In this document: in pieces, positions 1 through 64,000 of the stretch | Numbering within the stretch: position 1 is the first letter of the stretch | Layout of the letters: each line of letters begins with the position of its first letter | Source of the DNA: Escherichia phage vB_EcoM_HZ_ZJUN4 | Direction: 5' to 3' (one strand) | Sequence record: PP216085 | Length of the DNA: 64,000 bases | Made by a program: the position numbers and the translations under genes | Notes under the pieces: generated by a model | Told to the model about the DNA's origin: nothing | Seen by the model: the letters and a program-made list of their open reading frames with translations, nothing else | Database searches by the model: none

Positions 1-56
1 TGATATGTTGTTTATGTGTAGTAGTTGCATACGGTTATTACGCAATTAATGATTAT

Positions 57-374
57 ATGCATTATAAAGATTATGATGTTACTGTAGTTAATACCATTAC
101 AGGAACACAAGGAAAAGGGTCTAGTTTATCGTTTATTGCCGTATATGAACTCAAAGACGGTTATAGATTTAGTGAATATATTTCCCCAGAGATGTATTCT
201 TCAATAGAAAAGGGTGATAATATTACTGTAAGTTTACGTCCTTTCGACGTAAAACAGACACTGTTTGATAATATTGTTTGGTTCTTTGGGATGGTATTAG
301 TTCAATCCGTGTGTGGCGCTTATGTAGTCTGTTCAATCATATTCTGTGTATTTAGTAAAATTGAAATTGAGTGA
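57..374 (+). CDS. hypothetical protein
   Basis: Track ORF; hydrophobic C-terminus; no clear RBS; overlaps next gene. Confidence 0.25.
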   Translation: MHYKDYDVTVVNTITGTQGKGSSLSFIAVYELKDGYRFSEYISPEMYSSIEKGDNITVSLRPFDVKQTLFDNIVWFFGMVLVQSVCGAYVVCSIIFCVFSKIEIE

Positions 375-381
375 GGAAAAT

Positions 382-1272
382 ATGTCAGTAGTAATTAATA
401 ATGTCAATGCAGTAATTAAATCATTAGTTAATAAAAAAATGATGAATGAATGGACTGTACTTCGCCGTGGAGAGCCAGATAAATTTTTTCATAGATTTAA
501 CCCAACTTTGGATTTGAATGTTATCGACAAAGATGTTCATGCAGAAATTTTAGATAAGTTTAAAGTTGATATTGGATTTGGATTAGAAAAACATTTGCAG
601 CGAACAACCGGGTCTGGAATGAGTTTATCTAATCGCATTATGAAAGCCCTTAATAAAATTGGAGCGTTGTCTCGTATTAATGCGAGCGAAATCCTTCGTA
701 ATTATAATAAAGGATATGACCTTTACGGTCGACTAATGCCAAAATTATCATTCGATCAAATGATTGCGGATTTGTGGGAAAATCAACGACGATTATTAGC
801 ATTAGGCGCTCGATTAGCTAAAGGTCTAGATAAACAAATGATTTTTAAGACCAATAATACAGAAGACCTTAAATGCTTTAAATTTAGTATTCGCGGAGAT
901 GATTATTACATCAGAGCTCGCTCTACAGATTATGTTAATATGGGACATCATCTCTGTTTAGCTTTTGAAGTTTTAAAAGAAGCTGGAACACTAGAATATT
1001 CATCTGGTGCTAAATGCCCTATTGGTTCAAGTTGTATTTTAATTTATCGCCCGGATGAATCCAGTTCAACTAAATTGCCTACGAAACCTGTGCCAGTTCG
1101 TAGTAACGAAAAACATTCTGAACAAATTGATTATTTTAATAAGCAGATTGAAGAGCTGAATATTTCTATTCAACAATATGACGATGAAATTTTCAGACTA
1201 TCTGGATTGAGTAGTAAAGCTAAATCTGAGCGTGAAAAGTTAATTAAAATTGTTGATTTACTTAAATCTTAA
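382..1272 (+). CDS. hypothetical protein, tandem paralog 1 (K/E-rich coiled-coil-like C-terminal tail)
   Basis: Track ORF 346..1272 trimmed to ATG (MSVVINN) preceded by GAGGAAAAT RBS; motif RRLLALGARLAKG resembles motifs in next three ORFs. Confidence 0.6.
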   Translation: MSVVINNVNAVIKSLVNKKMMNEWTVLRRGEPDKFFHRFNPTLDLNVIDKDVHAEILDKFKVDIGFGLEKHLQRTTGSGMSLSNRIMKALNKIGALSRINASEILRNYNKGYDLYGRLMPKLSFDQMIADLWENQRRLLALGARLAKGLDKQMIFKTNNTEDLKCFKFSIRGDDYYIRARSTDYVNMGHHLCLAFEVLKEAGTLEYSSGAKCPIGSSCILIYRPDESSSTKLPTKPVPVRSNEKHSEQIDYFNKQIEELNISIQQYDDEIFRLSGLSSKAKSEREKLIKIVDLLKS

Positions 1273-1280
1273 GGAACACT

Positions 1281-2309
1281 ATGAAAACTCGTTCTCAAAT
1301 TGAAGATATGGTTCGTAATGCTAGCTATACTCGTGATGTTATGACATTTTTGTGTGAAAATAATTTAGACCCTGATAAAGTTAATCGTGTTATTCATCAC
1401 TTTAAGTATACGAATAGCAGTGAATGGGTGCGTAATTTTAGTAAAGCGGGGTATATTACACAAATGACGGCTCGTGAGCAGCTCACCGATTTCTGTAAAA
1501 CTATTGATTATAAAAATCCTCTATTTGTTCAAGGCGTTGGTCAAAGTAAGGTCGATTTATCATCTGGATTTTTCAATCCAAATCATTATCGTATTGAATG
1601 GAGATTTATTGCTCTGTTCCGTAGACAATTAAAGCAAATTTTATCAACTGCGAGTCGATTAAAAGGTTCTGATATTAACTTAAAGAATCTGAAATTTGAT
1701 GGTTATACTCTTCAGATGGAAGTAAGACCATTAAAAGAAAATAATAGAACTGCACGAATTAGCTTTAAACCTAATACAAAAAATTCTCTTTCAATTTGCG
1801 AATGCCTTAAATTGCAGTTGACAGAAGCATTTAAGTATATGGATGTTGTTGCCGCTGTTCAGTCTAAGATTTTACCTCGTTTTGAGCGAAATTGGGAACA
1901 TACAACAACGTATGAACTTGATATGATCGTTTCATTTAAATACGATTTTTTGAGAAAGGACGAAGTCCCGCAAGAGAAAAAGCAGGAAGTACAAGATAAC
2001 TTAAATTTAAATTTATCCAATTACTCATCAAACGATCCTAAATTTTGGATGTATAGTTCAGGTAATAAAGATGCATGGAAATTCAATAAAGTGAATTTTC
2101 TTCCTGTTGAAAATCCGAGTCTTAAACCTGTTGAAAAATGGCACGCGGATGCGATTGAGAAGTCTATCAAGGCAGTAGATGATGAACTCGTTAAAGCAAC
2201 TAATGAAGTGCTAGAAGCTGAAAAGATGCTAGAAAAAGCTCAAGAAAAAGTCAAAAATCTCACGAAGCAACGTTCTAAACTGAACAATGCACTAAATGCA
2301 CTAAACTAG
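1281..2309 (+). CDS. hypothetical protein, tandem paralog 2 (coiled-coil-like C-terminus)
   Basis: ATG preceded by AAGGA; N-term MKTRSQIEDM; motif RRQLKQILSTASRLKGSD; tail LEAEKMLEKAQEKVKNLTKQRSKLNNALNALN. Confidence 0.65.
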   Translation: MKTRSQIEDMVRNASYTRDVMTFLCENNLDPDKVNRVIHHFKYTNSSEWVRNFSKAGYITQMTAREQLTDFCKTIDYKNPLFVQGVGQSKVDLSSGFFNPNHYRIEWRFIALFRRQLKQILSTASRLKGSDINLKNLKFDGYTLQMEVRPLKENNRTARISFKPNTKNSLSICECLKLQLTEAFKYMDVVAAVQSKILPRFERNWEHTTTYELDMIVSFKYDFLRKDEVPQEKKQEVQDNLNLNLSNYSSNDPKFWMYSSGNKDAWKFNKVNFLPVENPSLKPVEKWHADAIEKSIKAVDDELVKATNEVLEAEKMLEKAQEKVKNLTKQRSKLNNALNALN

Positions 2310-2338
2310 TTTACTTTGCCACAAGGATGTGGTATAAT
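2310..2338 (+). promoter_or_regulatory. T4-type early promoter
   Basis: GTTTAC -35-like element then TGGTATAAT extended -10 with about 17 nt spacing, upstream of CDS 2367. Confidence 0.6.
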
Positions 2339-2366
2339 GTTCTTACTTTCTACTGAGGAGATTAAT

Positions 2367-3368
2367 ATGACTCGTAACGAATATATCAAATCATTCAATA
2401 GTGTTATTGATGATAAAGCTATACCGGTGTTTGGCCAAAATAGCGTTATTTCTATTATCAATCAATGGCTCAATAGCGTTGACGCGAGTATTGTTTCTTC
2501 TGCTAAATTTATTCATGAAATTCGTAAAATTTCTAGCCGTGTAGATAAAGATGTTATCAAGAAAACCTTTAAAGAGTCTCGTCTTCTTTCATATTTGGTT
2601 AATCGGGATATTCTTGGTAATTTTGGGAAAGAAATTAAACGAACCAAAGATGTAGTAGGATATAATTGGTTCGGTGATGTTAATTCTTATCATCTTAATG
2701 TCAAAGAAGACCCTGAGAATATTTTTACTCGTCGTTGGATTAGTAATTTCAGACTTTTCAAAGGACAGATTCTAAAATCAGCTTCTAAATTATGTTATGG
2801 CGATTATCGTCAAATTCATCCTTTGGCTTCTGATATGATTATCATAAAAGAATATGAACTTGATAAAAATAAAGTATCTATTTTTGTGAATTATGGATTT
2901 TTTACACCAGAAACTAACCAAAAGAATATTAATAAATTTTTCTCAATTGCTAGCACTATAACTCGTCAATTAGAAACCGCATTACTTTGTATGGAAACGG
3001 TAGAAAATATTCATACTTATCCTTTTAAGAATATGTGTGGTTGGGAAGGATATAAAATTATAATTAGCCTTCGTGAAGTGAAATGCGCTTATTCACCGAC
3101 TGATAAAGAAATTTACCAACAAAAATGTGATGAAATTGTGAATACTCCTAAAGAAGAAACTACCCTTGAAGAACTAATGGATAATCTTGACGATTCGCCT
3201 GAACCGATAGAAATTCGTCCAGAAGTTATTGCACTAGAAAAAGCTTATAAAGAAGTTCTAGAAATTTCTAATAAAGCGCAGAAAGAATATGAGAAGGCTA
3301 AAAGGATTTGGGAAGAATCTGTTAATCGCCTGGATCGTCTTGAACAAGCTTTACAGCTAATTAAGTAA
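2367..3368 (+). CDS. hypothetical protein, tandem paralog 3 (coiled-coil-like C-terminus)
   Basis: Track ORF 2316..3368 trimmed to ATG (MTRNEYIKS) preceded by GAGGAG RBS; motif FKGQILKSASKLCYGD; K/E-rich tail. Confidence 0.65.
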   Translation: MTRNEYIKSFNSVIDDKAIPVFGQNSVISIINQWLNSVDASIVSSAKFIHEIRKISSRVDKDVIKKTFKESRLLSYLVNRDILGNFGKEIKRTKDVVGYNWFGDVNSYHLNVKEDPENIFTRRWISNFRLFKGQILKSASKLCYGDYRQIHPLASDMIIIKEYELDKNKVSIFVNYGFFTPETNQKNINKFFSIASTITRQLETALLCMETVENIHTYPFKNMCGWEGYKIIISLREVKCAYSPTDKEIYQQKCDEIVNTPKEETTLEELMDNLDDSPEPIEIRPEVIALEKAYKEVLEISNKAQKEYEKAKRIWEESVNRLDRLEQALQLIK

Positions 3369-3420
3369 TTTAAAGCCAAGGATGGCTCGGAGTATAAATC
3401 ATTAACCAAGTGAGAAGAAC

Positions 3421-4350
3421 ATGAAAACTCGTAAACATTATATTGATTATTTTGACAGTCTTATTACTAAACATCGTAATTATCAGATAGGACATAGAGC
3501 AGTAATCAATAATATTCTTCGTGATTTCCTTCAATATGTTGGCCAGGAAAATCATATCTGTAAAGATACACAGAACGCTTATTCTCATTCGTTGGGCAAT
3601 TTGCTTCAATGGTTTAAACGTTCTCGTATGTTATCTTCTACTGTAGCTCGTGATAACATTAAAAACTTTATGAAGCCGAGCTTTATTAAATCTGAGACAT
3701 CTATAACTGATTTGGTTGAATTTACTATTGTTAACGATGTTAAAAAGACCCATTTGGCTGATTGGTTATCTACCATTCCTGAAACTAAATTTGCTGATAA
3801 ATTCGCTTGTCAATTCAATGACCAAGTGAATATGCTTTTTAAGCATGCTCGTAAACTATTTACCGCAGGCGATGACCGTACAAATACAGTTCATGTTAAG
3901 GACTGGGTTATTGCTGATGAAGTAACGCACAAGCCAGGTGGTTCATCAGTATTAATTAATATCCAGGTTCCTTATTATTACTCACGTAATCTCGGCACCA
4001 TGACAGCTAGAGAAATTAATAAGCATAACAAAACTATTCGTTCGTTGTCTTATAAACTCTGCACGATGGTGGAGATGATGGACGTAGTGGAAATGTATGA
4101 TGAAACCGAAGATAATAGTTCAATGTTATACAGTTCACGCATTTTAATTAAACTGAAGAATCCTAATACATATAAGCCAGTTGTAAAAGAACCTAAAGTA
4201 GAAAAGGTTGATAACTTGAGCGAAGAACGTGAATACCTCAAATCTCGACTAGTTGAAGTTGAAGCCCAGATTGCCGAACACACCAAATTGTTAAAAGCTC
4301 TTAATGCAAAAGCAAATGGTTTACGCAATGCTATTGAGGTATTGAAATGA
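3421..4350 (+). CDS. hypothetical protein, tandem paralog 4 (coiled-coil-like C-terminus)
   Basis: N-term MKTRKHYIDYF similar to paralog 2; motif MLFKHARKLFTAGDD; tail [33 protein letters not shown]. Confidence 0.65.
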   Translation: MKTRKHYIDYFDSLITKHRNYQIGHRAVINNILRDFLQYVGQENHICKDTQNAYSHSLGNLLQWFKRSRMLSSTVARDNIKNFMKPSFIKSETSITDLVEFTIVNDVKKTHLADWLSTIPETKFADKFACQFNDQVNMLFKHARKLFTAGDDRTNTVHVKDWVIADEVTHKPGGSSVLINIQVPYYYSRNLGTMTAREINKHNKTIRSLSYKLCTMVEMMDVVEMYDETEDNSSMLYSSRILIKLKNPNTYKPVVKEPKVEKVDNLSEEREYLKSRLVEVEAQIAEHTKLLKALNAKANGLRNAIEVLK

Positions 4351-4664
4351 AAAAGCGTCTATTAGAAGATATTGCAGCTTCAAGTAATTCCAGTCTAATT
4401 AAAATTATTATGGCTGGTGAAGAAGACGATCTGGAAATGCGCGGAAAGATTCATGGTTGTGACGATCTAGACTTTAAACCTCCTGCTTGGGATGCCATTA
4501 TGGCTATGGTTGAACGTCGCGAAAGGGCTTCTAAGAGTGTTCCGAACTGCCCAAAATGTGGTACCGAACAGGTACAATTAGTTCATTGGCAGACTAGTAT
4601 TCTTCGTTATAAATGTCGTCATTGCAAACACCGATTTAACCGAGAAGAAAATGACAAAGCGTAA
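4347..4664 (+). CDS. small zinc-ribbon protein
   Basis: C-terminal CPKCG...CRHCKH (CxxC-x17-CxxC); start overlaps previous stop (ATGA). Confidence 0.5.
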
Positions 4665-4893
4665 AGAATATATGGAGATTGCTGAAAAAGCAGTCCGTGA
4701 ATTAGCAATAGCTTATTATAATGAACATGGTAAATTTCCTGATAGATACAGCGTGCTTAAATCTGCTTTAACTCGTTCATATAAAAATATGCTATCAGAA
4801 GTAAGTGATATTATATACAAACATAAAGAACAAACTGGCCAAAGTCTTGATTATGACGAGACTTTTAAACAAGTACTAGGAATTAAGGAATAA
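4651..4893 (+). CDS. hypothetical protein
   Basis: Track ORF, 80 aa, tightly packed between neighbours. Confidence 0.45.
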
Positions 4894-4894
4894 T

Positions 4895-5158
4895 ATGTTT
4901 AAAGTATATGGTTATGATAGCAACATCCATAAATGTGTGTATTGTGATAATGCAAAACGTCTCTTGACTGTGAAGAAACAGCCGTTTGAATTTATCAACA
5001 TTATGCCGGAAAAAGGTGTTTTTGATGATGAGAAAATCGCTGAGCTTCTGACTAAACTAGGTCGTGATACTCAAATCGGATTGACGATGCCTCAGGTATT
5101 TGCTCCTGATGGAAGTCATATTGGTGGATTTGACCAATTGCGGGAATACTTTAAATGA
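4895..5158 (+). CDS. nrdC: phage thioredoxin/glutaredoxin NrdC
   Basis: 87 aa with CVYC redox motif near N-terminus; matches recalled T4 NrdC. Confidence 0.85.
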   Translation: MFKVYGYDSNIHKCVYCDNAKRLLTVKKQPFEFINIMPEKGVFDDEKIAELLTKLGRDTQIGLTMPQVFAPDGSHIGGFDQLREYFK

Positions 5159-5370
5159 TGCTTGAAGGAACTGATTATATCCATGACTACCGCGGAAGCG
5201 CGGTATATGTGGGTGATGAGGTTGCAGTTTATTATGGGTATGGAACTTTGATGACAGCAAAGGTTATTCAAATTAAAAATGGCCGTGCTAAACTCGAAGT
5301 TTATTATTCTAATGGTGAAAAGTCTATTTCTAAATGGAAATATGGCGATTGCATGGTTAAACTGGGGTAA
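5155..5370 (+). CDS. hypothetical protein
   Basis: Track ORF, 71 aa; ATGA overlap with nrdC stop. Confidence 0.4.
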   Translation: MMLEGTDYIHDYRGSAVYVGDEVAVYYGYGTLMTAKVIQIKNGRAKLEVYYSNGEKSISKWKYGDCMVKLG

Positions 5371-5372
5371 AT

Positions 5373-5681
5373 ATGATTTACGATGTTGATGCAGTTTTGA
5401 GCGAAATCATCGAAGACCATGATGCATTTTCTGAAAATTATGATTTCGATTTTTCGGATTATCTTAAACCTATCGAAATAGAAGACTGGGTACAAGATGG
5501 CAAATGCCAATATCGGCAGTGTGTTTATTTTAGCCCAAAACATAATGTACATGTTTCCGTAAATGAATGCCGTTCAGGTTCTTATCATTCTGACTGGTAT
5601 TATGCAGTTCCAACTGTTGAGTTAGTTGAACTACGAGAACGTGTAGTAACTCAGACAATACGAGAATGGATTACGCTATAA
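5373..5681 (+). CDS. hypothetical protein
   Basis: Track ORF, 102 aa. Confidence 0.45.
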   Translation: MIYDVDAVLSEIIEDHDAFSENYDFDFSDYLKPIEIEDWVQDGKCQYRQCVYFSPKHNVHVSVNECRSGSYHSDWYYAVPTVELVELRERVVTQTIREWITL

Positions 5682-5786
5682 AACCCTGGTGGGCGGCTAG
5701 ATGGGAAACTGTAGAGCCAGAGCCGGAAGAACCGGTTTACACTGATGAAGAAACAGTATATAATGAACCAACGATAAATGACTTAA

Positions 5787-6251
5787 TTGATATGGAGATG
5801 GGATATGATTGCAGTAGATAAGTGGTTTAGAATTAATCGTGCTGATAAAGGGCTGTGTAATTACTGGCCGGAACTTAGTGCAGGTACTGTCTTTAAAGTT
5901 CGTGAACTTGCAAAAGAATGTGAAGACGATATAGAACCTGATACTGGAATTATTGAAATTGAACTTTCTGGCGGAAAGATTATTAACATCTATGATAAGC
6001 CTATTACATATTGGTGCTTGTGGAATACTGAATCAGTAGAAAATGGCGAAATTGAAGAAGTTGTAGAACGAGTTGATCAAGCTATTCATAAACCTAAAGC
6101 CGCTTTTCAAGGTGAACGTATTTCATATGCATTAGCTAAATTAGCTGCACAAGAAAATAACGATGGTTATGAAGGAAATTTGATGCAAGCTGCGGCAGAA
6201 TATATTGAATGGCTTGAAACTCAAATTTCTTTTTCTGACCGAGCGTTTTAA
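5787..6251 (+). CDS. hypothetical protein; candidate Pin (Lon protease inhibitor) by position between nrdC and gene 49
   Basis: Track start is TTG; in-frame ATG at 5805 preceded by GGAGATGGG is the more likely start; identity by synteny and size only. Confidence 0.4.
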   Translation: MIWRWDMIAVDKWFRINRADKGLCNYWPELSAGTVFKVRELAKECEDDIEPDTGIIEIELSGGKIINIYDKPITYWCLWNTESVENGEIEEVVERVDQAIHKPKAAFQGERISYALAKLAAQENNDGYEGNLMQAAAEYIEWLETQISFSDRAF

Positions 6252-6270
6252 TACTTGAAAATAATAAATA

Positions 6271-6299
6271 CCCTTATCTATTCAAGGTAAGGGTTTTAT
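6271..6299 (+). terminator. stem-loop CCCTTA...TAAGGG followed by TTTTATT immediately upstream of gene 49
   Basis: Inverted repeat plus T-tract; could terminate the upstream transcript and/or sequester the gene 49 initiation region. Confidence 0.4.
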
Positions 6300-6300
6300 T

Positions 6301-6774
6301 ATGTTATTGACTGGCAAATTGTACAAAGAAGAAAAACAAAAATTTTATGATGCACAAAACGGTAAATGCTTAATTTGCCAACGAGAATTAAATCCTGATG
6401 TTCAAGCTAATCACCTTGACCATGACCATGAATTAAATGGACCGAAAGCTGGAAAGGTACGTGGGTTGCTTTGTAATCTCTGTAATGCGGCAGAAGGTCA
6501 AATGAAACATAAATTTAATCGTTCTGGCTTAAAAGGACAAGGCGTTGATTATCTTGAATGGTTAGAAAATTTACTTACTTATTTAAAATCCGATTACACC
6601 CAAAATAATATTCACCCTAACTTTGTTGGAGATAAATCAAAGGAATTTTCTCGTTTAGGAAAAGAGGAAATGATGGCTGAGATGCTTCAAAGAGGATTTG
6701 AATATAATGAATCTGACACTAAAACACAATTAATAGCTTCATTTAAGAAGCAGCTTAGAAAGAGTTTAAAATGA
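6301..6774 (+). CDS. 49: endonuclease VII, Holliday junction resolvase
   Basis: 157 aa; Cys cluster CLICQ...CNLCN; matches recalled T4 gp49. Confidence 0.85.
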   Translation: MLLTGKLYKEEKQKFYDAQNGKCLICQRELNPDVQANHLDHDHELNGPKAGKVRGLLCNLCNAAEGQMKHKFNRSGLKGQGVDYLEWLENLLTYLKSDYTQNNIHPNFVGDKSKEFSRLGKEEMMAEMLQRGFEYNESDTKTQLIASFKKQLRKSLK

Positions 6775-8588
6775 CAATTGAAAAAGAAATTGAAGGATTA
6801 ATTCATAAAACTAATAAAGACCTTTTGAACGAGAATGCTAATAAAGATTCTCGTGTTTTTCCAACTCAACGGGACCTTATGGCTGGTATTGTGTCTAAAC
6901 ACATTGCCAAAAATATGGTCCCGTCTTTTATTATGAAAGCGCATGAAAGCGGAATTATTCATTTCCATGATATTGATTATTCCCCTGCTCTTCCATTTAC
7001 TAATTGCTGTTTAGTAGATTTAAAAGGAATGCTTGAGAACGGGTTTAAGCTTGGTAATGCACAGATTGAAACCCCTAAATCAATCGGCGTTGCTACTGCA
7101 ATTATGGCACAAATTACTGCACAGGTTGCTTCCCATCAATACGGTGGAACGACTTTTGCGAATGTAGATAAAGTCCTTTCTCCTTATGTTAAACGCACCT
7201 ATGCAAAACATATTGAAGACGCGGAAAAATGGCAAATCACTGATGCGTTGAATTATGCCCAATCTAAAACAGAAAAAGATGTATACGATGCGTTCCAAGC
7301 TTATGAATATGAAGTAAATACTCTCTTTAGTTCAAACGGACAAACGCCTTTTGTAACAATTACATTTGGTACGGGAACTGACTGGACTGAACGAATGATT
7401 CAGAAAGCAATTCTGAAAAATCGTATTAAAGGTCTTGGTCGTGACGGGATAACTCCTATTTTCCCTAAACTTGTTATGTTCGTTGAAGAAGGTGTTAATC
7501 TTTATAAAGACGATCCGAACTATGATATTAAGCAGCTTGCTCTAGAGTGTGCAAGCAAAAGAATGTATCCTGATATTATTTCAGCTAAGAACAATAAAGC
7601 TATCACCGGTTCATCTATTCCTGTTTCTCCAATGGGTTGCCGTAGTTTCTTGAGCGTATGGAAAGATTCGACTGGTAATGAAATTCTTGATGGACGTAAT
7701 AATCTTGGTGTTGTAACACTGAATCTTCCTCGCATTGCACTAGATTCTTATATTGGAACACAGTTCAATGAACAGAAATTTGCCGAATTGTTCAATGAGA
7801 GAATGGATTTATGTTTTGAAGCATTGATGTGTAGAATTAGTTCCTTAAAAGGAGTTAAAGCTACTGTTGCTCCTATTCTTTACCAAGAAGGTGCATTCGG
7901 GGTTCGTCTTAAACCTGATGACGATATAATTGAGTTATTTAAAAACGGTAGAAGTTCAGTGTCCCTAGGATACATTGGTATTCACGAATTGAATATTCTT
8001 GTCGGTCGTGATATTGGACAAGAAATTTTAACTAAAATGAATACTCATCTTAAGCAGTGGACTGAAAGAACCGGTTTTGCTTTTAGCTTGTATTCTACTC
8101 CTGCTGAAAACCTGTGCTATCGCTTCTGTAAACTTGATACTGAGAAATATGGAAGTGTAAAAGATGTTACTGATAAAGGATGGTACACTAATAGTTTCCA
8201 TGTTTCAGTAGAAGAAAATATCACTCCGTTTGAAAAGATTTCTCGTGAAGCACCATATCATTTCATTGCGACAGGTGGTCACATTTCTTATGTTGAACTT
8301 CCTGATATGAAAAATAACTTAAAAGGTCTTGAGGCTGTATGGGATTATGCTGCGCAACATTTAGATTATTTTGGCGTTAACATGCCAGTAGATAAATGTT
8401 TTACGTGTGGAAGTACCCATGAAATGACTCCTACTGAAAACGGATTTGTTTGTTCTATTTGTGGAGAAACTGATCCTAAAAAGATGAACACAATAAGAAG
8501 AACTTGTGGTTATTTGGGAAATCCGAATGAACGCGGATTTAATCTTGGCAAAAATAAAGAAATCATGCATAGGGTTAAACACCAATGA
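6771..8588 (+). CDS. nrdD: anaerobic ribonucleoside-triphosphate reductase NrdD (uninterrupted, no intron)
   Basis: 605 aa; C-terminal Cys cluster CFTCGS...CSICGE and glycyl-radical region RRTCGYLGNPNERGFNLGK; matches recalled T4 NrdD. Confidence 0.95.
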   Translation: MTIEKEIEGLIHKTNKDLLNENANKDSRVFPTQRDLMAGIVSKHIAKNMVPSFIMKAHESGIIHFHDIDYSPALPFTNCCLVDLKGMLENGFKLGNAQIETPKSIGVATAIMAQITAQVASHQYGGTTFANVDKVLSPYVKRTYAKHIEDAEKWQITDALNYAQSKTEKDVYDAFQAYEYEVNTLFSSNGQTPFVTITFGTGTDWTERMIQKAILKNRIKGLGRDGITPIFPKLVMFVEEGVNLYKDDPNYDIKQLALECASKRMYPDIISAKNNKAITGSSIPVSPMGCRSFLSVWKDSTGNEILDGRNNLGVVTLNLPRIALDSYIGTQFNEQKFAELFNERMDLCFEALMCRISSLKGVKATVAPILYQEGAFGVRLKPDDDIIELFKNGRSSVSLGYIGIHELNILVGRDIGQEILTKMNTHLKQWTERTGFAFSLYSTPAENLCYRFCKLDTEKYGSVKDVTDKGWYTNSFHVSVEENITPFEKISREAPYHFIATGGHISYVELPDMKNNLKGLEAVWDYAAQHLDYFGVNMPVDKCFTCGSTHEMTPTENGFVCSICGETDPKKMNTIRRTCGYLGNPNERGFNLGKNKEIMHRVKHQ

Positions 8589-9424
8589 ATTACGATAGAT
8601 TTTATCCCTGTGATTTTGTGAATGATAAATTATCTTTAATATTTGAAGAAAATAATGATTTACTATTGTCATATGTTGATTTGATAACAAAAAATTATAA
8701 TAATCCTAAAATAAAAGGAAAAACGGAAGCACATCACGTGCTTCCCAAATCTATATTTCCCGAATATAAAACAGATAAATGGAATATTGTTAATTTGTCA
8801 TATTATGACCACGCGTTAGCTCATTACTATTTAGCTAAAACAAGTAATAGTAAAATGTGTTATGCCTTTCATAGAATGATAAACTCGAATACCGATAGAT
8901 TTAATACAGATGAATTGGATGAAATTCTTAAATTGTATTCCAGTGAAAAGGAATTATTTCACCGCTCTATGTCAAAATTATCGAAAAATATATGGAAGGA
9001 TGACGATTTTAGAAAAAGACATAGAGAACTAACTAAGTTAGCAATGCAAAAACCTGAAGTTAGAAATAAAACTTTATTAAATTTGTCAAATGCAATGAAA
9101 ACTGACGAAGTTAGAAATAAAATTTCCAGGCTAACTAAGTTAGCAATGCAAAAACCTGAAGTAAAAGAAAAACATAGAAATTCATTGAGGTTGGCGTATG
9201 CAAATCCTGAGGTTATGAAAAGAAAACATCAACGTCTTCGAGAAAAATATACTCTTAATTTATTTGGCGCATATAAAGATGGTGTTCTTTTAAAAACATT
9301 TAATTATATACCAGACGCAGCAAAATATTTTAATATTTCTAGCAAAGGAAATATTTTAAAATGTTTAAATGGCGAACGTAAAAGTGTTGAAGGCTATAAT
9401 TGGAAATATATAAATGAATTATGA
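8585..9424 (+). CDS. free-standing HNH homing endonuclease (Mob-like) inserted between nrdD and nrdG
   Basis: HNH region EAHHVLPKS...NIVNLSYYDHALAH; tandem repeated modules LTKLAMQKPEV(R/K)(N/E)K; first 13 codons MNYDRFYPCDFVN nearly identical to nrdG start. Confidence 0.85.
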   Translation: MNYDRFYPCDFVNDKLSLIFEENNDLLLSYVDLITKNYNNPKIKGKTEAHHVLPKSIFPEYKTDKWNIVNLSYYDHALAHYYLAKTSNSKMCYAFHRMINSNTDRFNTDELDEILKLYSSEKELFHRSMSKLSKNIWKDDDFRKRHRELTKLAMQKPEVRNKTLLNLSNAMKTDEVRNKISRLTKLAMQKPEVKEKHRNSLRLAYANPEVMKRKHQRLREKYTLNLFGAYKDGVLLKTFNYIPDAAKYFNISSKGNILKCLNGERKSVEGYNWKYINEL

Positions 9425-9884
9425 CAGAATATACCCGTGCTGCTTTGTGAATGGCCCTGGATGCAGGACCGTTCTTTTCGTTACAGGTTGTTTGCATAAA
9501 TGTGAAGGGTGTTATAATAAATCAACATGGAATGCTAGAAATGGCGTTCCATTCACTGGTGAAACACTGGAACAATTAATTAAATGTTTGAATAATGATT
9601 ATATAGAAGGATTAACTATAACTGGAGGAGACCCTCTTTATCCTGATAACCGAGATGTTGTTCATTGCATTGTTCAAACAGTAAAAAATCTTTATCCAAA
9701 TAAAAGCATTTGGTTGTGGACAGGATATAAGTTTGAAGATATTAAACAACTAGAAATGCTTAAATATGTTGATGTTATTATTGATGGGAAGTATGAGAAA
9801 AATCTTCCGACCAAAAAGCTGTGGCGAGGTTCAGATAATCAGCGACTTTGGTCAAATACCGATGGGGTGTGGAAACATGATTAA
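9414..9884 (+). CDS. nrdG: anaerobic RNR activating enzyme NrdG (radical SAM)
   Basis: 156 aa; CLHKCEGC radical-SAM cysteine motif; N-terminus MNYDRIYPCCFVNGPGC. Confidence 0.9.
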   Translation: MNYDRIYPCCFVNGPGCRTVLFVTGCLHKCEGCYNKSTWNARNGVPFTGETLEQLIKCLNNDYIEGLTITGGDPLYPDNRDVVHCIVQTVKNLYPNKSIWLWTGYKFEDIKQLEMLKYVDVIIDGKYEKNLPTKKLWRGSDNQRLWSNTDGVWKHD

Positions 9885-9998
9885 ACTGAATTATATTATT
9901 GATACTATAAATGATATGATTTTTCATTTTGGTCCAGAATTTTATTCGCAGTATAGTTTAGTACTTATCAATGCTTGGTTAATCAATTAAGGGTAAAT

Positions 9999-10214
9999 AT
10001 GTATAAATTTCGTAAAGGTTTAGCTGATTTTCTTACAACTGTAACGTTCTTTTTGTTTATGGCAGTTGGTGCTATTTTTCTTATTCCTTTTATTGCTATA
10101 TTTTTCGTGATTAGTTTGATTTCTCCAGAAAAAGGACTGTCTTCTAGCGAGTTCAATGAACGCCTGGATAAAATTACTAATAAGCTGAATGCTGTTCTTG
10201 ATAAAAAGGATTAA
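9999..10214 (+). CDS. small membrane protein
   Basis: Track ORF 9975..10214 trimmed to ATG (MYKFRKG) after AAGGG; one long hydrophobic segment. Confidence 0.4.
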   Translation: MYKFRKGLADFLTTVTFFLFMAVGAIFLIPFIAIFFVISLISPEKGLSSSEFNERLDKITNKLNAVLDKKD

Positions 10215-10216
10215 TT

Positions 10217-10528
10217 ATGATTAGTTTTGAGCGGTATGTGGTAGAGAGTTGGAAAGGTTTTGATATGTTCGGTAATGACTATTATTTTTACGAATGTAAT
10301 CTAAATCCTAGTTTTTGGGCTGGACGTGAACGAGATCTCGAAGAAATTAATGCTCGTGCCGAATTGTTAGGTGAACTACCTACGGTTTATTTTACCTTTG
10401 ATGCATCTGGATTTGTTATCCAGGTTTATTTTCCTGAAGAAAACTCTGGTGAGGATTCTGTTAACCCGCCATACTGGGCTTATCAAGGAATTATTTCTCG
10501 TGGAACAAAACTCGAACTTAAAGAATAA
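10217..10528 (+). CDS. hypothetical protein
   Basis: Track ORF, 103 aa, ATG 2 nt after previous stop. Confidence 0.45.
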   Translation: MISFERYVVESWKGFDMFGNDYYFYECNLNPSFWAGRERDLEEINARAELLGELPTVYFTFDASGFVIQVYFPEENSGEDSVNPPYWAYQGIISRGTKLELKE

Positions 10529-10823
10529 GATTGAAGTCTATGGAATTCCAGATGAAGTAGGTCGTTGTCCTGGATGTCAATCAGTTACAAAACTTCTAAA
10601 GGAGCTCAATGCTCCTTTTACTTTCTATAAAGTTCTTACAAATAATGGTAAGATCGAGTATGATCGTCCATTGATTGTATCTCTTGCTAAACGCGCTGGA
10701 TTCACATCTCTTAACATTCGTTATCCAGTCATTTTCATCAATGATTCTAGACAAAAGAACATTAAACACTTCAAAGAAACTCTCATTTCACTTGGATATG
10801 ATAGAGATATCATAGAAGACTAA
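10500..10823 (+). CDS. glutaredoxin-like protein (NrdH-like), start uncertain
   Basis: KIEVYGIPDEVGRCPGCQ thioredoxin-fold motif; no in-frame ATG ahead of the domain, GTG at 10500 preceded by AAGGA is the best candidate; overlaps upstream ORF by 29 nt. Confidence 0.55.
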   Translation: MEQNSNLKNKIEVYGIPDEVGRCPGCQSVTKLLKELNAPFTFYKVLTNNGKIEYDRPLIVSLAKRAGFTSLNIRYPVIFINDSRQKNIKHFKETLISLGYDRDIIED

Positions 10824-10826
10824 GAC

Positions 10827-10849
10827 GGGCCCTCTGGGCCTTTCTTTCT
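10827..10849 (+). terminator. intrinsic terminator
   Basis: GGGCCC-TCT-GGGCC hairpin followed by TTTCTTTCT. Confidence 0.5.
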
Positions 10850-10920
10850 CGCATTCTGTATATTACCATTCTAAGCTATCGTTCCCTTCTTATCATTCCC
10901 TAAAATAATTTCACAAAGTT

Positions 10921-10950
10921 GTTTACAAGAAGTTCAAACTGTGGTATTAT
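10921..10950 (+). promoter_or_regulatory. T4-type early promoter
   Basis: GTTTACAAG...GTGGTATTAT. Confidence 0.6.
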
Positions 10951-10980
10951 TAACATATGAATTGCCTTTGAGGATTTGAT

Positions 10981-11163
10981 ATGGTTGTGGTTGATAAAGA
11001 AATTAAAAAGGGACAATATTATTTTATTAATGGTAATGTTGTTCGTGTTACTTATGTAAACGGTTTTGAAGTTTATTATCTTATACTCAAGTTACATAAA
11101 CAGATGATTTGTGATCGTGCTGTATTTAGTTCAGTTGCTAAGGAAATTAAACTCCATGGGTAA
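10981..11163 (+). CDS. hypothetical protein
   Basis: Track ORF, 60 aa, downstream of early promoter. Confidence 0.4.
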   Translation: MVVVDKEIKKGQYYFINGNVVRVTYVNGFEVYYLILKLHKQMICDRAVFSSVAKEIKLHG

Positions 11164-11588
11164 AACGTATCGTCGTAAAGATTTAAAAGTACGTGATTAT
11201 GACTATTTCGGAAAGCGTAAAGCTCCTGATGGTGTAAGTCATAAAGATATGGTTGAAAACATTTTTCACTCAGATAAATGACGTAGAATGAAAGGCATTG
11301 ATTCAGAAGTTAAAGATGAGTTAAATCGTCAATTACGTGGTGAAGTAAGAAAGTTGAAAAAATCAGTTTACATTGACGATGATTTTGATTACAATACTTC
11401 TCAACGAGTTGCTAAGCGTAAATCAAACGAGTGCTATCGTTACAGCTGAGGAAAATATGAATATCAAACGCATGCTTTTTAAACAGGGATTATATACTTT
11501 AAATGTTGCTCCAAAAGGCGATACGACCAAGTGGTCAGTAAATGACTGGATTAAATTTATTGATGAAAACGGTAACTGGAAAATTTAA

Positions 11589-11789
11589 ATGAATCCTGAA
11601 TCTAAATTATCGCAACGAATTGCTGAAGCTCGTCGTCAGTTCTTTGAAAATATGATAGCCCAAGGTATTGATGACGAAGTTTTTCTGAACTGGTTTTGGA
11701 ATCACAAATATTCAAAATGCGCAGGAGCAATATTAATATCAGCCGCAATGATGTACGAAGGCTGGAAGGGTGCCAAACAGTTTAGCTAA
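11589..11789 (+). CDS. hypothetical protein
   Basis: Track ORF, 66 aa. Confidence 0.45.
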   Translation: MNPESKLSQRIAEARRQFFENMIAQGIDDEVFLNWFWNHKYSKCAGAILISAAMMYEGWKGAKQFS

Positions 11790-11806
11790 GGGCTTCGGCC
11801 CTTTTT
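11790..11806 (+). terminator. GGGCTTCGGCCC hairpin (UUCG loop) + U-tract
   Basis: Perfect GC stem with UUCG tetraloop followed by TTTTT. Confidence 0.55.
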
Positions 11807-11841
11807 GGATAATAAAATTTTAATGCAATTGAGGATAATGT

Positions 11842-12168
11842 ATGACTATTCAAATTAAAAACGCCATCAATTCTTACGCATATGATAAAGTAGTTTCTTT
11901 GCTAGAAAAAGGCGATATTGTAACTCCTCAAATTTTGGATAAATGGGAAAAAGAGCTTCATCAGACGATGAAACAGAATGATCAGAAAATTGGACGAAAT
12001 ACTATCCGTGAATTGTTGGTTCAATATATCTTGTCAGAATTTGATGTTAAAGCTTTTGGCGTAGAATCTAAAGCTTATCAAAAGCATGAAATTTCTGATA
12101 AAACTATTCGTCGTATGAAAAATCAACGCAAGAAAAAATTTGCTGACCTGAAAATTGCTAAGGTATGA
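11842..12168 (+). CDS. hypothetical protein
   Basis: Track ORF, 108 aa, RBS GAGGATAATG. Confidence 0.5.
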   Translation: MTIQIKNAINSYAYDKVVSLLEKGDIVTPQILDKWEKELHQTMKQNDQKIGRNTIRELLVQYILSEFDVKAFGVESKAYQKHEISDKTIRRMKNQRKKKFADLKIAKV

Positions 12169-12386
12169 ATATGAACGAAGCTCTTATTAACGATTTGCGT
12201 CTTGCCGGATATGAAGTAAATACAAACGGCATTGGTTTAACTCAAATTGAAGGAAATGGATTCATCCTTGAGTATGAATTTAGCCAATGGTGGTTATACG
12301 CTAATTACGGCGAATTGATTGAATACGTTGACCAGTTTGATTCACTAGATGCAGCTCTCGAAGCGGCTAAGTTGATGAATGTATGA
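12165..12386 (+). CDS. hypothetical protein
   Basis: Track ORF, 73 aa, ATGA overlap. Confidence 0.45.
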   Translation: MNMNEALINDLRLAGYEVNTNGIGLTQIEGNGFILEYEFSQWWLYANYGELIEYVDQFDSLDAALEAAKLMNV

Positions 12387-12652
12387 AATTTATTAATATT
12401 TCTATTACTATTGAAAATTATGGAATTTTCTATGTTGACCAATACATGAAAATTTCATTTTTCCCAAATAAGACTGGTGTTGGATATTGGGAAAGCCATG
12501 TTTCTGAATTAAATGAAAGTGAATATGCTAGCACACATGAAAAGTTTTTAGACTTTTTATATCATGCTGATTTAACTAGTCATTACATAGATATTCATGA
12601 ATTTAAAAAGATGATGGAGAAAGTGTTCCAAGCATACTGTTTACTTAGATAA
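12383..12652 (+). CDS. hypothetical protein
   Basis: Track ORF, 89 aa, ATGA overlap. Confidence 0.4.
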   Translation: MKFINISITIENYGIFYVDQYMKISFFPNKTGVGYWESHVSELNESEYASTHEKFLDFLYHADLTSHYIDIHEFKKMMEKVFQAYCLLR

Positions 12653-12730
12653 CTGATATCCTCTATGCTTTAAGATAGATCTTCAAATATTATGATATAA
12701 TAGATCTATGAATTGAGCTAAGAGGTGAAA

Positions 12731-13288
12731 ATGTCAGAAACTAAGCCTAAATATAATTACGTAAACAATAAAGAGCTTTTACAGGCTATTATTGATTGGA
12801 AAACAGAATTAGCAAATAATAAAGACCCAAATAAAGTAGTTCGTCAGAATGATACTATCGGATTAGCCATTATGCTTATCGCAGAAGGCTTATCTAAACG
12901 TTTCAACTTTTCAGGATACACCCAATCTTGGAAACAAGAAATGATTGCAGATGGTATAGAAGCTTCTATTAAGGGGCTTCATAATTTTGATGAAACGAAA
13001 TATAAAAACCCACATGCATATATAACTCAAGCTTGTTTTAATGCATTCGTCCAACGTATTAAAAAAGAACGTAAGGAAGTTGCAAAGAAATATAGTTACT
13101 TCGTTCACAATGTCTATGACAGTCGTGACGACGATATGGTTGCGTTAGTAGATGAAACTTTTATTCAAGACATCTACGATAAAATGACGCATTACGAAGA
13201 ATCAACCTATAGAACACCAGGGGCTGAAAAGAAAAGTGTTGTAGACGATTCTCCTAGTTTGGATTTTTTATATGAGGCTAACGATTAA
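12731..13288 (+). CDS. 55: late-transcription sigma factor gp55
   Basis: Track ORF 12725 (GTG) trimmed to ATG with AGAGGTGAAA RBS giving 185 aa [24 protein letters not shown]; matches recalled T4 gp55. Confidence 0.9.
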
Positions 13289-13490
13289 CCTCTCCGGATT
13301 CTTGGAAGAAATACCTGAAGTTGAAGCTATTCCCTATTTACTTAAAATGTATCTCAGGGAAGTTTTAGCTCTTGACATTGATATTGATCCAGAAAATCCG
13401 TATGATACCGCTTTTAAATCTAATGGTGTAGAATTAAACTATCGGTATCATTTAACAGATGATGATTTTTATTTTATATTAGAGAAATAA
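13272..13490 (+). CDS. hypothetical protein
   Basis: Track ORF, 72 aa. Confidence 0.4.
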
Positions 13491-13491
13491 T

Positions 13492-13809
13492 ATGACTGAT
13501 AAACCCGAAATTAATGATGAAGTGGAAAAGCTTATTTCTTCTATTGAAGAAAAGAACCGTCTTGAAGCAGAAAGAAAAGCAAATAAGTTATTGTCTAAAA
13601 ATAAACGCGAACTGAACCGTCTTTATAAACACGCTCAGATTGCAGCTGAAAACAATAATTTTGCTCAATACGAATATGCTATCAAGAAAAGTCGGGATAT
13701 TCTAAAACAGCCATATAATGATGAACTCATTAGTATTCTTTGGAAGACTACTAGATCGCAGATTGAGGATATGATTGATGCTTACACACGTAAAATTCAA
13801 GCGTCTTAA
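13492..13809 (+). CDS. hypothetical protein
   Basis: Track ORF, 105 aa, K/E-rich. Confidence 0.5.
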   Translation: MTDKPEINDEVEKLISSIEEKNRLEAERKANKLLSKNKRELNRLYKHAQIAAENNNFAQYEYAIKKSRDILKQPYNDELISILWKTTRSQIEDMIDAYTRKIQAS

Positions 13810-13981
13810 AATTAATGCAGGATTTACTGAATCTTTGAACGGTCATCTTTGTGTGAAAATTTCTGAAAAAGAATACCATGATAGTTCAATTAAAGAAGTT
13901 AATCCTCCTATTGTAAGAGCAGACCCTAATATGAAAGTGTGGGTTGATTCTTATCAAGTCAAAAAATGGTGGCAACTGTGA
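13775..13981 (+). CDS. hypothetical protein
   Basis: Track ORF, 68 aa; overlaps previous gene end. Confidence 0.3.
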   Translation: MMLTHVKFKRLKINAGFTESLNGHLCVKISEKEYHDSSIKEVNPPIVRADPNMKVWVDSYQVKKWWQL

Positions 13982-14224
13982 AAGATGAACACCCAGACTT
14001 CTGAAATAGATTATAACAAAATTCGTTCCTCTAAAGTAGAAATGATGAGACGCTTTAAAGAGGCTCATGATAAAGCTAAAGCAGAAGGAACTATAACATA
14101 TAAACGCATAAAATTTAGAAGCTCTAATGAGCCTCTGTATGGTGTATTATGTGGATAGGAGCTTCGGCTCCTATATTGCTTTATAAATTTTTGGTAAAAT
14201 AAACCAAAACAATGAGGATATTAA

Positions 14225-15427
14225 ATGAAAGTATGTATTTTTATGGCTCGAGGTCTTGAAGGTTGCGGTGTAACTAAATTTTCTCTTGAGCAGCGTGATT
14301 GGTTTATTAAAAATGGTCATGAAGTAACTTTGGTTTATGCTAAAGATAAATCATTTACTCGTAATTGCGCGCATGATTATAAATCATTTTCAATTCCGGT
14401 TTTATTGGCAAAAGAATACGATAAAACACTTAAGTTGGTAAATGATTGTGATATTCTAATTATCAATTCAGTTCCTGCTACTTCAGTTGAAGAAGACACG
14501 ATTAATAACTATAAAAAAATTATTGATAACATTAAACCTTCGGTTCGTGTTGTAGTTTATCAGCATGACCATTCTTCTCTTTCTTTACGCCGAAATTTGG
14601 GATTAGAAGAAACTGTTCGTCGAGCTGATGTTATTTTTAGCCATTCTGATAATGGCGATTTTAATAAAGTTTTAATGAAAGAATGGTATCCAGAAACTGT
14701 TTCACTGTTTGATGATATTGAAGAAGCACCGACTGTATATAACTTTCAGCCTCCTATGGATATTGCGAAGGTTCGATCAACTTACTGGAAAGATGTTTCT
14801 GAAATTAACATGAATATCAACCGTTGGATTGGTCGTACTACTACATGGAAAGGCTTTTATCAGATGTTTGATTTTCACGAAAAACATCTTAAACCTGCAG
14901 GACTAAGTACTATTATGGAAGGTCTGGAACGTTCTCCAGCGTTCATTCCTATTAAAGAAAAAGGAATTCCATACGAGTATTATCGTCTTCATCAAGTAGA
15001 CCAAATTAAAATTGCTCCTAATTTGCCAACGCAAATTCTCGACCGTTATGTAAATAGCGAAATGCTTGAACGTATGAGTAAATCCGGATTTGGTTATCAG
15101 CTGAGTAAATTAGATAAAAAATATCTACAACGTTCTTTAGAATACACTCATCTCGAGCTTGGTGCATGCGGAACAATTCCAGTATTTTGGAAATCTACTG
15201 GTGAAAATTTAAAATTCCGTGTTGATAATACTCCGTTAATTTCTCATGATAGCGGTATCGTTTGGTTTGATGAAAATGACATGAAATCAACATTTGAGCG
15301 TATTAAAGAACTGTCATCTGACCGAGCTCTTTATGACCGTGAACGTGAAAAAGCTTATGAATTTTTGTATCAGCATCAAGATTCAAGCTTCTGCTTTAAA
15401 GAGCAGTTTGACATTATTACAAAATAA
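14225..15427 (+). CDS. agt: DNA alpha-glucosyltransferase
   Basis: 400 aa, N-terminus M-x-CIFMARGLEGCGVTKFSLEQRDWFIKNGHEVTLVYAKDKSF matches recalled T4 Agt. Confidence 0.9.
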   Translation: MKVCIFMARGLEGCGVTKFSLEQRDWFIKNGHEVTLVYAKDKSFTRNCAHDYKSFSIPVLLAKEYDKTLKLVNDCDILIINSVPATSVEEDTINNYKKIIDNIKPSVRVVVYQHDHSSLSLRRNLGLEETVRRADVIFSHSDNGDFNKVLMKEWYPETVSLFDDIEEAPTVYNFQPPMDIAKVRSTYWKDVSEINMNINRWIGRTTTWKGFYQMFDFHEKHLKPAGLSTIMEGLERSPAFIPIKEKGIPYEYYRLHQVDQIKIAPNLPTQILDRYVNSEMLERMSKSGFGYQLSKLDKKYLQRSLEYTHLELGACGTIPVFWKSTGENLKFRVDNTPLISHDSGIVWFDENDMKSTFERIKELSSDRALYDREREKAYEFLYQHQDSSFCFKEQFDIITK

Positions 15428-15428
15428 A

Positions 15429-15443
15429 GGGCTTCGGCCCTTT
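15429..15443 (+). terminator. GGGCTTCGGCCC hairpin + short U-tract
   Basis: UUCG-loop GC hairpin directly after agt stop. Confidence 0.5.
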
Positions 15444-15466
15444 AGCTTTATACGGAGTTTGATATA

Positions 15467-15607
15467 ATGATATTTCTTGGATATGTGATACTTTTTCTTG
15501 CATTTTATCTATTTGCTAGAGCATGTTGGATTGGGTTCTTTAGCACTCCAGATGGATTTATTTCAATAATTTTATTTTGCATTTCAATGACGGTTCTTGA
15601 TATATGA
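15467..15607 (+). CDS. small hydrophobic peptide (46 aa)
   Basis: Not in ORF track; ATG after GGAG; MIFLGYVILFLAFYLFARACWIGFF...; stop overlaps gene 47 start (ATATGA). Confidence 0.3.
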   Translation: MIFLGYVILFLAFYLFARACWIGFFSTPDGFISIILFCISMTVLDI

Positions 15608-16623
15608 AAATTTTAAATTTAGGTGATTGGCATTTAGGCGTTAAAGCTGATGATGAGTGGATTCAATCAATCCAGTTGGATGGAATTAAGCAAGCGATAG
15701 AATATTCTAAGAAAAACGGAATTACTACATGGATTCAATACGGCGATATTTTTGATGTGCGAAAAGCAATCACACATAAAACTATGGAGTTCGCCCGTGA
15801 AATAGTTCAAATGCTTGATGATGCTGGTATTACCCTGCATACTGTTGTAGGAAACCATGATATGCACTTTAAAAATACTTTAACTCCAAATGCTTCTACT
15901 GAGCTTTTGGCTAAATATCCTAATGTTAAAGTATATGATAAGCCTACTACAGTAGATTTTGACGGATGTTTGATTGATTTAATTCCTTGGATGTGTGAAG
16001 AAAATACCGGTGAAATTCTTGAACACATCAAAACTTCATCTGCTTCTTTTTGTGTTGGTCACTGGGAACTGAATGGATTTTATTTTTATAAAGGAATGAA
16101 ATCTCACGGTCTTGAACCTGATTTCCTTAAGACTTATAAAGAGGTGTGGTCTGGTCACTTCCATACTATCTCTGAGGCTGCTAACGTCAAATATATTGGG
16201 ACACCATGGACACTAACTGCAGGTGACGAGAATGACCCTCGCGGGTTCTGGATGTTTGATACAGAAACAGAACGAATGGAATTTATTCCAAACAACACTA
16301 CCTGGCATCGTCGAATTCAATATCCATTTAAGGGAAAAATTGACTACAAAGATTTTACAAATCTATCAGTACGTGTTATAGTAACTGAAGTAGACAAAAA
16401 TCTAACGAAGTTCGAATCTGAACTAGAAAAAGTTGTGCATTCATTACGAGTTGTGTCAAAGATTGATAACTCTGTCGAGTCAGATGATAGCGAAGAAGTT
16501 GAAGTTCAATCTCTTCAGACGTTGATGGAAGAATACATTAATGCAATTCCAGACATCACTGATTCTGATCGCGAAGCACTTATTCAATATGCAAATCAGT
16601 TATATGTAGAGGCAACACAATGA
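15604..16623 (+). CDS. 47: recombination endonuclease subunit gp47 (Mre11/SbcD-like)
   Basis: 339 aa; phosphoesterase motifs GDWHLG, GDIFD, GNHD. Confidence 0.9.
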   Translation: MKILNLGDWHLGVKADDEWIQSIQLDGIKQAIEYSKKNGITTWIQYGDIFDVRKAITHKTMEFAREIVQMLDDAGITLHTVVGNHDMHFKNTLTPNASTELLAKYPNVKVYDKPTTVDFDGCLIDLIPWMCEENTGEILEHIKTSSASFCVGHWELNGFYFYKGMKSHGLEPDFLKTYKEVWSGHFHTISEAANVKYIGTPWTLTAGDENDPRGFWMFDTETERMEFIPNNTTWHRRIQYPFKGKIDYKDFTNLSVRVIVTEVDKNLTKFESELEKVVHSLRVVSKIDNSVESDDSEEVEVQSLQTLMEEYINAIPDITDSDREALIQYANQLYVEATQ

Positions 16624-16883
16624 CTTTTGATGAATTTAAAAATGTTATGATGTGTCAGCATTTTGAATGCGAAGTAAAAGATGATATTGGGCATAAAGAA
16701 ATTATTGAATATTGGTTTGAACCGCTAGAGGTTGAAGATAATTGTATTAAAAAGGTCACGGTCTGCACTGACTGGGCGGTATCTTTTAACTTCAACATTT
16801 TAGATAATGACACACCTAAATCATTACAAGATATGGCTGTATCTTGTATTAAGGATGCATACTGTGAAGTTTTCGACATTTGA
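16620..16883 (+). CDS. hypothetical protein
   Basis: Track ORF, 87 aa, ATGA overlap with gene 47. Confidence 0.5.
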   Translation: MTFDEFKNVMMCQHFECEVKDDIGHKEIIEYWFEPLEVEDNCIKKVTVCTDWAVSFNFNILDNDTPKSLQDMAVSCIKDAYCEVFDI

Positions 16884-17070
16884 CATTAACGATGAATTCA
16901 TAGCAAATATTGATTACACCGAAGAAGATTCTAGATATGTTGGAATAATTTATATCACATCAAAAGCAGCACAAGGTGTTGTTTGCATGGCTGAATTTGA
17001 TGAATACTTTTTAGATTATGATGATATGATAGAATGGTCTAAAAGATACATTAAAAGGAATCTTTTGTGA
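16855..17070 (+). CDS. hypothetical protein
   Basis: Track ORF 16807..17070 trimmed to ATG (MHTVKFSTFD) after AAGGATG. Confidence 0.35.
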   Translation: MHTVKFSTFDINDEFIANIDYTEEDSRYVGIIYITSKAAQGVVCMAEFDEYFLDYDDMIEWSKRYIKRNLL

Positions 17071-18749
17071 AGAATTTTAAACTAAACCGAGTTAGGTATC
17101 AAAATATAATGTCAGTAGGTGGAAATCCTATTGACATTCAACTAGATAAGGTTCAAAAAACTCTTATTACTGGACGAAATGGCGGTGGTAAGTCTACTAT
17201 GTTAGAAGCCATCACATTTGGGCTTTTTGGCAAGCCATTCCGTGATGTAAAGAAAGGTCAATTAATAAACAGCACAAATAAGAAAGAACTTTTAGTTGAA
17301 CTGTGGATGGAATATGATGAGAAAAAGTACTATATCAAAAGAGGACAAAAACCAAACGTTTTCGAAATCACCGTTAACGGTACACGTCTTAATGAATCTG
17401 CCAGCAGTAAAGATTTCCAAGCAGAATTTGAACAGCTTATCGGAATGTCATATGCCAGTTTCAAGCAGATCGTCGTACTCGGCACGGCTGGATATACCCC
17501 TTTCATGGGCCTATCCACTCCTGCAAGAAGAAAACTCGTCGAAGACCTGCTCGAGGTAGGAACATTAGCTGAAATGGATAAGCTTAATAAAGCACTAATA
17601 CGTGAATTAAATTCACAAAACCAAGTGCTTGATGTTAAAAAAGATAGTATTATCCAACAAATTAAAATATATAATGATAACGTTGAACGCCAGAAAAAAT
17701 TAACCGGTGATAACCTTACTCGTCTGCAGAATATGTATGATGATTTGGCAAAAGAAGCTAGAACGTTAAAATCGGAAATAGAAGAAGCTAATGAAAGATT
17801 AGTTAATATTGTTTTGGATGAAGACCCGACTGATGCATTTAATAAAATCGGTCAAGAAGCATTTTTAATTAAATCAAAAATTGACTCGTATAATAAAGTC
17901 ATTAATATGTATCACGAAGGTGGATTATGTCCAACCTGTTTGTCACAATTAAGTTCCGGTGATAAAGTTGTTTCTAAAATTAAAGATAAAGTTTCTGAAT
18001 GCACGCATTCGTTTGAACAGCTTTCAACGCATCGTGATAATTTAAAAGTTCTTGTTGATGAATACCGAGATAATATTAAAACCCAGCAGACGTTGGCGAA
18101 TGATATTCGCAATAAAAAGCAATCCTTAATCACGACGGTAGATAAAGCTAAAAAGGTTAAAGCGGCTATAGAAAAAGCATCATCTGAGTTTATTGACCAT
18201 GCTGATGAAATAGCACTGCTTCAAGAAGAACTTGATAAAATTGTTAAGACAAAAACTAATTTGGTAATGGAAAAATACCACAGAGGAATTTTGACTGACA
18301 TGCTCAAAGATTCTGGTATTAAAGGTGCTATTATTAAAAAGTACATTCCATTATTTAATAAGCAGATTAACCATTATCTTAAAATAATGGAAGCGGATTA
18401 TGTGTTTACATTAGATGAAGAATTTAATGAGACAATTAAATCACGTGGTCGTGAAGATTTTAGTTATGCTTCATTTAGTGAAGGTGAAAAAGCACGAATC
18501 GATATTGCTCTTTTATTTACTTGGCGTGATATTGCTTCTATCGTATCTGGTGTTAGTATTAGTACATTAATTCTTGATGAAGTGTTTGATGGGTCATTTG
18601 ATGCCGAAGGTATTAAAGGCGTAGCTAATATTATAAATTCAATGAAAAATACTAATGTTTTTATAATTTCGCATAAAGACCATGACCCGCAAGAATATGG
18701 TCAGCATCTTCAAATGAAGAAAGTTGGTCGGTTTACTGTAATGGTTTAA
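17067..18749 (+). CDS. 46: recombination endonuclease subunit gp46 (Rad50/SbcC-like ATPase)
   Basis: 560 aa, GTG start after AAAAGGAA; Walker A GRNGGGKST; coiled-coil middle; CxxC zinc hook CPTC. Confidence 0.9.
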   Translation: MKNFKLNRVRYQNIMSVGGNPIDIQLDKVQKTLITGRNGGGKSTMLEAITFGLFGKPFRDVKKGQLINSTNKKELLVELWMEYDEKKYYIKRGQKPNVFEITVNGTRLNESASSKDFQAEFEQLIGMSYASFKQIVVLGTAGYTPFMGLSTPARRKLVEDLLEVGTLAEMDKLNKALIRELNSQNQVLDVKKDSIIQQIKIYNDNVERQKKLTGDNLTRLQNMYDDLAKEARTLKSEIEEANERLVNIVLDEDPTDAFNKIGQEAFLIKSKIDSYNKVINMYHEGGLCPTCLSQLSSGDKVVSKIKDKVSECTHSFEQLSTHRDNLKVLVDEYRDNIKTQQTLANDIRNKKQSLITTVDKAKKVKAAIEKASSEFIDHADEIALLQEELDKIVKTKTNLVMEKYHRGILTDMLKDSGIKGAIIKKYIPLFNKQINHYLKIMEADYVFTLDEEFNETIKSRGREDFSYASFSEGEKARIDIALLFTWRDIASIVSGVSISTLILDEVFDGSFDAEGIKGVANIINSMKNTNVFIISHKDHDPQEYGQHLQMKKVGRFTVMV

Positions 18750-18763
18750 TTTATAAGAGATTA

Positions 18764-18787
18764 TGCTTTAATTTATTAGAGTATAAT
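18764..18787 (+). promoter_or_regulatory. candidate MotA-dependent middle promoter
   Basis: MotA-box-like TATGCTTTA about 11 nt upstream of TATAAT. Confidence 0.35.
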
Positions 18788-18804
18788 CTCTATGGAGGAA
18801 AAAC

Positions 18805-18993
18805 ATGGAATATTCAACTGGACAGCATCTATTAACTATTCCCGAAATAAAACGATATATTCTGAGAAATAATTTTTCTAATGAAGAGCATATAGTTACT
18901 GAATCTATGCTTAAGAATGCATTTAAATCAGAATATACGAAAATAATGTCCAACAGAAATGAAGCTTGGACTGTTACTGATTATTATGACTAA
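18805..18993 (+). CDS. hypothetical protein
   Basis: 62 aa, RBS GGAGGAAAAAC. Confidence 0.5.
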   Translation: MEYSTGQHLLTIPEIKRYILRNNFSNEEHIVTESMLKNAFKSEYTKIMSNRNEAWTVTDYYD

Positions 18994-19002
18994 AGGTGTA
19001 TT

Positions 19003-19392
19003 ATGACTAAAATTACTGTGAATTATAGTGTTGATGTAAAAGATATTCAGCCAAAACACGTGCGTTCTGAATCAAATCCACAAAACCAAAATAAAATTCG
19101 TCGAGCATGGGTTTTGTCTCTTTCTGATAACGCGATGGAAGTTATTCAGAGCAAAATTAAATCTGCACCTGCTCGTCATGCGTATTATGAAGCTATCGAT
19201 CGTGAAGTGAGTGATAAATGGATTGAACTGATGCGCAAACATACGGCAGAATCTCTAAACGCTGGTGCCAAATTTATTATGACTTCATGTGGTGAACGCC
19301 TTGAAGATGATTATTGCGGTAATGCAGATGAACGTCTAATTGTTGCTGCTCAAATTGTTGCGGAAATAATTGCTGCTGATTTTAATCGTTAA
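19003..19392 (+). CDS. rpbA: probable RNA polymerase-binding protein RpbA
   Basis: 129 aa ORF between genes 46 and 45; assignment by synteny and length, not sequence recall. Confidence 0.5.
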
Positions 19393-19447
19393 TTGCTTTA
19401 TTAAATTAGTTATAAAATTAAATCTCATTTGAATTGAAGGAAATTAC

Positions 19448-20134
19448 ATGAAACTGTCTAAAGATACTACTGCTCTGCTTAAAAATTTCGCTACTATTAA
19501 CTCTGGTATTATGCTTAAATCCGGTCAATTTATTATGACTCGCGCGGTTAATGGTACTACTTATGCGGAAGCAAATATTTCTGACACTATTGATTTTGAT
19601 GTAGCAATTTACGATTTGAACGGTTTTCTCGGTATTCTGTCTCTAGTTAATGACGATGCAGAAATTTCCCAGTCAGAAGATGGTAATATTAAAATTGCTG
19701 ATGCCCGTTCAACAATTTTTTGGCCAGCAGCCGATCCGAGTACAGTAGTTGCTCCTAATAAACCAATTCCATTCCCGGTAGCATCTGTTGTTACTGAAAT
19801 TAAAGCTGAAGACCTTCAACAGCTGTTGCGTGTATCTCGTGGTCTGCAGATTGATACAATTGCTATCACAGTAAAAGAAGGTAAAATCGTAATTAATGGT
19901 TTTAATAAAGTGGAAGATTCTGCTTTGACTCGTGTTAAATATTCTTTGACTCTTGGTGATTATGATGGTGAAAATACATTTAATTTCATTATCAATATGG
20001 CAAATATGAAAATGCAACCAGGAAATTATAAACTTCTGCTCTGGGCAAAAGGTAAACAAGGTGCTGCTAAATTTGAAGGTGAACACGCGAATTATGTAGT
20101 AGCTCTTGAAGCTGATTCTACCCACGATTTTTAA
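19448..20134 (+). CDS. 45: sliding clamp gp45
   Basis: 228 aa; MKLSKDTTALLKNFATINSGIMLKSGQFIMTRAVNGTTYAEANISDTIDFDVAIYDLNGFLGILSL matches recalled T4 gp45. Confidence 0.92.
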   Translation: MKLSKDTTALLKNFATINSGIMLKSGQFIMTRAVNGTTYAEANISDTIDFDVAIYDLNGFLGILSLVNDDAEISQSEDGNIKIADARSTIFWPAADPSTVVAPNKPIPFPVASVVTEIKAEDLQQLLRVSRGLQIDTIAITVKEGKIVINGFNKVEDSALTRVKYSLTLGDYDGENTFNFIINMANMKMQPGNYKLLLWAKGKQGAAKFEGEHANYVVALEADSTHDF

Positions 20135-20138
20135 TAGA

Positions 20139-20153
20139 GGGCTTCGGCCCTTT
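20139..20153 (+). terminator. GGGCTTCGGCCC hairpin + short U-tract
   Basis: UUCG-loop hairpin after gene 45 stop. Confidence 0.5.
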
Positions 20154-20185
20154 ATAATTTACATTAAAACTTGAATGAGGAAATT

Positions 20186-21145
20186 ATGATTACTGTAAAT
20201 GAAAAAGAACACATTCTTGAACAGAAATATCGTCCATCTACTATCGATGAATGTATTCTTCCCGCCTTTGATAAAGAAACCTTTAAATCTATTACAAGTA
20301 AAGGTAAAATTCCACATATTATTCTTCATTCTCCTTCTCCAGGAACAGGTAAAACAACCGTAGCAAAAGCATTATGTCATGATGTAAATGCTGATATGAT
20401 GTTTGTGAATGGGTCAGATTGTAAAATTGATTTCGTTCGCGGTCCTTTGACTAATTTTGCTAGTGCAGCTTCATTTGATGGTCGTCAAAAAGTAATTGTT
20501 ATTGATGAATTTGACCGTTCAGGGTTAGCAGAGTCTCAGCGACATCTTCGTTCCTTTATGGAAGCTTATAGTTCAAACTGTAGTATTATTATTACTGCTA
20601 ACAATATTGATGGTATTATTAAACCGCTTCAGTCACGCTGCCGAGTTATTACATTCGGTCAACCAACCGATGAAGATAAAATTGAAATGATGAAGCAGAT
20701 GATTCGTCGATTGACTGAAATCTGTAAGCATGAAGGAATTGCTATAGCTGATATGAAAGTTGTAGCAGCTTTGGTTAAAAAGAATTTTCCTGATTTTCGT
20801 AAAACTATTGGCGAGCTCGATAGTTATTCGTCTAAAGGTGTTTTGGATGCTGGTATTTTATCACTGGTTACTAACGATCGTGGTGCTATTGATGATGTTC
20901 TTGAATCTCTCAAAAATAAAGATGTTAAACAGCTCAGAGCTTTAGCACCAAAATATGCAGCTGATTATTCGTGGTTCGTAGGTAAACTTGCCGAAGAAAT
21001 TTATACACGCGTAACTCCGCAAAGTATTATTCGTATGTATGAAATTGTTGGTGAAAATAACCAGTATCATGGAATTGCGGCTAATACTGAATTACATTTA
21101 GCATATCTTTTCATTCAATTGGCATGTGAAATGCAGTGGAAGTGA
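20186..21145 (+). CDS. 44: clamp loader large subunit gp44 (AAA+)
   Basis: Track ORF trimmed to ATG after GAGGAAATT giving 319 aa MITVNEKEH...; Walker A SPGTGKTT. Confidence 0.92.
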
Positions 21146-21146
21146 T

Positions 21147-21710
21147 ATGAGCTTATTTGAAGATGATATTCAATTAAACGAGCATCAAGTTGCTTGGTAT
21201 TCAAAAGATTGGACAGCTGTCCAATCTGCTGCTGATTCTTTTAAAGAAAAAGCTGAAAATGAGTTTTTTGAAATAATTGGGGCTATCAATAATAAAACTA
21301 AATGCTCTATTGCTCAAAAAGATTATTCAAAATACATGGTTGAAAATGCATTATCACAATTTCCGGAGTGCATGCCAGCTGTATATGCTATGAATTTAAT
21401 TGGATCAGGTTTAAGCGATGAAGCCCATTTTAATTATCTGATGGCTGCTGTTCCTCGGGGTAAAAGATACGGTAAATGGGCAAAACTGGTTGAAGATTCT
21501 ACCGAAGTATTGATTATTAAGTTACTTGCTAAGAGGTATCAAGTTAATACAAATGATGCAATTAACTATAAATCAATTCTTACTAAAAATGGAAAACTTC
21601 CTTTAGTATTAAAAGAACTAAAAGGTTTAGTCACGGATGATTTTTTGAAAGAAGTGACTAAGAATGTAAAAGAACAGAAACAACTTAAAAAACTAGCATT
21701 GGAATGGTAA
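21147..21710 (+). CDS. 62: clamp loader small subunit gp62
   Basis: 187 aa from [22 protein letters not shown]; start 2 nt after gene 44 stop. Confidence 0.9.
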
Positions 21711-21711
21711 A

Positions 21712-22080
21712 ATGATTGAAATTACTCTTAAAAAACCTGAAGATTTTCTGAAAGTAAAAGAAACTTTGACTCGCATGGGAATTGCTAATAATAAAGATAA
21801 AGTTCTGTATCAGTCCTGTCATATTCTTCAGAAAAAAGGACTATACTATATCGTTCATTTTAAAGAAATGCTTCGTATGGATGGTCGTCAAGTTGAAATG
21901 ACAGAAGAAGATGAAGTTCGTCGTGATTCGATTGCATGGCTGTTAGAAGATTGGGGACTGATTGAAATCGCTCCAGGTCAAAGAACTTTTATGAAAGATT
22001 TAACTAATAACTTCCGAGTTATTTCTTTTAAGCAAAAACATGAATGGAAACTCGTTCCTAAATATACGATTGGAAATTAA
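21712..22080 (+). CDS. regA: translational repressor RegA
   Basis: 122 aa MIEITLKKPEDFLKVKETLTRMGIANNKDKVLYQSCHILQKKGLYYIVHFKEMLRMDGRQ matches recalled T4 RegA. Confidence 0.9.
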   Translation: MIEITLKKPEDFLKVKETLTRMGIANNKDKVLYQSCHILQKKGLYYIVHFKEMLRMDGRQVEMTEEDEVRRDSIAWLLEDWGLIEIAPGQRTFMKDLTNNFRVISFKQKHEWKLVPKYTIGN

Positions 22081-22084
22081 GCAA

Positions 22085-22104
22085 GGGGCTTCGGCCCCTT
22101 ATTT
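22085..22104 (+). terminator. GGGGCTTCGGCCCC hairpin + U-tract
   Basis: UUCG-loop hairpin after regA. Confidence 0.5.
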
Positions 22105-22158
22105 GGAGTATAATATATCAAGAGCCTAATAACTCGGGCTATAAACTAAGGAATATCT

Positions 22159-24855
22159 ATGAAAGAATTTTATATCTCTATTGAAACAGTCGGAAATAAC
22201 ATTGTTGAACGTTATATTGATGAAAATGGAAAGGAACGTACTCGTGAAGTAGAATATCTTCCGACTATGTTTAGGCATTGTAAGGAAGAGTCAAAATACA
22301 AAGACATTTATGGTAAAAATTGTGCTCCTCAAAAATTTCCATCAATGAAAGATGCCCGAGACTGGATGAAACGAATGGAAGACATCGGTCTCGAAGCTCT
22401 CGGTATGAACGATTTTAAACTCGCTTATATCAGTGATACATATGGTTCAGAAATTGTTTATGACCGAAAATTTGTTCGTGTAGCTAACTGTGACATTGAG
22501 GTTACTGGTGATAAATTTCCTGACCCAATGAAAGCAGAATATGAAATTGATGCTATCACTCATTATGATTCAATTGACGACCGTTTTTACGTCTTTGATT
22601 TGTTGAATTCAATGTACGGTTCAGTATCAAAATGGGATGCAAAGTTAGCTGCTAAGCTTGACTGTGAAGGTGGTGATGAAGTTCCTCAAGAAATTCTTGA
22701 CCGAGTAATTTATATGCCATTTGATAATGAGCGTGATATGCTCATGGAATATATTAATCTCTGGGAACAGAAACGACCTGCTATTTTTACTGGTTGGAAT
22801 ATTGAGGGATTTGACGTTCCGTATATCATGAATCGTGTTAAAATGGTTCTCGGCGAACGCAGTATGAAACGCTTCTCTCCAATCGGTCGAGTAAAATCTA
22901 AACTAATTCAAAATATGTACGGTAGCAAAGAAATTTATTCTATTGATGGCGTATCTATTCTTGATTATTTAGATTTGTACAAGAAATTCGCATTTACTAA
23001 TTTGCCATCATTCTCTTTGGAATCAGTTGCTCAGCACGAAACCAAAAAAGGTAAATTACCATACGACGGTCCTATTAATAAACTTCGTGAGACTAATCAT
23101 CAACGATACATTAGTTATAACATCATTGACGTAGAATCAGTTCAAGCAATTGATAAAATTCGCGGGTTTATTGATCTAGTTTTAAGTATGTCTTATTACG
23201 CTAAAATGCCTTTTTCTGGTGTAATGAGTCCTATTAAAACTTGGGATGCTATTATTTTTAACTCATTGAAAGGTGAACATAAGGTTATTCCTCAACAAGG
23301 TTCGCACGTTAAACAAAGTTTTCCAGGTGCATTTGTATTTGAACCTAAAGCGATTGCTCGTCGATACATTATGAGTTTTGACTTGACGTCTCTGTATCCG
23401 AGTATTATTCGTCAGGTTAACATTAGTCCTGAAACTATTCGTGGTCAGTTTAAAGTTCATCCAATTCATGAATATATCGCAGGAACAGCTCCTAAACCGA
23501 GTGATGAATATTCTTGTTCTCCGAATGGATGGATGTATGATAAGCATCAAGAAGGTATCATTCCAAAGGAAATCGCTAAAGTATTTTTCCAGCGTAAAGA
23601 TTGGAAAAAGAAAATGTTCGCCGAAGAAATGAATGCCGAAGCTATTAAAAAGATTATTATGAAAGGTGCAGGGTCTTGTTCAACTAAACCAGAAGTTGAA
23701 CGATATGTTAAGTTCAATGATGATTTCTTAAATGAATTATCGAATTACACCGAATCTGTTCTTAATAGTCTGATCGAAGAATGTGAAAAAGCAGCTACAC
23801 TTGCTAACACAAATCAGCTGAACCGTAAAATTCTTATTAACAGTCTTTATGGTGCTCTTGGTAACATTCATTTCCGCTATTATGATTTGCGAAATGCTAC
23901 TGCTATCACAATTTTTGGTCAAGTCGGTATTCAGTGGATTGCTCGTAAAATTAATGAATACCTGAATAAAGTGTGTGGAACTGATGGTGAAGATTTCATT
24001 GCAGCGGGTGACACTGATTCTGTATATGTTTGTGTAGATAAAGTAATTGAAAAAGTAGGTCTTGACCGCTTTAAAGAACAAAATGATTTAGTTGAATTCA
24101 TGAATCAGTTCGGTAAGAAAAAGATGGAACCTATGATTGATGTTGCATATCGTGAGTTATGTGATTATATGAATAACCGCGAGCATCTGATGCATATGGA
24201 CCGTGAAGCTATTTCTTGTCCTCCGCTTGGTTCAAAGGGTGTCGGTGGATTTTGGAAAGCGAAAAAACGTTATGCTCTAAACGTTTATGATATGGAAGAT
24301 AAGCGATTTGCTGAACCACATCTAAAAATCATGGGTATGGAAACTCAGCAGAGTTCAACACCAAAAGCAGTACAAGAAGCTCTCGAAGAAAGTATTCGTC
24401 GTATTCTTCAGGAAGGCGAAGAGTCTGTCCAAGAATACTACAAGAACTTTGAGAAAGAATATCGTCAACTTGACTATAAAGTTATTGCTGAAGTAAAAAC
24501 TGCGAATGATATAGCGAAATATGATGATAAAGGTTGGCCAGGATTTAAATGCCCGTTCCACATTCGCGGGGTGCTAACTTATCGTCGAGCTGTTAGTGGT
24601 TTAGGTGTAGCTCCAATTTTGGATGGAAATAAGGTAATGGTTCTTCCATTACGTGAGGGAAATCCATTTGGTGACAAGTGCATTGCTTGGCCATCAGGTA
24701 CGGAACTTCCAAAAGAAATTCGTTCTGATGTACTGTCTTGGATTGACTACTCAACTTTGTTCCAAAAATCGTTTGTTAAACCGCTTGCGGGCATGTGTGA
24801 ATCGGCAGGTATGGACTATGAGGAAAAAGCTTCGTTAGACTTCCTGTTTGGCTGA
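22159..24855 (+). CDS. 43: DNA polymerase gp43 (family B, with 3'-5' exonuclease)
   Basis: 898 aa; exo motif ANCDIEV, polymerase motifs SLYPSII, KILINSLYGALG, YGDTDS. Confidence 0.95.
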   Translation: MKEFYISIETVGNNIVERYIDENGKERTREVEYLPTMFRHCKEESKYKDIYGKNCAPQKFPSMKDARDWMKRMEDIGLEALGMNDFKLAYISDTYGSEIVYDRKFVRVANCDIEVTGDKFPDPMKAEYEIDAITHYDSIDDRFYVFDLLNSMYGSVSKWDAKLAAKLDCEGGDEVPQEILDRVIYMPFDNERDMLMEYINLWEQKRPAIFTGWNIEGFDVPYIMNRVKMVLGERSMKRFSPIGRVKSKLIQNMYGSKEIYSIDGVSILDYLDLYKKFAFTNLPSFSLESVAQHETKKGKLPYDGPINKLRETNHQRYISYNIIDVESVQAIDKIRGFIDLVLSMSYYAKMPFSGVMSPIKTWDAIIFNSLKGEHKVIPQQGSHVKQSFPGAFVFEPKAIARRYIMSFDLTSLYPSIIRQVNISPETIRGQFKVHPIHEYIAGTAPKPSDEYSCSPNGWMYDKHQEGIIPKEIAKVFFQRKDWKKKMFAEEMNAEAIKKIIMKGAGSCSTKPEVERYVKFNDDFLNELSNYTESVLNSLIEECEKAATLANTNQLNRKILINSLYGALGNIHFRYYDLRNATAITIFGQVGIQWIARKINEYLNKVCGTDGEDFIAAGDTDSVYVCVDKVIEKVGLDRFKEQNDLVEFMNQFGKKKMEPMIDVAYRELCDYMNNREHLMHMDREAISCPPLGSKGVGGFWKAKKRYALNVYDMEDKRFAEPHLKIMGMETQQSSTPKAVQEALEESIRRILQEGEESVQEYYKNFEKEYRQLDYKVIAEVKTANDIAKYDDKGWPGFKCPFHIRGVLTYRRAVSGLGVAPILDGNKVMVLPLREGNPFGDKCIAWPSGTELPKEIRSDVLSWIDYSTLFQKSFVKPLAGMCESAGMDYEEKASLDFLFG

Positions 24856-24868
24856 TAGAATAAATCTA

Positions 24869-24889
24869 GGGACCTCCGGGTCCCTTTTT
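24869..24889 (+). terminator. intrinsic terminator
   Basis: GGGACC-TCCG-GGTCCC hairpin followed by TTTTT. Confidence 0.55.
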
Positions 24890-24972
24890 CATACAAGTAA
24901 TATAAATCTATACTTAGGAAAAATAGATGATTCTGGGCCCTTTGAATTCATTAAAAATTTTTTCACAAAATG

Positions 24973-25002
24973 GTTTACATCTCTGTTCTTCCGTGGTACT
25001 AT
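24973..25002 (+). promoter_or_regulatory. T4-type early promoter (copy A of repeated promoter-leader cassette)
   Basis: GTTTACATC...CGTGGTACTAT; leader ATACAACTATCAACTGATGCGGATTTGGAGAAT shared with cassette at 53744. Confidence 0.6.
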
Positions 25003-25036
25003 ACAACTATCAACTGATGCGGATTTGGAGAATGAA

Positions 25037-25417
25037 ATGAAAATCGCTATTTTGGTTATTGCATTGGGTCTTACTGGTTGTGTAGCTCAAGGACCGGTAG
25101 TAAATCAATCTGATGTAGGAAAAATTGTAAACTGTTCAAGCAAATTTTATAATCCTAATGTTAAGTGTTATAAAGAAGCTCCAAAACAGACATTAGAACA
25201 AATGCAGGCGAATTTTGATGAAGCTATTCGTCCAGATGAATCTGCACAAGCATATCGTAATTCAGATGTAATTACACGCGAAGAAAAAATTGAAAACTAC
25301 TGCGCTGTGCTTTGGGCAAATTGGGCTAATAATTACCAATGGCGCACAGGTAAAAATGCTCCAATGGAGTATGTAGTGAATTCTTATAATTCATGTGTAA
25401 AAAATTTGACTAAGTGA
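25037..25417 (+). CDS. predicted lipoprotein
   Basis: Track ORF 24848..25417 trimmed to ATG after GGAGAATGAA; signal peptide MKIAILVIALGLTGC with lipobox LTGC. Confidence 0.55.
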   Translation: MKIAILVIALGLTGCVAQGPVVNQSDVGKIVNCSSKFYNPNVKCYKEAPKQTLEQMQANFDEAIRPDESAQAYRNSDVITREEKIENYCAVLWANWANNYQWRTGKNAPMEYVVNSYNSCVKNLTK

Positions 25418-25424
25418 GGAAAAC

Positions 25425-25676
25425 ATGGAAACTTTAGTAGCAGGTTCAATTTTTATGGTTTTAGTTTCAGGCGTGTTGGCTATTATTATATACATGCTTC
25501 CATGGTTCATCGCCTTGATGCGCGGGTCAAAATCGACAGTAGGAATCTTTTTCACATCTTTACTGTTTAACTGGTCAATTATTGGTTGGTTTATTACATT
25601 TATTTGGTCAATTGCTGGTGAAACTAAAAAATCTGCGCAGCCAAATCAGGTAATTATCATCAGAGAGAAGGAATGA
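25425..25676 (+). CDS. imm: probable superinfection immunity membrane protein Imm
   Basis: 83 aa, two hydrophobic helices, directly upstream of gene 42; assignment by synteny and length. Confidence 0.65.
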   Translation: METLVAGSIFMVLVSGVLAIIIYMLPWFIALMRGSKSTVGIFFTSLLFNWSIIGWFITFIWSIAGETKKSAQPNQVIIIREKE

Positions 25677-25822
25677 AAAGCAAAATTTTAGCAGTATTGC
25701 TTTTAATATTGATGATTATAATAAGTATATACTATAGCGTAACAGTTCCTTGTATGATTCCGCCACTTATTATAGGTTGGGGTTTATTACTGTTACAAGT
25801 TAAATATGAATGTATCAATTGA
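25673..25822 (+). CDS. small membrane peptide (49 aa)
   Basis: Not in ORF track; ATGA overlap with imm stop; MKSKILAVLLLILMIIISIYY... Confidence 0.3.
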   Translation: MKSKILAVLLLILMIIISIYYSVTVPCMIPPLIIGWGLLLLQVKYECIN

Positions 25823-25829
25823 GGTTTAA

Positions 25830-26570
25830 ATGATTAATGACTCTATGACAGTTGAAGAAATTCGTCTTCATTTGGGAATTGCATTAAAGGAAAAAGATTT
25901 TGTAATTGACAAAACCGGGGTTAAAACTATTGAAATTATTGGTGCATCATTTGTAGCAGATGAACCTTTTATTTTTGGCGCTCTTAATGATGAATACATT
26001 CAGCGTGAACTTGAATGGTATAAGTCTCAAAGTTTGTTTGTTAAAGATATTCCAGGTGAAACACCAAAGATTTGGCAGCAGGTAGCATCTTCTAAAGGCG
26101 AAATTAACTCGAATTATGGTTGGGCTATTTGGTCAGAAGATAACTATGCTCAGTATGATATGTGTTTAGCTGAACTTGGTCAAAATCCTGATTCTCGGCG
26201 TGGTATCATGATTTATACTCGTCCATCCATGCAGTTTGACTACAATAAAGATGGTATGTCAGATTTCATGTGTACGAATACAGTACAGTACCTGATTCGT
26301 GATAAGAAAGTCAATGCAGTAGTAAGCATGAGAAGCAATGATTGCTGGGCAGGCTATCGTAATGATTATGCTTGGCAAAAATACGTACTAGATAAATTAG
26401 TATCTGACTTGAATGCAGGCGACCCATCGCGGCAATATAAAGCAGGTTCTATTATATGGAACGTTGGAAGTCTTCATGTGTACGAAAATCAGTTTTATTT
26501 AGTTGACCATTGGTGGAACACCGGTGAGACTCATATTGCTAAAAAGGATTATACTGGAAAATGGAAGTAA
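25830..26570 (+). CDS. 42: dCMP hydroxymethylase gp42
   Basis: 246 aa thymidylate-synthase-like; catalytic Cys context FMCTNTVQY. Confidence 0.92.
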   Translation: MINDSMTVEEIRLHLGIALKEKDFVIDKTGVKTIEIIGASFVADEPFIFGALNDEYIQRELEWYKSQSLFVKDIPGETPKIWQQVASSKGEINSNYGWAIWSEDNYAQYDMCLAELGQNPDSRRGIMIYTRPSMQFDYNKDGMSDFMCTNTVQYLIRDKKVNAVVSMRSNDCWAGYRNDYAWQKYVLDKLVSDLNAGDPSRQYKAGSIIWNVGSLHVYENQFYLVDHWWNTGETHIAKKDYTGKWK

Positions 26571-27202
26571 ATGTGCCACATGTTTATAAGTATAAACATC
26601 CTAAAACTAAAAAGTGGTATATAGGAAGTCATGATGGTCACAACCCGAATTATGATGGTTCGGGTGTAGTTTGGCAACATGCTAAAAAGAAATATGGAAT
26701 AAAATCCTTTAATAAAGAAATATTATATGAAGGACCAATGTTTAGACAGGTTGAAGAAATTATTTTAACTTGTTTAGATGCTGCTAATTGTCCGGATTCA
26801 TATAATTTAAAGAATGAAGCATGGGGAGGAAGTTTTCCAGGCAAATTAAATGGAATGTACGGTAAAAAACTATCTCCAGAAGAAAGATATAAGTGCGGAA
26901 ATGCCTTTCGTGGAATCAAGCGTCCTGATCATTCTAAAAGAATGAAAGGCGAAGGTAATCCAATGTATGGTAAAAATGAGCAGGCATATGGAATTATAAA
27001 TCGAGCCAAGGAAAATTCTGGTAAAACTTATGAAGAAATTTTTGGCGTAGAAAAAGCTAAAATAATTAAAGAAACGATGTCTAAAAATCGTAAAGGAAAA
27101 CCTCATAATTTGATAGAAAAAATATGTCCGCATTGCGGACTAAAAGGACGTGGGCCAAATATGACAAGATACCATTTTGACAAATGTAAGGCACTTAAAT
27201 GA
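26561..27202 (+). CDS. GIY-YIG homing endonuclease (Seg-like)
   Basis: N-terminal KWYIGSHDG...YDGSG GIY-YIG-like motif; repeated modules (GKKLSPEERYK / GIKRPDHSKRMKGEGNPMYGK); C-terminal CPHCG; overlaps gene 42 end. Confidence 0.75.
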   Translation: MEVNVPHVYKYKHPKTKKWYIGSHDGHNPNYDGSGVVWQHAKKKYGIKSFNKEILYEGPMFRQVEEIILTCLDAANCPDSYNLKNEAWGGSFPGKLNGMYGKKLSPEERYKCGNAFRGIKRPDHSKRMKGEGNPMYGKNEQAYGIINRAKENSGKTYEEIFGVEKAKIIKETMSKNRKGKPHNLIEKICPHCGLKGRGPNMTRYHFDKCKALK

Positions 27203-28041
27203 TTCAATTCGTAATTCCAAGTTATCAACGCGTAGGGGCAGTTTCTGCCCTTGATATGTTTCCGACTGATTATGAACCTCATATTGTAGTACGTGAACAC
27301 GAAGAAAAAGCTTATTATGACGCTTACGGGTCTAGAGCTAAAATTATAACTATTCCTGATGATGTTAATGGAATTGCTGGAACTCGTAAAGCAATTACTG
27401 ATATGTATGCAGGTCAACGAATCTGGATGATTGACGATGATACTACTATTCGTATGAGTTCAATGCGAAAGAAAGATGATCGTCGCTGCGTAGATAAAAT
27501 TAACCAGTTAACTCGTGAACAGTTCTATGAATTGATTCAATACGTTGAAGATGCCATGGATTGCGGGTATTATCATGGTCATGCTCGTTTACCTATTTTT
27601 AAAATTACTTCATCTTGGGGTAATTATCGTGAAAATTCATATGGATTCACGAATACTTGGTATGACCTCGGAAAACTTGCAACAGAACAAATTGGGTATG
27701 GAAAAATTGATTTATGCGAAGATATGTATGCATTTCTCAATTTAATTAATCAAGGTTATCCGCATTTGGCCTTGTTCAAATATCTAGTTGTATCTGGAAA
27801 AGCACAGGCTCCCGGTGGATGCAGCTCAATTCGTAGTAATTCAAAACATAATAGAGCGCTTGAGCAAATCAATAGAGAGTTTCCAGAGCAAGCTCGTTGG
27901 AAAACTTCTAATATTGAAAAACGAAAATCATTGGGTGAAGAAGACGAGCCATTAAAGGTTCTTCGCATGTGTGTTTCACGCAAAGAAAAGTCAGAAGCAT
28001 TTCATAAGTTTAATGCTATTCATCCAATAGCAGTTGATTAA
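27199..28041 (+). CDS. putative DNA-modifying glycosyltransferase at the beta-gt locus (possibly beta-glucosyl-HMC-alpha-glucosyltransferase type)
   Basis: 280 aa between gene 42 and uvsX; N-terminus MIQFVIPSYQRVG and acidic MIDDDTT; not the recalled T4 Bgt sequence. Confidence 0.45.
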   Translation: MIQFVIPSYQRVGAVSALDMFPTDYEPHIVVREHEEKAYYDAYGSRAKIITIPDDVNGIAGTRKAITDMYAGQRIWMIDDDTTIRMSSMRKKDDRRCVDKINQLTREQFYELIQYVEDAMDCGYYHGHARLPIFKITSSWGNYRENSYGFTNTWYDLGKLATEQIGYGKIDLCEDMYAFLNLINQGYPHLALFKYLVVSGKAQAPGGCSSIRSNSKHNRALEQINREFPEQARWKTSNIEKRKSLGEEDEPLKVLRMCVSRKEKSEAFHKFNAIHPIAVD

Positions 28042-28065
28042 TGCCTAAATTTATTGTGTTATAAT
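28042..28065 (+). promoter_or_regulatory. candidate middle promoter upstream of uvsX
   Basis: MotA-box-like ATGCCTAAA about 11 nt upstream of TATAAT. Confidence 0.3.
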
Positions 28066-28118
28066 TACTTTATCTTTAACCAGTGAGGAAAATATAATGA
28101 TGCCTATGGAAAAAATGA

Positions 28119-29300
28119 ATGTCTATTGCAGATTTAAAATCCCGTTTGATTAAAGCTTCCACTTCTAAAATGACTGCTGAACTGACTACATCTAAATTCT
28201 TTAATGAAAAGGATGTAATCCGTACAAAAATCCCAATGCTTAATATCGCTATTTCAGGTGCGATTGACGGTGGTATGCAGTCTGGTTTAACCATTTTTGC
28301 AGGTCCTTCTAAACACTTTAAATCAAATATGTCTTTGACTATGGTTGCGGCGTATTTGAACAAATATCCTGACGCGGTATGTCTATTTTATGATAGCGAA
28401 TTTGGTATTACTCCAGCTTATTTGCGATCCATGGGAGTTGACCCGGAACGAGTAATTCATACACCAATCCAGTCAGTTGAACAACTGAAAATTGATATGG
28501 TGAATCAGCTTGAAGCTATTGAGCGCGGTGAAAAAGTTATTGTATTCATCGACTCAATCGGTAATATGGCTTCTAAGAAAGAAACGGAAGATGCCTTGAA
28601 TGAAAAATCTGTGGCAGATATGACTCGTGCTAAATCACTGAAGTCATTATTCCGTATTGTTACTCCTTATTTTAGCATTAAAAATATTCCATGCGTTGCG
28701 GTTAACCATACAATTGAAACAATTGAAATGTTTAGTAAAACCGTGATGACAGGTGGTACAGGCGTAATGTATTCGGCTGATACTGTATTCATTATCGGTA
28801 AGCGTCAGATTAAAGATGGTTCTGATCTTCAGGGGTATCAATTTGTTCTAAATGTAGAAAAATCTCGTACCGTTAAAGAAAAAAGTAAATTCTTTATTGA
28901 TGTTAAATTTGACGGTGGTATCGATCCTTATTCTGGATTGTTAGATATGGCTCTTGAATTAGGATTTGTGGTAAAACCTAAAAATGGCTGGTATGCTCGT
29001 GAATTTCTTGATGAAGAAACCGGCGAGATGATTCGTGAAGAAAAATCTTGGCGTGCAAAAGATACCAATTGCACTACATTCTGGGGTCCTTTATTTAAGC
29101 ATCAACCATTCCGAGATGCTATTAAACGTGCTTATCAGTTAGGTGCTATTGATAGTAATGAAATTGTTGAAGCTGAAGTTGATGAATTGATTAACTCAAA
29201 GGTTGAAAAATTTAAATCTCCAGAAAGTAAAAGTAAATCAGCAGCTGATTTAGAAACTGACCTAGAACAGTTAAGTGATATGGAAGAATTTAATGAATAA
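28119..29300 (+). CDS. uvsX: recombinase UvsX (RecA-like)
   Basis: 393 aa; Walker A GPSKHFKS; C-terminal sequence matches recalled T4 UvsX closely. Confidence 0.95.
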   Translation: MSIADLKSRLIKASTSKMTAELTTSKFFNEKDVIRTKIPMLNIAISGAIDGGMQSGLTIFAGPSKHFKSNMSLTMVAAYLNKYPDAVCLFYDSEFGITPAYLRSMGVDPERVIHTPIQSVEQLKIDMVNQLEAIERGEKVIVFIDSIGNMASKKETEDALNEKSVADMTRAKSLKSLFRIVTPYFSIKNIPCVAVNHTIETIEMFSKTVMTGGTGVMYSADTVFIIGKRQIKDGSDLQGYQFVLNVEKSRTVKEKSKFFIDVKFDGGIDPYSGLLDMALELGFVVKPKNGWYAREFLDEETGEMIREEKSWRAKDTNCTTFWGPLFKHQPFRDAIKRAYQLGAIDSNEIVEAEVDELINSKVEKFKSPESKSKSAADLETDLEQLSDMEEFNE

Positions 29301-29637
29301 AGATGATTTAGATTTAGATCTAGAAATTATCGACGAATCCCCCTCTTCGGAGGGGGAAGAAGAAAGAAAAGAACGTCTTTTTAATGAATCTCTTAAGATA
29401 ATTAAATCTGCCATGGAAAATGTTATCCAGGAGATTGTCATTAAACTAGAAGATGGTTCTACACACATTGTGTATGTGACAAAATTAGATTGGGTTGATG
29501 GAAAAGTCGTAATGGACTTTGCTGTTCTTGACCAAGAAAGAAAAGCTGAGTTAGCTCCTCATGTAGAAAAATGTATTACAATGCAACTACAAGATGCATT
29601 TAATAAAAGGTCAAAGAAAAAATTTAAATTCTTTTAA
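29293..29637 (+). CDS. 40: gp40 (head assembly-associated protein)
   Basis: Track ORF 29275 (GTG) trimmed to ATG giving 114 aa MNKDDLDLDLEII; position between uvsX and 41. Confidence 0.65.
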   Translation: MNKDDLDLDLEIIDESPSSEGEEERKERLFNESLKIIKSAMENVIQEIVIKLEDGSTHIVYVTKLDWVDGKVVMDFAVLDQERKAELAPHVEKCITMQLQDAFNKRSKKKFKFF

Positions 29638-29646
29638 GGAGTAAGT

Positions 29647-31074
29647 GTGGTAGAAATTATTCTTTCTCATCTCATATTTGATCAAGCTTATTTTTCAAAA
29701 GTTTGGCCATATATGGATTCAGAATATTTTGAAAGTGGTCCAGCTAAAAATACATTCAAATTAATTAAATCACATGTTAATGAGTATCATAGCGTTCCAT
29801 CTATTAATGCGTTAAATGTTGCATTAGAAAATAGTTCATTTACTGAAACAGAATATTCTGGTGTAAAAACACTTATTTCAAAACTAACCGATTCTCCGGA
29901 AGACCACAGCTGGTTAGTAAAAGAAACAGAAAAATATGTTCAGCAAAGGGCGATGTTTAACGCCACATCTAAAATAATTGAAATTCAAACCAATGCTGAG
30001 CTTCCTCCAGAAAAACGAAATAAGAAAATGCCGGATGTAGGTGCTATTCCTGACATCATGCGCCAAGCATTATCAATTTCATTTGATAGTTACGTTGGTC
30101 ATGATTGGATGGATGACTATGAAGCACGTTGGCTATCTTATATGAATAAAGCTCGTAAGGTTCCATTTAAACTCAAAATTCTAAATAAAATTACTAAAGG
30201 CGGAGCTGAGACTGGAACACTGAACGTTTTAATGGCTGGTGTTAACGTTGGTAAGTCATTAGGTCTATGTTCATTGGCAGCAGATTATTTGCAGCTCGGT
30301 CATAATGTTCTTTACATTTCAATGGAAATGGCAGAAGAAGTCTGTGCTAAACGTATTGACGCTAATATGCTTGACGTTTCTCTTGATGACATTGATGATG
30401 GGCATATTTCTTACGCTGAATATAAAGGAAAAATGGAAAAATGGCGTGAGAAATCTACTCTCGGTCGTTTAATCGTTAAACAGTATCCTACTGGTGGTGC
30501 AGACGCTAATACATTTCGTTCTCTTTTGAACGAATTGAAGCTCAAGAAGAATTTTGTTCCAACAATCATTATTGTTGACTATCTAGGTATTTGTAAATCT
30601 TGTCGCATCAGAGTTTACTCAGAAAATAGTTACACAACTGTTAAAGCTATCGCAGAGGAATTGCGTGCTCTGGCTGTTGAAACCGAAACTGTTCTTTGGA
30701 CTGCAGCACAGGTTGGTAAGCAGGCTTGGGATTCTTCTGATGTTAACATGAGCGATATTGCAGAATCCGCCGGTCTTCCAGCAACAGCCGATTTTATGCT
30801 TGCGGTCATTGAAACCGAGGAGTTAGCAGCTGCTGAACAACAACTCATTAAGCAAATCAAATCACGATATGGTGATAAGAATAAATGGAATAAGTTTTTG
30901 ATGGGTGTTCAAAAAGGAAATCAAAAATGGGTAGAAATTGAGCAAGATTCTACTCCAACCGAAGTGAACGAAGTAGCAGGTTCACAGCAGATTCAGGCTG
31001 AGCAGAATCGCTATCAAAGAAACGAATCTACTCGAGCCCAGTTAGATGCTTTGGCAAATGAATTAAAATTTTAG
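29647..31074 (+). CDS. 41: replicative DNA helicase gp41 (DnaB-like)
   Basis: 475 aa, GTG start; Walker A GVNVGKS; matches recalled T4 gp41. Confidence 0.95.
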   Translation: MVEIILSHLIFDQAYFSKVWPYMDSEYFESGPAKNTFKLIKSHVNEYHSVPSINALNVALENSSFTETEYSGVKTLISKLTDSPEDHSWLVKETEKYVQQRAMFNATSKIIEIQTNAELPPEKRNKKMPDVGAIPDIMRQALSISFDSYVGHDWMDDYEARWLSYMNKARKVPFKLKILNKITKGGAETGTLNVLMAGVNVGKSLGLCSLAADYLQLGHNVLYISMEMAEEVCAKRIDANMLDVSLDDIDDGHISYAEYKGKMEKWREKSTLGRLIVKQYPTGGADANTFRSLLNELKLKKNFVPTIIIVDYLGICKSCRIRVYSENSYTTVKAIAEELRALAVETETVLWTAAQVGKQAWDSSDVNMSDIAESAGLPATADFMLAVIETEELAAAEQQLIKQIKSRYGDKNKWNKFLMGVQKGNQKWVEIEQDSTPTEVNEVAGSQQIQAEQNRYQRNESTRAQLDALANELKF

Positions 31075-31103
31075 TTTACAAGCTGACAGGACTATGGTAT
31101 AGT
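31074..31103 (+). promoter_or_regulatory. T4-type early promoter
   Basis: GTTTACAAG...TATGGTATAGT. Confidence 0.6.
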
Positions 31104-31132
31104 AGTCTTGTTGGTTAAATGAGGAGATTGTT

Positions 31133-31315
31133 ATGGAATTGGTAAAGGTAGTTTTTATGGGGTGGTTTAAGAATGAAAGCATGTTTACTAAAGAAATCAC
31201 AATGATGAAAGACGACGTTCAATGGGCTACTACTCAATATGCTGAAGTTAATAAAGCATTAGTTAAAGCTTTCATTGATGACAAGAAAGTATGCGAAGTG
31301 GATTGCCGAGGATAA
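31133..31315 (+). CDS. dmd: Dmd, antitoxin against host RnlA/LsoA toxins
   Basis: 60 aa MELVKVVFMGWFKNESMFTKEITMMKDDVQW... between 41 and 61; matches recalled T4 Dmd. Confidence 0.7.
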   Translation: MELVKVVFMGWFKNESMFTKEITMMKDDVQWATTQYAEVNKALVKAFIDDKKVCEVDCRG

Positions 31316-31316
31316 T

Positions 31317-31571
31317 ATGCACATTGTTTTATTTAAACCTACTCCATACAGTGAATCATACTGTGTTAGGAAAAATACAAAATTTAAATTACCTATTTCA
31401 TCCGCATGGGAATTGGTATTAGATATTCCAGCAGAAGAAAGCCCTCCATTCGGTCGAGTGGAATTTATTGAGTTTGTTGTACGTCCTACGAAGCGACAGA
31501 TTCGCCAATGCAAAAGATACTTTCGTAAAATAGTCAAGTTAGAGAAACAGTTACTGATGCTAGTAAAATAG
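31317..31571 (+). CDS. hypothetical protein
   Basis: Track ORF 31275..31571 trimmed to ATG after GAGGATAAT; 84 aa. Confidence 0.5.
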   Translation: MHIVLFKPTPYSESYCVRKNTKFKLPISSAWELVLDIPAEESPPFGRVEFIEFVVRPTKRQIRQCKRYFRKIVKLEKQLLMLVK

Positions 31572-31573
31572 TA

Positions 31574-31603
31574 GTTTACAAGCTGATAGAGTTGTGTTAT
31601 AGT
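31574..31603 (+). promoter_or_regulatory. T4-type early promoter
   Basis: GTTTACAAG...TGTTATAGT. Confidence 0.55.
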
Positions 31604-31634
31604 AATTCTATCAGCTAATCGCGGAGAAAAGAAA

Positions 31635-31889
31635 ATGATGCTAGTTAATAGAGAATATCAGTTTAAATCAGAAGAAGATTTGGAAAAATTCGCAAGTGGT
31701 TGTGAACTGAATAGACGCACAGCTAAAGTCATAGGATTAAAACCCTTTACAGTTCTAGATTGTGAAGTTTCTAAATTCCGCAGAGGGTGTTCTATTAGCG
31801 GTCATGCTCTGGTTGATGGGAACACATTTTTCTTTGTTTTTAGCGTCAGAGAACTTTTATTGATTAACGAACTTGAGGAAATAAAATAG
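31635..31889 (+). CDS. hypothetical protein
   Basis: 84 aa, RBS GGAGAAAAGAAA. Confidence 0.5.
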   Translation: MMLVNREYQFKSEEDLEKFASGCELNRRTAKVIGLKPFTVLDCEVSKFRRGCSISGHALVDGNTFFFVFSVRELLLINELEEIK

Positions 31890-31919
31890 TTTACTTTTGT
31901 TGGAAATTGAGATACTATA
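31887..31919 (+). promoter_or_regulatory. T4-type early promoter
   Basis: GTTTACTTT...GATACTATAT. Confidence 0.45.
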
Positions 31920-31946
31920 TAAACATAAACTACTGAGGAGATTATC

Positions 31947-32240
31947 ATGAAAAAATTTGTTTTTGCTGCAATTTTTGCTTTGACTTCTTGTGCTGCTCAG
32001 CCTGCTATGGCGGGTTATGATAAAGATTTGTGCGAATGGTCTATGACTGCAGATCAGACTGAGGTTGAAACTCAAATTGAAGCGGATATTATGAATATCG
32101 TTGAGCGTGATCGTCCTGAAATGAAAGCTGAAGTACAAAAACAGCTTAAATCTGGTGGTGTAATGCAGTATAATTATGTTCTGTATTGCGATAAAAACTT
32201 CAATAATAAAAATATCATCGCTGAAGTGGTAGGTGAATAA
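31947..32240 (+). CDS. sp: probable Spackle (periplasmic lysozyme inhibitor / superinfection exclusion)
   Basis: 97 aa with signal peptide MKKFVFAAIFALTSCAAQPAMA; between 41 and 61; RBS GAGGAGATT. Confidence 0.65.
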   Translation: MKKFVFAAIFALTSCAAQPAMAGYDKDLCEWSMTADQTEVETQIEADIMNIVERDRPEMKAEVQKQLKSGGVMQYNYVLYCDKNFNNKNIIAEVVGE

Positions 32241-32851
32241 TGCTTTATCAAATGCACAAGTGCAAAGACACGTACAAATATAAAGGTGCCCAGTGTTATA
32301 TCATTAATCGTGAAAACGCAGGTCCAGGTCATTCGCATCAATCGCGGTTTGTATTCGTTAAAAACAACGAAATTATAGCAGTTGCTAATTACATGCTTGC
32401 GACTAGTGATGTTAATCCGGTGCCTTTCACATATTATAATCTAATGGACTTGGCGTACGATTATAATTGGTTTAATCATGATACTTTGGCTCATATTGAA
32501 GGTGTAGGATTTGATATCTCTTATTCTAGTTACTCGTTGTGTCCTATGAGCCGAGCTCATAAAGAGCCTGAATATTTTTCATTTCGTCGGCGTGTAGACT
32601 TTAAACGCAGCACAGAGTATGTCGGTGGAATCTTTGTTAAAGATAATCGAATTACTCGCATTATTTATCCTTTGGGCTGTGGTCAAAAAGATATTGATGT
32701 TGATTTAGACTTTACTGAAAACATCATTAATCATATTGCTTCTGTGTATTTTGATATTGATCACAAAATTGTAATATGTGGATATGAATTACCATCAGAA
32801 AAACAGTCTATTGATGACCAAATTTTTAATGCTTTTATGAATAGAGGTTAA
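32240..32851 (+). CDS. hypothetical protein
   Basis: 203 aa; start overlaps sp stop. Confidence 0.55.
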   Translation: MLYQMHKCKDTYKYKGAQCYIINRENAGPGHSHQSRFVFVKNNEIIAVANYMLATSDVNPVPFTYYNLMDLAYDYNWFNHDTLAHIEGVGFDISYSSYSLCPMSRAHKEPEYFSFRRRVDFKRSTEYVGGIFVKDNRITRIIYPLGCGQKDIDVDLDFTENIINHIASVYFDIDHKIVICGYELPSEKQSIDDQIFNAFMNRG

Positions 32852-32852
32852 T

Positions 32853-33017
32853 ATGAAAACGTTTAAAGAATTTATCAAAGAAGATATGGTCGCTGGAGAT
32901 TCAGGTGGTAATCCTGAAAATATCTCTACTGGAACAACGTCAGGCGCTGCAGTAAATAAAGGTCCTGAACAGATTCCTAAAAAGAAAAAAGAGGAATCTA
33001 AAGAAAAAGAAGAGTAA
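32853..33017 (+). CDS. small acidic/lysine-rich protein (54 aa)
   Basis: Not in ORF track; ATG after GAGGTTAAT; fills the gap before gene 61. Confidence 0.35.
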   Translation: MKTFKEFIKEDMVAGDSGGNPENISTGTTSGAAVNKGPEQIPKKKKEESKEKEE

Positions 33018-33020
33018 AAA

Positions 33021-34049
33021 ATGTCATCAATACCTTGGATTGATAATGAGTTTGCATATCGTGCGCTAGCTCATTTACCTAAATTCACACAAGTAAATAA
33101 TAGTTCAACTTTTAAATTGCGGTTTAGATGCCCTGTTTGTGGAGATTCAAAAACCGACCAAAATAAAGCCCGTGGATGGTATTACGGCGATAATAATGAA
33201 GGAAATATTCATTGTTATAACTGTAACTATCATGCACCAATCGGAATATATTTAAAGGAGTTTGAACCTGATTTATATCGTGAGTATATCTTTGAAATAA
33301 GAAAAGAAAAAGGTAAAAGTCGTCTAGTAGAAAAACCTAAAGAACTTCCTAAACAACCCGAGAAGAAAATAATTAAATCTCTTCCGTCATGCATTAGATT
33401 AGATAAACTGGCGGAAGACCATCCAATTATAAAATACGTAAAAGCTCGCTGTATTCCAAAGGATAAATGGAAATATCTTTGGTTTACAACCGAATGGCCT
33501 AAATTAGTTAATAGTATAGCACCAGGAACATATAAAAAGGAAATACCTGAGCCTCGTCTTGTTATTCCAATTTATAATGCTAATGGAAAAGCTGAGTCTT
33601 TTCAAGGACGTGCATTAAAGAAAGATGCTCCTCAAAAATATATCACCATCAAAGCTTATCCTGAGGCAACAAAAATCTATGGAGTTGAACGAGTTAAAGA
33701 TGGTGATGTATATGTTCTAGAAGGACCTATAGATTCACTTTTTATTGAAAATGGTATAGCTATTACGGGTGGTCAATTAGACCTAGAAATTGTTCCATTT
33801 AAAGATAGACGTGTATGGGTTTTAGATAATGAACCTCGTCACCCTGACACTATTAAACGAATGACTAAATTAGTTGATGCAGGAGAAAGGGTTATGTTTT
33901 GGGATAAATCTCCCTGGAAATCAAAAGATGTTAATGATATGATTAGAAAGGAAGGTGCAACCCCTGAACAAATTATGGAATATATGAAAAATAATATTGC
34001 CCAAGGGTTGATGGCTAAAATGCGGCTATCTAAATATGCTAAGATTTAA
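33021..34049 (+). CDS. 61: DNA primase gp61
   Basis: 342 aa; zinc ribbon CPVCGDS...CYNC; TOPRIM acidic residues. Confidence 0.92.
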   Translation: MSSIPWIDNEFAYRALAHLPKFTQVNNSSTFKLRFRCPVCGDSKTDQNKARGWYYGDNNEGNIHCYNCNYHAPIGIYLKEFEPDLYREYIFEIRKEKGKSRLVEKPKELPKQPEKKIIKSLPSCIRLDKLAEDHPIIKYVKARCIPKDKWKYLWFTTEWPKLVNSIAPGTYKKEIPEPRLVIPIYNANGKAESFQGRALKKDAPQKYITIKAYPEATKIYGVERVKDGDVYVLEGPIDSLFIENGIAITGGQLDLEIVPFKDRRVWVLDNEPRHPDTIKRMTKLVDAGERVMFWDKSPWKSKDVNDMIRKEGATPEQIMEYMKNNIAQGLMAKMRLSKYAKI

Positions 34050-34246
34050 ATTAACCCAACCAAAGCAAATGCTAAATCTACGAATGTATCAAGAGTAATT
34101 ACTGGAATACTAACGCCATGAGCAATAGCAACTGGCGATAAAACAAAATTCCAAAGTAAAATTCCTATCATAGCAGAAATAGTAAAAGCTATACGTTTTT
34201 TATTACCTTTGATGGCATTAACAAGTGCCATTAATTTTTGTACCAT
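34046..34246 (-). CDS. small membrane protein, antisense to flanking early genes
   Basis: 66 aa hydrophobic; strong RBS AAAGGAGG 7 nt upstream of ATG on - strand; convergent with gene 61. Confidence 0.45.
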   Translation of the reverse strand: MVQKLMALVNAIKGNKKRIAFTISAMIGILLWNFVLSPVAIAHGVSIPVITLDTFVDLAFALVGLI

Positions 34247-34295
34247 GCGTCGTCCTCCTTTAAATTAAATATTTATCGCAAATTTTACAAAATTT

Positions 34296-34325
34296 GTTTA
34301 CTTTCTCAGCTTGTTGTGGTATTAT
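34296..34325 (+). promoter_or_regulatory. T4-type early promoter
   Basis: GTTTACTTT...TGTGGTATTAT. Confidence 0.6.
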
Positions 34326-34350
34326 AAAATAAACTGCTGAGGATAATATA

Positions 34351-35690
<1,340 letters not shown>

Positions 35691-35753
35691 CTGCTTATAT
35701 ATTCAAATGATATAATTATTTAACTTATTAATGAATTGAAAGGAAAACTAATG

Positions 35754-36269
35754 GCTCACTTTAATGAATGTGCTCATTTGATCGAAGGTGTTGATAAAGC
35801 AAATCGTGCATATGCTGAGAATATTATGCACAATATTGACCCACTGCAGGTTATGCTTGATATGCAGAAATCTTTACAGATTCGCTTGGCTAATGATAAG
35901 CCAGAAACAAATCGTCATCCTGATTCGCTTGAAACTGCAGGAGAAGTTCTTGCTTGGTTGCGAAACCAAGACGATTATATCGCAGACGAAACTCGCGAGC
36001 TATATACTTCTCTTGGCGGTATGAGTAATGGCGAAAAAGAAGCTTCTGCTGTATGGAAACCTTGGAAGAAACGTTATTCTGAAATGCAATCCAAGAAAAT
36101 TCAAGATTTATCTCCTGAAGATCAACTTGAAATTAAATTTGAACTAATTGACCAATTTCACTTTTTCATGAATAAATTCATTGCTCTTGGAATGTCAGCT
36201 GAAGAAATCTTTAAACTTTATTATCTGAAAAATGCCGAAAACTTCGCTCGTCAAGACCGAGGCTATTAA
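35754..36269 (+). CDS. 56: dCTPase-dUTPase gp56 (MazG-like)
   Basis: Track ORF trimmed to 171 aa MAHFNECAHLIEGVDKA... Confidence 0.85.
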   Translation, partial: AHFNECAHLIEGVDKANRAYAENIMHNIDPLQVMLDMQKSLQIRLANDKPETNRHPDSLETAGEVLAWLRNQDDYIADETRELYTSLGGMSNGEKEASAVWKPWKKRYSEMQSKKIQDLSPEDQLEIKFELIDQFHFFMNKFIALGMSAEEIFKLYYLKNAENFARQDRGY

Positions 36270-36436
36270 TGGCTCGTTTAAATAAACGTCAGCTTAAGAA
36301 AGCCCATAAGAAACGTATTGACCAGCTATTTAAAGATTATAACAAAGAGCTCGTGTGTGAGCTCTTAACTAATCAACTTCGTATGGTTGAAATTATAGAA
36401 GGTCCTGACGAAATTTTGTCAGTGAAGAAGCTTTAA
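36269..36436 (+). CDS. small basic protein (55 aa)
   Basis: Not in ORF track; TAATG overlap with gene 56 stop. Confidence 0.3.
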   Translation: MARLNKRQLKKAHKKRIDQLFKDYNKELVCELLTNQLRMVEIIEGPDEILSVKKL

Positions 36437-36465
36437 AATTAATTATAGAGCATTCAAAATGAAAT

Positions 36466-36669
36466 TTGATTTTTTATGCATGGCAAAAAGCCGGGAGACC
36501 GGCTAGTCGAGCATTTGGTTCCGATGGATATAATATTAGAGCCCATTGGAAATTTAATGCTCCAGAAGATTATTCTCCGGTAATTATTAACGGCGATGTT
36601 GTTATATTAACTAAAATCGGGTATTTTAACGTTCCGCGAGAATTTATTATAAATAATCATGTAATTTAA
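36466..36669 (+). CDS. hypothetical protein
   Basis: Track ORF, 67 aa; contains soc late promoter near its 3' end. Confidence 0.3.
   Translation: MIFYAWQKAGRPASRAFGSDGYNIRAHWKFNAPEDYSPVIINGDVVILTKIGYFNVPREFIINNHVI
36648..36655 (+). promoter_or_regulatory. late promoter core TATAAATA upstream of soc
   Basis: Exact TATAAATA about 30 nt upstream of soc ATG. Confidence 0.5.
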
Positions 36670-36685
36670 ATAAAAGGAGAATTAC

Positions 36686-36943
36686 ATGGCTAGTACTCGC
36701 GGTTATGTTAATATCAAAACATTTGACCAAGCAGTTGATGGTGGTACAATTCAGGGTAAAGAAATTTCTGTAGCTTTCCCTCTTTATTCTGATGTTCACA
36801 AAATTTCTGGTGCTCATTATCAGACATTCCCTTCTGAAAAAGCAGCATATTCTACAGTATATGAAGAAAATCAGCGTACTGAATGGATCACTGCAAATGA
36901 AGGTCTTTGGACTGTTACACCTACACCTGGTGTAGGTGGTTAA
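36686..36943 (+). CDS. soc: small outer capsid protein Soc
   Basis: MASTRGYVNIKTF...EISVAFPLYSDVHKISGAHYQTFPSEKAAYSTVYEENQRTEW matches recalled T4 Soc. Confidence 0.9.
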   Translation: MASTRGYVNIKTFDQAVDGGTIQGKEISVAFPLYSDVHKISGAHYQTFPSEKAAYSTVYEENQRTEWITANEGLWTVTPTPGVGG

Positions 36944-36952
36944 ATAATTTAA

Positions 36953-36976
36953 GGAATCCTTCGGGGTTCCTTTTTT
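36953..36976 (+). terminator. intrinsic terminator
   Basis: GGAATCC-UUCG-GGGTTCC hairpin followed by TTTTTT. Confidence 0.6.
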
Positions 36977-36986
36977 CGTTTTTGCA

Positions 36987-37016
36987 GTTTACTTTCCAAA
37001 ACAAGTATGGTATAAT
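36987..37016 (+). promoter_or_regulatory. T4-type early promoter
   Basis: GTTTACTTT...TATGGTATAAT. Confidence 0.6.
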
Positions 37017-37042
37017 AGAATTATCTTATAGAGGAGAGCACT

Positions 37043-37255
37043 ATGTTAAATCGCTGGATTAAACCAAATGAAGACCTCCAGAAGGTTCTTGATAAAGCTA
37101 TCGCTGATAAATGGGGTATGAAAAGCTGGGATTGTGATGTCGTCACGCATTCATTCATGATGCATGCAGATGGTTCAGTCGAGTTCAATGCTGAAATGCG
37201 ATATACTGACTGGGGTGGATTTCAAAGAGTCGAATTTCAAAGAGGCTTTTTGTAA
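37043..37255 (+). CDS. hypothetical protein
   Basis: 70 aa, RBS AGAGGAGAG. Confidence 0.5.
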   Translation: MLNRWIKPNEDLQKVLDKAIADKWGMKSWDCDVVTHSFMMHADGSVEFNAEMRYTDWGGFQRVEFQRGFL

Positions 37256-37596
37256 TGTTTATCTTTAATTGGTTTAAAAATTTCTTTATGGATTTTTTCT
37301 TTACAGCTCCTGGAGAAGGTGTAGTTCCTATTTCAAATGACTACCTTCCTTTAACTGTAGTTGAATATGTTTATATGGGAGATGGAACAGTAGAAGCAGT
37401 TACTATGACTTATGAAGAAGCCCAGGAATATTATAAAAATCCTTGGCGCTGGTCAACACCTACTACATCATCTAATACACAGAATACACAGTCTAATTCT
37501 GATTCATATGACACTAATGTTCCTGTTCATGTATGGACGGGCGATTCGTGTGGAAGTTCTTGCGATTCTAGTTGTTCATCTACATCTTGCGATTGA
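37255..37596 (+). CDS. hypothetical protein with Cys/Ser-rich C-terminal tail
   Basis: 113 aa; ends [17 protein letters not shown]. Confidence 0.5.
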
Positions 37597-37604
37597 GGAA
37601 AATT

Positions 37605-38090
37605 ATGGAAGCGATTTTGTTTGAAATGTATATTAGCAGTGATAGCATGTCGTTTGCTAAAGACGTTCCAATTACTGTAGCAGTAATGATTGATAAGGGT
37701 TATTGTGACCCAATGTATCTCGTAGAAAATTTCGTTTCAATGCCAGTTCCAGAAGATGCTGAAATAAAACTTAAAAAGATTGGTATTATTGAAACTGTAC
37801 CAAATATTCCATTTAGAGCAATTGAAGCATTTACTAAATCCGAATACATTAATGTTAGCGCAGAACAATATAATGATAAACCTTTATCTTTCTATTCGTA
37901 TGATTCATTATATAGTTGGAAAATAGATAAAGGAAATAAATTTATAATTGCAAGTGAAGATGCTTTATCATACTTTATTTCTTCTATATGGAATAGTTTA
38001 CATCCAAATTTGCTAAAAATTCATAAATTCGATGATGCTCCTACTGTTGTTTTAGGTAAAATAAATGAAAGTTCTGAAGAAAATGTTTGA
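37605..38090 (+). CDS. hypothetical protein (possible Mrh by position)
   Basis: Track ORF 37572..38090 trimmed to ATG after GAGGAAAATT; 161 aa. Confidence 0.45.
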
Positions 38091-38268
38091 ATGGTTCAAT
38101 AGACCAAACTCAATGTACATTGACGATGGTTGGGTTGAACAAGCAAATAAAGAAATGCAGAACGAATCAGAAGAATGGATGAAATCAATGATTAGTGCTG
38201 AGAAAGAAAAGAAATTAGAACGCTCAGCGCTTAAATTGATGAGAGACATCTATGGGGATAAATCGTGA
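38065..38268 (+). CDS. hypothetical protein
   Basis: Track ORF, 67 aa, overlaps previous gene end. Confidence 0.35.
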
Positions 38269-38421
38269 ACAGAGATATGACGTTAGAAGAGGCCAAGGCT
38301 AAAGCAAATGAAGCATTGGATTTGCTTCTTAAAATTGGCAGTAAAATGATGGAAGAAAATGAGAAATATATCCAGGAAAACAAAATTCCTGACGGCCCGT
38401 TAGTAGGCAAGAGGAAATCAC

Positions 38422-38892
38422 ATGATTGAAGTAGCAAAACATTATTCAATAGAATTTATGTCTAAAGAAGGTAAATCAGTAAATACGCTTGACAAAGATT
38501 GCTCATTAATTATTCCTTTAGCAGAAAATCCGGACCTTTTAATTAAAGATATAAAAGAAAGAAAATATCCAGAAAATGTTATTCTAATTATAAAGCATAC
38601 TGAAGATATTTTGCAGCATACTGATTCACCATTTTCTTCTTCTGAGGCTTTAACTATTAAAGGCTATAAAAGAGCTCATGAATATGGTCTTTTTGACCTG
38701 TTTGAAGACGATAAAGTTAAATTAGCGAGTCAACCTTCTAAAAGTAAAACATTCATTATTGAAGATATTAAAGATATAAATGCATTTGTTAAGATGGTCT
38801 GGGCTCATTTTGATGTTGGACTACGCTGGAGAATGTCCGAAGAAGAAAGAAAGATTATTGAAGCTAATCGTTATTTTGGTTTTTATCGCTAG
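38422..38892 (+). CDS. hypothetical protein
   Basis: Track ORF, 156 aa. Confidence 0.5.
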
Positions 38893-38900
38893 GAATTAAT

Positions 38901-39083
38901 ATGGATTTATTTGAGATGTTAGAAGATAATCATTCTACGAATATCCAGAATGATTCTAGTGATTATAAGAAAGAATACCGTATAGTATTACAGAATTATG
39001 GAATTGAAGCTCCAGATGCTCTTCTAGAAGAACTAGCTTCATACCATCTTGACCCTCCGCCCTGGGCTCCCTGGGCAAAATAA
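38901..39083 (+). CDS. hypothetical protein
   Basis: Track ORF, 60 aa, acidic. Confidence 0.4.
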   Translation: MDLFEMLEDNHSTNIQNDSSDYKKEYRIVLQNYGIEAPDALLEELASYHLDPPPWAPWAK

Positions 39084-39094
39084 TTCAAAAAGTT

Positions 39095-39124
39095 GTTTAC
39101 TTTCCTTCCTAACAATGATATGAT
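39095..39124 (+). promoter_or_regulatory. T4-type early promoter
   Basis: GTTTACTTT...GATATGATAG. Confidence 0.5.
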
Positions 39125-39150
39125 AGCTTCTGAAGTATATGGAGGCTATC

Positions 39151-39774
39151 ATGATTATTAATCTTGCAGATGTTGAACAGTTATCTATAAAAGCTGAAAG
39201 CGTTGATTTTCAATATGATATGTATAAAAAGGTCTGTGAAAAATTTACTGACTTTGAACAGTCAGTTCTTTGGCAATGTATGGAAGCCAAAAAGAATGAA
39301 GCTCTTCATCGGCAGTTGAATAAAATCGTTAAAAAGCATTTAACTAAATCACCTTATCAGCTATATCGTGGTATATCAAAATCGACAAAAGAACTCATTA
39401 AAGATTTACAAGTCGGAGAAGTGTTTTCAACGAACAGAGTAGATTCATTTACTACTAGTTTGCATACAGCGTGTTCTTTTTCTTATGCTGAATATTTCAC
39501 TGAAATAGTACTTCGCTTAAAAACTGATAAAGCTTTTAATTATTCTGACCATATCAGTGATATCATACTTTCTTCTCCTAATACTGAGTTTAAGTATACA
39601 TATGAAGATACTGATGGATTAGATTCAGAACGTACTGATAACTTAATGATGATTGTGCGTGAACAAGAATGGATGATTCCAATTGGAAAGTATAAAATAA
39701 CTTCTATTTCAAAAGAAAAATTACACGATTCATTTGGAACATTTAAAGTGTATGATATTGAGGTAGTTGAATGA
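39151..39774 (+). CDS. modB: ADP-ribosyltransferase ModB
   Basis: Track ORF trimmed to ATG after GGAGGCTATC (207 aa); R-S-E motifs YRGIS, FTTSL, EQEWMIP. Confidence 0.65.
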   Translation: MIINLADVEQLSIKAESVDFQYDMYKKVCEKFTDFEQSVLWQCMEAKKNEALHRQLNKIVKKHLTKSPYQLYRGISKSTKELIKDLQVGEVFSTNRVDSFTTSLHTACSFSYAEYFTEIVLRLKTDKAFNYSDHISDIILSSPNTEFKYTYEDTDGLDSERTDNLMMIVREQEWMIPIGKYKITSISKEKLHDSFGTFKVYDIEVVE

Positions 39775-40373
39775 AATATTCAGCAATGCAATTAAAAGAT
39801 TTTAAAATCAAATCAATGGATGCATCGGTGCGTGCTTCTATTCGTGAAGAATTACTTTCTGAAGGATTTAATTTATCCGAAATTGAACTTTTAATTCATT
39901 GTATTACTAATAAGCCAGACGACCACTCTTGGTTAAATGAAATAATCAAATCTCGTTTGGTTCCAAACGATAAACCTCTTTGGAGAGGTGTTCCAGTTGA
40001 AACTAAGCAGGTGTTAAATCAAGGAATTGATATTATTACATTTGATAAAGTAGTATCAGCTTCATATGATAAAAATATAGCTCTACATTTTGCTTCTGGA
40101 TTAGAATACAACACACAAGTTATTTTTGAATTCAAAGCTCCTATGGTATTTAATTTTCAGGAGTATGCTATAAAAGCTCTACGTTGTAAAGAATATAGTC
40201 CGAGTTTTAAGTTTCCGGATAGCCATCGTTATCGTAATATGGAATTAGTTTCAGATGAACAAGAAGTAATGATACCAGCTGGAAGTGTATTTAGAATTGC
40301 GGATAGATATGAGTATAAAAAGCATTCAACATACACTATCTATACTCTTGACTTTGAAGGATTTAATCTATAA
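39771..40373 (+). CDS. modA: ADP-ribosyltransferase ModA
   Basis: 200 aa; R-S-E motifs LWRGV, SASYD, EQEVMIP; ATGA overlap with modB. Confidence 0.7.
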   Translation: MKYSAMQLKDFKIKSMDASVRASIREELLSEGFNLSEIELLIHCITNKPDDHSWLNEIIKSRLVPNDKPLWRGVPVETKQVLNQGIDIITFDKVVSASYDKNIALHFASGLEYNTQVIFEFKAPMVFNFQEYAIKALRCKEYSPSFKFPDSHRYRNMELVSDEQEVMIPAGSVFRIADRYEYKKHSTYTIYTLDFEGFNL

Positions 40374-40428
40374 TGGAAGGACTTAGATTCATTATACCAT
40401 GAAAGTTTTAAAGCATTTTTCATAAAGT

Positions 40429-40460
40429 TGTTTACAAGCTGAAGTAAAAATGTTATAGTA
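40429..40460 (+). promoter_or_regulatory. T4-type early promoter
   Basis: GTTTACAAG...TGTTATAGT. Confidence 0.55.
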
Positions 40461-40488
40461 TAAGTAGTTAACCGTCCGTGAGAAAAAT

Positions 40489-41235
40489 ATGAAACTGTCT
40501 AAAAATCAAATTCGTAAAATTACACGTCGTCTAGAGCATACTCAGGCATCTGCTAAAAGACGTTCTAAAGATTTTAACTTAGACTTCAATTACATTAAGA
40601 ACATTTTAGATCAGAAAGTTTGCGCTTACTCGGGAGAACCTTTTGATAATCGTATTGAAGGAGAGAAATTATCGTTAGAACGTTTTGATAATAACGTTGG
40701 ATATATTAAAGGGAATGTTATTGCAGTAAAGAAAAAGTATAATACATTTCGTTCTGATTATACTTTAGAAGAGTTGATTGAAAAGCGTGATTTATTTGCT
40801 TTGCGAATTTGTCGTTCATCTGCGAAAAAAGTTCATAAACTAAATTTAGATGAAAAGAAATGGGCTAAAATCAAAAAGACTTATAATCAAATTAAAGCTA
40901 TACAGAAAAAACGTGAAAACCGAATTGAGCACATTTCTCAGCTTTCTAAATCAAAACAAACCTCTGACATTAAGCTAACGATTATAGCACTTAAAGCTCG
41001 TATTGATGGTTCTCGTATAGCAGAAGGCGCTGAAGTTGTTAAATTGAACGTTCTTCTTAAAGGCTCGGATTGGAAAACTGTGAAAAAGTTGTCAGAAGCA
41101 GAAATGCAATATGATATGTGTGATAAAATTATTCAAGGTGTAGAGCGGTATCAAAACTTGTCTTTTATTGATAAACTTAAACTGAAAAGAGGATACCCGC
41201 TAAATTGTTCAATTTTTAAACTTATCCGAGGATAA
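40489..41235 (+). CDS. hypothetical protein (Srd-like by position between modA and dda)
   Basis: 248 aa basic protein; assignment by synteny only. Confidence 0.45.
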   Translation: MKLSKNQIRKITRRLEHTQASAKRRSKDFNLDFNYIKNILDQKVCAYSGEPFDNRIEGEKLSLERFDNNVGYIKGNVIAVKKKYNTFRSDYTLEELIEKRDLFALRICRSSAKKVHKLNLDEKKWAKIKKTYNQIKAIQKKRENRIEHISQLSKSKQTSDIKLTIIALKARIDGSRIAEGAEVVKLNVLLKGSDWKTVKKLSEAEMQYDMCDKIIQGVERYQNLSFIDKLKLKRGYPLNCSIFKLIRG

Positions 41236-41236
41236 T

Positions 41237-41548
41237 ATGTTTTATGTATATGCGATAGTGTATAGAGATAAAGATGGATTTGCGGTGCCTGTTCCTCTTG
41301 ATGAACATCGTCCTGCTGTATTTTTTGAAAGGGAGATTGCTGATAAAGTATTTACTACTCTTAAAGAGCAGTATCGACTAGCTTTAAGTATGGGAATTCC
41401 GAGATTAGTTGAGACTCCACGCAAGTTTTGGTTTAATAAAATAGAAGTTAAACATGTTAAGCCTGATGTAGACACACAAAGATTATATCGGCGAATTTTA
41501 GATACTGGGCGTATTGTTAGTATACCAATTGCAGGGAATTTACGATGA
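41237..41548 (+). CDS. hypothetical protein
   Basis: Track ORF, 103 aa. Confidence 0.5.
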   Translation: MFYVYAIVYRDKDGFAVPVPLDEHRPAVFFEREIADKVFTTLKEQYRLALSMGIPRLVETPRKFWFNKIEVKHVKPDVDTQRLYRRILDTGRIVSIPIAGNLR

Positions 41549-42864
41549 CATTTGATGATTTGACTGAAGGCCAGAAAAATGCCTTTAACATCGTTATGAG
41601 GGCTATTAAAGAAAAGAAACATCATGTAACTATTAATGGACCTGCTGGTACTGGTAAGACTACTCTTACTAAGTTCATCATTGAAGCCTTAATATCTACG
41701 GGCGAAACTGGCATTATTTTAGCAGCTCCTACTCATGCAGCTAAAAAGATTCTTTCAAAACTGTCAGGGAAAGAAGCGAGTACTATTCACAGTATTCTCA
41801 AAATTAACCCAGTAACATATGAAGAAAACGTTCTTTTTGAGCAAAAAGAAGTACCGGATTTAGCCAAATGCAGAGTATTAATCTGCGACGAAGTGTCAAT
41901 GTATGATAGAAAGCTATTTAAAATTCTGCTTTCAACTATTCCACCGTGGTGTACTATAATTGGAATAGGCGATAATAAGCAAATTAGACCTGTTGACCCA
42001 GGAGAAAACACTGCTTATATCAGTCCATTCTTTACACACAAAGATTTTTATCAATGTGAACTCACTGAAGTTAAACGCAGTAATGCTCCTATTATTGATG
42101 TAGCTACTGATGTTCGTAACGGTAAGTGGATTTATGATAAAATTGTTGACGGACATGGAGTACGTGGATTTACTGGTGATACTGCTTTACGCGATTTTAT
42201 GGTAAATTATTTTTCAATCGTCAAATCGTTAGATGATTTGTTTGAAAATCGCGTAATGGCATTTACGAATAAATCTGTTGATAAGTTAAATAGCATTATT
42301 CGTAAAAAGATTTTTGAAACTGATAAAGATTTTATTGTCGGTGAAATTATTGTAATGCAGGAACCATTAATTAAAACATATAAAATTGATGGAAAGCCTG
42401 TGTCAGAAATTATTTTTAATAACGGACAATTAGTTCGTATTATAGAAGCAGAGTATACATCAACATTTGTTAAAGCTCGTGGTGTTCCTGGAGAATATCT
42501 AATTCGTCATTGGGATTTAACAGTAGAAACTTACGGCGATGATGAATATTATCGTGAAAAGATTAAAATAATTTCATCTGATGAAGAGCTGTATAAGTTT
42601 AACTTATTTTTAGGTAAAACTGCAGAAACTTACAAAAATTGGAATAAAGGCGGAAAGGCTCCATGGAGTGATTTTTGGGATGCTAAATCACAATTTAGTA
42701 AAGTGAAAGCACTTCCTGCATCAACATTCCACAAAGCTCAGGGCATGTCTGTAGACCGTGCTTTCATCTATACGCCTTGTATTCATTATGCAGACGCTGA
42801 ATTGGCTCAGCAGCTTCTTTATGTTGGTGTCACTCGTGGTCGTTATGATGTGTTTTACGTATGA
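41545..42864 (+). CDS. dda: DNA helicase Dda (SF1B)
   Basis: 439 aa; Walker A GPAGTGKTT; Walker B LICDEVSM. Confidence 0.92.
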   Translation: MTFDDLTEGQKNAFNIVMRAIKEKKHHVTINGPAGTGKTTLTKFIIEALISTGETGIILAAPTHAAKKILSKLSGKEASTIHSILKINPVTYEENVLFEQKEVPDLAKCRVLICDEVSMYDRKLFKILLSTIPPWCTIIGIGDNKQIRPVDPGENTAYISPFFTHKDFYQCELTEVKRSNAPIIDVATDVRNGKWIYDKIVDGHGVRGFTGDTALRDFMVNYFSIVKSLDDLFENRVMAFTNKSVDKLNSIIRKKIFETDKDFIVGEIIVMQEPLIKTYKIDGKPVSEIIFNNGQLVRIIEAEYTSTFVKARGVPGEYLIRHWDLTVETYGDDEYYREKIKIISSDEELYKFNLFLGKTAETYKNWNKGGKAPWSDFWDAKSQFSKVKALPASTFHKAQGMSVDRAFIYTPCIHYADAELAQQLLYVGVTRGRYDVFYV

Positions 42865-42885
42865 TTAAATTTGAGGAAGCTATTC

Positions 42886-43131
42886 GTGGAAATAACTAAA
42901 GACCAGTTTTATCTGCTTCAAGATAAAGTAAGCGAAATTTATGAAATATCTTATAGTAAAAATTATGAAACTGTGAAAATTGAGTCTAGTAAGTTAATGC
43001 TTCAATTGGAAGAAATTGAACGAGATTTGACTGCGTTAGAATTCTTTTGTGGTAGAGTGAAAACTGTTACAATCAGTGATTATATTTTAGGTGAAATTAG
43101 TCATCTTTATAAGGCGATTATTAATGTTTGA
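42886..43131 (+). CDS. hypothetical protein
   Basis: Track ORF 42871 (TTG) trimmed to GTG after GAGGAAG; 81 aa. Confidence 0.4.
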   Translation: MEITKDQFYLLQDKVSEIYEISYSKNYETVKIESSKLMLQLEEIERDLTALEFFCGRVKTVTISDYILGEISHLYKAIINV

Positions 43132-43807
43132 TTTTATTATAGATTTTGAAACAATGGGAAGCGGTGAAAAAGCAGCTGTTATTGATTTGGCTGTTATTGC
43201 CTTTGACCCTAATCCAGAAGTAGTTGAATCATTTGATGAATTAGTTTCACGTGGCATTAAAATCAAGTTTGATTTAAAAAGCCAAAAAGGACATCGTCTT
43301 TTTACTAAAAGCACTATCGAATGGTGGAAAAATCAGTCTCCTGAAGCTCGAAAAAATATTGCACCATCAGATGAAGATGTAAGCACTATCGATGGTATTG
43401 TAAAATTTAATGATTACATCAATGCGCATAACATCGATCCTTGGAAATCTCAAGGCTGGTGCCGTGGAATGTCGTTTGATTTTCCAATTTTAGTCGATCT
43501 CATTCGCGATATTCAACGTCTTAATGGCGTTTCTGAGAATGAACTTGACACATTTAAGTTAGAACCATGTAAATTCTGGAATCAGCGTGATATTCGTACA
43601 AGAATTGAAGCACTTCTGCTTGTTCGTGATATGACCACGTGTCCTCTTCCAAAGGGAACTTTAGATGGATTCGTTGCACATGATTCTATTCATGACTGTG
43701 CGAAAGACATCCTGATGATGAAGTATGCTTTGCGATATGCTATGGGTCTTGAAGATGCTCCGTCAGAAGAAGAGTGCGATCCTCTATCTCTTCCAACAAA
43801 ACGATAA
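43124..43807 (+). CDS. dexA: exonuclease A DexA (DEDD family)
   Basis: Track ORF trimmed to 227 aa MFDFIIDFETMGS; exo motif I DFET. Confidence 0.85.
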   Translation: MFDFIIDFETMGSGEKAAVIDLAVIAFDPNPEVVESFDELVSRGIKIKFDLKSQKGHRLFTKSTIEWWKNQSPEARKNIAPSDEDVSTIDGIVKFNDYINAHNIDPWKSQGWCRGMSFDFPILVDLIRDIQRLNGVSENELDTFKLEPCKFWNQRDIRTRIEALLLVRDMTTCPLPKGTLDGFVAHDSIHDCAKDILMMKYALRYAMGLEDAPSEEECDPLSLPTKR

Positions 43808-43813
43808 AAAGTT

Positions 43814-43843
43814 GTTTACTTCCTCGGTTAGTTGTGGTATTAT
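43814..43843 (+). promoter_or_regulatory. T4-type early promoter
   Basis: GTTTACTTC...TGTGGTATTAT. Confidence 0.6.
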
Positions 43844-43870
43844 AACACCATAGCTACTGAGGATAATAAA

Positions 43871-43915
43871 ATGAAAATTTATCGTGTTGAATCATCGTTT
43901 AGTGAATTAAATTAA
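43871..43915 (+). CDS. 14-codon mini-ORF (possible leader peptide)
   Basis: ATG after GAGGATAATAAA between two early promoters; MKIYRVESSFSELN. Confidence 0.2.
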   Translation: MKIYRVESSFSELN

Positions 43916-43945
43916 GTTTACAAACTCTTGGGACCAGAGTATAAT
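43916..43945 (+). promoter_or_regulatory. T4-type early promoter with dyad around -10
   Basis: GTTTACAAA...GAGTATAAT; -10 flanked by inverted repeat GGGACC...GGTCCC. Confidence 0.5.
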
Positions 43946-43989
43946 GGTCCCGCGGAGTATAAAATCTTTTTAACAAGTGAGAGATAACT

Positions 43990-44487
43990 ATGATTATTAA
44001 TATTGGTGAAATTGCTCGTGTATCTGATAAATCCCGTTCTAAAGCAGCAGGAAAATTGGTCGAAATTGTAAGCATTCAGCTTAAACACGGCGTTAAAGAT
44101 GAAGATTCTGAAGTAAAAGTGCGTATCATTCCTAAAGATGGAAAGTCTAAACCCCAGTTTGGCTATGTTCGTGCGAAATTTCTTGAATCTGCGTTTTTGA
44201 AAGCTGTTCCTGCTAAAGAAATTGAAACGATTGATACTTCGCATGTAGGTGTAGACTTTAAGTGGAAACTCGGTCAGGCTATTAAGTTCATTGCTCCTTA
44301 TGAATTCGAATTTACCGAAGATGAGGAAGGGGTTGTTCAAAAACATCGTACTCGTGCTATGTGTGCATACATTACTGATCAATGGGTAGAAGATGGCGTT
44401 AAGCTGTACAACGCGGTATTTTTAGGAACATACAAAGTCATTCCTGAAAGTTGGATTAAACACTATAGCAAAGCTCGCTGTGCATAA
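43990..44487 (+). CDS. hypothetical protein (MotB-like by position and size)
   Basis: 165 aa basic protein, RBS GAGAGATAACT. Confidence 0.45.
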   Translation: MIINIGEIARVSDKSRSKAAGKLVEIVSIQLKHGVKDEDSEVKVRIIPKDGKSKPQFGYVRAKFLESAFLKAVPAKEIETIDTSHVGVDFKWKLGQAIKFIAPYEFEFTEDEEGVVQKHRTRAMCAYITDQWVEDGVKLYNAVFLGTYKVIPESWIKHYSKARCA

Positions 44488-44585
44488 AGTTTAAAATTTT
44501 TTCATAAAACTATATACATCAGTAGTTGATTATGGTACTATATCAATATCAACTACTGATACAGAAAAACAACTTGGAGAATAAA

Positions 44586-44855
44586 ATGGAAAACTTAATT
44601 ATCATCGAGCAATCTTTCAACGATTATGGTATGGCTTACGGTTATCGTGCGATAATGGAAGATTCTCGTGGATGTGTTATCGATATTGCTGAATGTAAAG
44701 ATTTACTGCAGCTTTTGAAGATTGTTCGCAAAAATTGGGATTGTGAAAACATTAAAGTTCGTGTTGTAACGGAAGAAGAAACTGTTTTTCATGATGTAAA
44801 ATTTGCCAAAGGTGCTGCTACTCTTCTGAAACGCATCGCTCCACTGTTCAATTAA
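44586..44855 (+). CDS. hypothetical protein
   Basis: Track ORF 44526 trimmed to ATG after TGGAGAATAAA; 89 aa. Confidence 0.5.
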   Translation: MENLIIIEQSFNDYGMAYGYRAIMEDSRGCVIDIAECKDLLQLLKIVRKNWDCENIKVRVVTEEETVFHDVKFAKGAATLLKRIAPLFN

Positions 44856-44868
44856 TGAGGAAATTGTA

Positions 44869-45084
44869 ATGAAACGTAAAACTGTTCAGAATTGCACTAA
44901 TGACGAATTTGAAGATGTATTATTCGATCCAGATTTGGTAGTAGTTCAAAAAGAACATACCGTTAAGTTTACTCACTTGACTTCGGTTTATGTGTATGAA
45001 AAGGTTGGTGATAAACAGCCAATTTACGGTGTATTTCGTGAAATTACTGAAGATGGCACAACTTACTGGAAGGAAATTTATTAA
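44869..45084 (+). CDS. hypothetical protein
   Basis: 71 aa, RBS GAGGAAATTG. Confidence 0.5.
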
Positions 45085-45503
45085 TGGCTATTAAATTTGA
45101 AGTTAATAAATGGTATCAATTTAAAAATAAACAAGCTCAAGAAAATTTTATTAAAGACCATACTGATAACGGAATCTATGCACGACGTTTAGGTATGGAA
45201 CCTTTTAAAATTTTAGATGCTGATTATCTTGGGCGTCCTACTAAAATTGTGACATCCACAGGTGTACTCAAACGTTGTGCCGGCGCTGATATCCTTGACG
45301 AAAACTTTATCTGGCTCTCTACTAACGAAGCTGGGTTCTTTGATGAAGTGGAAAATCCATATCAGGCAGCTGGAGAGCAAGAGCAGGAAGAGCAAGAACA
45401 AATAGAAGATTTCACAGAATTCCCGGTAATGAAAGTTACTATTGAAAATAATGAGCAGGCATGGTCCTTGTATCAGATGTTGAAAGCACACTTTAAGGAA
45501 TAA
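45084..45503 (+). CDS. hypothetical protein (GoF-like by position)
   Basis: 139 aa with acidic stretch EQEQEEQEQ. Confidence 0.45.
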
Positions 45504-45505
45504 TT

Positions 45506-45682
45506 ATGCCAATGTATGATTATAAATGCCAATCTGAAGATTGCGGGCATGAATATGAAAAAATTAAAAAGATTTCTGAACGAGAAAATGATGTTTGCCC
45601 TAAATGTCATCGTTTGTCTACTCGTCGGCCTTCTGCTCCTAAGCATGTGAATGGTGGTTTTTACGACTTACTTAAAGGGTAA
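45506..45682 (+). CDS. small zinc-ribbon protein (FmdB-like)
   Basis: Not in ORF track; MPMYDYKCQSEDCGHEYE...CPKCH (CxxC-x17-CxxC). Confidence 0.45.
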   Translation: MPMYDYKCQSEDCGHEYEKIKKISERENDVCPKCHRLSTRRPSAPKHVNGGFYDLLKG

Positions 45683-45684
45683 TT

Positions 45685-46056
45685 ATGTTTAAAATTGGTA
45701 AGAAATATCGCATTCGTGAAGGTGAAGAACAGAAATATCTACTTTCTGCTAGTAATAGGAATAGTTCTATTAATGCTGTAATATTGACTAGTGAATTTAT
45801 CGTTGAAGATATGAAAGGTCATAATGTTACAATGATTAGTACAGCATCTAGAAATGACGGAAAAATTCTTCATAGTTGTCAGAGTAGTGTTCTAATTTAT
45901 GATGAAGAATTTGACTTCTTCAAAGAAGTTTCCGAAGATTTTGATTTTGAATGCACTATCACTATGAAATCTGGCGACCCTCTTTCTTTTACAGTTAAAG
46001 ATGAAAGAAGCCGCTTGAGAATTATTAGTCTCCTTCAAGCCATTAAATTTGAGTGA
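45685..46056 (+). CDS. hypothetical protein
   Basis: Track ORF, 123 aa. Confidence 0.5.
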   Translation: MFKIGKKYRIREGEEQKYLLSASNRNSSINAVILTSEFIVEDMKGHNVTMISTASRNDGKILHSCQSSVLIYDEEFDFFKEVSEDFDFECTITMKSGDPLSFTVKDERSRLRIISLLQAIKFE

Positions 46057-46060
46057 AATT

Positions 46061-46321
46061 ATGAAATATGTTAATCGTTCTATCGCAGCATTAGTATTAG
46101 CAGTATCTTTAGTAGGATGTACTGATGCTGATAATGCAACCAAAGTTTTGTCTTCAAGCGGTTTTACTAATATTGAAATCACTGGATATAATTGGTTCGG
46201 TTGCTCTGAAAATGATTTCCAACACACTGGATTTCGTGCTATTGGACCTACCGGGCAGAAAGTAGAAGGAACAGTATGTTCTGGTCTATTCTTCAAGGAT
46301 TCGACTATCCGTTTTAAATAA
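46061..46321 (+). CDS. predicted lipoprotein
   Basis: Track ORF trimmed to MKYVNRSIAALVLAVSLVGC (lipobox LVGC). Confidence 0.5.
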   Translation: MKYVNRSIAALVLAVSLVGCTDADNATKVLSSSGFTNIEITGYNWFGCSENDFQHTGFRAIGPTGQKVEGTVCSGLFFKDSTIRFK

Positions 46322-46338
46322 AAGGCCTTCGGGCCTTT
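46322..46338 (+). terminator. GGCCTTCGGGCC hairpin + short U-tract
   Basis: UUCG-loop hairpin after lipoprotein gene. Confidence 0.5.
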
Positions 46339-46390
46339 AGCTTTATGATTACCGGAGTATAATATTCCCGAAACCAAACGAGGATAAGTG

Positions 46391-47941
46391 ATGATTAAGA
46401 ATGAAATTAAAATTCTAAGCGATATTGAACATATCAAAAAGCGTAGCGGCATGTATATTGGCTCTTCTGCTAATGAAATGCATGAGCGCTTTCTGTTTGG
46501 TAAATGGGAAAGTGTTCAGTATGTACCTGGTCTTGTTAAGCTTATTGATGAAATTATCGATAACTCAGTAGATGAAGGTATTCGTACTAAGTTTAAATTC
46601 GCAAATAAAATTAATGTTACTATTAAAAACAATCAAGTAACAGTTGAAGATAACGGTCGTGGTATTCCACAAGCGATGGTTAAAACACCTACCGGTGAAG
46701 AAATTCCTGGTCCTGTTGCTGCATGGACTATTCCAAAAGCAGGCGGTAACTTTGGTGATGATAAAGAACGCGTCACTGGCGGTATGAACGGTGTTGGTTC
46801 TAGTTTAACTAACATTTTTTCTGTGATGTTTGTCGGTGAAACTGGCGACGGTCAAAATAATATTGTAGTTCGTTGTTCAAATGGCATGGAAAATAAATCA
46901 TGGGAAACTATTCCTGGAAAATGGAAAGGAACTCGCGTTACTTTCATTCCTGATTTTATGTCATTTGAAACTAATGAGCTATCTCAAGTTTATCTTGACA
47001 TTACACTAGATCGTCTCCAGACACTTGCAGTAGTTTATCCTGATATTCAATTTACCTTTAATGGTAAAAAGGTTCAGGGTAATTTTAAGAAATATGCACG
47101 CCAATATGATGAACACGCTATCGTTCAAGAACAAGAAAATTGTTCTATTGCGGTTGGTCGTTCACCCGATGGTTTTCGTCAATTAACATACGTCAATAAC
47201 ATTCATACTAAGAATGGTGGCCATCACATTGACTGCGTTATGGATGATATTTGTGAAGACCTTATTCCACAAATCAAACGTAAGTTCAAAATTGACGTAA
47301 CTAAAGCACGTGTTAAAGAATGTTTGACTATCGTTATGTTTGTTCGTGATATGAAAAACATGCGATTTGATTCTCAAACTAAAGAGCGTCTGACTTCTCC
47401 ATTTGGTGAAATCCGTAGTCATATTCAGCTTGATGCTAAAAAGATTTCACGTGCTATTTTGAATAATGAAGCAATTTTAATGCCAATCATTGAAGCTGCC
47501 TTGGCTCGTAAATTGGCGGCAGAAAAAGCAGCAGAAACTAAAGCAGCTAAAAAGGCTTCTAAAGCTAAGGTTCATAAACATATTAAAGCGAATCTTTGCG
47601 GTAAAGATGCTGATACTACTCTTTTCTTGACTGAGGGTGATTCTGCTATCGGATATCTTATTGATGTTCGTGATAAAGAACTTCATGGTGGTTATCCATT
47701 GCGTGGTAAAGTTCTTAACAGTTGGGGTATGTCATATGCTGATATGCTTAAAAATAAAGAACTGTTTGATATTTGCGCAATCACTGGATTAGTTCTTGGT
47801 GAAAAGGCGTTTGAAGAAAAAGAAGATGGCGAGTGGTTTACTTTCGAACTAAATGGCGATACAATTATCGTAAATGAAAATGATGAAGTACAGATTAATG
47901 GTAAATGGATAACAGTAGGTGAATTACGAAAAAATCTATAA
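46391..47941 (+). CDS. 39: DNA topoisomerase II large subunit gp39 (GyrB-like ATPase)
   Basis: ATG after CGAGGATAA; GHKL ATPase motifs (IDNSVDEG, DNGRGIP); 516 aa. Confidence 0.92.
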   Translation: MIKNEIKILSDIEHIKKRSGMYIGSSANEMHERFLFGKWESVQYVPGLVKLIDEIIDNSVDEGIRTKFKFANKINVTIKNNQVTVEDNGRGIPQAMVKTPTGEEIPGPVAAWTIPKAGGNFGDDKERVTGGMNGVGSSLTNIFSVMFVGETGDGQNNIVVRCSNGMENKSWETIPGKWKGTRVTFIPDFMSFETNELSQVYLDITLDRLQTLAVVYPDIQFTFNGKKVQGNFKKYARQYDEHAIVQEQENCSIAVGRSPDGFRQLTYVNNIHTKNGGHHIDCVMDDICEDLIPQIKRKFKIDVTKARVKECLTIVMFVRDMKNMRFDSQTKERLTSPFGEIRSHIQLDAKKISRAILNNEAILMPIIEAALARKLAAEKAAETKAAKKASKAKVHKHIKANLCGKDADTTLFLTEGDSAIGYLIDVRDKELHGGYPLRGKVLNSWGMSYADMLKNKELFDICAITGLVLGEKAFEEKEDGEWFTFELNGDTIIVNENDEVQINGKWITVGELRKNL

Positions 47942-48737
47942 TGACTTAATAGTGCGGGGTAAAACCCGCGTTTCTAAATTTAAGGGTGAAATTCATCATA
48001 TCCTTCCAAGATCAATGGGAGGTTCTGATGATAAAGAAAATTTGGTGAAACTGACTTTTCGTGAACATTTTTTAGCACATTTTCTACTATATAAAATTCA
48101 TCGTAATCGTGAAATGGCATATGCGATGAATAGAATGTTAAACACTGAAAAATATTTACGTTCTAGTAAATTATATGAAATTACTAGAATTTACCATCAA
48201 AGAGCAGTATCTGAATGGTCAAAAAACTTTATGAAAGATAAAGTTTTAATGAGAAGTATTAAATCGGGTAAATGCGCCTTATTAATTAAAGGATCATTTA
48301 ACCCAAAGGAATGGTGCGGTGTTAATAAAGGTGTTAAGCTTCCTGGAATTAAAGGCATGACATGCTTTAAAAATGAAAAAGGCGAAGTTTTTCGTCTTCA
48401 TGTTAATGATCCACGCATTAAAGCTGAAAAATTAGTTGGTATTGGAAATACTGTTGCTGCTACTGCAAAAGCAGCTGAACTTGAAAAAGCGAAACCATGG
48501 TATAATAAATCAGCGACAAATCCAGAGGCTGTAAAATTAATACCAAATTTATATGAATGGTACGTCACGAAATATGACCCCGATCATTATAAACGAACGG
48601 GAGTTGCTAAATGGAAATCAGTTAATAATATAACTGTGAATTCAAAATTATTCGGCCGAGCATTTAATGAATTTAAACGCGGTTGGATTCCTGATGAAAA
48701 GTTCTATGAGGTGTATAATGAAATTTGTAAAAATTGA
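47919..48737 (+). CDS. mobA: HNH homing endonuclease MobA between genes 39 and 60
   Basis: 272 aa; HNH region EIHHILPRSMGGSDDKENLVKLTFREHFLAH; overlaps gene 39 end (23 nt) and gene 60 start (20 nt). Confidence 0.85.
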   Translation: MNYEKIYNDLIVRGKTRVSKFKGEIHHILPRSMGGSDDKENLVKLTFREHFLAHFLLYKIHRNREMAYAMNRMLNTEKYLRSSKLYEITRIYHQRAVSEWSKNFMKDKVLMRSIKSGKCALLIKGSFNPKEWCGVNKGVKLPGIKGMTCFKNEKGEVFRLHVNDPRIKAEKLVGIGNTVAATAKAAELEKAKPWYNKSATNPEAVKLIPNLYEWYVTKYDPDHYKRTGVAKWKSVNNITVNSKLFGRAFNEFKRGWIPDEKFYEVYNEICKN

Positions 48738-49250
48738 TTCTTCTAGCGTTGATATGAAAAAATATAAATTGCAGAACAATGTTCGTCGTTCTATTAAATC
48801 CTCTTCAATGAACTATGCGAATGTCGCTATTATGACAGACGCAGATCACGATGGATAGCCTTCGGGCTATCTATAGAAATACCTCATAATTAAGAGATTA
48901 TTGGATTAGGTTCTATTTATCCTTCTCTGCTCGGATTTTTTAGTAATTGGCCAGAATTGTTTGAACAAGGAAGAATTCGCTTTGTCAAAACTCCTGTAAT
49001 CATCGCTCAGGTCGGTAAAAAACAAGAATGGTTTTATACAGTCGCTGAATATGAGAGTGCCAAAGATGCTCTACCTAAACATAGCATCCGTTATATTAAA
49101 GGACTTGGCTCTTTGGAAAAATCTGAATATCGTGAGATGATTCAAAACCCAGTATATGATGTTGTTAAACTTCCTGAGAACTGGAAAGAGCTTTTTGAAA
49201 TGCTCATGGGAGATAATGCTGACCTTCGTAAAGAATGGATGAGCCAGTAG
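48718..49250 (+). CDS. 60: DNA topoisomerase II small subunit gp60, translated by ribosomal bypass of a 50-nt gap (segment 1 48718..48855, segment 2 48906..49250)
   Basis: Segment 1 ends ...DADHDG at GGA then TAG; matching GGA lies 47 nt downstream and the continuing frame encodes LGSIYPSLLGFFSNWPELFEQGRIRF...; matches recalled T4 gp60. Confidence 0.9.
48853..48908 (+). other. gene 60 translational bypass (hop) element: take-off GGA, UAG stop, CCUUCGGG hairpin, landing GGA
   Basis: GGATAGCCTTCGGGCTATCTATAGAAATACCTCATAATTAAGAGATTATTGGATTA read directly. Confidence 0.9.
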
Positions 49251-49279
49251 TTTACTTTACCACAAGGACGTGGTATAAT
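49249..49279 (+). promoter_or_regulatory. T4-type early promoter
   Basis: GTTTACTTT...CGTGGTATAAT. Confidence 0.6.
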
Positions 49280-49304
49280 TAATTGGGCAAATGAGGATAT
49301 TGAA

Positions 49305-49508
49305 ATGAAATCATATAAAGTAAATTTAGAACTTTTTGATAAAGCAGTTCATCGAGAATATAGAATCATTCAACGCTTTTTCGATATGGGAGAAGCCGAA
49401 GAGTTTAAAAACCGCTTTAAGAATATTAGAGATAAAATTCAATCCGACACCGCAACTAAAGATGAACTACTAGAAGTTGCTGAAGTTATTAAACGCAATA
49501 TGAATTAA
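49305..49508 (+). CDS. hypothetical protein upstream of rIIA
   Basis: 67 aa, RBS GAGGATATTGAA. Confidence 0.5.
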
Positions 49509-49518
49509 TGAGGAAATT

Positions 49519-51696
49519 ATGATTATCACCACTGAAAAAGAAACTATTCTTGGTAATGGTTCTAAATCAAAAGCATTTAGCATCACAGCATCTCCTAAAG
49601 TATTTAAAATTCTGTCATCTGATTTGTATACAAACAAGATTCGCGCAGTAGTACGTGAATTGATTACTAATATGATTGATGCCCATGCTCTTAATGGAAA
49701 TCCTGAAAAATTTATCATACAAGTTCCAGGACGATTAGACCCACGATTTGTTTGCCGAGATTTTGGTCCGGGTATGAGCGATTTTGATATTCAGGGTGAT
49801 GATAATTCTCCTGGGTTGTATAATTCATACTTTAGTTCATCTAAGGCTGAATCTAACGATTTCATTGGCGGATTTGGTTTAGGTTCTAAATCTCCGTTTA
49901 GTTATACTGATACATTTAGTATTACTTCATATCATAAAGGTGAAATTCGTGGTTATGTAGCTTACATGGATGGTGACGGTCCGCAGATTAAACCTACATT
50001 CGTAAAAGAAATGGGTCCAAATGATAAAACTGGTATTGAAATCGTAGTTCCAGTTGAAGAAAAAGACTTTAGAAACTTTGCTTATGAAGTTTCTTATATC
50101 ATGCGACCATTCAAAGATTTGGCTATTATTAATGGTCTTGACCGTGAAATTGATTATTTTCCGGATTTTGATGACTATTACGGCGTAAATCCAGAAAGAT
50201 ATTGGCCAGATCGTGGTGGATTGTATGCTATCTATGGCGGTATTGTTTATCCTATTGATGGTGTTATTAGAGACCGTAACTGGTTAAGCATCCGCAATGA
50301 AGTGAATTATATTAAGTTTCCAATGGGTTCACTTGATATTGCTCCATCGCGTGAGGCTCTTTCACTAGATGATCGTACTCGTAAAAATATTATTGAGCGT
50401 GTTAAAGAGCTCAGTGAGAAGGCATTTAATGAAGATGTAAAACGATTTAAAGAATCTACATCTCCTCGTCATACATACCGTGAATTGATGAAGATGGGGT
50501 ATTCTGCTCGAGATTATATGATTAGTAATTCAGTCAAATTCACGACTAAAAATCTGTCATATAAGAAGATGCAGAGCATGTTTGAACCTGACAGTAAGTT
50601 ATGCAATGCAGGGGTTGTGTATGAAGTAAATCTTGACCCTCGACTGAAACGCATTAAGCAAAGTCATGAAACTTCAGCCGTTGCATCAAGCTATCGTCTG
50701 TTTGGTATTAATACGACAAAAATTAATATTGTTATTGATAATACTAAAAATCGTGTTAATATTGTCCGTGGATTAGCACGCGCGTTAGATGATAGTGAAT
50801 TTAATAACACCTTAAATATTCATCACAATGAGCGGCTTCTGTTTATTAATCCGGAAGTAGAATCGCAGATTGATTTGCTTCCTGATATTATGGCAATGTT
50901 TGAAAGTGATGAAGTTAACATTCATTATTTATCAGAAATTGAAGCTTTAGTTAAAAGTTATATTCCAAAGGCAGTAAAAAGTACAGCTCCTCGTCCTAAA
51001 GCTGCTACTGCATTTAAGTTTGAAATTAAAGACGGGCGCTGGGAAAAAGAGGAATTGTTTACGCTCACATCAGAAGCAGATGAAATTACTGGTTATGTAG
51101 CATACATGCATCGTTCTGATATTTTCTCTATGGATGGTACTACATCGCTTTGTCATCCATCTACGAGTATTTTGACTCGTATGGCTAATCTTATTGGCAT
51201 TAATGAATTTTATGTTATTCGTCCGCTTTTGCAGAAAAAGGTAAAAGAACTTGGTCAATGCCAATGTATTTTTGAAACTTTGCGTGATTTATATGTAGAT
51301 GCTTTTGATGATGTAGATTATGATAAGTATGTAGGTTATTCAAGTTCAGCTAAACGATATATTGATAAAATTATCAAGTATCCTGAGTTAGATTTTATGA
51401 TGAAGTACTTCAGTGTAGATGAAGTTTCTGAAGAATATACACGACTCGCTAATATGGTTAGTTCATTACAGGGTGTATATTTCAACGGTGGAAAAGATAC
51501 CATCGGTCATGACATCTGGACAGTAACTAATCTTTTTGATGTATTATCAAATAATGCTTCAAAAAACAGTGATAAAATGGTTGCTGAGTTTACCAAGAAA
51601 TTCCGTATTGTTTCCGACTTCATCGGTTATCGCAACTCTTTAAGTGATGATGAAGTTTCCCAAATCGCTAAAACTATGAAGGCCCTTGCGGCCTAA
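49519..51696 (+). CDS. rIIA: rIIA protein
   Basis: 725 aa; N-terminal GHKL-like ATPase motifs ([25 protein letters not shown]); followed by rIIB. Confidence 0.9.
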
Positions 51697-51707
51697 TAAG
51701 GAAAATT

Positions 51708-52646
51708 ATGTACAATATTAAATGCCTGACCAAAAACGAACAAGCTGAAATTGTTAAACTGTATTCAAGCGGTAATTATACCCAACAGGAATTGGCTTAT
51801 TGGAAAGATGTATCGGTTGACACCATCCGTCGTGTTTTGAAAAATGCTGAAGAAGCTGAACGCTCCAAAGTTACTATTAGCGGTGACATTACAGTTGAAG
51901 TTAAGAGTGATGTAGCTATTGCTCCAGTTGCTAAATCTGACATTATTTGGAATGCATCTAAAAAATTCATTTCAATTACTGTTGACGGCGTAACTTATAA
52001 CGCAACTCCTAATACTCATTCAAACTTCCAGGAAATTCTTAACCTGCTTGTTGCAGATAAATTGGAAGAAGCAGCACAAAAAATTAACGTTCGTCGCGCT
52101 GTTGAAAAATATATTTCCGGTGATGTTCGAATTGAAGGTGGAAGCTTGTTCTATCAAAACATTGAATTGCGGTCTGGTTTAGTTGATCGTATTCTCGATT
52201 CGATGGAAAAAGGCGAAAACTTTGAATTTTATTTTCCGTTCTTGGAAAATCTGCTGGAAAACCCAAGCCAAAAAGCGGTATCTCGACTCTTTGATTTCTT
52301 GGTAGCAAACGATATTGAAATTACAGAAGACGGTTACTTCTATGCTTGGAAAGTAGTTCGCAGTAATTACTTTGACTGCCATTCAAATACTTTTGATAAC
52401 AGTCCTGGTAAAGTAGTTAAAATGCCACGTACTCGTGTGAATGACGATGATACACAAACTTGTTCTCGTGGTCTGCATGTGTGTTCTAAATCTTATATTC
52501 GTCACTTTGGCAGTTCAACCAGCCGAGTTGTAAAAGTTAAAGTACATCCTCGCGATGTAGTATCAATTCCGATTGATTACAACGATGCTAAAATGCGTAC
52601 CTGCCAATACGAAGTAGTTGAAGACGTTACTGAACAATTTAAATAA
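51708..52646 (+). CDS. rIIB: rIIB protein
   Basis: 312 aa; MYNIKCLTKNEQAEIVKLY...; immediately downstream of rIIA. Confidence 0.9.
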   Translation: MYNIKCLTKNEQAEIVKLYSSGNYTQQELAYWKDVSVDTIRRVLKNAEEAERSKVTISGDITVEVKSDVAIAPVAKSDIIWNASKKFISITVDGVTYNATPNTHSNFQEILNLLVADKLEEAAQKINVRRAVEKYISGDVRIEGGSLFYQNIELRSGLVDRILDSMEKGENFEFYFPFLENLLENPSQKAVSRLFDFLVANDIEITEDGYFYAWKVVRSNYFDCHSNTFDNSPGKVVKMPRTRVNDDDTQTCSRGLHVCSKSYIRHFGSSTSRVVKVKVHPRDVVSIPIDYNDAKMRTCQYEVVEDVTEQFK

Positions 52647-52658
52647 GGGCTTCGGCCC
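52647..52658 (+). other. GGGCTTCGGCCC hairpin after rIIB (no strong U-tract)
   Basis: UUCG-loop GC hairpin; likely RNA structure or weak terminator. Confidence 0.4.
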
Positions 52659-52674
52659 CTTACTGAGGAAAATT

Positions 52675-52869
52675 ATGTTAGGTTATCAAGCACGAGTAAA
52701 AGAAGAATACGATCAATTAATGCTCAAAATTAATGCGCTGAGCAAATTTTTAGAAAGCACAAAGTTTCTAACGATTAATGAAGTTGAACAAGAATTACTG
52801 CTTTCACAGTTCATCTCAATGAAATCTTACGCAGATTGTTTAGAAAAAAGAATTGCACAATTCAAATAA
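52675..52869 (+). CDS. hypothetical protein
   Basis: Track ORF 52618 trimmed to ATG after TGAGGAAAATT; 64 aa. Confidence 0.45.
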   Translation: MLGYQARVKEEYDQLMLKINALSKFLESTKFLTINEVEQELLLSQFISMKSYADCLEKRIAQFK

Positions 52870-52874
52870 AATAA

Positions 52875-52896
52875 GGGGCTTCGGCCCTTTTGTTTT
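52875..52896 (+). terminator. GGGGCTTCGGCCC hairpin + U-tract
   Basis: UUCG-loop hairpin followed by TTTTGTTTT. Confidence 0.55.
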
Positions 52897-52907
52897 AAGG
52901 AAAAATT

Positions 52908-53237
52908 ATGATTTATTGTATGAATATCGGTGATTCCGACATAAAAGAGATTAAACTGCACGGAAATCATCACGCTAATATTGTGTACTGCAATAAATTT
53001 GAGTTTGGTCACGAAAAACTTGGGTTTCTTTACTGTAATGATGTTATAGTCATGGATAAAAAGGAACTCGATGATCTCGACCATGAGTCTTTAGATGAAA
53101 ATGATCGAATTTATTATGGCACTCTTAAAGTATATAACGCTTATCTCAGCGGTAAAAAGGAAAGTCTAAATGCAGAAAACGAATCCGGGTTTACAGAGAC
53201 TATTTCAGATTCCGACATTTACCCTATCGAACAATGA
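52908..53237 (+). CDS. hypothetical protein
   Basis: 109 aa, RBS AAGGAAAAATT; overlaps next ORF. Confidence 0.4.
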   Translation: MIYCMNIGDSDIKEIKLHGNHHANIVYCNKFEFGHEKLGFLYCNDVIVMDKKELDDLDHESLDENDRIYYGTLKVYNAYLSGKKESLNAENESGFTETISDSDIYPIEQ

Positions 53238-53727
53238 TTTGACTAGTGAAATGAAGGTCAAAATTGCTGATACAGCAAGATACTCTTTAAAACAAAATCC
53301 AAATCAGGATAAAGCAGAAGTCATCGAAAGATGCCGTATCGCTGTGTATGCAGAGTTTTTTGTAGCAGATTGGTTAAGCGGGTATGTTAACAAAGGCCAA
53401 GAGGATGTTAATGACCCGTATACATACGCATGGGATGTATTGGCGCATCCAAGATACTGCGGGCTTCGTGTAGAAGTTAAGACACATCAAACTGACTCAC
53501 GTTGGATTTCTGTAACAACAGGATGCAGCGGAGAGTATCCATACGGTTCTGGAATAAATCTAGGGCCCATTCTGAATCATCAGGTCGCTGACTGTATAAT
53601 TATATTCAACACTAAAGAAATTCACCCAGGTGTCATCCAGTACACTCCGAAGTTCATCGGTGATAGAGAAGACCTTCGTAAAGTTGTAAGAAAAAGCAAC
53701 TACAACGGATGGTATCTTTCCATTTAA
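53170..53727 (+). CDS. denB: probable endonuclease IV DenB
   Basis: 185 aa ORF between rIIB and ndd; assignment mainly by synteny and length. Confidence 0.55.
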   Translation: MQKTNPGLQRLFQIPTFTLSNNDLTSEMKVKIADTARYSLKQNPNQDKAEVIERCRIAVYAEFFVADWLSGYVNKGQEDVNDPYTYAWDVLAHPRYCGLRVEVKTHQTDSRWISVTTGCSGEYPYGSGINLGPILNHQVADCIIIFNTKEIHPGVIQYTPKFIGDREDLRKVVRKSNYNGWYLSI

Positions 53728-53743
53728 AAAATTTCACAAAACG

Positions 53744-53773
53744 GTTTACATACCACAAGGACTGTGGTACTAT
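53744..53773 (+). promoter_or_regulatory. T4-type early promoter (copy B of repeated promoter-leader cassette)
   Basis: GTTTACATA...CTGTGGTACTAT followed by leader identical to copy A. Confidence 0.6.
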
Positions 53774-53807
53774 ACAACTATCAACTGATGCGGATTTGGA
53801 GAATAAA

Positions 53808-54014
53808 ATGTTTACTACAGCTGAATTAAAACGAGCAAAAGCTAAGAAAGGGCAAGGAAAATATAAAGCTGAATTAGTTAAAGAACTTCAGTTTGCTGAG
53901 GCTGAATTGAATTCAATGATTATTCAAAATGCTCCAGAAACTGAAATTGCTCTTAAACGTATTGCGAATAAGTGTCTTCGTGATGCAATTGTCGATCTTT
54001 TAGCGGATTATTGA
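53808..54014 (+). CDS. hypothetical protein
   Basis: Track ORF 53709 trimmed to ATG after GGAGAATAAA; 68 aa. Confidence 0.45.
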   Translation: MFTTAELKRAKAKKGQGKYKAELVKELQFAEAELNSMIIQNAPETEIALKRIANKCLRDAIVDLLADY

Positions 54015-54283
54015 ATAAAATGAAATTTAAATTTTATTACGCTAAACATAAAATAACTGATGAGTTTGTGTCAGTTGAATATTCTAGCGATGATGAAGGT
54101 ATGATTTATACTCGCTTGGGACTATCGCACTGGGAGTCTGATACGCCTTATTTTTCAACTCCCGAAGAAATTACACGCTTAGTTAATGGTCATATGAATG
54201 ACCACTGGAATGTAATTCTTTCAGATAGTCTTAAAGCGGCTATTAATAGTAATGAAATGAAAATCGCTGAGATTGAACTATGA
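54011..54283 (+). CDS. hypothetical protein
   Basis: Track ORF, 90 aa, ATGA overlap. Confidence 0.45.
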   Translation: MNKMKFKFYYAKHKITDEFVSVEYSSDDEGMIYTRLGLSHWESDTPYFSTPEEITRLVNGHMNDHWNVILSDSLKAAINSNEMKIAEIEL

Positions 54284-54468
54284 GTTCATTATGGTGGTGT
54301 TTTGTTTGGTTAATTAGTATTCCATTGATTTGTTTAGTATTTACTTTTGTGATGAGGTTATTATGAAAATTTTGAATTCTGTACTTATTGCTTGTGCATG
54401 GTGGGTTGCGCAAGTTTCAGCAGTAGTAGTTGGTATTCACATTTATTACGAATATTTTTAAAAAAGTT

Positions 54469-54498
54469 ATTTACAAGACTGTTCCTCTGTGGTATTAT
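54469..54498 (+). promoter_or_regulatory. T4-type early promoter
   Basis: ATTTACAAG...TGTGGTATTAT. Confidence 0.55.
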
Positions 54499-54526
54499 TA
54501 CCCTATCAACTACGGAGGAACAGAAA

Positions 54527-54640
54527 ATGAAAAAGATTGTTAAAGCTATATGGAATGTAGTTATAATACTAATAGTTTTGAGTATATTCCCAATCGTTTT
54601 AATGATTGATGTATTAAACGCTTACTTTGGATTTATGTGA
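54527..54640 (+). CDS. small hydrophobic peptide (37 aa)
   Basis: ATG after CGGAGGAACAGAAA; MKKIVKAIWNVVIILIVLSIFPIVLMIDVLNAYFGFM. Confidence 0.4.
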   Translation: MKKIVKAIWNVVIILIVLSIFPIVLMIDVLNAYFGFM

Positions 54641-54647
54641 GGAAAAT

Positions 54648-54845
54648 ATGAAGCGTAAACGTAGTGCTTTTACATTTATGGAATGGTTTTTCGATAATAT
54701 TTTTCCAGCTTTATTCATTTTCATGCTGATTTTTGCCTTAGGTTCAGTTGTAGTTGGAATCTATTTGATGGCAGTTGTCGGAATGGACATTCATCAAAAT
54801 GGCTTAAAATCTGTAGTTGAAACAATTTGGAATGGTGTAAAATAA
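54648..54845 (+). CDS. small membrane protein (65 aa)
   Basis: Track ORF 54627 trimmed to ATG after GAGGAAAAT. Confidence 0.45.
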   Translation: MKRKRSAFTFMEWFFDNIFPALFIFMLIFALGSVVVGIYLMAVVGMDIHQNGLKSVVETIWNGVK

Positions 54846-54960
54846 TGAATTTACTAAGCATTTGGTTTTATATTCTTATGTTTTACATTGGTGCAAATTT
54901 CCCATACTGGATGGGATGGTCAACAACTGCATTTGGATTTTATACTCCCTGAGGTGAATT

Positions 54961-55176
54961 ATGAAAATTTTTAAAGATGTAAAGGTCGGTGAAATTTTTT
55001 GCTTAGATAATGGTGATCAGTTAATTCGTATTTCACCTCTTAAGAGCACTAGCGAGAAAATGACAGTTAACGCTACTTTAGCAAATAACAGTAATGAACG
55101 TTTCTGTATTGAAAATGATACTGAAACTTATACTGTAGAAGAATTCTGGGAATTAAGTGTCGACTGCGACGATTAA
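54961..55176 (+). CDS. hypothetical protein
   Basis: 71 aa, RBS TGAGGTGAATT. Confidence 0.5.
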   Translation: MKIFKDVKVGEIFCLDNGDQLIRISPLKSTSEKMTVNATLANNSNERFCIENDTETYTVEEFWELSVDCDD

Positions 55177-55236
55177 TTTATCGGCCGTGTGTATTCATGC
55201 GGCCTTGGAGTAGAAAATAATTTAGAGGAAATTAAT

Positions 55237-55692
55237 ATGAAATACATGACTGTTACTGATCTGAATAATGCAGGCGCAACTGTTATTGGTACAATTAAGG
55301 GCGGTGAATGGGTTTTTGGAACTCCGCATAAAGACATTTTGTCTAACCCTGGATTTTACTTTTTAGTAAGCAAATTTGGTGGTCCATTTGATAGTCCATG
55401 TGTATCTGCACGATTTTATGTAGGTAATCAGCGTTCTAAACAAGGATTTAGCGCAGTTCTAAGTCATATTCGCCAGCGTCGGTCTCAGCTTGCGCGTACT
55501 ATTGCAAATAACAATGTTCCATACACGGTATTTTATCTACCTGCTTCTAAGATGAAACCTCTGACGACGGGATTTGGAAAAGGTCAGTTAGCTTTAGCGT
55601 TTACTCGTAATCATCATTCTGAGTATCAAACACTTGAAGAAATGAACCGTATGTTGGCTGATAACTTTAAATTTGTTTTGCAGGCATATTAA
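55237..55692 (+). CDS. ndd: nucleoid disruption protein Ndd
   Basis: Track ORF trimmed to 151 aa [25 protein letters not shown]...; matches recalled T4 Ndd. Confidence 0.8.
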
Positions 55693-55772
55693 TGAGTAAT
55701 TTCCATAACGAACATGTAATGCAGTTCTATCGTAACAATCTTAAAACTAAAGGCGTCTTCGGACGCCAGTGA
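55692..55772 (+). CDS. stp: Stp peptide (activator of host PrrC anticodon nuclease)
   Basis: Not in ORF track; 26 aa [26 protein letters not shown]; start overlaps ndd stop (TAATG); matches recalled T4 Stp. Confidence 0.75.
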
Positions 55773-55779
55773 GGAAAAT

Positions 55780-55935
55780 ATGAATATTGCAAAACTATTA
55801 GGAGTTATTTCATTTATTTGTTGGATAGTAGCATGTGTTTTAACTATCTGTATCGATGCTAGCAGTGTGTTTTCGCAAGCTTTAGCTCAGGGTATGTGTG
55901 CATATTTAACATTTGCGTTGTTATCTAATGATTAA
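55780..55935 (+). CDS. ac: probable Ac (acriflavine sensitivity) membrane protein
   Basis: Not in ORF track; 51 aa hydrophobic peptide between stp and 52, RBS GTGAGGAAAAT. Confidence 0.55.
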   Translation: MNIAKLLGVISFICWIVACVLTICIDASSVFSQALAQGMCAYLTFALLSND

Positions 55936-56068
55936 GAAAATCTTGGGCTACTCGGTAGCCCTTGCTGCTTTATTGGTAGCACTATATTATGGAGTAATGT
56001 TCGGATTAATTCAAGTCGTGCTTTTCATTTCTGATGTTATTATGGCACTACATTCACTAGTATGGTAA
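55928..56068 (+). CDS. small membrane peptide (46 aa)
   Basis: Not in ORF track; ATG overlaps the preceding stop. Confidence 0.3.
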   Translation: MIKKILGYSVALAALLVALYYGVMFGLIQVVLFISDVIMALHSLVW

Positions 56069-56072
56069 ATTT

Positions 56073-57401
56073 ATGCAACTGAATAATCGCGATTTAAAAA
56101 GTATCATTGATAATGAAGCATTGGCTTATGCTATGTACACGGTTGAAAATCGTGCTATTCCAAATATGATTGATGGATTTAAGCCAGTTCAACGATTTGT
56201 TATTGCTCGAGCTCTTGATTTGGCACGGGGAAATAAAGATAAGTTTCACAAACTTGCTTCTATTGCAGGTGGTGTAGCAGACCTTGGATATCATCATGGT
56301 GAAAACTCTGCGCAAGACGCGGGGGCTTTGATGGCTAATACTTGGAATAATAACTTTCCTTTGTTAGATGGTCAAGGAAACTTTGGTTCTCGTACCGTCC
56401 AAAAAGCAGCAGCAAGTCGTTATATTTTTGCTCGTGTAAGTAAAAATTTCTATAACGTATATAAAGATACTGAATATGCTCCGGTACATCAAGATAAAGA
56501 ACACATTCCTCCTGCTTTCTATCTGCCTATTATTCCTACTGTTCTTCTTAATGGTGTTTCCGGTATTGCAACTGGTTATGCAACTTACATTCTTCCTCAT
56601 AGTGTTTCTTCTGTCAAGAAAGCTGTACTACAAGCTCTTCAAGGAAAGAAAGTAACTAAACCAAAGGTAGAATTCCCAGAATTTCGCGGTGAAGTCGTTG
56701 AAATTGAAGGTCAATATGAAATTCGTGGAACGTACAAGTTTACTTCACGAACTCAAATGAATATCACTGAGATTCCGTATAAGTATGATCGCGAAACTTA
56801 TGTGAGTAAAATCTTAGACCCGCTTGAAGATAAAGGCTTCATTACGTGGGATGATGCTTGTGGTGAGCATGGTTTTGGCTTTAAAATTAAATTCCGCAAA
56901 GAATACTCTTTGAGCGATAACGAAGAAGAACGCCATGCAAAAATTATGAAAGACTTCGGGTTGATTGAGCGTCGTTCCCAGAATATTACAGTCATCAACG
57001 AGAAAGGAAAACTACAAGTTTACGATAACGTAGTTGATTTAATTAAAGACTTCGTTGAAGTTCGTAAAACTTATGTCCAAAAACGAATTGATAACAAAAT
57101 CAAAGAAACTGAATCAGCATTTCGTTTAGCCTTTGCCAAGGCACATTTCATTAAGAAAGTGATTTCAGGTGAAATTGTTGTACAAGGTAAAACTCGCAAA
57201 GAACTGACTGAAGAACTTTCTAAAATTGATATGTATTCTTCTTATGTTGATAAACTAGTTGGAATGAACATTTTTCATATGACTTCCGACGAAGCAAAGA
57301 AACTTGCTGAAGAAGCTAAAGCTAAGAAAGAAGAAAACGAATATTGGAAAACTACTGATGTAGTTACAGAATACACCAAAGATTTAGAGGAAATCAAATG
57401 A
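56073..57401 (+). CDS. 52: DNA topoisomerase II medium subunit gp52 (GyrA-like)
   Basis: 442 aa; N-terminal MQLNNRDLKSIIDNEALAYAMYTVENRAIPNMIDGFKPVQRF breakage-reunion domain. Confidence 0.92.
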   Translation: MQLNNRDLKSIIDNEALAYAMYTVENRAIPNMIDGFKPVQRFVIARALDLARGNKDKFHKLASIAGGVADLGYHHGENSAQDAGALMANTWNNNFPLLDGQGNFGSRTVQKAAASRYIFARVSKNFYNVYKDTEYAPVHQDKEHIPPAFYLPIIPTVLLNGVSGIATGYATYILPHSVSSVKKAVLQALQGKKVTKPKVEFPEFRGEVVEIEGQYEIRGTYKFTSRTQMNITEIPYKYDRETYVSKILDPLEDKGFITWDDACGEHGFGFKIKFRKEYSLSDNEEERHAKIMKDFGLIERRSQNITVINEKGKLQVYDNVVDLIKDFVEVRKTYVQKRIDNKIKETESAFRLAFAKAHFIKKVISGEIVVQGKTRKELTEELSKIDMYSSYVDKLVGMNIFHMTSDEAKKLAEEAKAKKEENEYWKTTDVVTEYTKDLEEIK

Positions 57402-57547
57402 GTCCATTCATAGGTATTACAAGCGCTGCATTAGTATCCGGTGGCATTTTACTGGCGGGTTTAGGTGTTGTTCCAGCTGTAGCAGGAGGTCTTCTTGCGT
57501 TCGGCATTCAACGTGTTATCATGACAGTTATCACAGTCATGCAGTAA
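57398..57547 (+). CDS. small glycine-rich membrane peptide (49 aa)
   Basis: Not in ORF track; ATGA overlap with gene 52 stop. Confidence 0.35.
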   Translation: MSPFIGITSAALVSGGILLAGLGVVPAVAGGLLAFGIQRVIMTVITVMQ

Positions 57548-57552
57548 TTTTA

Positions 57553-57578
57553 GGGAGAGCCTCGGCTCTCCCTTTTTT
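57553..57578 (+). terminator. intrinsic terminator
   Basis: GGGAGAGC-CTCG-GCTCTCCC hairpin followed by TTTTTT. Confidence 0.65.
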
Positions 57579-57603
57579 ATTTCAAAATTTTTTTCACAAA
57601 ACG

Positions 57604-57633
57604 GTTTACAACCAAAGCATACTGTGGTACTAT
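57604..57633 (+). promoter_or_regulatory. T4-type early promoter (copy C of repeated promoter-leader cassette) upstream of motA
   Basis: GTTTACAAC...CTGTGGTACTAT; shares 23-nt GTGGTACTATACAACTATCAACT with copies A and B. Confidence 0.6.
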
Positions 57634-57674
57634 ACAACTATCAACTACTGATACAGAATTACGGAGATTAGAAA

Positions 57675-58310
57675 ATGTCTAAAGTAACTTACATCATCAA
57701 AGCTTCTAACGATGTTCTGAATGAAAAAACTGCTGCGATTTTAATTACCATTGCTAAGAAAGATTTCATTACAGCTGCAGAAGTTCGTGAGGTGCATCTA
57801 GATTTAGGTAACGCAGTAGTTAATAGTAATATTGGGGTATTGATTAAAAAAGGCCTGGTGGAGAAATCTGGTGATGGATTAATCATTACAGGTGAAGCTC
57901 AGGATATTATTTCAAATGCAGCAACTTTATACGCACAGGAAAATGCTCCTGAACTGTTGAAAAAACGAGCAACACGTAAAGCTCGCGAGATTACTTCCGA
58001 TATGGAAGAAGATAAAGACTTCATGTTAAAACTTTTAGATGAAAATGGATTTGTTCTTAAAAAAGTTGAAACTTATCGTAGTAACTATCTCGCTATTTTA
58101 GAAAAACGCACTCACGGAATTCGCAATTTTGAAATTAACAACAATGGAAATATGCGAATTTTTGGATACAAAATGATGGAACATCATATTCAGAAATTTA
58201 CTGATATTGGAATGTCATGTAAAATCGCTAAAAACGGTAATGTGTATCTTGACATTAAACGCTCGGCAGAAAACATTGAAGCTGTAATCACCGTAGCATC
58301 TGAACTGTGA
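57675..58310 (+). CDS. motA: middle-transcription activator MotA
   Basis: 211 aa MSKVTYIIKASNDVLNEKTAAILITIAKKDFITAAEVREVH...; matches recalled T4 MotA. Confidence 0.85.
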   Translation: MSKVTYIIKASNDVLNEKTAAILITIAKKDFITAAEVREVHLDLGNAVVNSNIGVLIKKGLVEKSGDGLIITGEAQDIISNAATLYAQENAPELLKKRATRKAREITSDMEEDKDFMLKLLDENGFVLKKVETYRSNYLAILEKRTHGIRNFEINNNGNMRIFGYKMMEHHIQKFTDIGMSCKIAKNGNVYLDIKRSAENIEAVITVASEL

Positions 58311-58320
58311 GGAATAAATA

Positions 58321-58650
58321 ATGAACAAGTTAGAAATTATCAATGAACTTCGTCGCTGTGCAGAACCCACTCAAGAGGGGTGGGACATCTGGTACCATGG
58401 AGCTTATCTTGGAACCATCGTAAAGATTAAGACTGGCAAATACATGATTATTCGTGAAAGTAAAGATGCTCCAGTAGGTATTCGCAATAATTTCATGGCA
58501 GCGATAAGTTCCTTTACGGATTCAGCTTACGAAATTTACCTTGCTGATTATAAAGAATTCCAGGAATCTCAATCAGTTATTCGCTCAATTGGTGTTAACA
58601 AAGCTCAACAGAAAACCTTGTGGCAACGTATTAAAGGATGGTTTAAATGA
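58321..58650 (+). CDS. hypothetical protein
   Basis: Track ORF, 109 aa. Confidence 0.5.
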
Positions 58651-59108
58651 ACCCATTTATTAATCGTTTAAAAATGCTGAATGTTCCTTTATCTCGTGAA
58701 ACTCCAGAAAGTCTTGTTGAAAAATTTAAAGCGCATGGTTATAAATGCACAGAAGAAGATATTCTTGCAGAAGTTCCTGAAATCTGTTGGCAGTCTGCAT
58801 ACTGGGATGAAAACCAAAAGTATCAACGACGAATTGTTTGCGCAGCCAACCGTTTTAAATTAAAAGATGGACGAACTCTTGTTATTCCAGGTGCTCGTCA
58901 TTATTCTAAAGACATGGCAGCAGTTTTAGATGTAGTTAAACCTCAATTAGTTACTCAGCAAGTTTGTGATGATGACCAAGGGTTTATTGACCAATATAGT
59001 AATTATTGGACACGTGAAGAAGCAATGATTATTGCAACTTACGCTGGACAAGTACGCATTGAACGTGGTGGTAGTGAAAAAGAACTTTACTCTGAGGACC
59101 TTTACTAA
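58647..59108 (+). CDS. hypothetical protein
   Basis: Track ORF, 153 aa, ATGA overlap. Confidence 0.5.
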
Positions 59109-59404
59109 TGAATATTAAAAAGTTTCAAATTGACGGAATTATGAATCAAATCCAGGCATTGGAATATGCCAATAAAATGATGTCAACCAAATGGGGAATT
59201 TATGCCAATGAACCGGCATTTCAGTTCTGTAATATGGAATTCACTAAAAAGCTCGTAGGAAAAGATTATGTATGTCCATTTAGTTCTCCAGTAAATGGAA
59301 TGTTAAAGCCTGCTTTACGCGATCTTTATATCGCGATGAACGAAGAGATGATAAAAGAACTAAAACGTCAACTGAAGGTGATTCAATTTGGCCAGGGAAA
59401 TTAA
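59108..59404 (+). CDS. hypothetical protein
   Basis: Track ORF, 98 aa. Confidence 0.5.
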   Translation: MNIKKFQIDGIMNQIQALEYANKMMSTKWGIYANEPAFQFCNMEFTKKLVGKDYVCPFSSPVNGMLKPALRDLYIAMNEEMIKELKRQLKVIQFGQGN

Positions 59405-59606
59405 TTCAAAATCCGATTATTTTAATTCTCTTAATGATAAAGATAAAAATCTAATACGGCATTTTATCGTTGAGATGGGATATACTGATACACGTGATTT
59501 AAGAGAACATATATTTGAATGTGGTGTAGCTAAAAAGTTTTCATTCACATGCAAATGTTTAAGAGAGGTAATTCAGCACTATGAACAATTTAGTCGCAAA
59601 ACATAA
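59388..59606 (+). CDS. hypothetical protein
   Basis: Track ORF with TTG start; 72 aa. Confidence 0.3.
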   Translation: MAREINSKSDYFNSLNDKDKNLIRHFIVEMGYTDTRDLREHIFECGVAKKFSFTCKCLREVIQHYEQFSRKT

Positions 59607-59689
59607 TTTTAATAAAGCTTCTGTCCATAAGGATAAGAAGAAAGCGTTTAAAGAATCTAATCGCAAACAGAAACATAAGGGGAAGGTCT

Positions 59690-59968
59690 ATGATTATTGA
59701 TTCTCAATCTGTGGTTCAATACATAATCAAAATTGACATTCTAGAAAAGCTATATAAGTTTCTACCAAATTTATACCACTCAATTGTCGATGAATTAGTT
59801 GAAGAACTACATCTTGAGAATAATGATTTCTTGGTTGGAACTTATAAAGATAACTCAAAGGCGGGATATTTTTACGTAATTCCAGCTCCAGGAAAAAGTA
59901 TTGATGATGTATTAAAAACTATAATGATTTATGTCCATGATTACGAAATTGAAGATTATTTCGAATGA
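59690..59968 (+). CDS. hypothetical acidic protein (possible Arn anti-restriction protein by position and size)
   Basis: 92 aa acidic ORF just upstream of asiA; assignment by synteny and length only. Confidence 0.45.
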   Translation: MIIDSQSVVQYIIKIDILEKLYKFLPNLYHSIVDELVEELHLENNDFLVGTYKDNSKAGYFYVIPAPGKSIDDVLKTIMIYVHDYEIEDYFE

Positions 59969-60120
59969 GTCATAATCTTGAAATGGTAATCGAGCATAAT
60001 GTAGCTCAGGAACGTGAGTCGTTCAAAGAATTCGTAGAAAAAATTTTTGAAGAAAATAACACAGACCAGTTTACAAATCAAGCGTCTGATGATATTATAA
60101 TAAAGTCAACTAATTGAGTG
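59965..60120 (+). CDS. small acidic protein (51 aa)
   Basis: Not in ORF track; ATGA overlap with preceding ORF. Confidence 0.3.
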
Positions 60121-60129
60121 GTGTAGTTA

Positions 60130-60402
60130 ATGAATAAAAGCATTGATACAGTTCGTGAAATTATTACTGTTGCATCTATTTTGATTAAATTTTCCAGAGA
60201 AGATATTGTTGAGAATCGTGCTAATTTTATTGCATTTCTGAATGAGATTGGAGTAACGCATGAAGGTAGAAAGTTAAATCAGAATTCATTCCGTAAAATT
60301 GTTGCTGAATTAACTCAAGAAGATAAGAAAACCCTCATCGACGAATTCAACGAGGGTTTTGAAGGTGTATATCGATATCTAGAGATGTATACAAACAAAT
60401 AA
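60130..60402 (+). CDS. asiA: anti-sigma-70 factor AsiA
   Basis: 90 aa MNKSIDTVREIITVASILIKFSREDIVENRANFIAFLNEIGVTHEGRKLNQNSFRKIV; matches recalled T4 AsiA. Confidence 0.9.
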   Translation: MNKSIDTVREIITVASILIKFSREDIVENRANFIAFLNEIGVTHEGRKLNQNSFRKIVAELTQEDKKTLIDEFNEGFEGVYRYLEMYTNK

Positions 60403-61059
60403 TTATTTAGCCCTTCCTAATATTCTGGCCGCCTGAGAACATATTGATTCAAGGCGGTCATTACTTATATGATCATTTCTATACCAGTACATGGTTATTG
60501 TTCCAGCATAGATATTATCCAAATTGAAATATGGACAACTGTACATGTAATTTATTTCAGGAGTAGGCTTTTTAGTTGGTAAAAAAGCAAATTTTGAGTC
60601 GGAATAATAATGACGTCCATTTAAATGAACTGTATATTCATCCATAGTTTTATCAACAGGATATCCTCCAAGTGATTTTTCACTTATTGTTGAAGGTAAT
60701 TTTCCTTCATATGCTATAATATCAACAAAATAGTTTAAGTTTTTAGGGCGGAAAGAATACACCGCACTAAAGTCTGCCTCAGATGATATGTGAACTATCT
60801 GGAGTTGTTCCAGGGCGACAGATTCAAAGCGTGCATTTCTTTCCTTTTCAATAATTTCACTGTATGTTTCATACTTTGATTGCTTATAGTACTCAAAGAA
60901 ACTATCTCCCCTATACCAAACAATCGCCATTATAAACAAAAGAATTACGACAGCTACTCGGGAAGCAAGAACCTTCCCGGTAGCGTTATCTTTGAACAAG
61001 CGATCTAGAACACCCAACAGAATATCAGAGGGCGAAAATGATATTCTAGGTGCTGCCAT
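60403..61059 (-). CDS. t: holin T
   Basis: 218 aa MAAPRISFSPSDILLGVLDRLFKDNATGKVLASRVAVVILLFIMAIVWYRGD; single TMD plus large periplasmic domain; matches recalled T4 gpt. Confidence 0.95.
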   Translation of the reverse strand: MAAPRISFSPSDILLGVLDRLFKDNATGKVLASRVAVVILLFIMAIVWYRGDSFFEYYKQSKYETYSEIIEKERNARFESVALEQLQIVHISSEADFSAVYSFRPKNLNYFVDIIAYEGKLPSTISEKSLGGYPVDKTMDEYTVHLNGRHYYSDSKFAFLPTKKPTPEINYMYSCPYFNLDNIYAGTITMYWYRNDHISNDRLESICSQAARILGRAK

Positions 61060-61089
61060 AGACCCTCCTTTTAAGGGTATTTATTCAAA

Positions 61090-61866
61090 TTATACTCTTG
61101 GACCATATATTGCTCCAACGTTTTGCCATGTCGGTGTAGACCCTATGACGGCATAACCGGCAGCTCCGCCATCGTATTCATATCCTTGACCACGAATATT
61201 ACATCTACCTCCCGCTGAACCTACTTCACCGCCGTTTCCACCATTATAGATACCATTCACGGATCCTGAGCCAGGTGCAGAAATAGTACCGCCAGTCGCG
61301 CCTGATTGCATATCAATAGATCCGCCTGGCGCACCAAAAGGACGACCGCCACCGCCGCCAAAGGTCAATCTCATTTGTGAAAAAGGAGAATAATATCCGC
61401 CGCCACCGCCGCCGCCGCCGCCTGCAATAGCTCCGCCATTATTAATTCTTAGTCTCCCACCAATATCGTTTTGAATACAATGACCTCCAGCTGAGCCAGG
61501 ACTATTGCTACCGCCATTACCTCCACGACCATACATCGTTACGCCATGTATATTTAACTGAACATATTCATTTGGTGTATCTCCGTACATGAAGAATAAA
61601 GGAACATCTTTAGAATATGATACTAAATCTCCAGTGATATTAAACACTATAGGTGCACTACCTGCCTCAAAACATCTATCTCGGAACCATTGGCCATTGA
61701 AGTTATGGTCTGCTCCAAGCGTGTGAATTATTTCAACAGACCGCCCGTTCATATTACTCATCCAAAACGGAATACCCATTCTCAATCGTTGGGCGGCGCC
61801 GCCCATCCAATTTTGTCCTGTATTAACTACTGCAGACGATCCTACCCACGGTCCTGTTACTGCCAT
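61090..61866 (-). CDS. 38: long tail fiber adhesin gp38, T2-type with glycine-rich motifs
   Basis: Track ORF 61090..61878 (TTG) trimmed to ATG after GGAGG; polyglycine runs [11 protein letters not shown] and [13 protein letters not shown] separating variable segments. Confidence 0.85.
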
Positions 61867-61878
61867 ATAAACCTCCAA

Positions 61879-61892
61879 GGGGCCGAAGCCCC
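61879..61892 (-). other. GGGGCUUCGGCCCC hairpin in the 37-38 intergenic region
   Basis: UUCG-loop hairpin between gp37 stop and gp38 RBS; no U-tract. Confidence 0.4.
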
Positions 61893-61897
61893 TCTTA

Positions 61898-64000
61898 TTA
61901 TTTTAACAATGATTTAACTAATGCTTTAAGTTCTTCAATTTCTGATTTAAGTTCCGCAATTTCTGCAGTATGCTCATTGATTGCAGCTGTATTTAAACCA
62001 ATTACGCCGTTATAGTTCAAACGAAGTAAAGCTTCACCATCAGGGTCACCTTCAACTAATTCTGGTAAAATAGCTTGAACTTCTTGAGCTATCAAACCGG
62101 CGTTAGGTTCCCATTTCTGATTGCCTTCTTCATCTAGGCCTCGCTTCTGCATATAAGTGTAACCGTTAATTTTAGAAAGCTTCTCAGAAGCATTTTCAAA
62201 TTTAACAAGGTCTTTTTTAACACGAATATCAGAGCGGACATAAACGTCACGAACAAATGTTGAATAGTTGTCATTCGCCTGAATCAAATGACCATGTGAA
62301 ATAATAGCTTTGTCAACTTCAGTCCATAAAGCAGCACCAACAGACCACAATCCTGGGTGTTCTTGATGGAAAACCCCCCATGACGCAATATGTTGTCCGT
62401 TAGCAAACATGTTAATACGACCATCACCGCCATGGACTAAACCAGTATCATTATCACCGATGGCGATAGATGCTCCGCCCCATACCGGAATTGTACCGAC
62501 ACCCAAGTTAACACCAGCGCGAAGACCAGCCGGAGCTTTAAAATCGCCATTAGCTTGAAACACAAATATTGCATTAGGATGACTGCTATCTCCACTTTCC
62601 GCAGAACCAACACGAATTACTGCATTTCCCCAAGTAGCATCTCCGCCCAATCTAATAATACCAAAATCTGCCTTTGTTGCATATCCTTCGTTAATGATTT
62701 GGCTTCTTCCTTTAATTATAGGCATATAACTATCTTTCGGAACAGATTCACCAAAGTCAACGAAGAATGGGGCTTCTGTTTGCCATTGATTACTATATCC
62801 GTGGCCTTGGGTAGCTGTCCATTGTCTTCCGTTTAAATATAAACGATAAAAATTTAATGAAGCTGCAGTAGCTTGATTTTTAACATTAAAGTCAATATCG
62901 CCTACACTATTAAGAGTAATTCCTGCCGTAGTCTTAAAATTATAAAATGAAGCAGTGTCATCTGCCCCGCCTTTACCGATGTACCATGAATTCGCTCCAC
63001 CTGATGTTCCAAGTAAATAACCAGAATCATTTTCATCGGCAGCAATGTTAATAGCGTCAGAGCCTCTTTTAACGATTAATTTGCCGGTCATCGTATCGCC
63101 TTCTTTAGCAACACGGGAGGCAATAGCATCATGAAGGTTGGTTATATCACCAGCAGAGCTAAATAATTTCCAAATATCAGAGAAGATATTACCATTTCGA
63201 GCAATAGTAGCTTCGCCGCCACCGACCTGTACGTTATCCGGGAAGTTAACTGTACCGTCCTGATTAAAACGAGACGTATGGCCTTGTGAACCATCTTCTT
63301 TCAGATGATGAATAACGAATGTACCCGAATTAATTTCAGTACCTAAAGACCAAACAGCTTTGCCGTTTAAAAACTTCTGTTTAACAATAGGATAATATTT
63401 GCTTATAGCATCATCATCAATTTCCTGGAAAATAGGAGCTGCTTGAACATACTGAATGTCATAACCACCAGCGCCTGCGCCATGACCAGTAAATTTAATA
63501 TAGCCGTTTGCTGCGAACGTATTGTAACTTGATTGTAAATCTGGAATAGTAACTTTACCAGTATCTAAAGCCATACTAAACGGGCGAAGTGGACCGATAT
63601 CACCATATTTACCTTCACCGTAAGCAGTTGGAATAATATGAAGACTTCCTTCTGAACGTCTAAAAATGGCTCCATAATCTGCGTTCCAAATACGAAGAGC
63701 ATTCACTGCTCCAGATGAAATTTCGCCTGTTGTGTGAACTCCTCTATTTCCAGCAGTAACACCGGATGATTCAAATGAACCATTGACGTTCATTTCTACT
63801 TCGCCGGTAGTAAGTCTTTGAATATAGCTCATCCAACTAGTTGCGTCAGAAATTTCCATGACATTTTTACGATTACCTACGCTAGGATTAGTAAACGTAT
63901 TACCCCATACAGAAATTGTCATATTATCAACTGAACTGCTACCAGTTGTGTTACCTCTAAACATCAGCGTAGAAGCATTATTACGACCATCAATATTAAC
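61898..64000 (-). CDS. 37: long tail fiber distal subunit gp37 (C-terminal part; 5' end beyond window)
   Basis: ORF open to the window edge; C-terminal segment SDIRVKKD...[14 protein letters not shown] resembles an intramolecular-chaperone/auto-cleavage domain. Confidence 0.9.

Follow-up and report, generated by a model that had tools for sequence, protein, structure and literature searches.

T4 is the reference lytic phage. Its gene nrdC.5, encoding a protein of the DUF7235 family, restores infection of cells bearing Dsr1, a SIR2-TPR NADase (Srikant, Guegler and Laub 2022, eLife, PMC9391042), and further anti-defence genes lie close by, including nrdC.1, which counteracts Septu, gp49.2, which counteracts OLD, and bas37_0203, the orthologue of nrdC.8, which counteracts Druantia III. 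The locus described here is a tandem array of four genes in a stretch of 64,000 nucleotides from Escherichia phage vB_EcoM_HZ_ZJUN4 (PP216085; this whole stretch is referred to as the window). Second in the array stands the orthologue of nrdC.5, of the same length class and in the same position; its three companions are remote paralogs of it that share its head-linker-tail plan. Within the family, NrdC.5 is the only member with a demonstrated target and with experimental support; PMC9391042 does not present it as a member of a paralog family.

Several other systems invite comparison. Like the T4-like anti-defence islands (dmd-tifA-adfA; gp49.2 / nrdC.1 / nrdC.8), the array is part of a series of small, non-essential early genes in which inhibition of a defence has been proven for several (against OLD, Septu and Druantia III), but its neighbours are unrelated single genes whereas the array consists of four paralogs of one family. 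The T4 internal proteins IPI, IPII and IPIII, together with Bas37_0260, offer a likeness in design, in that one short common module is combined with variable bodies that neutralise different defences (GmrSD for IPI, McrBC for Bas37_0260). In those T-even accessory proteins, however, the module lies at the N-terminus and targets the capsid, and the proteins enter the cell along with the injected DNA, while the array proteins share a helical core and end in a coiled-coil tail, lack a capsid-targeting motif and are made from early transcripts; the two groups showed no sequence similarity. DSAD1 of SPbeta, which is reported to block the SIR2-family NADase DSR2 by direct binding (PMC10973363 and PMC11087589), is analogous in function to what is proposed for NrdC.5, though its target is DSR2 rather than Dsr1, it belongs to another phage group, and it was absent from all sequence and fold search results for the array proteins.

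Gene identity and transcription

The window is from a Tequatrovirus, a T4-like coliphage, with 96–97% nucleotide identity to Tequatroviruses and an array syntenic with the annotations of ime09, T4 and SA20RB. A Shine-Dalgarno-like sequence precedes each of the four plus-strand open reading frames, which in array order are the orthologues of nrdC.6, nrdC.5, nrdC.4 and nrdC.3 of T4 and whose coordinates (Table 1) agree exactly with those in a preliminary description of this DNA. Identity to the T4 protein is 98% for nrdC.6, 94.7% for nrdC.5 and 96% for nrdC.4. Full-length HMM matches were obtained for nrdC.6 (PHROG 2257, residues 1–296, E 3e-152), nrdC.4 (PHROG 1435, E 2e-167) and nrdC.3 (PHROG 1435, E 6e-116), and the PF23882 profile matched nrdC.5 over positions 1–307 of 307 (E 2e-129; score 431.8 bits, gathering cut-off 30). 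Pfam and PHROGs place the four genes in three separate families.

An early promoter for one copy, noticed in the preliminary description, is real both by consensus and by annotation. It is the top sigma-70 consensus match in positions 1–5200 (10/12 positions plus the extended -10 TG), the annotation of phage SA20RB, which is nearly identical, has a T4-type early promoter at this same place, and the genes that it drives are nrdC.4, nrdC.3 and nrdC.2. The nrdC.4 start at 2367 has the Shine-Dalgarno sequence GAGGAG upstream and is likelier than the ATG at 2337 used in some annotations, because the latter falls within the promoter -10. Downstream, the start of nrdC.2 overlaps the nrdC.3 stop (ATGA); the zinc-ribbon Pfam matches of nrdC.2 were under the cut-off.

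Table 1. Positions of genes, protein segments and promoter in the window
Feature	Positions (nt)	Strand	Residues (aa)	Family or description
nrdC.6 orthologue	382-1272	+	296 aa	phrog_2257; precomputed Pfam PF26899
nrdC.6 conserved helical core	631-834	+	84-151	
nrdC.6 C-terminal tail	1108-1266	+	243-295	helix-turn-helix
nrdC.5 orthologue	1281-2309	+	342 aa	Pfam DUF7235 PF23882; phrog_2351
nrdC.5 conserved core	1419-1673	+	47-131	
nrdC.5 C-terminal helix	2127-2306	+	283-341	single long helix
T4-type early promoter	2309-2338	+		GTTTACTTTGCCACAAGGATGTGGTATAAT; GTTTAC-N17-TATAAT with TG, just upstream of nrdC.4
nrdC.4 orthologue	2367-3368	+	333 aa	phrog_1435; PF26897
nrdC.4 core	2553-2810	+	63-148	
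nrdC.4 tail	3219-3365	+	285-333	
nrdC.3 orthologue	3421-4350	+	309 aa	phrog_1435
nrdC.3 core	3601-3879	+	61-153	
nrdC.3 tail	4213-4347	+	265-309	
nrdC.2	4347-4664	+	105 aa	zinc-ribbon protein, two CxxC; phrog_1474 match

Homology of the array proteins

The array had been described as tandem, diverged paralogs, and this is borne out by profile–profile links with controls and by structural matches. In an all-vs-all comparison BLASTP was significant for nrdC.4 and nrdC.3 only (25% identity over 271 aa, E 5.6e-8), the other five pairs all having E > 0.1, and it is the profiles that link all four proteins. With single-copy homologues from other T4-like genera added to the profile comparison (the bridge family), full-length hhalign gave probabilities of 95.5% for the bridge against nrdC.6, 96.4% against nrdC.5 and 95% against nrdC.4, along with 93.5% for nrdC.5 against nrdC.4 and 98% (E 1e-14) for nrdC.4 against nrdC.3. 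After removal of the tails, the values were 98.4% (nrdC.4-nrdC.3), 95.2% (bridge-nrdC.4), 85.7% (bridge-nrdC.6) and 85.7% (nrdC.5-nrdC.4, E 5.5e-6, 170 colinear columns), against no more than 0.4% for controls that used unrelated families or reversed profiles, the latter preserving composition and periodicity. The most divergent member is nrdC.6, which is joined to the other three through the bridge family only (direct hhalign to nrdC.5, nrdC.4 and nrdC.3, ≤9%). By BLASTP, IME523 gp085 also matched VR7 NrdC.6 across 192 aa (E 7e-7), and F48 gp057 matched NrdC.4 across 286 aa (E 7e-5). The AF2 model of nrdC.6 (pLDDT 77, pTM 0.66) matched bridge-family models in BFVD by Foldseek at E 1e-7 to 4e-4, with IME523 gp085 at E 1e-7 and PM2 gp092 at E 6e-7. 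The four genes also have genome position and orientation in common. They are best explained as tandem duplicates of ancient origin within a single gene family that only T4-like phages carry.

Architecture and predicted folds

All members are built alike, from a variable globular head (~230–270 aa), a flexible linker containing proline and, at the C-terminus, a heptad helix (~45–60 aa). The head contains a conserved helical core with two motifs, motif A (h-K-x-S/G-x-h-h-S/T...L-x-N-F-G) and motif B (F...h-L-x-x-A/G-S/A-R/K-L-x-x-G-D); a small beta/alpha/beta subdomain comes after the core. The central basic motif of the preliminary description is real: the segments RRLLALGARLAKG, RRQLKQILSTASRLKG, FKGQILKSASKLCYGD and MLFKHARKLFTAGDD were co-aligned in three separate hhalign runs, independent of one another, as well as in a MAFFT alignment of 20 representatives. 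A common N-terminus, M(K)TR...Y/F-I, had also been suggested; it is present in nrdC.5, nrdC.4 and nrdC.3 and lacking in nrdC.6.

The K/E-rich heptad tails were found in all four proteins, with 75–100% hydrophobic a/d positions in 28-residue windows at the C-terminus, and the coiled-coil periodicity is accompanied by AF2 helices in nrdC.5 and nrdC.6. The amphipathic tail helix usually ends in ...QRxKLxxAhxxLK. The tail of nrdC.6 is modelled as two helices (243–272 and 278–295), and the tail helix of nrdC.5 (283–341, pLDDT 66–90) is the sole confident part of a model with an overall pLDDT of 44, so that a common fold is directly shown for nrdC.6 and the bridge proteins only.

The earlier reader had recognised no catalytic motif, and the searches agree: Pfam, NCBIfam and PDB returned DUFs only, without a Pfam domain of known function, a PDB sequence or a PDB fold match for the four array proteins, and no polar residue is conserved superfamily-wide. 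Among PADLOC defence HMMs there was no credible match, the top being nrdC.4 to BrxC (E 0.005) through the coiled-coil tail only.

Distribution and evolution

The family numbers 1 to 4 copies per genus and, judging from a profile search of 1.84e9 representatives with just 10 matches, is found only in T4-like phages. In seven genera (Tequatro-, Mosig-, Gapriver-, Kanagawa-, Marfa-, Mosuguk- and Moonvirus) the last family member is followed by a homologue of nrdC.2 that begins at, or a few bases from, that member's stop codon and usually overlaps it. Between genera, family members are 27–51% identical compared to 83–98% for NrdC, gp49 and NrdD, and the family evolves much faster than the neighbouring genes. 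The ‘rapidly diverging’ character attributed to the array earlier applies to all four genes between genera and, within Tequatrovirus, to nrdC.3 only; nrdC.4, nrdC.5 and nrdC.6 (~95–98% to T4) are conserved within the genus to the same extent as their neighbours. That conservation runs contrary to an intense ongoing arms race. The nrdC.3 protein is 59% identical to T4 NrdC.3 and 76% to RB69 NrdC.3, T4-like in its N-terminal 60 aa and RB69-like in its body; this allele is hypervariable and mosaic.

Proposed counter-defence function and alternative explanations

The four array proteins are early, non-essential accessory proteins. The suggestion that they belong to a host-takeover or counter-defence locus finds support in the literature on NrdC.5 (Dsr1) and on the neighbours active against Septu, OLD and Druantia III, and the statement that no function could be assigned no longer applies to nrdC.5. 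Anti-Dsr1 activity of the copy in the window is likely from its identity to the T4 protein, for which the activity has been demonstrated. Overall, the best explanation (probability roughly 0.6) is a paralog family, restricted to T4-like phages, of head-tail immune antagonists. Each head would bind and neutralise a different host immune protein, stoichiometrically and without catalysis, and the tail would serve oligomerisation or a common docking function; nrdC.6, nrdC.4 and nrdC.3 would be aimed at defences other than Dsr1. The mosaic hypervariability of nrdC.3 would mirror an ongoing arms race, and the ancestral unit, from the synteny across seven genera, may have been one family member with a translationally coupled zinc-ribbon nrdC.2.

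The strongest competitor, which we consider unlikely without being negligible, accepts the four as true paralogs but holds that, NrdC.5 aside, they are early host-takeover or regulatory factors acting with NrdC.2 (e.g., on host nucleic acids, transcription or translation), with heads diverged by relaxed constraint. It would account for the retention in seven genera of a family member overlapping nrdC.2 and for the 95–98% identity of nrdC.4, nrdC.5 and nrdC.6 to T4, and in the portion examined of one T4 HIDEN-SEQ comparison table nrdC.3, nrdC.4 and nrdC.6 are without significance (adjusted p = 1), that is, without a defence-specific phenotype. The HIDEN-SEQ data for T4 also show, however, insertions tolerated at 91/94, 97/101, 82/82 and 79/82 sites in the four genes, all of which are thus dispensable in laboratory hosts, and the heads have no nucleic-acid-binding domain detected by Pfam or NCBIfam. 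Variable copy number and mosaic alleles are usual for accessory genes of counter-defence, the array lies among no fewer than three other genes shown to be inhibitors, and for one member, NrdC.5, an anti-defence role has been demonstrated.

Much less probable is convergence, in which only nrdC.4 and nrdC.3 are real paralogs and nrdC.5 and nrdC.6 came to resemble them in size and helical composition and independently gained a coiled-coil tail. Spurious similarity is well known to arise from coiled coils, and the blank BLASTP results for five pairs, the low direct hhalign values of nrdC.6 and the split into three Pfam/PHROGs families are what convergence would produce. Against this, the links persist without tails (86% for nrdC.5-nrdC.4 and bridge-nrdC.6, 95% for bridge-nrdC.4) while reversed profiles stay at the control level, the same two motifs align transitively across independent runs, and the additional BLASTP pairs, the Foldseek ties of nrdC.6 to bridge proteins and the shared position and orientation all favour common descent. 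A role in redox or nucleotide metabolism, with kinship to thioredoxin or ribonucleotide reductase, prompted by the name ‘thioredoxin’ given to all four gene families in many GenBank/UniRef records and by the proximity of nrdC, nrdD and nrdG, is ruled out, as there is no thioredoxin or glutaredoxin match in Pfam or NCBIfam even at E ≤ 1, no CxxC in any of the four sequences and no structural match to the thioredoxin fold, and the label is explained by spread from the positional gene names nrdC.N.

Implications for T4-like phages

The reading as immune antagonists can be extended, tentatively and at somewhat less than even odds, to an unrecognised superfamily of modular inhibitors comprising nrdC.3-6 and their single-copy relatives, in which an exchangeable, fast-evolving target-recognition head would be joined to a conserved coiled-coil tail. 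Such a superfamily would have had a two-gene origin with NrdC.2, the tandem expansion in Tequatrovirus would have yielded four inhibitors for four host targets, and nrdC.3 alleles would have been shuffled between genera in tracking host defences.

The advance is an incremental one, since both the locus and an anti-defence role for NrdC.5 have been published already; that the four genes form a single family appears not to have been described before. This unification corrects the widespread mis-annotation of nrdC.3-6 as ‘thioredoxin’ and marks nrdC.2 as a possible partner of family members. The head-linker-tail plan suggests targets for mutation, the head for specificity and the tail for oligomerisation or docking. 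Since their relative NrdC.5 counteracts Dsr1, nrdC.3, nrdC.4 and nrdC.6 are good candidate immune inhibitors, and the one-family view puts all three forward as potential new antagonists of bacterial immunity.

Gene content and database assignments

Nucleotides 1–5200 of the window matched many Tequatrovirus genomes over their full length at 96–97% identity, including KIT06, W143, SA20RB, and ime09. Based on the annotations of ime09, T4, and SA20RB, the four ORFs are nrdC.6, nrdC.5, nrdC.4, and nrdC.3, with exactly the coordinates and lengths of the preliminary description, followed by nrdC.2, nrdC.1, the glutaredoxin gene nrdC, gp49.2, 49.1, pin, gene 49, and nrdD. The orthologues of nrdC.1 and gp49.2 shared 98.8% and 97% identity with T4, respectively. 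T4 gene 49.3 was missing, its position occupied by a 71-aa ORF also present in ime09 and KarlGJung.

Both nrdC.4 and nrdC.3 belong to phrog_1435, nrdC.5 to phrog_2351 (Pfam DUF7235), and nrdC.6 to phrog_2257, and the precomputed Pfam labels on these genes were PF26897, PF23882, and PF26899; curated resources therefore recognise three families, not one. Many GenBank and UniRef records for homologues of nrdC.2 to nrdC.6 are labeled ‘thioredoxin’ with no such domain present, a label that seems to have spread from the positional gene names, and one homologue is named ‘Mur ligase domain-containing protein’ with that domain absent. The NrdC.6 of Shigella phage Sf25 (P0121, 378 aa) carried about 80 additional N-terminal residues, which may derive from fusion to the nrdC.7 frame upstream.

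Coordinates of features in the window and at loci of related phages (L0xx)
Feature	Locus	Position	Strand	Length
nrdC.6	window	382-1272	+	296 aa
nrdC.5	window	1281-2309	+	342 aa
nrdC.4 leader	window	2300-2369		
Early promoter -10 element	window	2333-2338		
nrdC.4	window	2367-3368	+	333 aa
nrdC.3 leader	window	3360-3423		
nrdC.3	window	3421-4350	+	309 aa
nrdC.2	window	4347-4664	+	
nrdC.1 orthologue	window	4651-4893		
ORF in place of 49.3	window	5155-5370		71 aa
gp49.2 orthologue	window	5373-5681		
nrdC.2 of Bas37	L004	6927-7316		129 aa
256-263 aa family	L005	4247-5017		
256-263 aa family	L006	4269-5042		
256-263 aa family	L008	3458-4243		
256-263 aa family	L012	8256-9044	-	
256-263 aa family	L013	13845-14636	-	

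Homology of the four genes

Among the four proteins, only NrdC.4 and NrdC.3 had significant BLASTP similarity (25% identity over 271 aa, E 5.6e-8), with no significant similarity for the remaining pairs (each E > 0.1), so pairwise BLASTP was insufficient on its own to establish the proposed paralogy. The first round of hhalign, using shallow family alignments, returned probabilities of 98% for nrdC.4-nrdC.3 (E 1e-13), 39% for nrdC.5-nrdC.4 (E 3e-4, 177 colinear columns), and ≤5% for any link to nrdC.6. The weak alignments agreed with one another, superposing the same two segments each time, with motif A represented by MKALNKIGALSRINASEILRNYNKG, VRNFSKAGYITQMTAREQLTDFCK, KKTFKESRLLSYLVNRDILGNFGK, and LQWFKRSRMLSSTVARDNIKNFMK; the ‘central basic motif’ of the preliminary description corresponds to motif B, which was superposed across the family.

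These weak links were resolved by the addition of the bridge family, single-copy homologues from other T4-like genera. The bridge-nrdC.5 link reached 19% without the tails (the C-terminal heptad helices) and 96.6% with tail-only profiles, and is thus mainly tail-borne; the head-to-head connection of nrdC.5 to the family runs via nrdC.4. Controls consisting of reversed profiles, which preserve composition and helical periodicity, and an unrelated neighbouring 260-aa family never exceeded 0.4% (P ≥ 0.16). Small-database BLASTP matched IME523 gp085 to VR7 NrdC.6 (E 7e-7 over 192 aa) and F48 gp057 to NrdC.4 (E 7e-5 over 286 aa), and in a MAFFT alignment of 20 representatives both motifs were in register, as were a beta/alpha/beta region, a proline linker, and the tail. 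With profile-profile links joining all four genes and clean controls, the probability that they are paralogs is estimated at about 0.9; nrdC.6 is the most distant member.

Profile-profile comparisons (hhalign probability)
Pair	Full length	Without tails
bridge - nrdC.6	95.5% (E 1.5e-8)	86%
bridge - nrdC.5	96.4% (E 1e-9)	19%
bridge - nrdC.4	95.0% (E 4e-8)	95%
nrdC.5 - nrdC.4 (enriched profiles)	93.5% (E 2e-7)	86%
nrdC.4 - nrdC.3	98.3%	98%

Predicted structure

The AF2 model of nrdC.6 was usable (pLDDT 77, pTM 0.66) and consisted of N-terminal helices, the helices of motifs A and B, where confidence peaked (pLDDT about 90), a hairpin-helix-hairpin, a disordered linker (228–242), and two C-terminal helices. 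Foldseek searches of BFVD with this model matched IME523 gp085 (E 1e-7), PM2 gp092 (E 6e-7), and uncharacterised proteins of similar size from Acinetobacter, Yersinia, Citrobacter, and Klebsiella T4-like phages. The nrdC.5 model, derived from a 39-sequence, 91%-identical alignment, failed (pLDDT 44) except for an acceptable tail, so direct evidence of a common fold covers nrdC.6 and the bridge proteins; its low-confidence order of elements was that of nrdC.6 (long motif-B helix, hairpin, helix, strand, linker, tail helix).

All four proteins end in a heptad-patterned helix of 45–60 residues preceded by a proline-containing linker, bearing out the K/E-rich heptad segments noticed earlier, and the tail ends are alike across the family (e.g., TKQRSKLNNALNALN, RAQRAKLLHAMQELRK, TTQRGKLLRAIQALK). 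Apart from a single basic position, the residues conserved superfamily-wide were hydrophobic or structural, and they formed no catalytic constellation, in agreement with the preliminary description. DUF7235 was the sole domain found in Pfam, with no match in NCBIfam, PADLOC, or PDB sequence searches; designed helical repeats in the PDB searches had no stretch over threshold and were dismissed as composition artefacts.

Distribution and evolution

A search of 1.84 billion representative proteins with an HMM built from nrdC.4 and nrdC.3 returned only 10 matches, sequence evidence that points to a narrow distribution of the family, and did not reach nrdC.5 or nrdC.6. The only new matches were three proteins (P0233, P0226, and P0227), of which P0233 is a 315-aa protein of Klebsiella Marfaviruses (E 1e-3). 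Based on tblastn and annotations, P0233 and its bridge relatives (IME523 gp085, Kosakonia 305, PEi20, and PM2 gp092) are single-copy and syntenic, between the nrdC.11 nucleotidyltransferase gene and nrdC. Merlin91 and fHe-Yen9-01 gp94 and gp111 are probable relatives by architecture and Foldseek only, single-sequence hhalign being underpowered. A family of 256–263 aa (IME523 gp088 and relatives; MLTEII..ENRKAH...) adjoins the single-copy homologue upstream in Kanagawa-, Marfa-, Mosuguk-, Moon-, and Tegunavirus, with no member in the nrdC.7-to-nrdC stretch of the window, and was rejected as a fifth member (hhalign probability ≤1.7%).

Copy number was four in Tequatrovirus, three in Mosigvirus RB69 (nrdC.6, nrdC.5, nrdC.3) and Gaprivervirus VR7 (nrdC.6, nrdC.5, nrdC.4), and one in Kanagawa-, Marfa-, Mosuguk-, and Moonvirus. 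Compared to RB69 and VR7 orthologues, window proteins shared 84–92% (NrdC), 83–90% (gp49), and 98% (NrdD) identity, but 33–51% for NrdC.6, 50% for NrdC.4, and 27% for NrdC.5. The rapid divergence claimed for the family thus holds between genera (27–51% for NrdC.4-6) but not within Tequatrovirus for nrdC.6, nrdC.5, and nrdC.4 (95–98% to T4).

Tequatrovirus nrdC.3 alleles fell into classes of 90–99% (358 records), 60–80% (156), and <60% identity (136). The window nrdC.3 was mosaic, with residues 1–60 80–95% identical to T4 and 25–55% to RB69, residues 60–300 75–95% identical to RB69 and 25–65% to T4, and the final 20 residues the same as T4, implying recombination between alleles from different genera. 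An in-frame NrdC.5/NrdC.3 chimera (P0119, 299 aa; three contigs, longest 167058 bp), in which NrdC.5 ~146 to 270 is joined at a common ‘VN’ to NrdC.3 from ‘MLFKHARK...’, represents a natural deletion in which nrdC.4 was lost and two paralogs fused.

Promoter and partner gene

The early promoter ascribed to one copy proved to be a consensus T4 early promoter directly upstream of nrdC.4. Database entries often begin nrdC.4 at ATG 2337 (343 aa, MFLLSTEEIN...), which is inside the -10 element and so absent from transcripts of that promoter; the start at 2367, with a GAGGAG Shine-Dalgarno, is more plausible. The nrdC.4 and nrdC.3 leaders have a similar layout and a common CCA(C)AAGGATG block, and the degenerate -35 and -10 elements of the nrdC.3 leader (ATTTAA-N19-TATAAA) may be what remains of a copy of the early promoter that arose in the tandem duplication and has since decayed.

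Across seven T4-like genera (window, L003, L005-L009, L011, and L012), the start of the zinc-ribbon gene nrdC.2 lies on the stop codon of the final family gene or no more than a few bases from it, in most cases with an overlap, which suggests a translationally coupled two-gene module. NrdC.2 shared 36–62% identity across genera, far above its upstream family partner (at most 25%). The fHe-Yen9-01 gene in the equivalent place is without a CxxC motif, and Bas37 nrdC.2 has a 25-aa C-terminal extension.

Published and proposed roles in counter-defence

Neither the genes nor the anti-defence activity of nrdC.5 is new. Since Pfam and PHROGs split nrdC.3-6 and the literature searched gave no family treatment of them, their unification and the nrdC.2 pairing appear new, though incremental. 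A T4 clone with a deletion removing nrdC.5 infects neither ECOR17 nor K-12 carrying ECOR17 dsr1, and regains infection when nrdC.5 is expressed alone (Srikant, Guegler and Laub, eLife 2022, PMC9391042). In Dsr1, a SIR2 NADase is fused to a TPR sensor for which recognition of major capsid proteins has been reported (PMC12803255). The window NrdC.5 is 94.7% identical to the T4 copy. Among the neighbours, nrdC.1 inhibits Septu and bas37_0203, mapped here as the nrdC.8 orthologue of phage KarlGJung, inhibits Druantia III (bioRxiv 10.1101/2025.11.20.689424), while gp49.2 inhibits OLD (PMC13096335). This literature supports the proposed host-takeover or counter-defence character of the locus. According to the HIDEN-SEQ study supplement, nrdC.3, nrdC.4, nrdC.5, and nrdC.6 of T4 are non-essential.

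This analysis documents homology, a common architecture, an early-consensus promoter, narrow distribution, and fast evolution. The pattern points to proteins that act by binding, in which the head varies and the tail, common to all, would oligomerise or dock. Immune inhibition would be stoichiometric, via direct binding, with the tail oligomerising or docking; NrdC.2 may be functionally linked to the family, and the three paralogs besides NrdC.5 may have other immune targets.

Follow-up and report, generated by a model that had tools for sequence, protein, structure and literature searches.

The 64,000-nt window analyzed here, the whole stretch of DNA under study, comes from a Tequatrovirus (T4-like phage) and carries gp49, nrdD, an HNH-type endonuclease gene and nrdG in that order, and the protein encoded by the third of these genes begins with MNYDRFYPCDFVN, closely resembling the MNYDRIYPCCFVN found at the N-terminus of the nrdG product. 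The locus therefore raises the question of how an endonuclease gene came to open with codons of the gene that follows it while that gene remained whole. An initial sequence-only reading had interpreted the arrangement as a footprint of endonuclease-gene invasion at the 5′ end of nrdG, and we find this interpretation essentially right. The locus comprises:

6771-8588, + strand: nrdD, anaerobic ribonucleotide reductase large subunit, 605 aa, intronless (from the ORF list; Pfam NRDD 3.1e-171, Gly_radical 1.2e-25)
8585-9424, + strand: complete endonuclease ORF (HEG), 279 aa (PHROG 655 'homing endonuclease', 1.6e-36)
8585-8623, + strand: R1, resident, recipient-derived nrdG codons 1-13, now HEG codons 1-13
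8624-9413, + strand: HEG-specific cassette body, codons 14-276, missing from the insert-free genomes in an alignment of HEG+ and HEG- genomes
9414-9884, + strand: nrdG, anaerobic RNR activase, 156 aa, intact (Pfam Fer4_12 3.4e-48, Radical_SAM 5e-7)
9414-9452, + strand: R2, imported replacement nrdG 5′ end, codons 1-13
9453-9488, + strand: short stretch of nrdG whose haplotype is linked to HEG, resembling U5 and differing from SF2-1 at four positions (from mismatch positions versus SF2-1 and U5)

HEG and NrdG share 11 of their first 13 residues, as had been claimed, and a tblastn comparison of the HEG protein with the whole 64-kb window returns E = 0.004; the similarity also extends to the underlying DNA, with 29/39 identical nucleotides, or 31/41 (76%) when one flanking base is added on each side, and the two starts are spaced 829 nt apart. 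Both reported gene overlaps are likewise present: the HEG ATG overlaps the nrdD stop as ATGA at 8585-8588, and the end of HEG overlaps the nrdG start at 9414-9424, where its stop codon (TGA, 9422-9424) lies 11 nt into nrdG and out of the nrdG frame, such that R2 includes the last three HEG codons and the HEG stop (ATGAATTATGA). Stronger evidence than this internal similarity is the identity of each copy to a natural allele of insert-free phages. In insert-free relatives the nrdD stop directly overlaps the nrdG ATG, an arrangement that differs from that of the window, so that the comparison named in the initial reading as a possible refutation does not refute it, and nrdG starts at exactly the position at which HEG starts here. 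R1 agrees at 39/39 nt with the nrdG 5′ end in the insert-free Shigella phage SF2-1, relative to which (nrdD-ATGA-nrdG) the window contains 829 bp of extra DNA, and R2 is a distinct nrdG allele, reading PCCF where R1 has PCDF, which is 39/39 identical to that of insert-free phages U5 and ESh24 and 38/39 identical to that of the segH+ phages T6 and CE1. It follows that the HEG ORF has taken over the original nrdG start and that a second 5′ end restores nrdG, as first proposed. The accompanying idea of a duplicated start holds only in part: the restoring copy is there, but it was not made by duplication in place, R2 being a different allele that departs from R1 at 10 of 39 nt.

Several familiar categories of insertion do not fit these features. 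A transposon-style target-site duplication is rejected by the same ten differences and by the identity of each copy to another natural nrdG allele, and an intein or group I intron by the presence of two separate reading frames, as HEG is closed by a TGA and nrdG is initiated afresh from its own ATG in a different frame; were the insert spliced, a second copy of the nrdG codons would be unnecessary. We consider it likely that HEG is a free-standing HNH-type homing-endonuclease cassette that sits in frame between nrdG codons 13 and 14, directly upstream of the conserved codons for NGPG, and brings with it a replacement nrdG start.

The comparison was extended to 827 related records, most of which are insert-free, with HEG in 31, T4 mobC in 32 and segH in 73. 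The HEG insert occupies a single position, as an 829-bp segment in 21 Tequatrovirus records and an equivalent one in 10 Klebsiella-phage records (826 bp in the three examined), and is present or absent at this one precise site among otherwise collinear genomes. Within Tequatrovirus alone, an inverse phasing describes the data equally well: R1 would belong to HEG as its N-terminus and travel with the cassette, and R2 would be the start of the recipient nrdG, the event being a plain intergenic insertion before a PCCF-type nrdG. U5 and ESh24 are insert-free, have normal nrdD ends and carry a 39/39 R2-type nrdG, and the window corresponds exactly to U5 plus R1 and the HEG body. Under such a phasing the HEG N-terminus would merely derive from some other phage's nrdG.

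Only cross-genus comparison decides between the two descriptions, and the detailed comparison covered 11 HEG+ genomes, eight from Tequatrovirus and three from Jiaodavirus. R1 is of host origin, matching an insert-free allele of the same genus in all 11 (ten at 39/39, one at 38/39): the eight Tequatrovirus genomes display four different R1 alleles, each of which also occurs in insert-free genomes, and the Jiaodavirus R1, MNFDRIYPSDFVN, is identical to that of two insert-free Jiaodavirus genomes, L020 and L031. R2, in contrast, is of the PCCF type in 11/11 genomes and thus linked to the cassette in both genera, whereas the insert-free Jiaodavirus alleles seen, those of L020 and L031, are of the PSDF type. 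Between the genera, nucleotide identity reaches 84.8% in the HEG body and 87.2% in R2 versus 37.6% in the unrelated upstream flank. That R1 tracks the local genus while the HEG body and R2 are common to both points to a mobile unit composed of HEG codons 14-279 and the replacement nrdG 5′ end; it runs from HEG codon 14 to the end of the ORF and includes the PCCF-type nrdG codons 1-13 and a few tens of nucleotides beyond, HEG itself carrying neither a start nor a stop codon of its own. With R1 varying with the background and R2 constant across both genera, we regard the inverse phasing as quite unlikely.

The cassette has spread horizontally between the two genera, and flanking markers have been co-converted along with it. 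The window nrdG is U5-like to position 9488 and SF2-1-like beyond, a right-side co-conversion, and in the Jiaodavirus phage ER8 nrdG carries a foreign tract to about nt 120, while UTI-K1 is without the tract at nt 60-120. The PCCF allele furthermore adjoins the unrelated GIY-YIG gene segH and is present in two insert-free phages. These observations also bear on a scenario in which a local tandem duplication over the nrdD/nrdG junction arose without any endonuclease, HEG settling there later and the repeat being a by-product. Such events do happen, as shown by Shigella phage Sf25, which has no HEG but in which exactly this junction is duplicated in tandem over 177 bp; the Sf25 repeat, however, includes nrdD 3′ sequence, of which the window has no second copy, R2 is an allele seen in other phages rather than a diverged copy of the local R1, and one unit of HEG body plus R2 occurs in two genera next to different R1 sequences. 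We hold this sequence of events to be very unlikely.

With respect to translation, R1 provides HEG with its only conserved start codon and with translational coupling to nrdD. No other ATG lies between R1 and the HNH motif, and neither of the two TTG codons in the window HEG is conserved in the Jiaodavirus copy. Since the HEG ATG is the recipient nrdG ATG overlapping the nrdD stop, HEG inherits the coupling of nrdG to nrdD, and since HEG ends at an out-of-frame TGA 9-11 nt inside the imported nrdG 5′ end, nrdG becomes coupled to HEG in turn. The resemblance of the two N-termini could alternatively be fortuitous or native to the protein family, in which T4 Mob proteins typically start MNYxxIY: T4 MobB begins MNYLNIYNLLI, a MobA-like ORF of the window begins MNYEKIYNDLI, and part of the match between T4 MobC and NrdG could reflect the same consensus. 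The HEG match to insert-free alleles, however, covers 39/39 nt and runs through an un-Mob-like PCDFVN, relatives of the HEG protein at other loci have unrelated N-termini (MKNFKL, MKDLLK or MFINY), and copies of T4 mobC in Jiaodavirus have the local codon 3 (F, not Y). An origin by chance or family consensus is effectively refuted by the allele match and these local codons, and we give it almost no credence.

In the homing model that we favor, the enzyme would cut or nick nrdG genes that lack the insert, either at the junction of codons 13 and 14 or slightly downstream of it, and double-strand-break repair would copy the cassette, homology being provided on the left by the very short, 39-nt R1 and on the right by nrdG. 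The ten R2 substitutions, which include the nonsynonymous GAT → TGC change (D10C), would prevent recombination between R1 and R2 and may in addition shield the restored junction from renewed cleavage. The restored junction (TTTGTGAAT / GGCCCTGG) nevertheless still shares 10 nt on its left side, and its entire right side, with the original site, and immunity is therefore not guaranteed. Sandegren et al. 2005 are said to have found that SegH and Hef also cut their own genomes.

The endonuclease protein itself has three recognizable regions:

8723-8836, + strand: HNH (beta-beta-alpha-metal) core, residues 47-84 (EAHHV ... WNIVNL ... DHALAH)
9002-9250, + strand: helical repeat region, about five 17-aa modules ([PD][ED]V+xK...), AF2 helices 140-222
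9287-9400, + strand: putative DNA-binding domain at the C-terminus (residues 235-272), NUMOD1 / I-HmuI-NUMOD-like, with the family motif GYNWKY at its end

The HNH assignment is supported indirectly. The core aligns with that of T4 MobC (BLASTP, 38% over 60 aa, residues 42-101, E 1e-7), the protein matches PHROG 12434 'HNH endonuclease' at 3.4e-15, residues H50, H51, N67, H76 and H80 are invariant in the homologue alignment, and the AF2 model (pLDDT about 76-91) folds the region into strand 47-51, strand 68-72 and helix 73-84, so that the His...Asn...His signature lies on a strand-strand-helix scaffold homologous to accepted members of the class. Curated Pfam HNH models (PF01844, PF13392 and related) recognize neither the full protein at E <= 0.1 nor the isolated core at E <= 10, whereas T4 MobC passes PF01844 with 27.6 bits versus a cut-off of 21.4, and no solved structure matched the protein by sequence, while fold searches with its AF2 model were uninformative, giving no significant match. 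The repeated LTKLAMQKPEV modules pointed out in the sequence-only reading are real, with two near-identical 42-nt copies (9029-9070 and 9131-9172; 90% identical, 32 nt exact in a blastn self-match) that lie 102 nt apart at a periodicity of 51 nt (17 aa), and the natural variant P0003 is missing exactly one 34-aa (102-nt) unit. A NUMOD3-type nature of these repeats is not supported by the domain search, in which Pfam NUMOD3 (PF07460) gave no match in the HEG protein at E <= 0.1; the helical modules are presumed to form a DNA-binding linker. On visual inspection, they look similar to the 'NPEVRAK' modules of homologue P0007, which offers a lead. The C-terminal assignment rests on sub-threshold matches of residues 235-272 to PF22083 (E 2.4e-4, 21.1 bits, cut-off 27) and PF07453 (E 5.6e-3, 17.3 bits, cut-off 22.8), both of which domains are present in P0007 according to precomputed annotation; AF2 places two strands and then helices at residues 223-261 with low confidence. 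The putative order of N-terminal HNH core, extended linker and C-terminal NUMOD1 / I-HmuI-NUMOD-like domain would be that of I-HmuI-type HNH endonucleases with NUMOD DNA-binding modules, from which HEG differs in that its helical 17-aa repeats are not recognized as NUMOD3.

The HEG protein is under purifying selection, with a dN/dS of 0.07 versus the Jiaodavirus orthologue. Nucleotide diversity is 0.009-0.018 in the HEG body versus 0.03-0.05 in the flanks and 0.047 in R1, the R1 and R2 estimates resting on 39 nt in eight genomes, and the ORF is intact, with its in-frame fusion kept, in 10/11 genomes, the BF15 copy being frameshifted. Low diversity, low dN/dS and intact ORFs are signs of recent spread and function. 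A resident nuclease that is domesticated or decaying and no longer mobile, its nrdG-like start being a historical scar with no present role, would sit well with the BF15 frameshift, with the missing direct Pfam HNH match and with the lack of known activity in MobC-type proteins, T4 MobC being listed in a 2010 T4 review as 'activity not determined, target unknown' (PMC2988022). Selective constraint, diversity below that of the flanks, mosaic flanks in two genera, invariant catalytic H/N/H positions and the preserved fusion all argue against decay, and we consider this account unlikely.

The closest parallel is at the same junction in T4, where mobC is likewise a free-standing H-N-H gene between nrdD and nrdG in the same orientation, starts over the nrdD stop (ATGA), ends 11 nt inside nrdG and encodes a protein ending in WKY-x-(D/N)-EL. 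Its first seven codons equal those of nrdG, compared with 13 captured by HEG, and the nrdG 5′ end linked to it keeps PCDF with synonymous changes only. MobC (210 aa versus 279) lacks the 17-aa helical repeats, and detectable similarity is limited to the HNH core; with only residues 42-101 aligning, at 38% identity, we reject orthology of the two proteins, true T4 mobC copies in 32 records being at least 99% identical to one another. In the Jiaodavirus phages Wolf_ER13 and Boboto, a T4 mobC of 100% identical DNA starts MNFDRIY, compared with MNYDRIY in T4, and has about 100 nt of T4-type nrdG downstream. These insertions are an independent replicate of local start codons combined with an imported nrdG 5′ tract.

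SegH, a free-standing GIY-YIG homing endonuclease, replaces mobC in T6, RB3, PP01 and other phages (PMC2988022 and bioRxiv 10.1101/2022.08.31.505936, both citing Sandegren, Nord and Sjoberg 2005). Like HEG, segH lies at the nrdD/nrdG junction between altered host-gene ends and is followed by the PCCF-type nrdG 5′ allele; unlike HEG, it encodes an unrelated protein (TIGR01453), has its own start without capturing nrdG codons, and comes with a recoded version of the final ~60 nt of nrdD (NrdD C-terminus TPSVVPWNLGKMKEMVKRVKHA). Activity of SegH was reportedly demonstrated experimentally by Sandegren, Nord and Sjoberg 2005. HNH Mob-type cassettes inside conserved essential-pathway genes are also represented by mobE, which splits nrdA in Aeromonas phage Aeh1, and, in T4, by the MobA element located between genes 39 and 60, whose CTE/NTE tails are extra host-gene-completing sequence comparable to R2. 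Both of these split their host gene into two polypeptides, whereas nrdG remains undivided, since the cassette provides a complete substitute for its N-terminal coding segment, the 13 displaced codons being fused to HEG. In-frame fusion with a restoring copy of the displaced gene end is further known from mitochondrial atp6 of Allomyces macrogynus and rps3 of Ophiostoma novo-ulmi, where a foreign or duplicated gene end restores the host ORF (PMC4019555). Those cases involve LAGLIDADG or GIY-YIG ORFs in organelles and affect the host gene at its 3′ (C-terminal) end; the HEG insertion is at the 5′ end, and the endonuclease therefore gains the start codon and translation-initiation context of its host.

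The T4 mob genes have been catalogued for decades, and the finding is a refinement or modest extension of known phage homing-endonuclease biology that leaves the general picture unchanged. It illustrates how a cassette that lacks a promoter, a ribosome-binding site and both start and stop codons can nevertheless achieve expression after entering another genome, without disrupting a gene of an essential pathway. More tentatively, and with rather less than even confidence, start-codon capture could be a general strategy of such promoterless, RBS-less phage cassettes, PCCF a cleavage-resistant allele, and SegH, HEG and mobC elements that displace one another. If so, in-frame insertion among the opening codons of a conserved gene would guarantee translation in any recipient, and the recoded 5′ end would at once restore the target gene, block the repeat recombination that excises the cassette and destroy the recognition site; the PCCF allele would be an 'immunity allele', with D10C forced since synonymous changes could not alter the DNA enough. 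The sharing of this allele by SegH and the HNH enzyme suggests that both target the same short nrdG stretch, and a T4-like remnant tract in Klebsiella phage ER8 is a hint of displacement among SegH, HEG and T4 mobC at one junction. The predicted target of the HEG enzyme and of T4 MobC is the first ~40-75 nt of nrdG, bordering the conserved NGPG codons, with PCDF alleles, the U5 PCCF allele and HEG+ junctions as natural candidate substrates. Finally, GenBank relatives label HEG 'mobC' or 'putative homing endonuclease', and the captured codons have already misled annotation: one record calls it an NrdG activase, and in phage PST it is labeled 'mobC' though it is no T4 MobC orthologue.

The region examined belongs to a T4-like phage of the genus Tequatrovirus and is laid out as follows.

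6301-6774: endonuclease VII (gp49); strong Pfam match
6771-8588: nrdD, intronless; strong Pfam match
8585-9424 (+): 279-aa HNH-type endonuclease ORF, hereafter HEG; ATG overlapping the nrdD stop (ATGA), TGA (9422-9424) 11 nt inside nrdG
9414-9884: nrdG; strong Pfam match

Both overlaps had been described in the sequence-only reading and stand as reported, the HEG start over the nrdD stop through ATGA and its end over the nrdG start through the TGA at 9422-9424. The same reading had pointed to a likeness between the N termini of the endonuclease (MNYDRFYPCDFVN) and NrdG (MNYDRIYPCCFVN), which we find at 11 of 13 residues (tblastn against the whole window, E = 0.004), and to similarity of the underlying DNA, which is borne out by alignment of the first 39 nt of HEG (R1, 8585-8623) with the first 39 nt of the downstream nrdG (R2, 9414-9452): the two match at 29/39 positions, or 31/41 with one extra base per side, at a spacing of 829 nt. 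Read from the R1 ATG, the predicted N-terminal peptide is MNYDRFYPCDFVNDK. Across the 1.7-kb stretch, 21 Tequatrovirus genome records are 96-98% identical to the window and label the middle ORF 'putative homing endonuclease'; Yersinia phage PST has it as 'mobC', although this 279-aa gene is not the orthologue of T4 MobC. The nrdD of the window has no intron, unlike those of T4, PST and CE1, which carry the I-TevII intron; the region around nrdD and nrdG thus holds two mobile elements that assort independently of each other.

Comparison of the junction with insert-free relatives, which the sequence-only reading had proposed as a check, shows how nrdD and nrdG adjoin without HEG. In Shigella phage SF2-1, the nrdG ATG is directly overlapped by the nrdD stop and the gene starts with ATGAATTACGATAGATTTTATCCCTGTGATTTTGTGAAT followed by GGCCCTGG, a 5' end identical to R1 at 39/39 positions. 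Compared with SF2-1, the window thus has 829 additional bases, in frame, after nrdG codon 13, and what was the start of the resident nrdG is now that of the endonuclease ORF. The insertion point lies directly 5' of the NGPGCR codons, a motif conserved among the closer T4-like nrdG genes that were compared; the more distant comparison loci (L025-L033) have NGKGIR instead. The majority of 827 related phage-collection records are insert-free: a query with the insert-free junction is covered to at least 80% by a single place in 585 records, a count that includes a few HEG-positive records with two pieces joined. All 29 IMG/VR loci around NrdG relatives, used solely as a panel of insert-free alleles, likewise lack the gene. 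Shigella phage Sf25 (L035, about 900-1080) carries, without any endonuclease gene, a 177-bp tandem duplication exactly across the nrdD 3'/nrdG 5' junction, which may have been left by aberrant break repair at this hotspot or may be an intermediate toward duplicated gene ends.

R2 differs from R1 at 10/39 positions, with two amino-acid changes (F6I and D10C), and is identical at 39/39 to the nrdG 5' end of the insert-free phages U5 and ESh24; in T6 and CE1, the nrdG 5' end following the unrelated GIY-YIG gene segH matches it at 38/39. A 60-nt query with the R2-type allele matched 75 records. In nearly all of the 60 matches listed, an endonuclease gene runs into the start of nrdG; among these 60, only U5 and ESh24 have nrdD directly next to nrdG. 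The original finding is real and its interpretation, invasion of the nrdG 5' end with capture of the original start, is correct; as for the restoring 'duplicated start', a second 5' end is indeed present, but it is no local copy of R1. Since R2 is an allele of other phages, it is better read as a replacement 5' end of a different allele.

Tequatrovirus alone allows two phasings of the insert, which would consist of the HEG body plus R2 when compared with SF2-1, or of R1 plus the HEG body when compared with U5. The choice is settled by a comparison across genera. The Jiaodavirus Klebsiella phages ER8, UTI-K1 and Roth04 carry an HEG orthologue (84.8% nucleotide identity over the body, 87% at the protein level) next to a different upstream neighbour, a 77-aa ORF, with an upstream flank only 37.6% identical to that of the window. 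In these phages R1 is ATGAATTTCGACAGAATCTACCCTTCTGACTTTGTGAAT (MNFDRIYPSDFVN), identical at 39/39 positions (38/39 in one genome) to two insert-free loci of Jiaodavirus type, L020 and L031, and R2 is of the PCCF type (PCCF in place of PCDF), as in the window, at 34/39 to window R2. Correspondingly, eight HEG-positive Tequatrovirus genomes display four R1 alleles, each 39/39 to an insert-free Tequatrovirus allele, and R2 is PCCF in 8/8. With R1 local in both genera and R2 PCCF throughout, R1 is therefore the recipient's and the mobile unit comprises HEG codons 14-279 plus R2. Local sequence gives way to cassette sequence, in the Jiaodavirus copies, inside a 10-nt stretch, TTTGTGAATG, common to both parents. 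The endonuclease ORF of UTI-K1 (L045, 1503-2339) bears the annotation 'ribonucleotide reductase class III activating protein', a mislabel possibly traceable to the captured nrdG codons.

The cassette has neither a start nor a stop of its own. The window copy contains no ATG between R1 and the HNH motif, and its sole TTG codons in this interval are not kept in the Jiaodavirus copy. Related proteins encoded at other loci start with MKNFKLDINDEF..., MKDLLKSK... or MFINYINEK..., unrelated to the window N terminus, and align only from about residue 14. At the other end, the final three codons and stop of HEG (AAT GAA TTA TGA) come from the ATGAATTATGA of R2, read in the -1 frame. The cassette also appears promoterless, since a scan of 8200-10100 for sigma-70 promoters and terminators gave signals no higher than shuffled controls and the T4 late-promoter consensus TATAAATA was not found in that interval. 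HEG would thus take over the native initiation context of nrdG, within a putative translational coupling chain running from nrdD through HEG to nrdG.

The gene shows signs of being live and spreading. The dN/dS between Tequatrovirus and Jiaodavirus copies is 0.07 and the ORF is intact in 10/11 copies. Across the eight Tequatrovirus copies, the HEG body has a nucleotide diversity of 0.009-0.018, compared with 0.03-0.05 in nrdD, nrdG and downstream DNA, and 0.047 in R1. In BF15 (L040, 686-1526) a 1-nt insertion (830 vs 829 nt) leaves many in-frame stops and a truncated ORF in GenBank, probably reflecting a decaying gene or a sequencing error. Foreign tracts of differing length are found on the nrdG side: window nrdG equals that of U5 up to 9502, differing from SF2-1 up to 9488 and being SF2-1-like thereafter; in ER8 (L003), the nrdG that follows the 279-aa HEG is T4-like between about nt 40 and nt 120 and otherwise of Jiaodavirus type; and UTI-K1 nrdG is local-like at nt 60-120. 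Because R1 stays local, no co-conversion is seen on the nrdD side, and such one-sided conversion would be expected if the DNA were broken at the insertion point or a short way downstream of it. In ER8, the T4-like tract points to mobC as an earlier occupant of the site that was then displaced.

T4 mobC (210 aa) shares with HEG both the junction and the overlaps with nrdD and nrdG. It starts MNYDRIY, identical to residues 1-7 of NrdG, and ends ...WKYKDEL* inside nrdG. This match could have been pure Mob-family consensus, as T4 Mob proteins typically start MNYxxIY (MNYLNIY in MobB, MNYEKIY in the MobA-like ORF of the window); that explanation is ruled out by the local start codons of mobC copies in Jiaodavirus. 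In the Klebsiella phages Wolf_ER13 (L047) and Boboto (L048), mobC DNA is 100% identical to that of T4, indicating a very recent exchange between genera, and starts with ATGAATTTCGACAGAATCTAT (MNFDRIY), of which nt 1-20 are the local nrdG allele; T4 sequence takes over inside a shared 11 nt, GACAGAATCTA, and the following nrdG is T4-type for about 100 nt, then local. Given the local start and the T4-type nrdG tract, two different HNH genes therefore share a design of start capture and replacement 5' end at this junction, and the start-capture finding extends to T4 mobC. Unlike HEG, segH, present in 73 records, has its own start and captures no nrdG codons. It brings instead a recoded nrdD 3' end, the last ~60 nt of the gene (CE1, L034 1620-2540; T6, L038), the NrdD C terminus of segH genomes after the glycyl-radical motif being TPSVVPWNLGKMKEMVKRVKHA vs NPNERGFNLGKNKEIMHRVKHQ, and the nrdG that follows carries the PCCF allele, as in the window's HNH cassette. 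Three endonuclease genes thus compete for one junction, and two of these share a linked nrdG 5' allele.

Previously, mobC was described as a free-standing HNH gene inserted at nrdG/nrdD, its activity not determined and its target unknown (PMC2988022), and its replacement by segH has been noted (bioRxiv 10.1101/2022.08.31.505936). The cassette is not a new kind of system. The MobA element is a known HEG cassette with host-gene-completing sequence, and mitochondrial atp6 or rps3 are restored by foreign or duplicated C-terminal gene ends (PMC4019555). For capture of a phage gene's 5' end and start codon together with a portable replacement 5' end, we found no description in the searchable literature (full text for mobC, nrdG and segH); an earlier one may exist elsewhere. 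Support for the anatomy and for its evolutionary reading is good; cleavage, the target site, immunity and coupled translation we infer. A T4 gene class previously without a specific, testable target prediction now has one.

In the endonuclease itself, residues 47-84 (EAHHV...WNIVNL...DHALAH) are predicted to form a strand-strand-helix (AF2 model from a 7-sequence alignment, pLDDT 74.8), H50, H51, N67, H76 and H80 are invariant in the homologue alignment, and T4 MobC, which itself passes Pfam HNH, has an HNH core alignable with this segment (38% over 60 aa, E 1e-7). PHROGs matches are 'homing endonuclease' (1.6e-36) and 'HNH endonuclease' (3.4e-15). Pfam and NCBIfam give the window protein neither an HNH nor a NUMOD3 match, single-protein and profile searches of PDB chains found no significant sequence relative of solved structure, and whole-chain fold searches gave no informative match. 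Residues ~140-222 are helical, with about five 17-aa modules. The tandem LTKLAMQKPEV modules of the sequence-only reading are a real repeat, two copies at 102-nt spacing with 32 nt exact, but Pfam does not call them NUMOD3; C-terminal residues 235-272 give sub-threshold NUMOD1/I-HmuI-NUMOD-like matches in Pfam. The metagenomic variant P0003 has exactly one 34-aa (102-nt) repeat unit fewer, a loss that matches recombination between the two copies and, because both copies are present in both genera, is probably a deletion. Exactly over the EAHHVLP catalytic-motif codons, the window (8725-8745) carries an 8-bp inverted repeat, GGAAGCAC-ATCAC-GTGCTTCC, with a 9-bp version, GGAAGCACA-CCA-TGTGCTTCC, in the Jiaodavirus orthologue, which might be an mRNA hairpin or a coding coincidence. 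About 70 Tequatrovirus records (e.g., T2 at ~33.5 kb; RB68) hold at another locus a paralogous 284-aa HNH gene (P0005/P0006) with the same TEAHHVLPKSIFPEY core, ~73% nucleotide identity over 165 nt and its own unrelated N terminus. Within the window, topoisomerase gene 39 (46388-47941) is followed, with a 23-nt overlap, by a GTG-started MobA-like HNH ORF of 272 aa (47919-48737), which begins MNYEKIYNDLI and is a distant HEG paralogue (29% identity, E 6e-12).

Follow-up and report, generated by a model that had tools for sequence, protein, structure and literature searches.

What is the open reading frame (ORF) that separates gene 42 from the neighbouring glucosyltransferase gene in Escherichia phage vB_EcoM_HZ_ZJUN4, and on which of these two genes does it act? 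The question arises from a 64,000-nucleotide stretch of this phage's genome (PP216085; referred to as the window in the following), for which a first-pass annotation had proposed a Seg-like GIY-YIG homing endonuclease wedged between the two genes. That T-even phages carry free-standing Seg endonucleases is textbook knowledge, and the gene itself is unsurprising. In the following, we describe its layout, fold and family, and discuss how it may be inherited and which gene it would target.

Layout of the locus

The 213-aa ORF (26561..27202, plus strand) runs from ATG to TGA and constitutes a free-standing Seg-type GIY-YIG homing endonuclease gene. It overlaps both of its neighbours, as had been noted at first pass: its ATG lies within the final codons of gene 42, giving an overlap of 10 nt, and its stop codon shares 4 nt with the start of ba-gt in the form ATGA. 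The overlap with gene 42 is comparable to those described for segC, segF and mobA (PMC2988022). Gene 42 (25830..26570, plus strand), so named in related records, encodes dCMP hydroxymethylase (Pfam Thymidylat_synt, 1.6e-14) and is the upstream host gene and the probable target of the ORF-encoded enzyme. The downstream neighbour, ba-gt (27199..28041, plus strand), encodes a beta-glucosyl-HMC-alpha-glucosyltransferase of 280 aa (PHROG 842, 6e-89; Pfam TAGT, 8.6e-10) and lies outside the mobile unit.

A comparison of the junctions with those of T6, phiC600P9 and RB51 delimits the segment missing from ORF-less relatives to 632 bp (26567..27198, plus strand), with boundaries that AA repeats leave uncertain by 2-3 nt. 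In these three phages, gene 42 terminates in ...GAGTGGAAATGATTC and overlaps the ba-gt ATG. The empty junction was seen in T6, RB51, phiC600P9, N2, teqskov, phiD1 and Sf23, and the site is clean. A Shine-Dalgarno-like AAGG (27188..27191, plus strand), located in the final part of the ORF and 7 nt ahead of the ba-gt ATG, stands in place of the AGGTGAG found in the gene 42 tail of ORF-less phages, and presumably serves in translation initiation. Searches in and before the ORF for sigma-70, T4 late (TATAAATA) and MotA-box promoters yielded no signal above chance.

A GIY-YIG nuclease domain

Judged by its predicted fold, its motifs, its NUMOD3 modules and its sporadic presence, the ORF product is a free-standing Seg-type GIY-YIG homing endonuclease, and the assignment made at first pass holds on each of these counts. 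The N-terminal nuclease domain comprises residues 1-90 (26561..26830, plus strand) and carries Y9, Y20-I21-G22, Y31-x-G33-S34-G35, K44, E65 and N82. AlphaFold2 predicts it with a pLDDT above 90 and a beta-beta-alpha-beta-alpha layout. The top three PDB matches of this model in Foldseek are all I-TevI structures (1MK0/1LN0; probability 1.00, TM 0.63-0.66, rmsd 2.9-3.0 Å), and a structural search of BFVD returned 200 matches at E<=0.001, the named ones among the best 50 being Seg-like, GIY-YIG or NUMOD3 endonucleases.

Profile searches gave a more divided picture. The ORF matches PHROG 314 ('homing endonuclease') with E 2.3e-31, and I-TevI is the top PDB match of a profile built from its homologues; the match to TIGR01453 ('group I intron endonuclease'; E 3.3e-5) is sub-threshold, with 24 bits against a cutoff of 56. 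The Pfam models PF01541 and PF19835 found no match on the query protein at E<=1, whereas 11 of 30 homologues match PF19835 (SegE_GIY-YIG) and 6 of 30 match PF01541; a phmmer search against PDB sequences produced a single, spurious ABC-transporter match (E 0.5). A domain search for the proposed fold accordingly fails at the level of Pfam and the query, but succeeds with PHROG 314, the fold and the family. As profile, fold and family evidence agree, we do not take the Pfam miss as a refutation.

Both N-terminal motifs quoted in the first-pass annotation are found, V8-Y9-K10...W19-Y20-I21-G22-S23-H24-D25-G26 and Y31-D32-G33-S34-G35. The first catalytic Tyr, in the 'GIY' strand, is Y9 of V8-Y9-K10 and is kept in at least 90% of 30 homologues. 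The 'YIG' strand is Y20-I21-G22, of which Y20 and G22 are invariant in the homologue and T4 Seg alignments. The metal-binding Glu is E65, embedded in E-x-x-[IL]-[LV], with a Glu in every close family member read, and the conserved Asn is N82 of Y81-N82, invariant in our alignment A2 and kept in at least 90% of the sequences in alignment A1. In hhalign, these residues pair with their I-TevI counterparts as Y9=Y6, Y20=Y17, E65=E75 and N82=N90, where E65=E75 is the hhalign pairing and the MAFFT and HMMER alignments are displaced by 1-2 residues.

The missing arginine helix

The first-pass annotation had staked its assignment on a GIY-YIG fold with catalytic Arg and Glu residues. The fold and the Glu (E65) are present and the Arg is absent, and to read this literally as a refutation would misfire. 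HMMER, hhalign and MAFFT all place a gap of ~10 residues at I-TevI residues ~24-33, the helix with the canonical Arg (R27), and residues 25-35 of the predicted model form a loop where I-TevI has this helix. In I-TevI, R27 stabilises the transition state or phosphoanion intermediate (PMC5009752). The T4 enzymes SegA, SegB, SegC and SegF show the same gap in the alignment, and all four are active enzymes as reported (PMC2988022). No stand-in for R27 could be assigned in the alignments: H40, the counterpart of I-TevI R47, is variable, the conservation of R62 is limited to the close family, and K44 equals I-TevI K51. The absence of the Arg helix, common to these T4 enzymes, poses a concrete question on Seg-type GIY-YIG catalysis.

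An extended DNA-binding region

The nuclease domain is followed by an extended, predicted DNA-binding region made up of two NUMOD3 repeats, a helical stretch and a zinc-finger-like module. The two NUMOD3-like repeats (residues ~94-120 and ~125-156; 26840..27028, plus strand; Pfam NUMOD3, PHROG 655) are what the first-pass annotation had perceived as repeated basic modules. Their cores are N97-G-M-Y-G-K (97-102) and N133-P-M-Y-G-K (133-138). On the query, Pfam NUMOD3 matches residues 125-138 with E 0.0027 and 18 bits, just under the 20.4-bit cutoff; NUMOD3 matches are found in 19 of 30 homologues (best E 4.5e-10), and the PHROG 655 match covers residues 87-210. The C-terminal module (27116..27187, plus strand) is a C2HC zinc-finger-like beta-beta-alpha unit of the form C189-x2-C192...H205-x3-C209, with the motif CPHCG..GPNMTRYHFDKC. 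C189, P190, C192, H205 and C209 are almost invariant in alignment A1, and the predicted model has strands at 186-188 and 195-197 and a helix at 200-208. The C2HC motif also recurs in many other phage endonucleases.

Relation to the T4 Seg enzymes

With SegC and the other T4 Seg proteins, the ORF product shares the N-terminal motifs (xYxY..., YIG[SV]H, Y-x-GSG, KYG, the conserved Glu, YN and GG) and the NUMOD3 modules. Likewise, its gene is free-standing between conserved genes, overlaps the upstream one, lacks its own promoter and is present sporadically in close relatives (PMC2988022). By contrast, T4 has no gene at all between gene 42 and b-gt, with segA on the far side of b-gt, and T4 SegA, B, C and F do not possess the C-terminal C2HC module. 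We rejected the idea that the ORF is the orthologue of a named T4 seg gene: its best T4 match, SegC, is 35% identical over the N-terminal 132 residues and sits at another locus, and identities to SegA, B and F are 22-32%.

As for nomenclature, several GenBank records already call the ORF a homing endonuclease, and some label it 'segD', a name for which we found no evidence. 'Seg-like GIY-YIG homing endonuclease' is a fitting annotation, whereas 'hypothetical protein' and 'segD' are not. A literature search for an endonuclease described between gene 42 and a glycosyltransferase gene found none.

Distribution and diversity

The ORF is found in 77 phage records at 98-100% nucleotide identity and has a pN/pS of 0.07, which excludes a chance ORF; the pN/pS value also indicates purifying selection. 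The ORF is sporadic: ba-gt occurs in 474 records, of which about 400 do not carry the ORF. Synonymous diversity amounts to 0.057 in the ORF versus 0.16-0.19 in the genes that flank it in the same genomes, i.e. to about a third, which points to a recent spread. The ORF is an intact, optional selfish-DNA gene and, as such, an ordinary kind of element.

A divergent block in gene 42

Between seven ORF-positive and seven ORF-less Tequatrovirus genomes, we counted 38 fixed differences. All of them fall into positions 502-740 of gene 42, that is, the last 240 nt (26331..26569, plus strand), and none into ba-gt. Within this ORF-linked haplotype block, divergence between the groups reaches 12-25%, versus 1-7% elsewhere. 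A search with the block retrieved 76 records with at least 95% identity, 9 with 90-95% and 418 with 80-90%. The differences are densest at codons R168-F176 (gene positions 502-528; 26331..26357, plus strand), where 17 of 27 nt are fixed-different: RSND-VVFGF in ORF-less phages becomes RSND-CWAGY in ORF-positive ones, with the Arg codon changed from CGC to AGA and the Ser codon from TCA to AGC. On sequence grounds, this patch is the leading candidate for the cleavage or recognition site in ORF-less alleles. In a second patch (positions 654-663; 26483..26492, plus strand), S-R-H becomes E-N-Q.

The block also occurs apart from the ORF. Five ORF-less phages (ERS-1, PD112, T4_ev151, CJY920 and EO1), read directly, combine the resistant-type block with an ORF-less tail, and the CWAGY allele without the ORF is found in another genus as well (Moonvirus CF1). 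Conversely, some distant ORF-bearing loci (L023, L044) have VVF-like motifs; the patch therefore does not mark ORF presence universally. In most ORF-bearing alleles, Ser is encoded by AGY and the motif reads x-W-A-G-Y (exceptions: L021, L022, L023, L037/38 and L044), and the AGA AGC recoding is also present in ORF-less Moon. With exceptions both ways, we rejected the Arg AGA/Ser AGY recoding as replicated proof of ORF presence. Together, the recoded block and the ORF-less 'resistant' alleles offer naturally occurring substrates with which the homing cycle, from invasion and fixation to resistance and loss, can be studied.

Probable homing by co-conversion and its alternatives

We consider it likely, with a probability of roughly 78%, that the ORF encodes a Seg-type GIY-YIG homing endonuclease in a promoter-less cassette, co-transcribed between gene 42 and ba-gt, and that this enzyme would cut ORF-less gene 42 alleles and home by co-conversion. 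During co-infection with an ORF-less relative, it would cut the relative's gene 42 within the last ~240 bp, most likely where codons R168-F176 specify the RSND-VVFGF active-site motif. Recombination-dependent repair on the ORF-carrying genome would then copy everything from the break up to and including the ORF, and the ORF would therefore always travel with its own cleavage-resistant gene 42 allele, presumably RSND-CWAGY with the recoded Arg and Ser codons. Several population data agree with such preferential inheritance, namely the reduced diversity of the ORF, the one-sidedness of the block and the partial-conversion alleles.

The geometry would resemble that of SegF and SegG, with the enzyme gene downstream of the gene that is cut and the cut ~200-300 bp from the insertion point. 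The distance between cut and insertion is 210 bp for SegF and 332 bp for SegG. In both systems, co-conversion of the segment in between is obligatory, and sequence differences protect the donor allele (PMC2988022; PMC2330249, citing Belle 2002 and Liu 2003). Unlike for SegF and SegG, we infer the cut site of the ORF-encoded enzyme from the linked haplotype block only. The block could also have arisen without a distant cut, if the donor DNA arrived together with the ORF; it would then stay linked because its 20% divergence suppresses crossovers.

This consideration leads to a rival account, which we regard as distinctly less probable, albeit the strongest of the alternatives: the same enzyme may cut at or next to the junction between the gene 42 stop and the ba-gt start, with the insertion destroying the site and the block representing hitch-hiking donor DNA. 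Eight of the 38 fixed differences indeed lie in the 30 nt that precede the junction (positions 711-740), the seven ORF-less genomes all share one junction sequence, SegC and SegE cleave near their own insertion sites (PMC2988022; PMC2330249), and the high divergence of the block could by itself maintain linkage. However, a cut at the junction should co-convert both sides, and ba-gt shows no ORF-linked variants even in its first 60 nt; moreover, ORF-less phages that combine the block with an ORF-less-type tail and junction arise more easily from a break well upstream. Far less probable still is a catalytically impaired GIY-YIG derivative that is retained for sequence-specific DNA binding or as a nickase, perhaps to regulate the 42/ba-gt/uvsX transcription unit. 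The absence of an I-TevI R27 equivalent and the failure of the Pfam GIY-YIG models on the query would fit this idea, and the strong purifying selection indicates some function without indicating its kind. Yet T4 SegA, B, C and F are equally Arg-less and are reported to be active, site-specific endonucleases (PMC2988022, PMC2330249), the Tyr, Tyr, Glu and Asn residues are all conserved, and a sporadic distribution with diversity below that of the flanks is the picture of an actively spreading element.

The remaining alternative concerns the other neighbour. The first-pass annotation had noted that the glycosyltransferase gene differs from T4 and had regarded this as consistent with endonuclease-driven exchange, as if homing carried the adjacent glycosyltransferase cassette along. 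There is some appeal in this: ba-gt is present in every one of the 77 ORF-positive records and T4-type b-gt in none of them, segA lies on the other side of the T4 glycosyltransferase gene, and in one phage ba-gt is located between both seg genes. Furthermore, b-gt and ba-gt are non-homologous, so that a gene 42 break in a b-gt phage could be repaired from an ORF-positive donor only by copying ba-gt up to uvsX. We nevertheless find the proposal improbable. With its many ORF-less carriers, ba-gt is simply the common Tequatrovirus form; its alleles from ORF-positive and ORF-less phages are intermixed, with all fixed ORF-linked differences on the gene 42 side; and members of the ORF family adjoin b-gt in Yersinia phage MHG19 and unrelated genes elsewhere. 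The difference between ba-gt and b-gt therefore long predates the ORF and is independent of it.

A possible shared target with I-TevI

The preferred reading, homing through a cut in gene 42, invites comparison with I-TevI (td intron) and I-BmoI (thyA intron), GIY-YIG endonucleases on thymidylate synthase genes whose catalytic fold is the same as that of the ORF product. Since gp42 is a thymidylate synthase (TS) paralogue, the target of the ORF would belong to the same enzyme superfamily as theirs. The gp42 R168-F176 patch is the exact homologue of T4 td codons R176-G183, a stretch with the I-TevI CAACG cleavage motif (Q175-R176) at one end and the insertion site of the td intron at the other (PMC5009752). 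On the evidence of linkage, the region targeted by the ORF-encoded enzyme may correspond to that of I-TevI. The enzymes differ in other respects: the ORF is not intron-encoded, and its product has neither the R27 helix nor the zinc-finger linker or helix-turn-helix of the I-TevI type, but the C-terminal C2HC module instead.

Association with gene-42-like genes across phages

Wherever relatives of the ORF with at least 47% identity were examined, they follow a gene-42-like gene, irrespective of what comes next. Among the IMG/VR loci with such full-length relatives, a TS-family gene lies upstream in 16 of 16 and is immediately adjacent in 14 of 16; in L042/L043, it is ~440 nt away and 28% identical to gp42. 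The same arrangement was found in four of four metagenomic contigs, in Jiaodavirus and in Yersinia phage MHG19. The genes on the 3' side vary with context and include a T4-type b-gt in MHG19.

It is possible, and we propose it tentatively, that these proteins form a single clade of GIY-YIG homing endonucleases that has made the dCMP hydroxymethylase gene its special target, in several T4-like genera as well as in uncultured phages. Such a clade would recognise the RSND-x4-G codons, the same TS-fold stretch that is exploited by I-TevI and the td intron. It would also maintain a trans-genus polymorphism of VVFGF-sensitive and CWAGY-resistant alleles, including resistant alleles that have lost the endonuclease, and would work without the canonical arginine. 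With a single target gene across distant phages, its specificity should be easy to test.

Four further IMG/VR loci (L084, L086-L088) encode GIY-YIG proteins of the canonical type, and there, too, a gene-42-like gene lies upstream. With the ORF product, these proteins have the C-terminal half in common (NUMOD3 and CPHCG..NMTRYHFDNC; 33% identity over residues 95-210), but their nuclease domain has an Arg helix (..VARRFKTH..) like that of I-TevI. The combination of an Arg helix with a common C-terminal half suggests that, while the DNA-binding module stayed in place, the nuclease sub-type was swapped or remodelled.

Other endonuclease genes in the window

The first-pass annotation had also counted two HNH endonucleases in the window, which is plausible, with unequal evidence for the two. 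The gene at the mobA position (47919-48737), which starts with GTG and overlaps gene 39 by 23 nt, has a weak Pfam HNH match (E 7e-4) below the cutoff, whereas the gene between nrdD and nrdG (8585-9424) matches an HNH PHROG at 3e-15, along with PHROG 655 (E 1.6e-36), and contains NUMOD1/I-HmuI-type modules.

Identity, fold and catalytic residues

The flagged open reading frame (ORF; 213 aa, window 26561–27202, + strand) is, as judged from its sequence and structural model, an uncharacterized but ordinary Seg-type free-standing GIY-YIG homing endonuclease in a position where T4 has no gene. It matches PHROG 314 'homing endonuclease' across the entire protein (E 2.3e-31) and, at residues 8–185, TIGR01453 'group I intron endonuclease' (E 3.3e-5, under the cutoff of that model). 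On the query protein alone, Pfam yielded no GIY-YIG domain, its sole match being a sub-threshold NUMOD3, while for 30 homologs it returned PF19835 (SegE_GIY-YIG) in 11, PF01541 in six and NUMOD3 in 19. The best PDB match of the family profile is the I-TevI catalytic domain, at a marginal E of 0.05. The AlphaFold2 model (mean pLDDT 85.5; above 90 in the N-domain) has I-TevI structures (1MK0/1LN0) as its three best PDB neighbors (probability 1.00, TM 0.63–0.66, rmsd 2.9 Å) and 200 BFVD neighbors at E ≤ 0.001; among the best 50 of these, the named ones are Seg-like, GIY-YIG or NUMOD3 endonucleases. In hhalign, Y9, Y20, E65 and N82 correspond to Y6, Y17, E75 and N90 of I-TevI.

The first-pass annotation, made from the sequence alone, had called the ORF a Seg-like GIY-YIG endonuclease, and PHROG 314, the I-TevI fold and the aligned residues agree with this. 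Its quoted motifs are present in the ORF, and the 'basic modules' it described correspond to a pair of NUMOD3-like repeats, each with an N-x-M-Y-G-K core. The domain search it had suggested gave a divided answer: the I-TevI fold and the catalytic Glu (E65) were found, the Pfam GIY-YIG domain and the catalytic Arg were not. In all alignments, a gap of about 10 residues lies at the position of the I-TevI helix with R27, which is thought to stabilize the phosphoanion intermediate (PMC5009752), and a search of the protein identified no replacement for this Arg. T4 SegA, SegB, SegC and SegF share the gap, with a likewise shortened YIG-x-H...Y-x-GSG segment, yet are reported to be active endonucleases (PMC2988022, PMC2330249); because of this, the missing Arg helix is best read, at the level of sequence, as a trait of the Seg sub-family and not as a mark of decay.

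The protein ends in a conserved beta-beta-alpha module (C-x2-C...H-x3-C; last 25 residues), seen in both the alignment and the model. Among the T4 seg genes, the best match is SegC, which rules out orthology with a named one, as the identity is just 35% and limited to the N-terminal domain. GenBank labels for the ORF vary ('hypothetical protein', 'homing endonuclease', 'segD'), and we found no publication on it in the literature.

Gene order and expression

The window is a segment of a T-even (Tequatrovirus) genome. Gene 43 (22159–24855), imm.1 and imm, gene 42 (dCMP hydroxymethylase; 25830–26570), the ORF, the 280-aa beta-glucosyl-HMC-alpha-glucosyltransferase gene ba-gt (27199–28041), uvsX (28119–29300) and genes 40 and 41 follow one another, all on the + strand. 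The T4 counterpart of this region reads 42, b-gt, segA, uvsX; the 42/b-gt interval is empty, and the 351-aa b-gt product bears no relation to that of ba-gt. The overlaps with both neighbors that had been noted at first reading are borne out: the ATG lies within the final codons of gene 42 (10 nt), and the stop codon and the ba-gt start form ATGA.

No sigma-70-like, late or MotA-type promoter was found within or before the ORF, whose final codons contain an AAGG 7 nt 5' of the ba-gt ATG. T4 segC, segF and segG are promoter-less overlapping cassettes of the same kind (PMC2988022). About 35 nt inside ba-gt lies a 9-bp GC-rich hairpin (TAGGGGCAG TTT CTGCCCTTG; 27233–27253, +), which is common to ORF-bearing and ORF-less phages and carries a terminator annotation in Yersinia phage fPS-2.

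Distribution and selection

Copies of the ORF with 98–100% nucleotide identity are present in 77 phage records, always between gene 42 and ba-gt. ORF-less phages (T6, RB51, phiC600P9, N2, teqskov, phiD1 and Sf23) have a clean junction, ...GAGTGGAAATGATTC, against which the insertion measures 632 bp (26567–27198). In seven ORF-bearing genomes, chosen on purpose to take in the most divergent copies, the ORF has a pN/pS of 0.07 and a synonymous diversity of 0.057, versus 0.16–0.19 in gene 42 (positions 1–501) and ba-gt; this low diversity fits an element that spread recently over older backgrounds. Comparison with the 65–70% identical copies in Klebsiella Jiaodavirus and Yersinia phage MHG19 gives a dN/dS of 0.12–0.15. 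The ORF behaves as a mobile, selected gene.

Association with gene 42

The Jiaodavirus copy lies between gene 42 and a ba-gt-like gene, that of MHG19 between gene 42 and a T4-type b-gt. All four metagenomic relatives (44–56% identity) directly follow a gp42-like gene, and the genes after them are mutually unrelated (a helicase, an IMPDH-like gene, small ORFs). In IMG/VR, each of the 16 loci with a full-length relative of at least 47% identity has a TS-family gene upstream, immediately adjacent and clearly gp42-like in 14; in L042 and L043 it is about 440 nt away and 28% identical to gp42. Among more distant or partial matches, a TS-family gene is nearby in just six of 64, four of which (L084, L086–L088) have the same C-terminal half with a canonical, Arg-containing GIY-YIG domain. 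These comparisons indicate that the ORF clade tracks gene 42 and not the glycosyltransferase.

The earlier proposal that the endonuclease drives glycosyltransferase exchange is unsupported. It is true that b-gt is absent from all 77 ORF-bearing records and that a b-gt phage could receive the ORF by homing only if ba-gt were copied along, which leaves the proposal some room. However, ba-gt is the majority form (474 records), mainly in phages without the ORF, and in ba-gt, the alleles of phages with and without the ORF are intermixed. In Escherichia phage 215Ecol030PP (L015, 3001–5151), seg genes flank ba-gt on both sides, the flagged ORF 5' and, before uvsX, a 666-bp segA-like gene (4486–5151), which shows that segA does not depend on a T4-type b-gt neighbor.

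In the four Arg-containing loci (e.g. L086, 2210–2818), a 202-aa protein directly after the gp42-like gene fuses a canonical Arg-helix GIY-YIG domain (..GYVGVTANVARRFKTH..) to the C-terminal half shared with the flagged ORF (NUMOD3 plus CPHCG..NMTRYHFDNC), which looks like the exchange of a nuclease domain on one DNA-binding module. In Klebsiella phage vB_KpnM_GF (L009, 2364–3090), gene 42 is cut to 214 aa and followed directly by just the last ~30 endonuclease codons (80% identical to residues 181–210); this could be what a deletion left behind or, as the record is labeled 'partial genome', a fault of the assembly.

A divergent block in gene 42 and the putative target

Between seven ORF-bearing and seven ORF-less Tequatrovirus genomes, we counted 38 fixed differences, all within gene 42 positions 502–740 (window 26331–26569), and none in ba-gt. 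The left edge of this block is position 502 in all seven ORF-bearing genomes, and the differences fall in three patches: 502–528 (window 26331–26357; 17 of 27 nt; codons R168–F176), where RSND-VVFGF becomes RSND-CWAGY and even the Arg (CGC→AGA) and Ser (TCA→AGC) codons are altered; 654–663 (SRH to ENQ); and 725–740. A search with the block returned 76 records at ≥95% identity, nine at 90–95% and 418 at 80–90%. At least five ORF-less phages (ERS-1, PD112, T4_ev151, CJY920 and EO1) have the block to about position 700, followed by the ORF-less tail and junction, a chimera that CE1 and BYEP01 match; their sequences suggest either products of partial conversion or ORF-less resistant alleles.

One-sided linkage is expected from a break far 5' of the ORF, as for SegF and SegG. 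As the linkage observed here is of this one-sided kind, we take gene 42 to be the probable target, with codons 168–176 as the leading candidate for the site. The differences are densest in the very gp42 stretch that is homologous to the td site of I-TevI. The CAACG cleavage motif of I-TevI in td lies at Q175–R176 (PMC5009752), and the interval from this motif to the intron insertion site is the exact homolog of gp42 R168–G175 (26331–26354), because td exon 1 in the T4 record (L109) ends ...WYQRSVDVFLG/LPFN, with the intron (slash) after G183.

The block may instead be foreign DNA that was brought in with the ORF and whose 20% divergence hinders recombination. Caution on the site reading comes from Moonvirus CF1, which has CWAGY without the ORF while Moon and Ursula have VVFGF, and from VVF-like motifs at some distant ORF-bearing loci. 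A cut at the gene 42/ba-gt junction itself is a live alternative to the candidate site in codons 168–176.

The three Citrobacter phages Moon, Ursula and CF1 (L110–L112) all lack the endonuclease gene, and the two forms of the gp42 active-site motif, each preceded by RSND, thus occur in more than one genus. VVFGF and CWAGY could possibly represent a long-lived sensitive/resistant polymorphism.

Other genes in the window

A 279-aa ORF (8585–9424, +) between nrdD (6771–8588) and nrdG (9414–9884) matches PHROG 655 'homing endonuclease' (1.6e-36) and an HNH PHROG (3e-15) and has NUMOD1/I-HmuI-type modules; by sequence and position, it is a predicted free-standing HNH endonuclease at the mobC/hef position. 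The C-terminal half of the flagged ORF has a PHROG 655 match as well. Another ORF (272 aa, GTG start; 47919–48737, +) shares 23 nt with the end of gene 39 (46388–47941); its Pfam HNH match is weak (E 7e-4, under cutoff), and its position and start codon fit a counterpart of T4 mobA. A 203-aa ORF (32240–32851, +) matches Pfam AdfA (anti-DarT factor A) over its full length (E 2e-129), and a homolog of the anti-sigma factor Srd (40489–41235, +; PHROG 1400, 1e-107) additionally matches PHROGs of the HNH and endonuclease VII kinds, though more weakly (1e-16 to 1e-7).

Follow-up and report, generated by a model that had tools for sequence, protein, structure and literature searches.

A predicted glucosyl-DNA beta-glucosyltransferase gene of the T2/T6 type at the T4 b-gt position of Escherichia phage vB_EcoM_HZ_ZJUN4

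The gene that lies ahead of uvsX in Escherichia phage vB_EcoM_HZ_ZJUN4 (ZJUN4), at the position held by b-gt in T4, very probably encodes a glucosyl-DNA beta-glucosyltransferase of the T2/T6 type (EC 2.4.1.28) belonging to the Pfam TAGT family. The assignment of this gene (ggt) comes from sequence comparison, from which we infer the activity of its product in ZJUN4. The window, which is the whole stretch of 64,000 nucleotides of record PP216085 that was analysed, also contains the partner genes of a hydroxymethylcytosine (hmC) modification pathway (Table 1).

Table 1. Positions of ggt, its neighbours and the partner genes in the window
Feature	Product	Coordinates	Strand	Remarks
a-gt	DNA alpha-glucosyltransferase, 400 aa	14225..15427	+	Would make the alpha-glucosyl-hmC that is extended by ggt
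gene 43		22159..24855		Upstream of ggt
gene 42	dCMP hydroxymethylase, 246 aa	25830..26570	+	Would make hm-dCMP; Pfam Thymidylat_synt, E 1.6e-14
Homing endonuclease ORF	Seg-like (GIY-YIG) free-standing homing endonuclease, 213 aa	26561..27202	+	Exactly at the gene 42/ggt junction
ggt (TAGT)	Predicted glucosyl-DNA beta-glucosyltransferase ('beta-glucosyl-HMC-alpha-glucosyltransferase'), 280 aa	27199..28041	+	DDD at residues 79-81; N-terminal FVIPSYQR motif
uvsX		28119..29300		100% identical to T2 UvsX
dam		34911..35687		In the window; common to T2 and Geo
gene 56	dCTPase/dUTPase	35751..36266 (tblastn match bounds)	+	Would exclude unmodified dCTP from phage DNA

The ggt protein has close relatives in T2, T6, NR1 and Geo. 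It is identical at 275 of 280 residues (98.2%) to the product of the T2 ggt CDS, which is annotated 'beta-glucosyl-HMC-alpha-glucosyl-transferase' (MH751506, AYD82639.1), has the same length and occupies the same slot between gene 42 and uvsX. Identity to the like-named T6 CDS (MH550421) is 255/261; in a second T6 record (AP018814) 273 of the 279 aligned residues are identical, with a one-residue gap at D79. The orthologue in phage vB_Eco_NR1 (NR1; LR990704, CAD7712138.1), annotated as a glucosyl transferase, is identical at 276 of 280 residues and the Geo enzyme at 272 of 280. Profile searches agree with these alignments. Residues 1-275 match PHROG 842 'beta-glucosyl-HMC-alpha-glucosyltransferase' (E 6e-89), and the Pfam model PF20691 (TAGT, TET-associated glycosyltransferase) is matched at 39.3 bits (E 8.6e-10), above its gathering score of 27.5. 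The Pfam alignment pairs residues 3-207 with profile positions 2-205 of 205, that is, with the whole domain, and a precomputed PF20691 assignment exists for 9 of the 11 database homologues. A search of NCBIfam yielded no model matching ggt or a-gt. Three features place the protein in the T2/T6 ggt group (PHROG 842): full-length identity, a gene located between gene 42 and uvsX, and co-occurrence with a-gt. A preliminary description of this DNA had suggested such an enzyme from position and size and had proposed a homology search as a check. That search relates the protein to sugar transferases, and the T2/T6 reading is supported by the T2, T6, PHROG 842 and PF20691 matches together with the a-gt gene in the window. 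The original cloning and activity paper for the enzyme is reportedly that of Winkler and Rueger (1993).

The fold of the predicted protein points in the same direction. Only 11 relatives, down to 29% identity, came out of a large protein search, and the alignment available for a structure model is shallow as a result. On this shallow alignment the AlphaFold2 model is only moderate overall, with a mean pLDDT of 68 and a pTM of 0.71. The N-terminal half is modelled with confidence (blocks of 84-94 over residues 1-80), and residues 124-151 and 192-211 fall below a pLDDT of 50. The structure prediction, which had also been proposed as a check, gives a model that resembles GT-A/GT2-like glycosyltransferases; its Rossmann-like, nucleotide-sugar-binding fold matches that of solved GT-A enzymes. 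A search of PDB sequences with the ggt protein produced chance matches only (E ≥ 0.7) and no solved relative. The family alignment consists of ten full-length sequences, down to 32% identity, and contains 40 invariant columns, among them R11, D79, D80 and D81. The three aspartates follow directly on a predicted strand (74-78) and constitute a conserved DxD motif, the metal and nucleotide-sugar binding element that GT-A enzymes have behind their fourth beta strand. P251 is kept in nine of the ten sequences, and the residues specific to the ZJUN4 protein (K92, I101 and A161) sit in variable columns. The protein resembles the TAGT family, a GT-A fold family sister to GT2, in its full-length match, predicted fold and DxD motif. 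It differs in that its match to the family model has an E-value of only 8.6e-10 and in that its T-even clade branches off as a divergent group, whose additional C-terminal stretch of approximately 70 aa is poorly modelled.

The reading frame is intact in the ORF listing of the window. It starts with ATG and encodes a protein with the N-terminus MIQFVIPSYQRVGAV (also quoted as MIQFVIPSYQRVG…) and the acidic stretch MIDDDTT at residues 77-83. A pseudogene reading was rejected because the frame is intact and all 40 family-invariant residues are kept. Upstream of ggt lie imm.1/imm, gene 43 and gene 42; downstream lie uvsX, gene 40 and gene 41. The 280-aa protein had been placed between gene 42 and uvsX, and both the interval and the coordinates are exact; it does not, however, stand directly behind gene 42, because the order is gene 42, homing endonuclease ORF, ggt and uvsX. 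The T4 interval from gene 42 to uvsX contains b-gt (351 aa) and segA. The order in T2, T6, NR1 and Geo is 42, ggt, uvsX, with the stop codon of gene 42 and the start codon of ggt overlapping as ATGA. The endonuclease ORF of ZJUN4 shares 10 nt with the end of gene 42 and 4 nt (ATGA) with the start of ggt; it is the immediate upstream context of ggt and is not a member of the modification pathway. A promoter scan of 25600..28300 found 13 promoter-like sites against 11.8 expected by chance, which gives no ground for proposing a promoter of its own for ggt. A terminator scan picked up a 9-bp G+C-rich hairpin, TAGGGGCAG-TTT-CTGCCCTTG, at 27233..27253 (+), 35 nt into the ggt coding region; its T-tract is weak. 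The hairpin sequence is kept in T2, T6, NR1, Geo and the endonuclease-positive phages, with one base change in ACG-C40 and NR1.

The T-even route to glucosylated DNA begins with gp42, which makes the hm-dCMP that is incorporated into DNA. The a-gt product then adds an alpha-linked glucose from UDP-glucose, and TAGT/ggt extends it with another glucose through a beta-1,6 bond to give alpha-gentiobiosyl-hmC (PMC13216743, PMC13390438). The a-gt product of ZJUN4 is identical to that of T2 at 395/400 residues (98.75%), to that of NR1 at 396/400 and to those of T4, T6 and Geo at 363-364/400. Gp42 is 93.5% identical to T2 gp42 (92-95% across T2, T4 and T6), and a tblastn search with T2 gp56 locates gene 56 with 98.3% identity over 172 aa. 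The a-gt sequences fall into two allele classes that are approximately 91% identical, ZJUN4, T2 and NR1 in one and T4, T6 and Geo in the other. These classes match neither the ggt phylogeny nor the reported gentiobiosyl levels, and this disagreement is a sign that the two glucosyltransferase genes have a mosaic history.

The same steps are predicted for ZJUN4. Gp42 would make hm-dCMP and gp56 would remove dCTP, after which the polymerase would incorporate hmC. The a-gt product would transfer glucose from UDP-glucose in alpha linkage to the 5-hydroxymethyl group, and the 280-aa GT-A enzyme would use a second UDP-glucose to attach a beta-1,6-linked glucose, yielding alpha-gentiobiosyl-hmC. A divalent metal would probably be held by DDD79-81, and the reaction would be metal-dependent. 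The transfer is probably inverting, as in GT2-like enzymes, since the conversion of UDP-alpha-glucose to a beta linkage fits the GT2-like fold. Beta-monoglucosyl-hmC would not be expected because no match to T4 Bgt was found among the four proteins searched at the locus (those of ggt, a-gt, gene 42 and the homing endonuclease ORF).

Published HPLC/MS measurements agree with this expectation. All of the measured Tequatrovirus phages with a-GT and TAGT and without b-GT contain 5-hmdC, alpha-glucosyl-hmC and alpha-gentiobiosyl-hmC, and beta-glucosyl-hmC was detected in none of them (PMC13390438). NR1 and six others have approximately one third hmC and two thirds gentiobiosyl-hmC with a low background of alpha-glucosyl-hmC; in Geo, EL and BGP the ratio of hmC to alpha-glucosyl-hmC to gentiobiosyl-hmC is approximately 1:2:2 (PMC13390438). 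By analogy with the phages whose enzymes are 97-98.6% identical (NR1 and Geo), a gentiobiosyl pattern in the DNA of ZJUN4 is well supported.

Gentiobiosyl cytosines are approximately 5% in T2 and 72% in T6 (quoted in PMC13390438). T2 reaches only this low level with a 98% identical enzyme, and therefore a nearly identical sequence does not determine how far the DNA is modified. The T2 and NR1 proteins have only three differences (R11H, N24D and P251S), and the T2 protein is identical in both T2 records: H11 and S251 are present in MH751506 at 12286..13128 (-) and in AP018813 at 3283..4125 (-). R11 and P251 are found in ZJUN4 and in the rest of the family, and the ZJUN4 and NR1 proteins differ at four other residues (D24N, K92R, I101V and A161T). 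The R11H and P251S changes could explain the low gentiobiosyl content of T2. Because the ZJUN4 protein keeps both R11 and P251, we infer a high, NR1/T6-like gentiobiosyl fraction rather than the T2-like value.

The main rival to this prediction is that the same enzyme acts at a low, T2-like level, so that most cytosines would be alpha-monoglucosylated and a few percent would be gentiobiosyl-hmC. We consider this rather unlikely, although several observations speak for it. The ggt and a-gt products are about as near to those of T2 (275/280 and 395/400) as to those of NR1, and T2 itself has the low level in question (PMC13390438). NR1 has the same synteny but lacks the homing endonuclease insert, as does T2 between gene 42 and ggt; the start of ggt in ZJUN4 is coupled to the endonuclease ORF and not to gene 42, and its expression may change. 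NR1 also lacks dam. Dam and an adjoining 179-aa ORF are common to ZJUN4, T2 and Geo, and the Geo pattern is intermediate. Against the low level stands the short list of differences between T2 and NR1, in which one changed position is invariant (R11) and another nearly so (P251); at both of these ZJUN4 has the residue of NR1, Geo and T6, whose gentiobiosyl levels are high or intermediate. The higher, NR1/T6-like fraction remains the preferred prediction.

Both public T6 records carry lesions in ggt. MH550421 has a TAG at codon 10 (12924..12980, -) and its annotated CDS begins at M20; AP018814 (4135..4974, -) has lost one Asp in frame from the invariant DDD motif. Given the 72% gentiobiosylation classically reported for T6, these lesions are unexpected.

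The enzyme that occupies this genomic slot in T4 is a different protein. The preliminary description had noted that the 280-aa protein does not match T4 Bgt, and this is borne out: BLASTP gives no alignment of the two at E <= 10, and the Pfam family of T4 Bgt (PF09198) has no match in the ggt protein. A T4 Bgt-like reading of the gene was rejected for this lack of similarity. The two share the slot, UDP-glucose-dependent glucosylation of phage DNA and a beta linkage. They differ in sequence, in fold (GT-B, family GT63, in Bgt and GT-A in ggt, by PMC13216743 and the model comparison) and in acceptor, which is hmC itself for Bgt and alpha-glucosyl-hmC for ggt. The shared slot, and the solitary TAGT homologues that some phages have without a-gt or b-gt (PMC13216743), might suggest that the ZJUN4 protein is a primary transferase that places a sugar directly on hmC as a functional stand-in for Bgt. 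This is very improbable, as phages with 97-98.6% identical enzymes contain no beta-glucosyl-hmC (PMC13390438) and leave approximately one quarter to one third of their hmC unglucosylated, although a primary transferase should have glucosylated these positions as well. Transfer of another sugar, such as the arabinose of RB69 and other Mosigvirus phages, which would make the annotation a misnomer in ZJUN4, has the least probability of all: the GT-A fold does not reveal sugar specificity and arabinosylating T4-like phages exist, but they belong to another genus with a different precursor pathway (PMC13390438), for which the arabinosyltransferase reading was rejected, the window proteins compared with T2 are 93-100% identical, and the NR1 and Geo orthologues yield glucose-only products. 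Extension of alpha-glucosyl-hmC by a second glucose is thus retained as the predicted activity.

The ORF between gene 42 and ggt matches the PHROG 314 homing endonuclease family (E 2e-31) and shares 32% identity with T4 SegA (E 5e-8), with weak matches to TIGR01453 (group I intron endonuclease) and NUMOD3. T2, T6, NR1 and Geo lack it. Only 77 phage records contain it, 71 of them at ≥99% identity, a level at which ggt is matched in none. The last ~260 bp of gene 42 (26310..26570) are diverged and common to the endonuclease-positive phages ZJUN4, ACG-C40 and HY03. Over this tract, which includes an SRH to ENQ change in gp42, the identities per 60-nt bin are 57-60 among the endonuclease-positive phages and 41-54 against the endonuclease-free T2, NR1, Geo and T6; T4 falls to 37. 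The same bin comparison detects no comparable diverged tract on the ggt side of the ORF. Target variants that are co-converted or immune to cleavage are typical of free-standing Seg endonucleases, and the diverged 3' end of gene 42 has the look of one. The endonuclease may be active and recently spreading, it may cut gene 42 at its 3' end in T-even phages that lack the ORF, and it may drag the neighbouring DNA-glucosylation cassette along in mixed infections. The joint proposal, that a spreading endonuclease drags the cassette and, as a second possibility, that R11 separates the high-gentiobiosyl NR1 and T6 and the predicted ZJUN4 from T2, is speculative and we give it only a small chance. If true, Seg-like elements could help explain the alternation of b-gt and ggt at one slot; segA adjoins b-gt in T4.

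Two further ORFs of the window resemble genes of related phages. One, of 279 aa at 8585..9424 (+), sits where T6 has segH, with nrdD and nrdG on either side. It resembles the T2_56 protein (37% identity), which in T2 adjoins a mob-like homing endonuclease fragment, and may thus represent a further insertion of a mobile endonuclease. The other is the 179-aa ORF that adjoins dam (34351..34890, +), which has 95.5% identity to T2_31 and is almost the same as Geo_034. This ORF may correspond to the 'restriction enzyme-like' gene of the Geo, EL and BGP group, the only group from which that gene is reported (PMC13390438).

The arrangement found in ZJUN4 is widespread. DNA of ggt is present in 478 phage records, 474 of them at 90-99% identity over ≥80% of the gene. 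These are mostly Tequatrovirus phages of Escherichia, Shigella, Yersinia and Salmonella, many of them likewise annotated, and the 4.5-kb neighbourhood of ggt is 96-98% identical to that of many published phages. According to two 2026 papers (PMC13216743, PMC13390438), ggt is the gene that usually stands where T4 has b-gt. A-GT or b-GT together with TAGT accounts for the vast majority of phages that encode glucosyltransferases, and a-GT occurs with b-GT in only 6 of 753 genomes, T4 included (PMC13216743). For this reason ZJUN4 represents the majority case in Tequatrovirus and T4 is the exception. The novelty implied by the preliminary description for a ggt gene at the Bgt locus therefore does not hold, as no arrangement is commoner in the genus and T4 Bgt is rare (PMC13216743). 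The literature already covers the gene and its name, the b-gt-syntenic position, the GT-A fold and the product.

The sugar pattern on hmC had been expected to affect sensitivity to host restriction and CRISPR systems, and the literature agrees. It sets which defences are escaped or triggered, including type IV restriction (McrBC and GmrSD/BrxU, for example), CRISPR-Cas and Brig1, a glycosylase that acts on alpha-glucosyl-hmC (PMC13216743, PMC13390438). With a-gt and ggt present and b-gt not found at the locus, the DNA of ZJUN4 is predicted to carry a mix of hmC, alpha-glucosyl-hmC and gentiobiosyl-hmC. This predicted mix would be useful for the prediction of host range and for the handling of the DNA in vitro.
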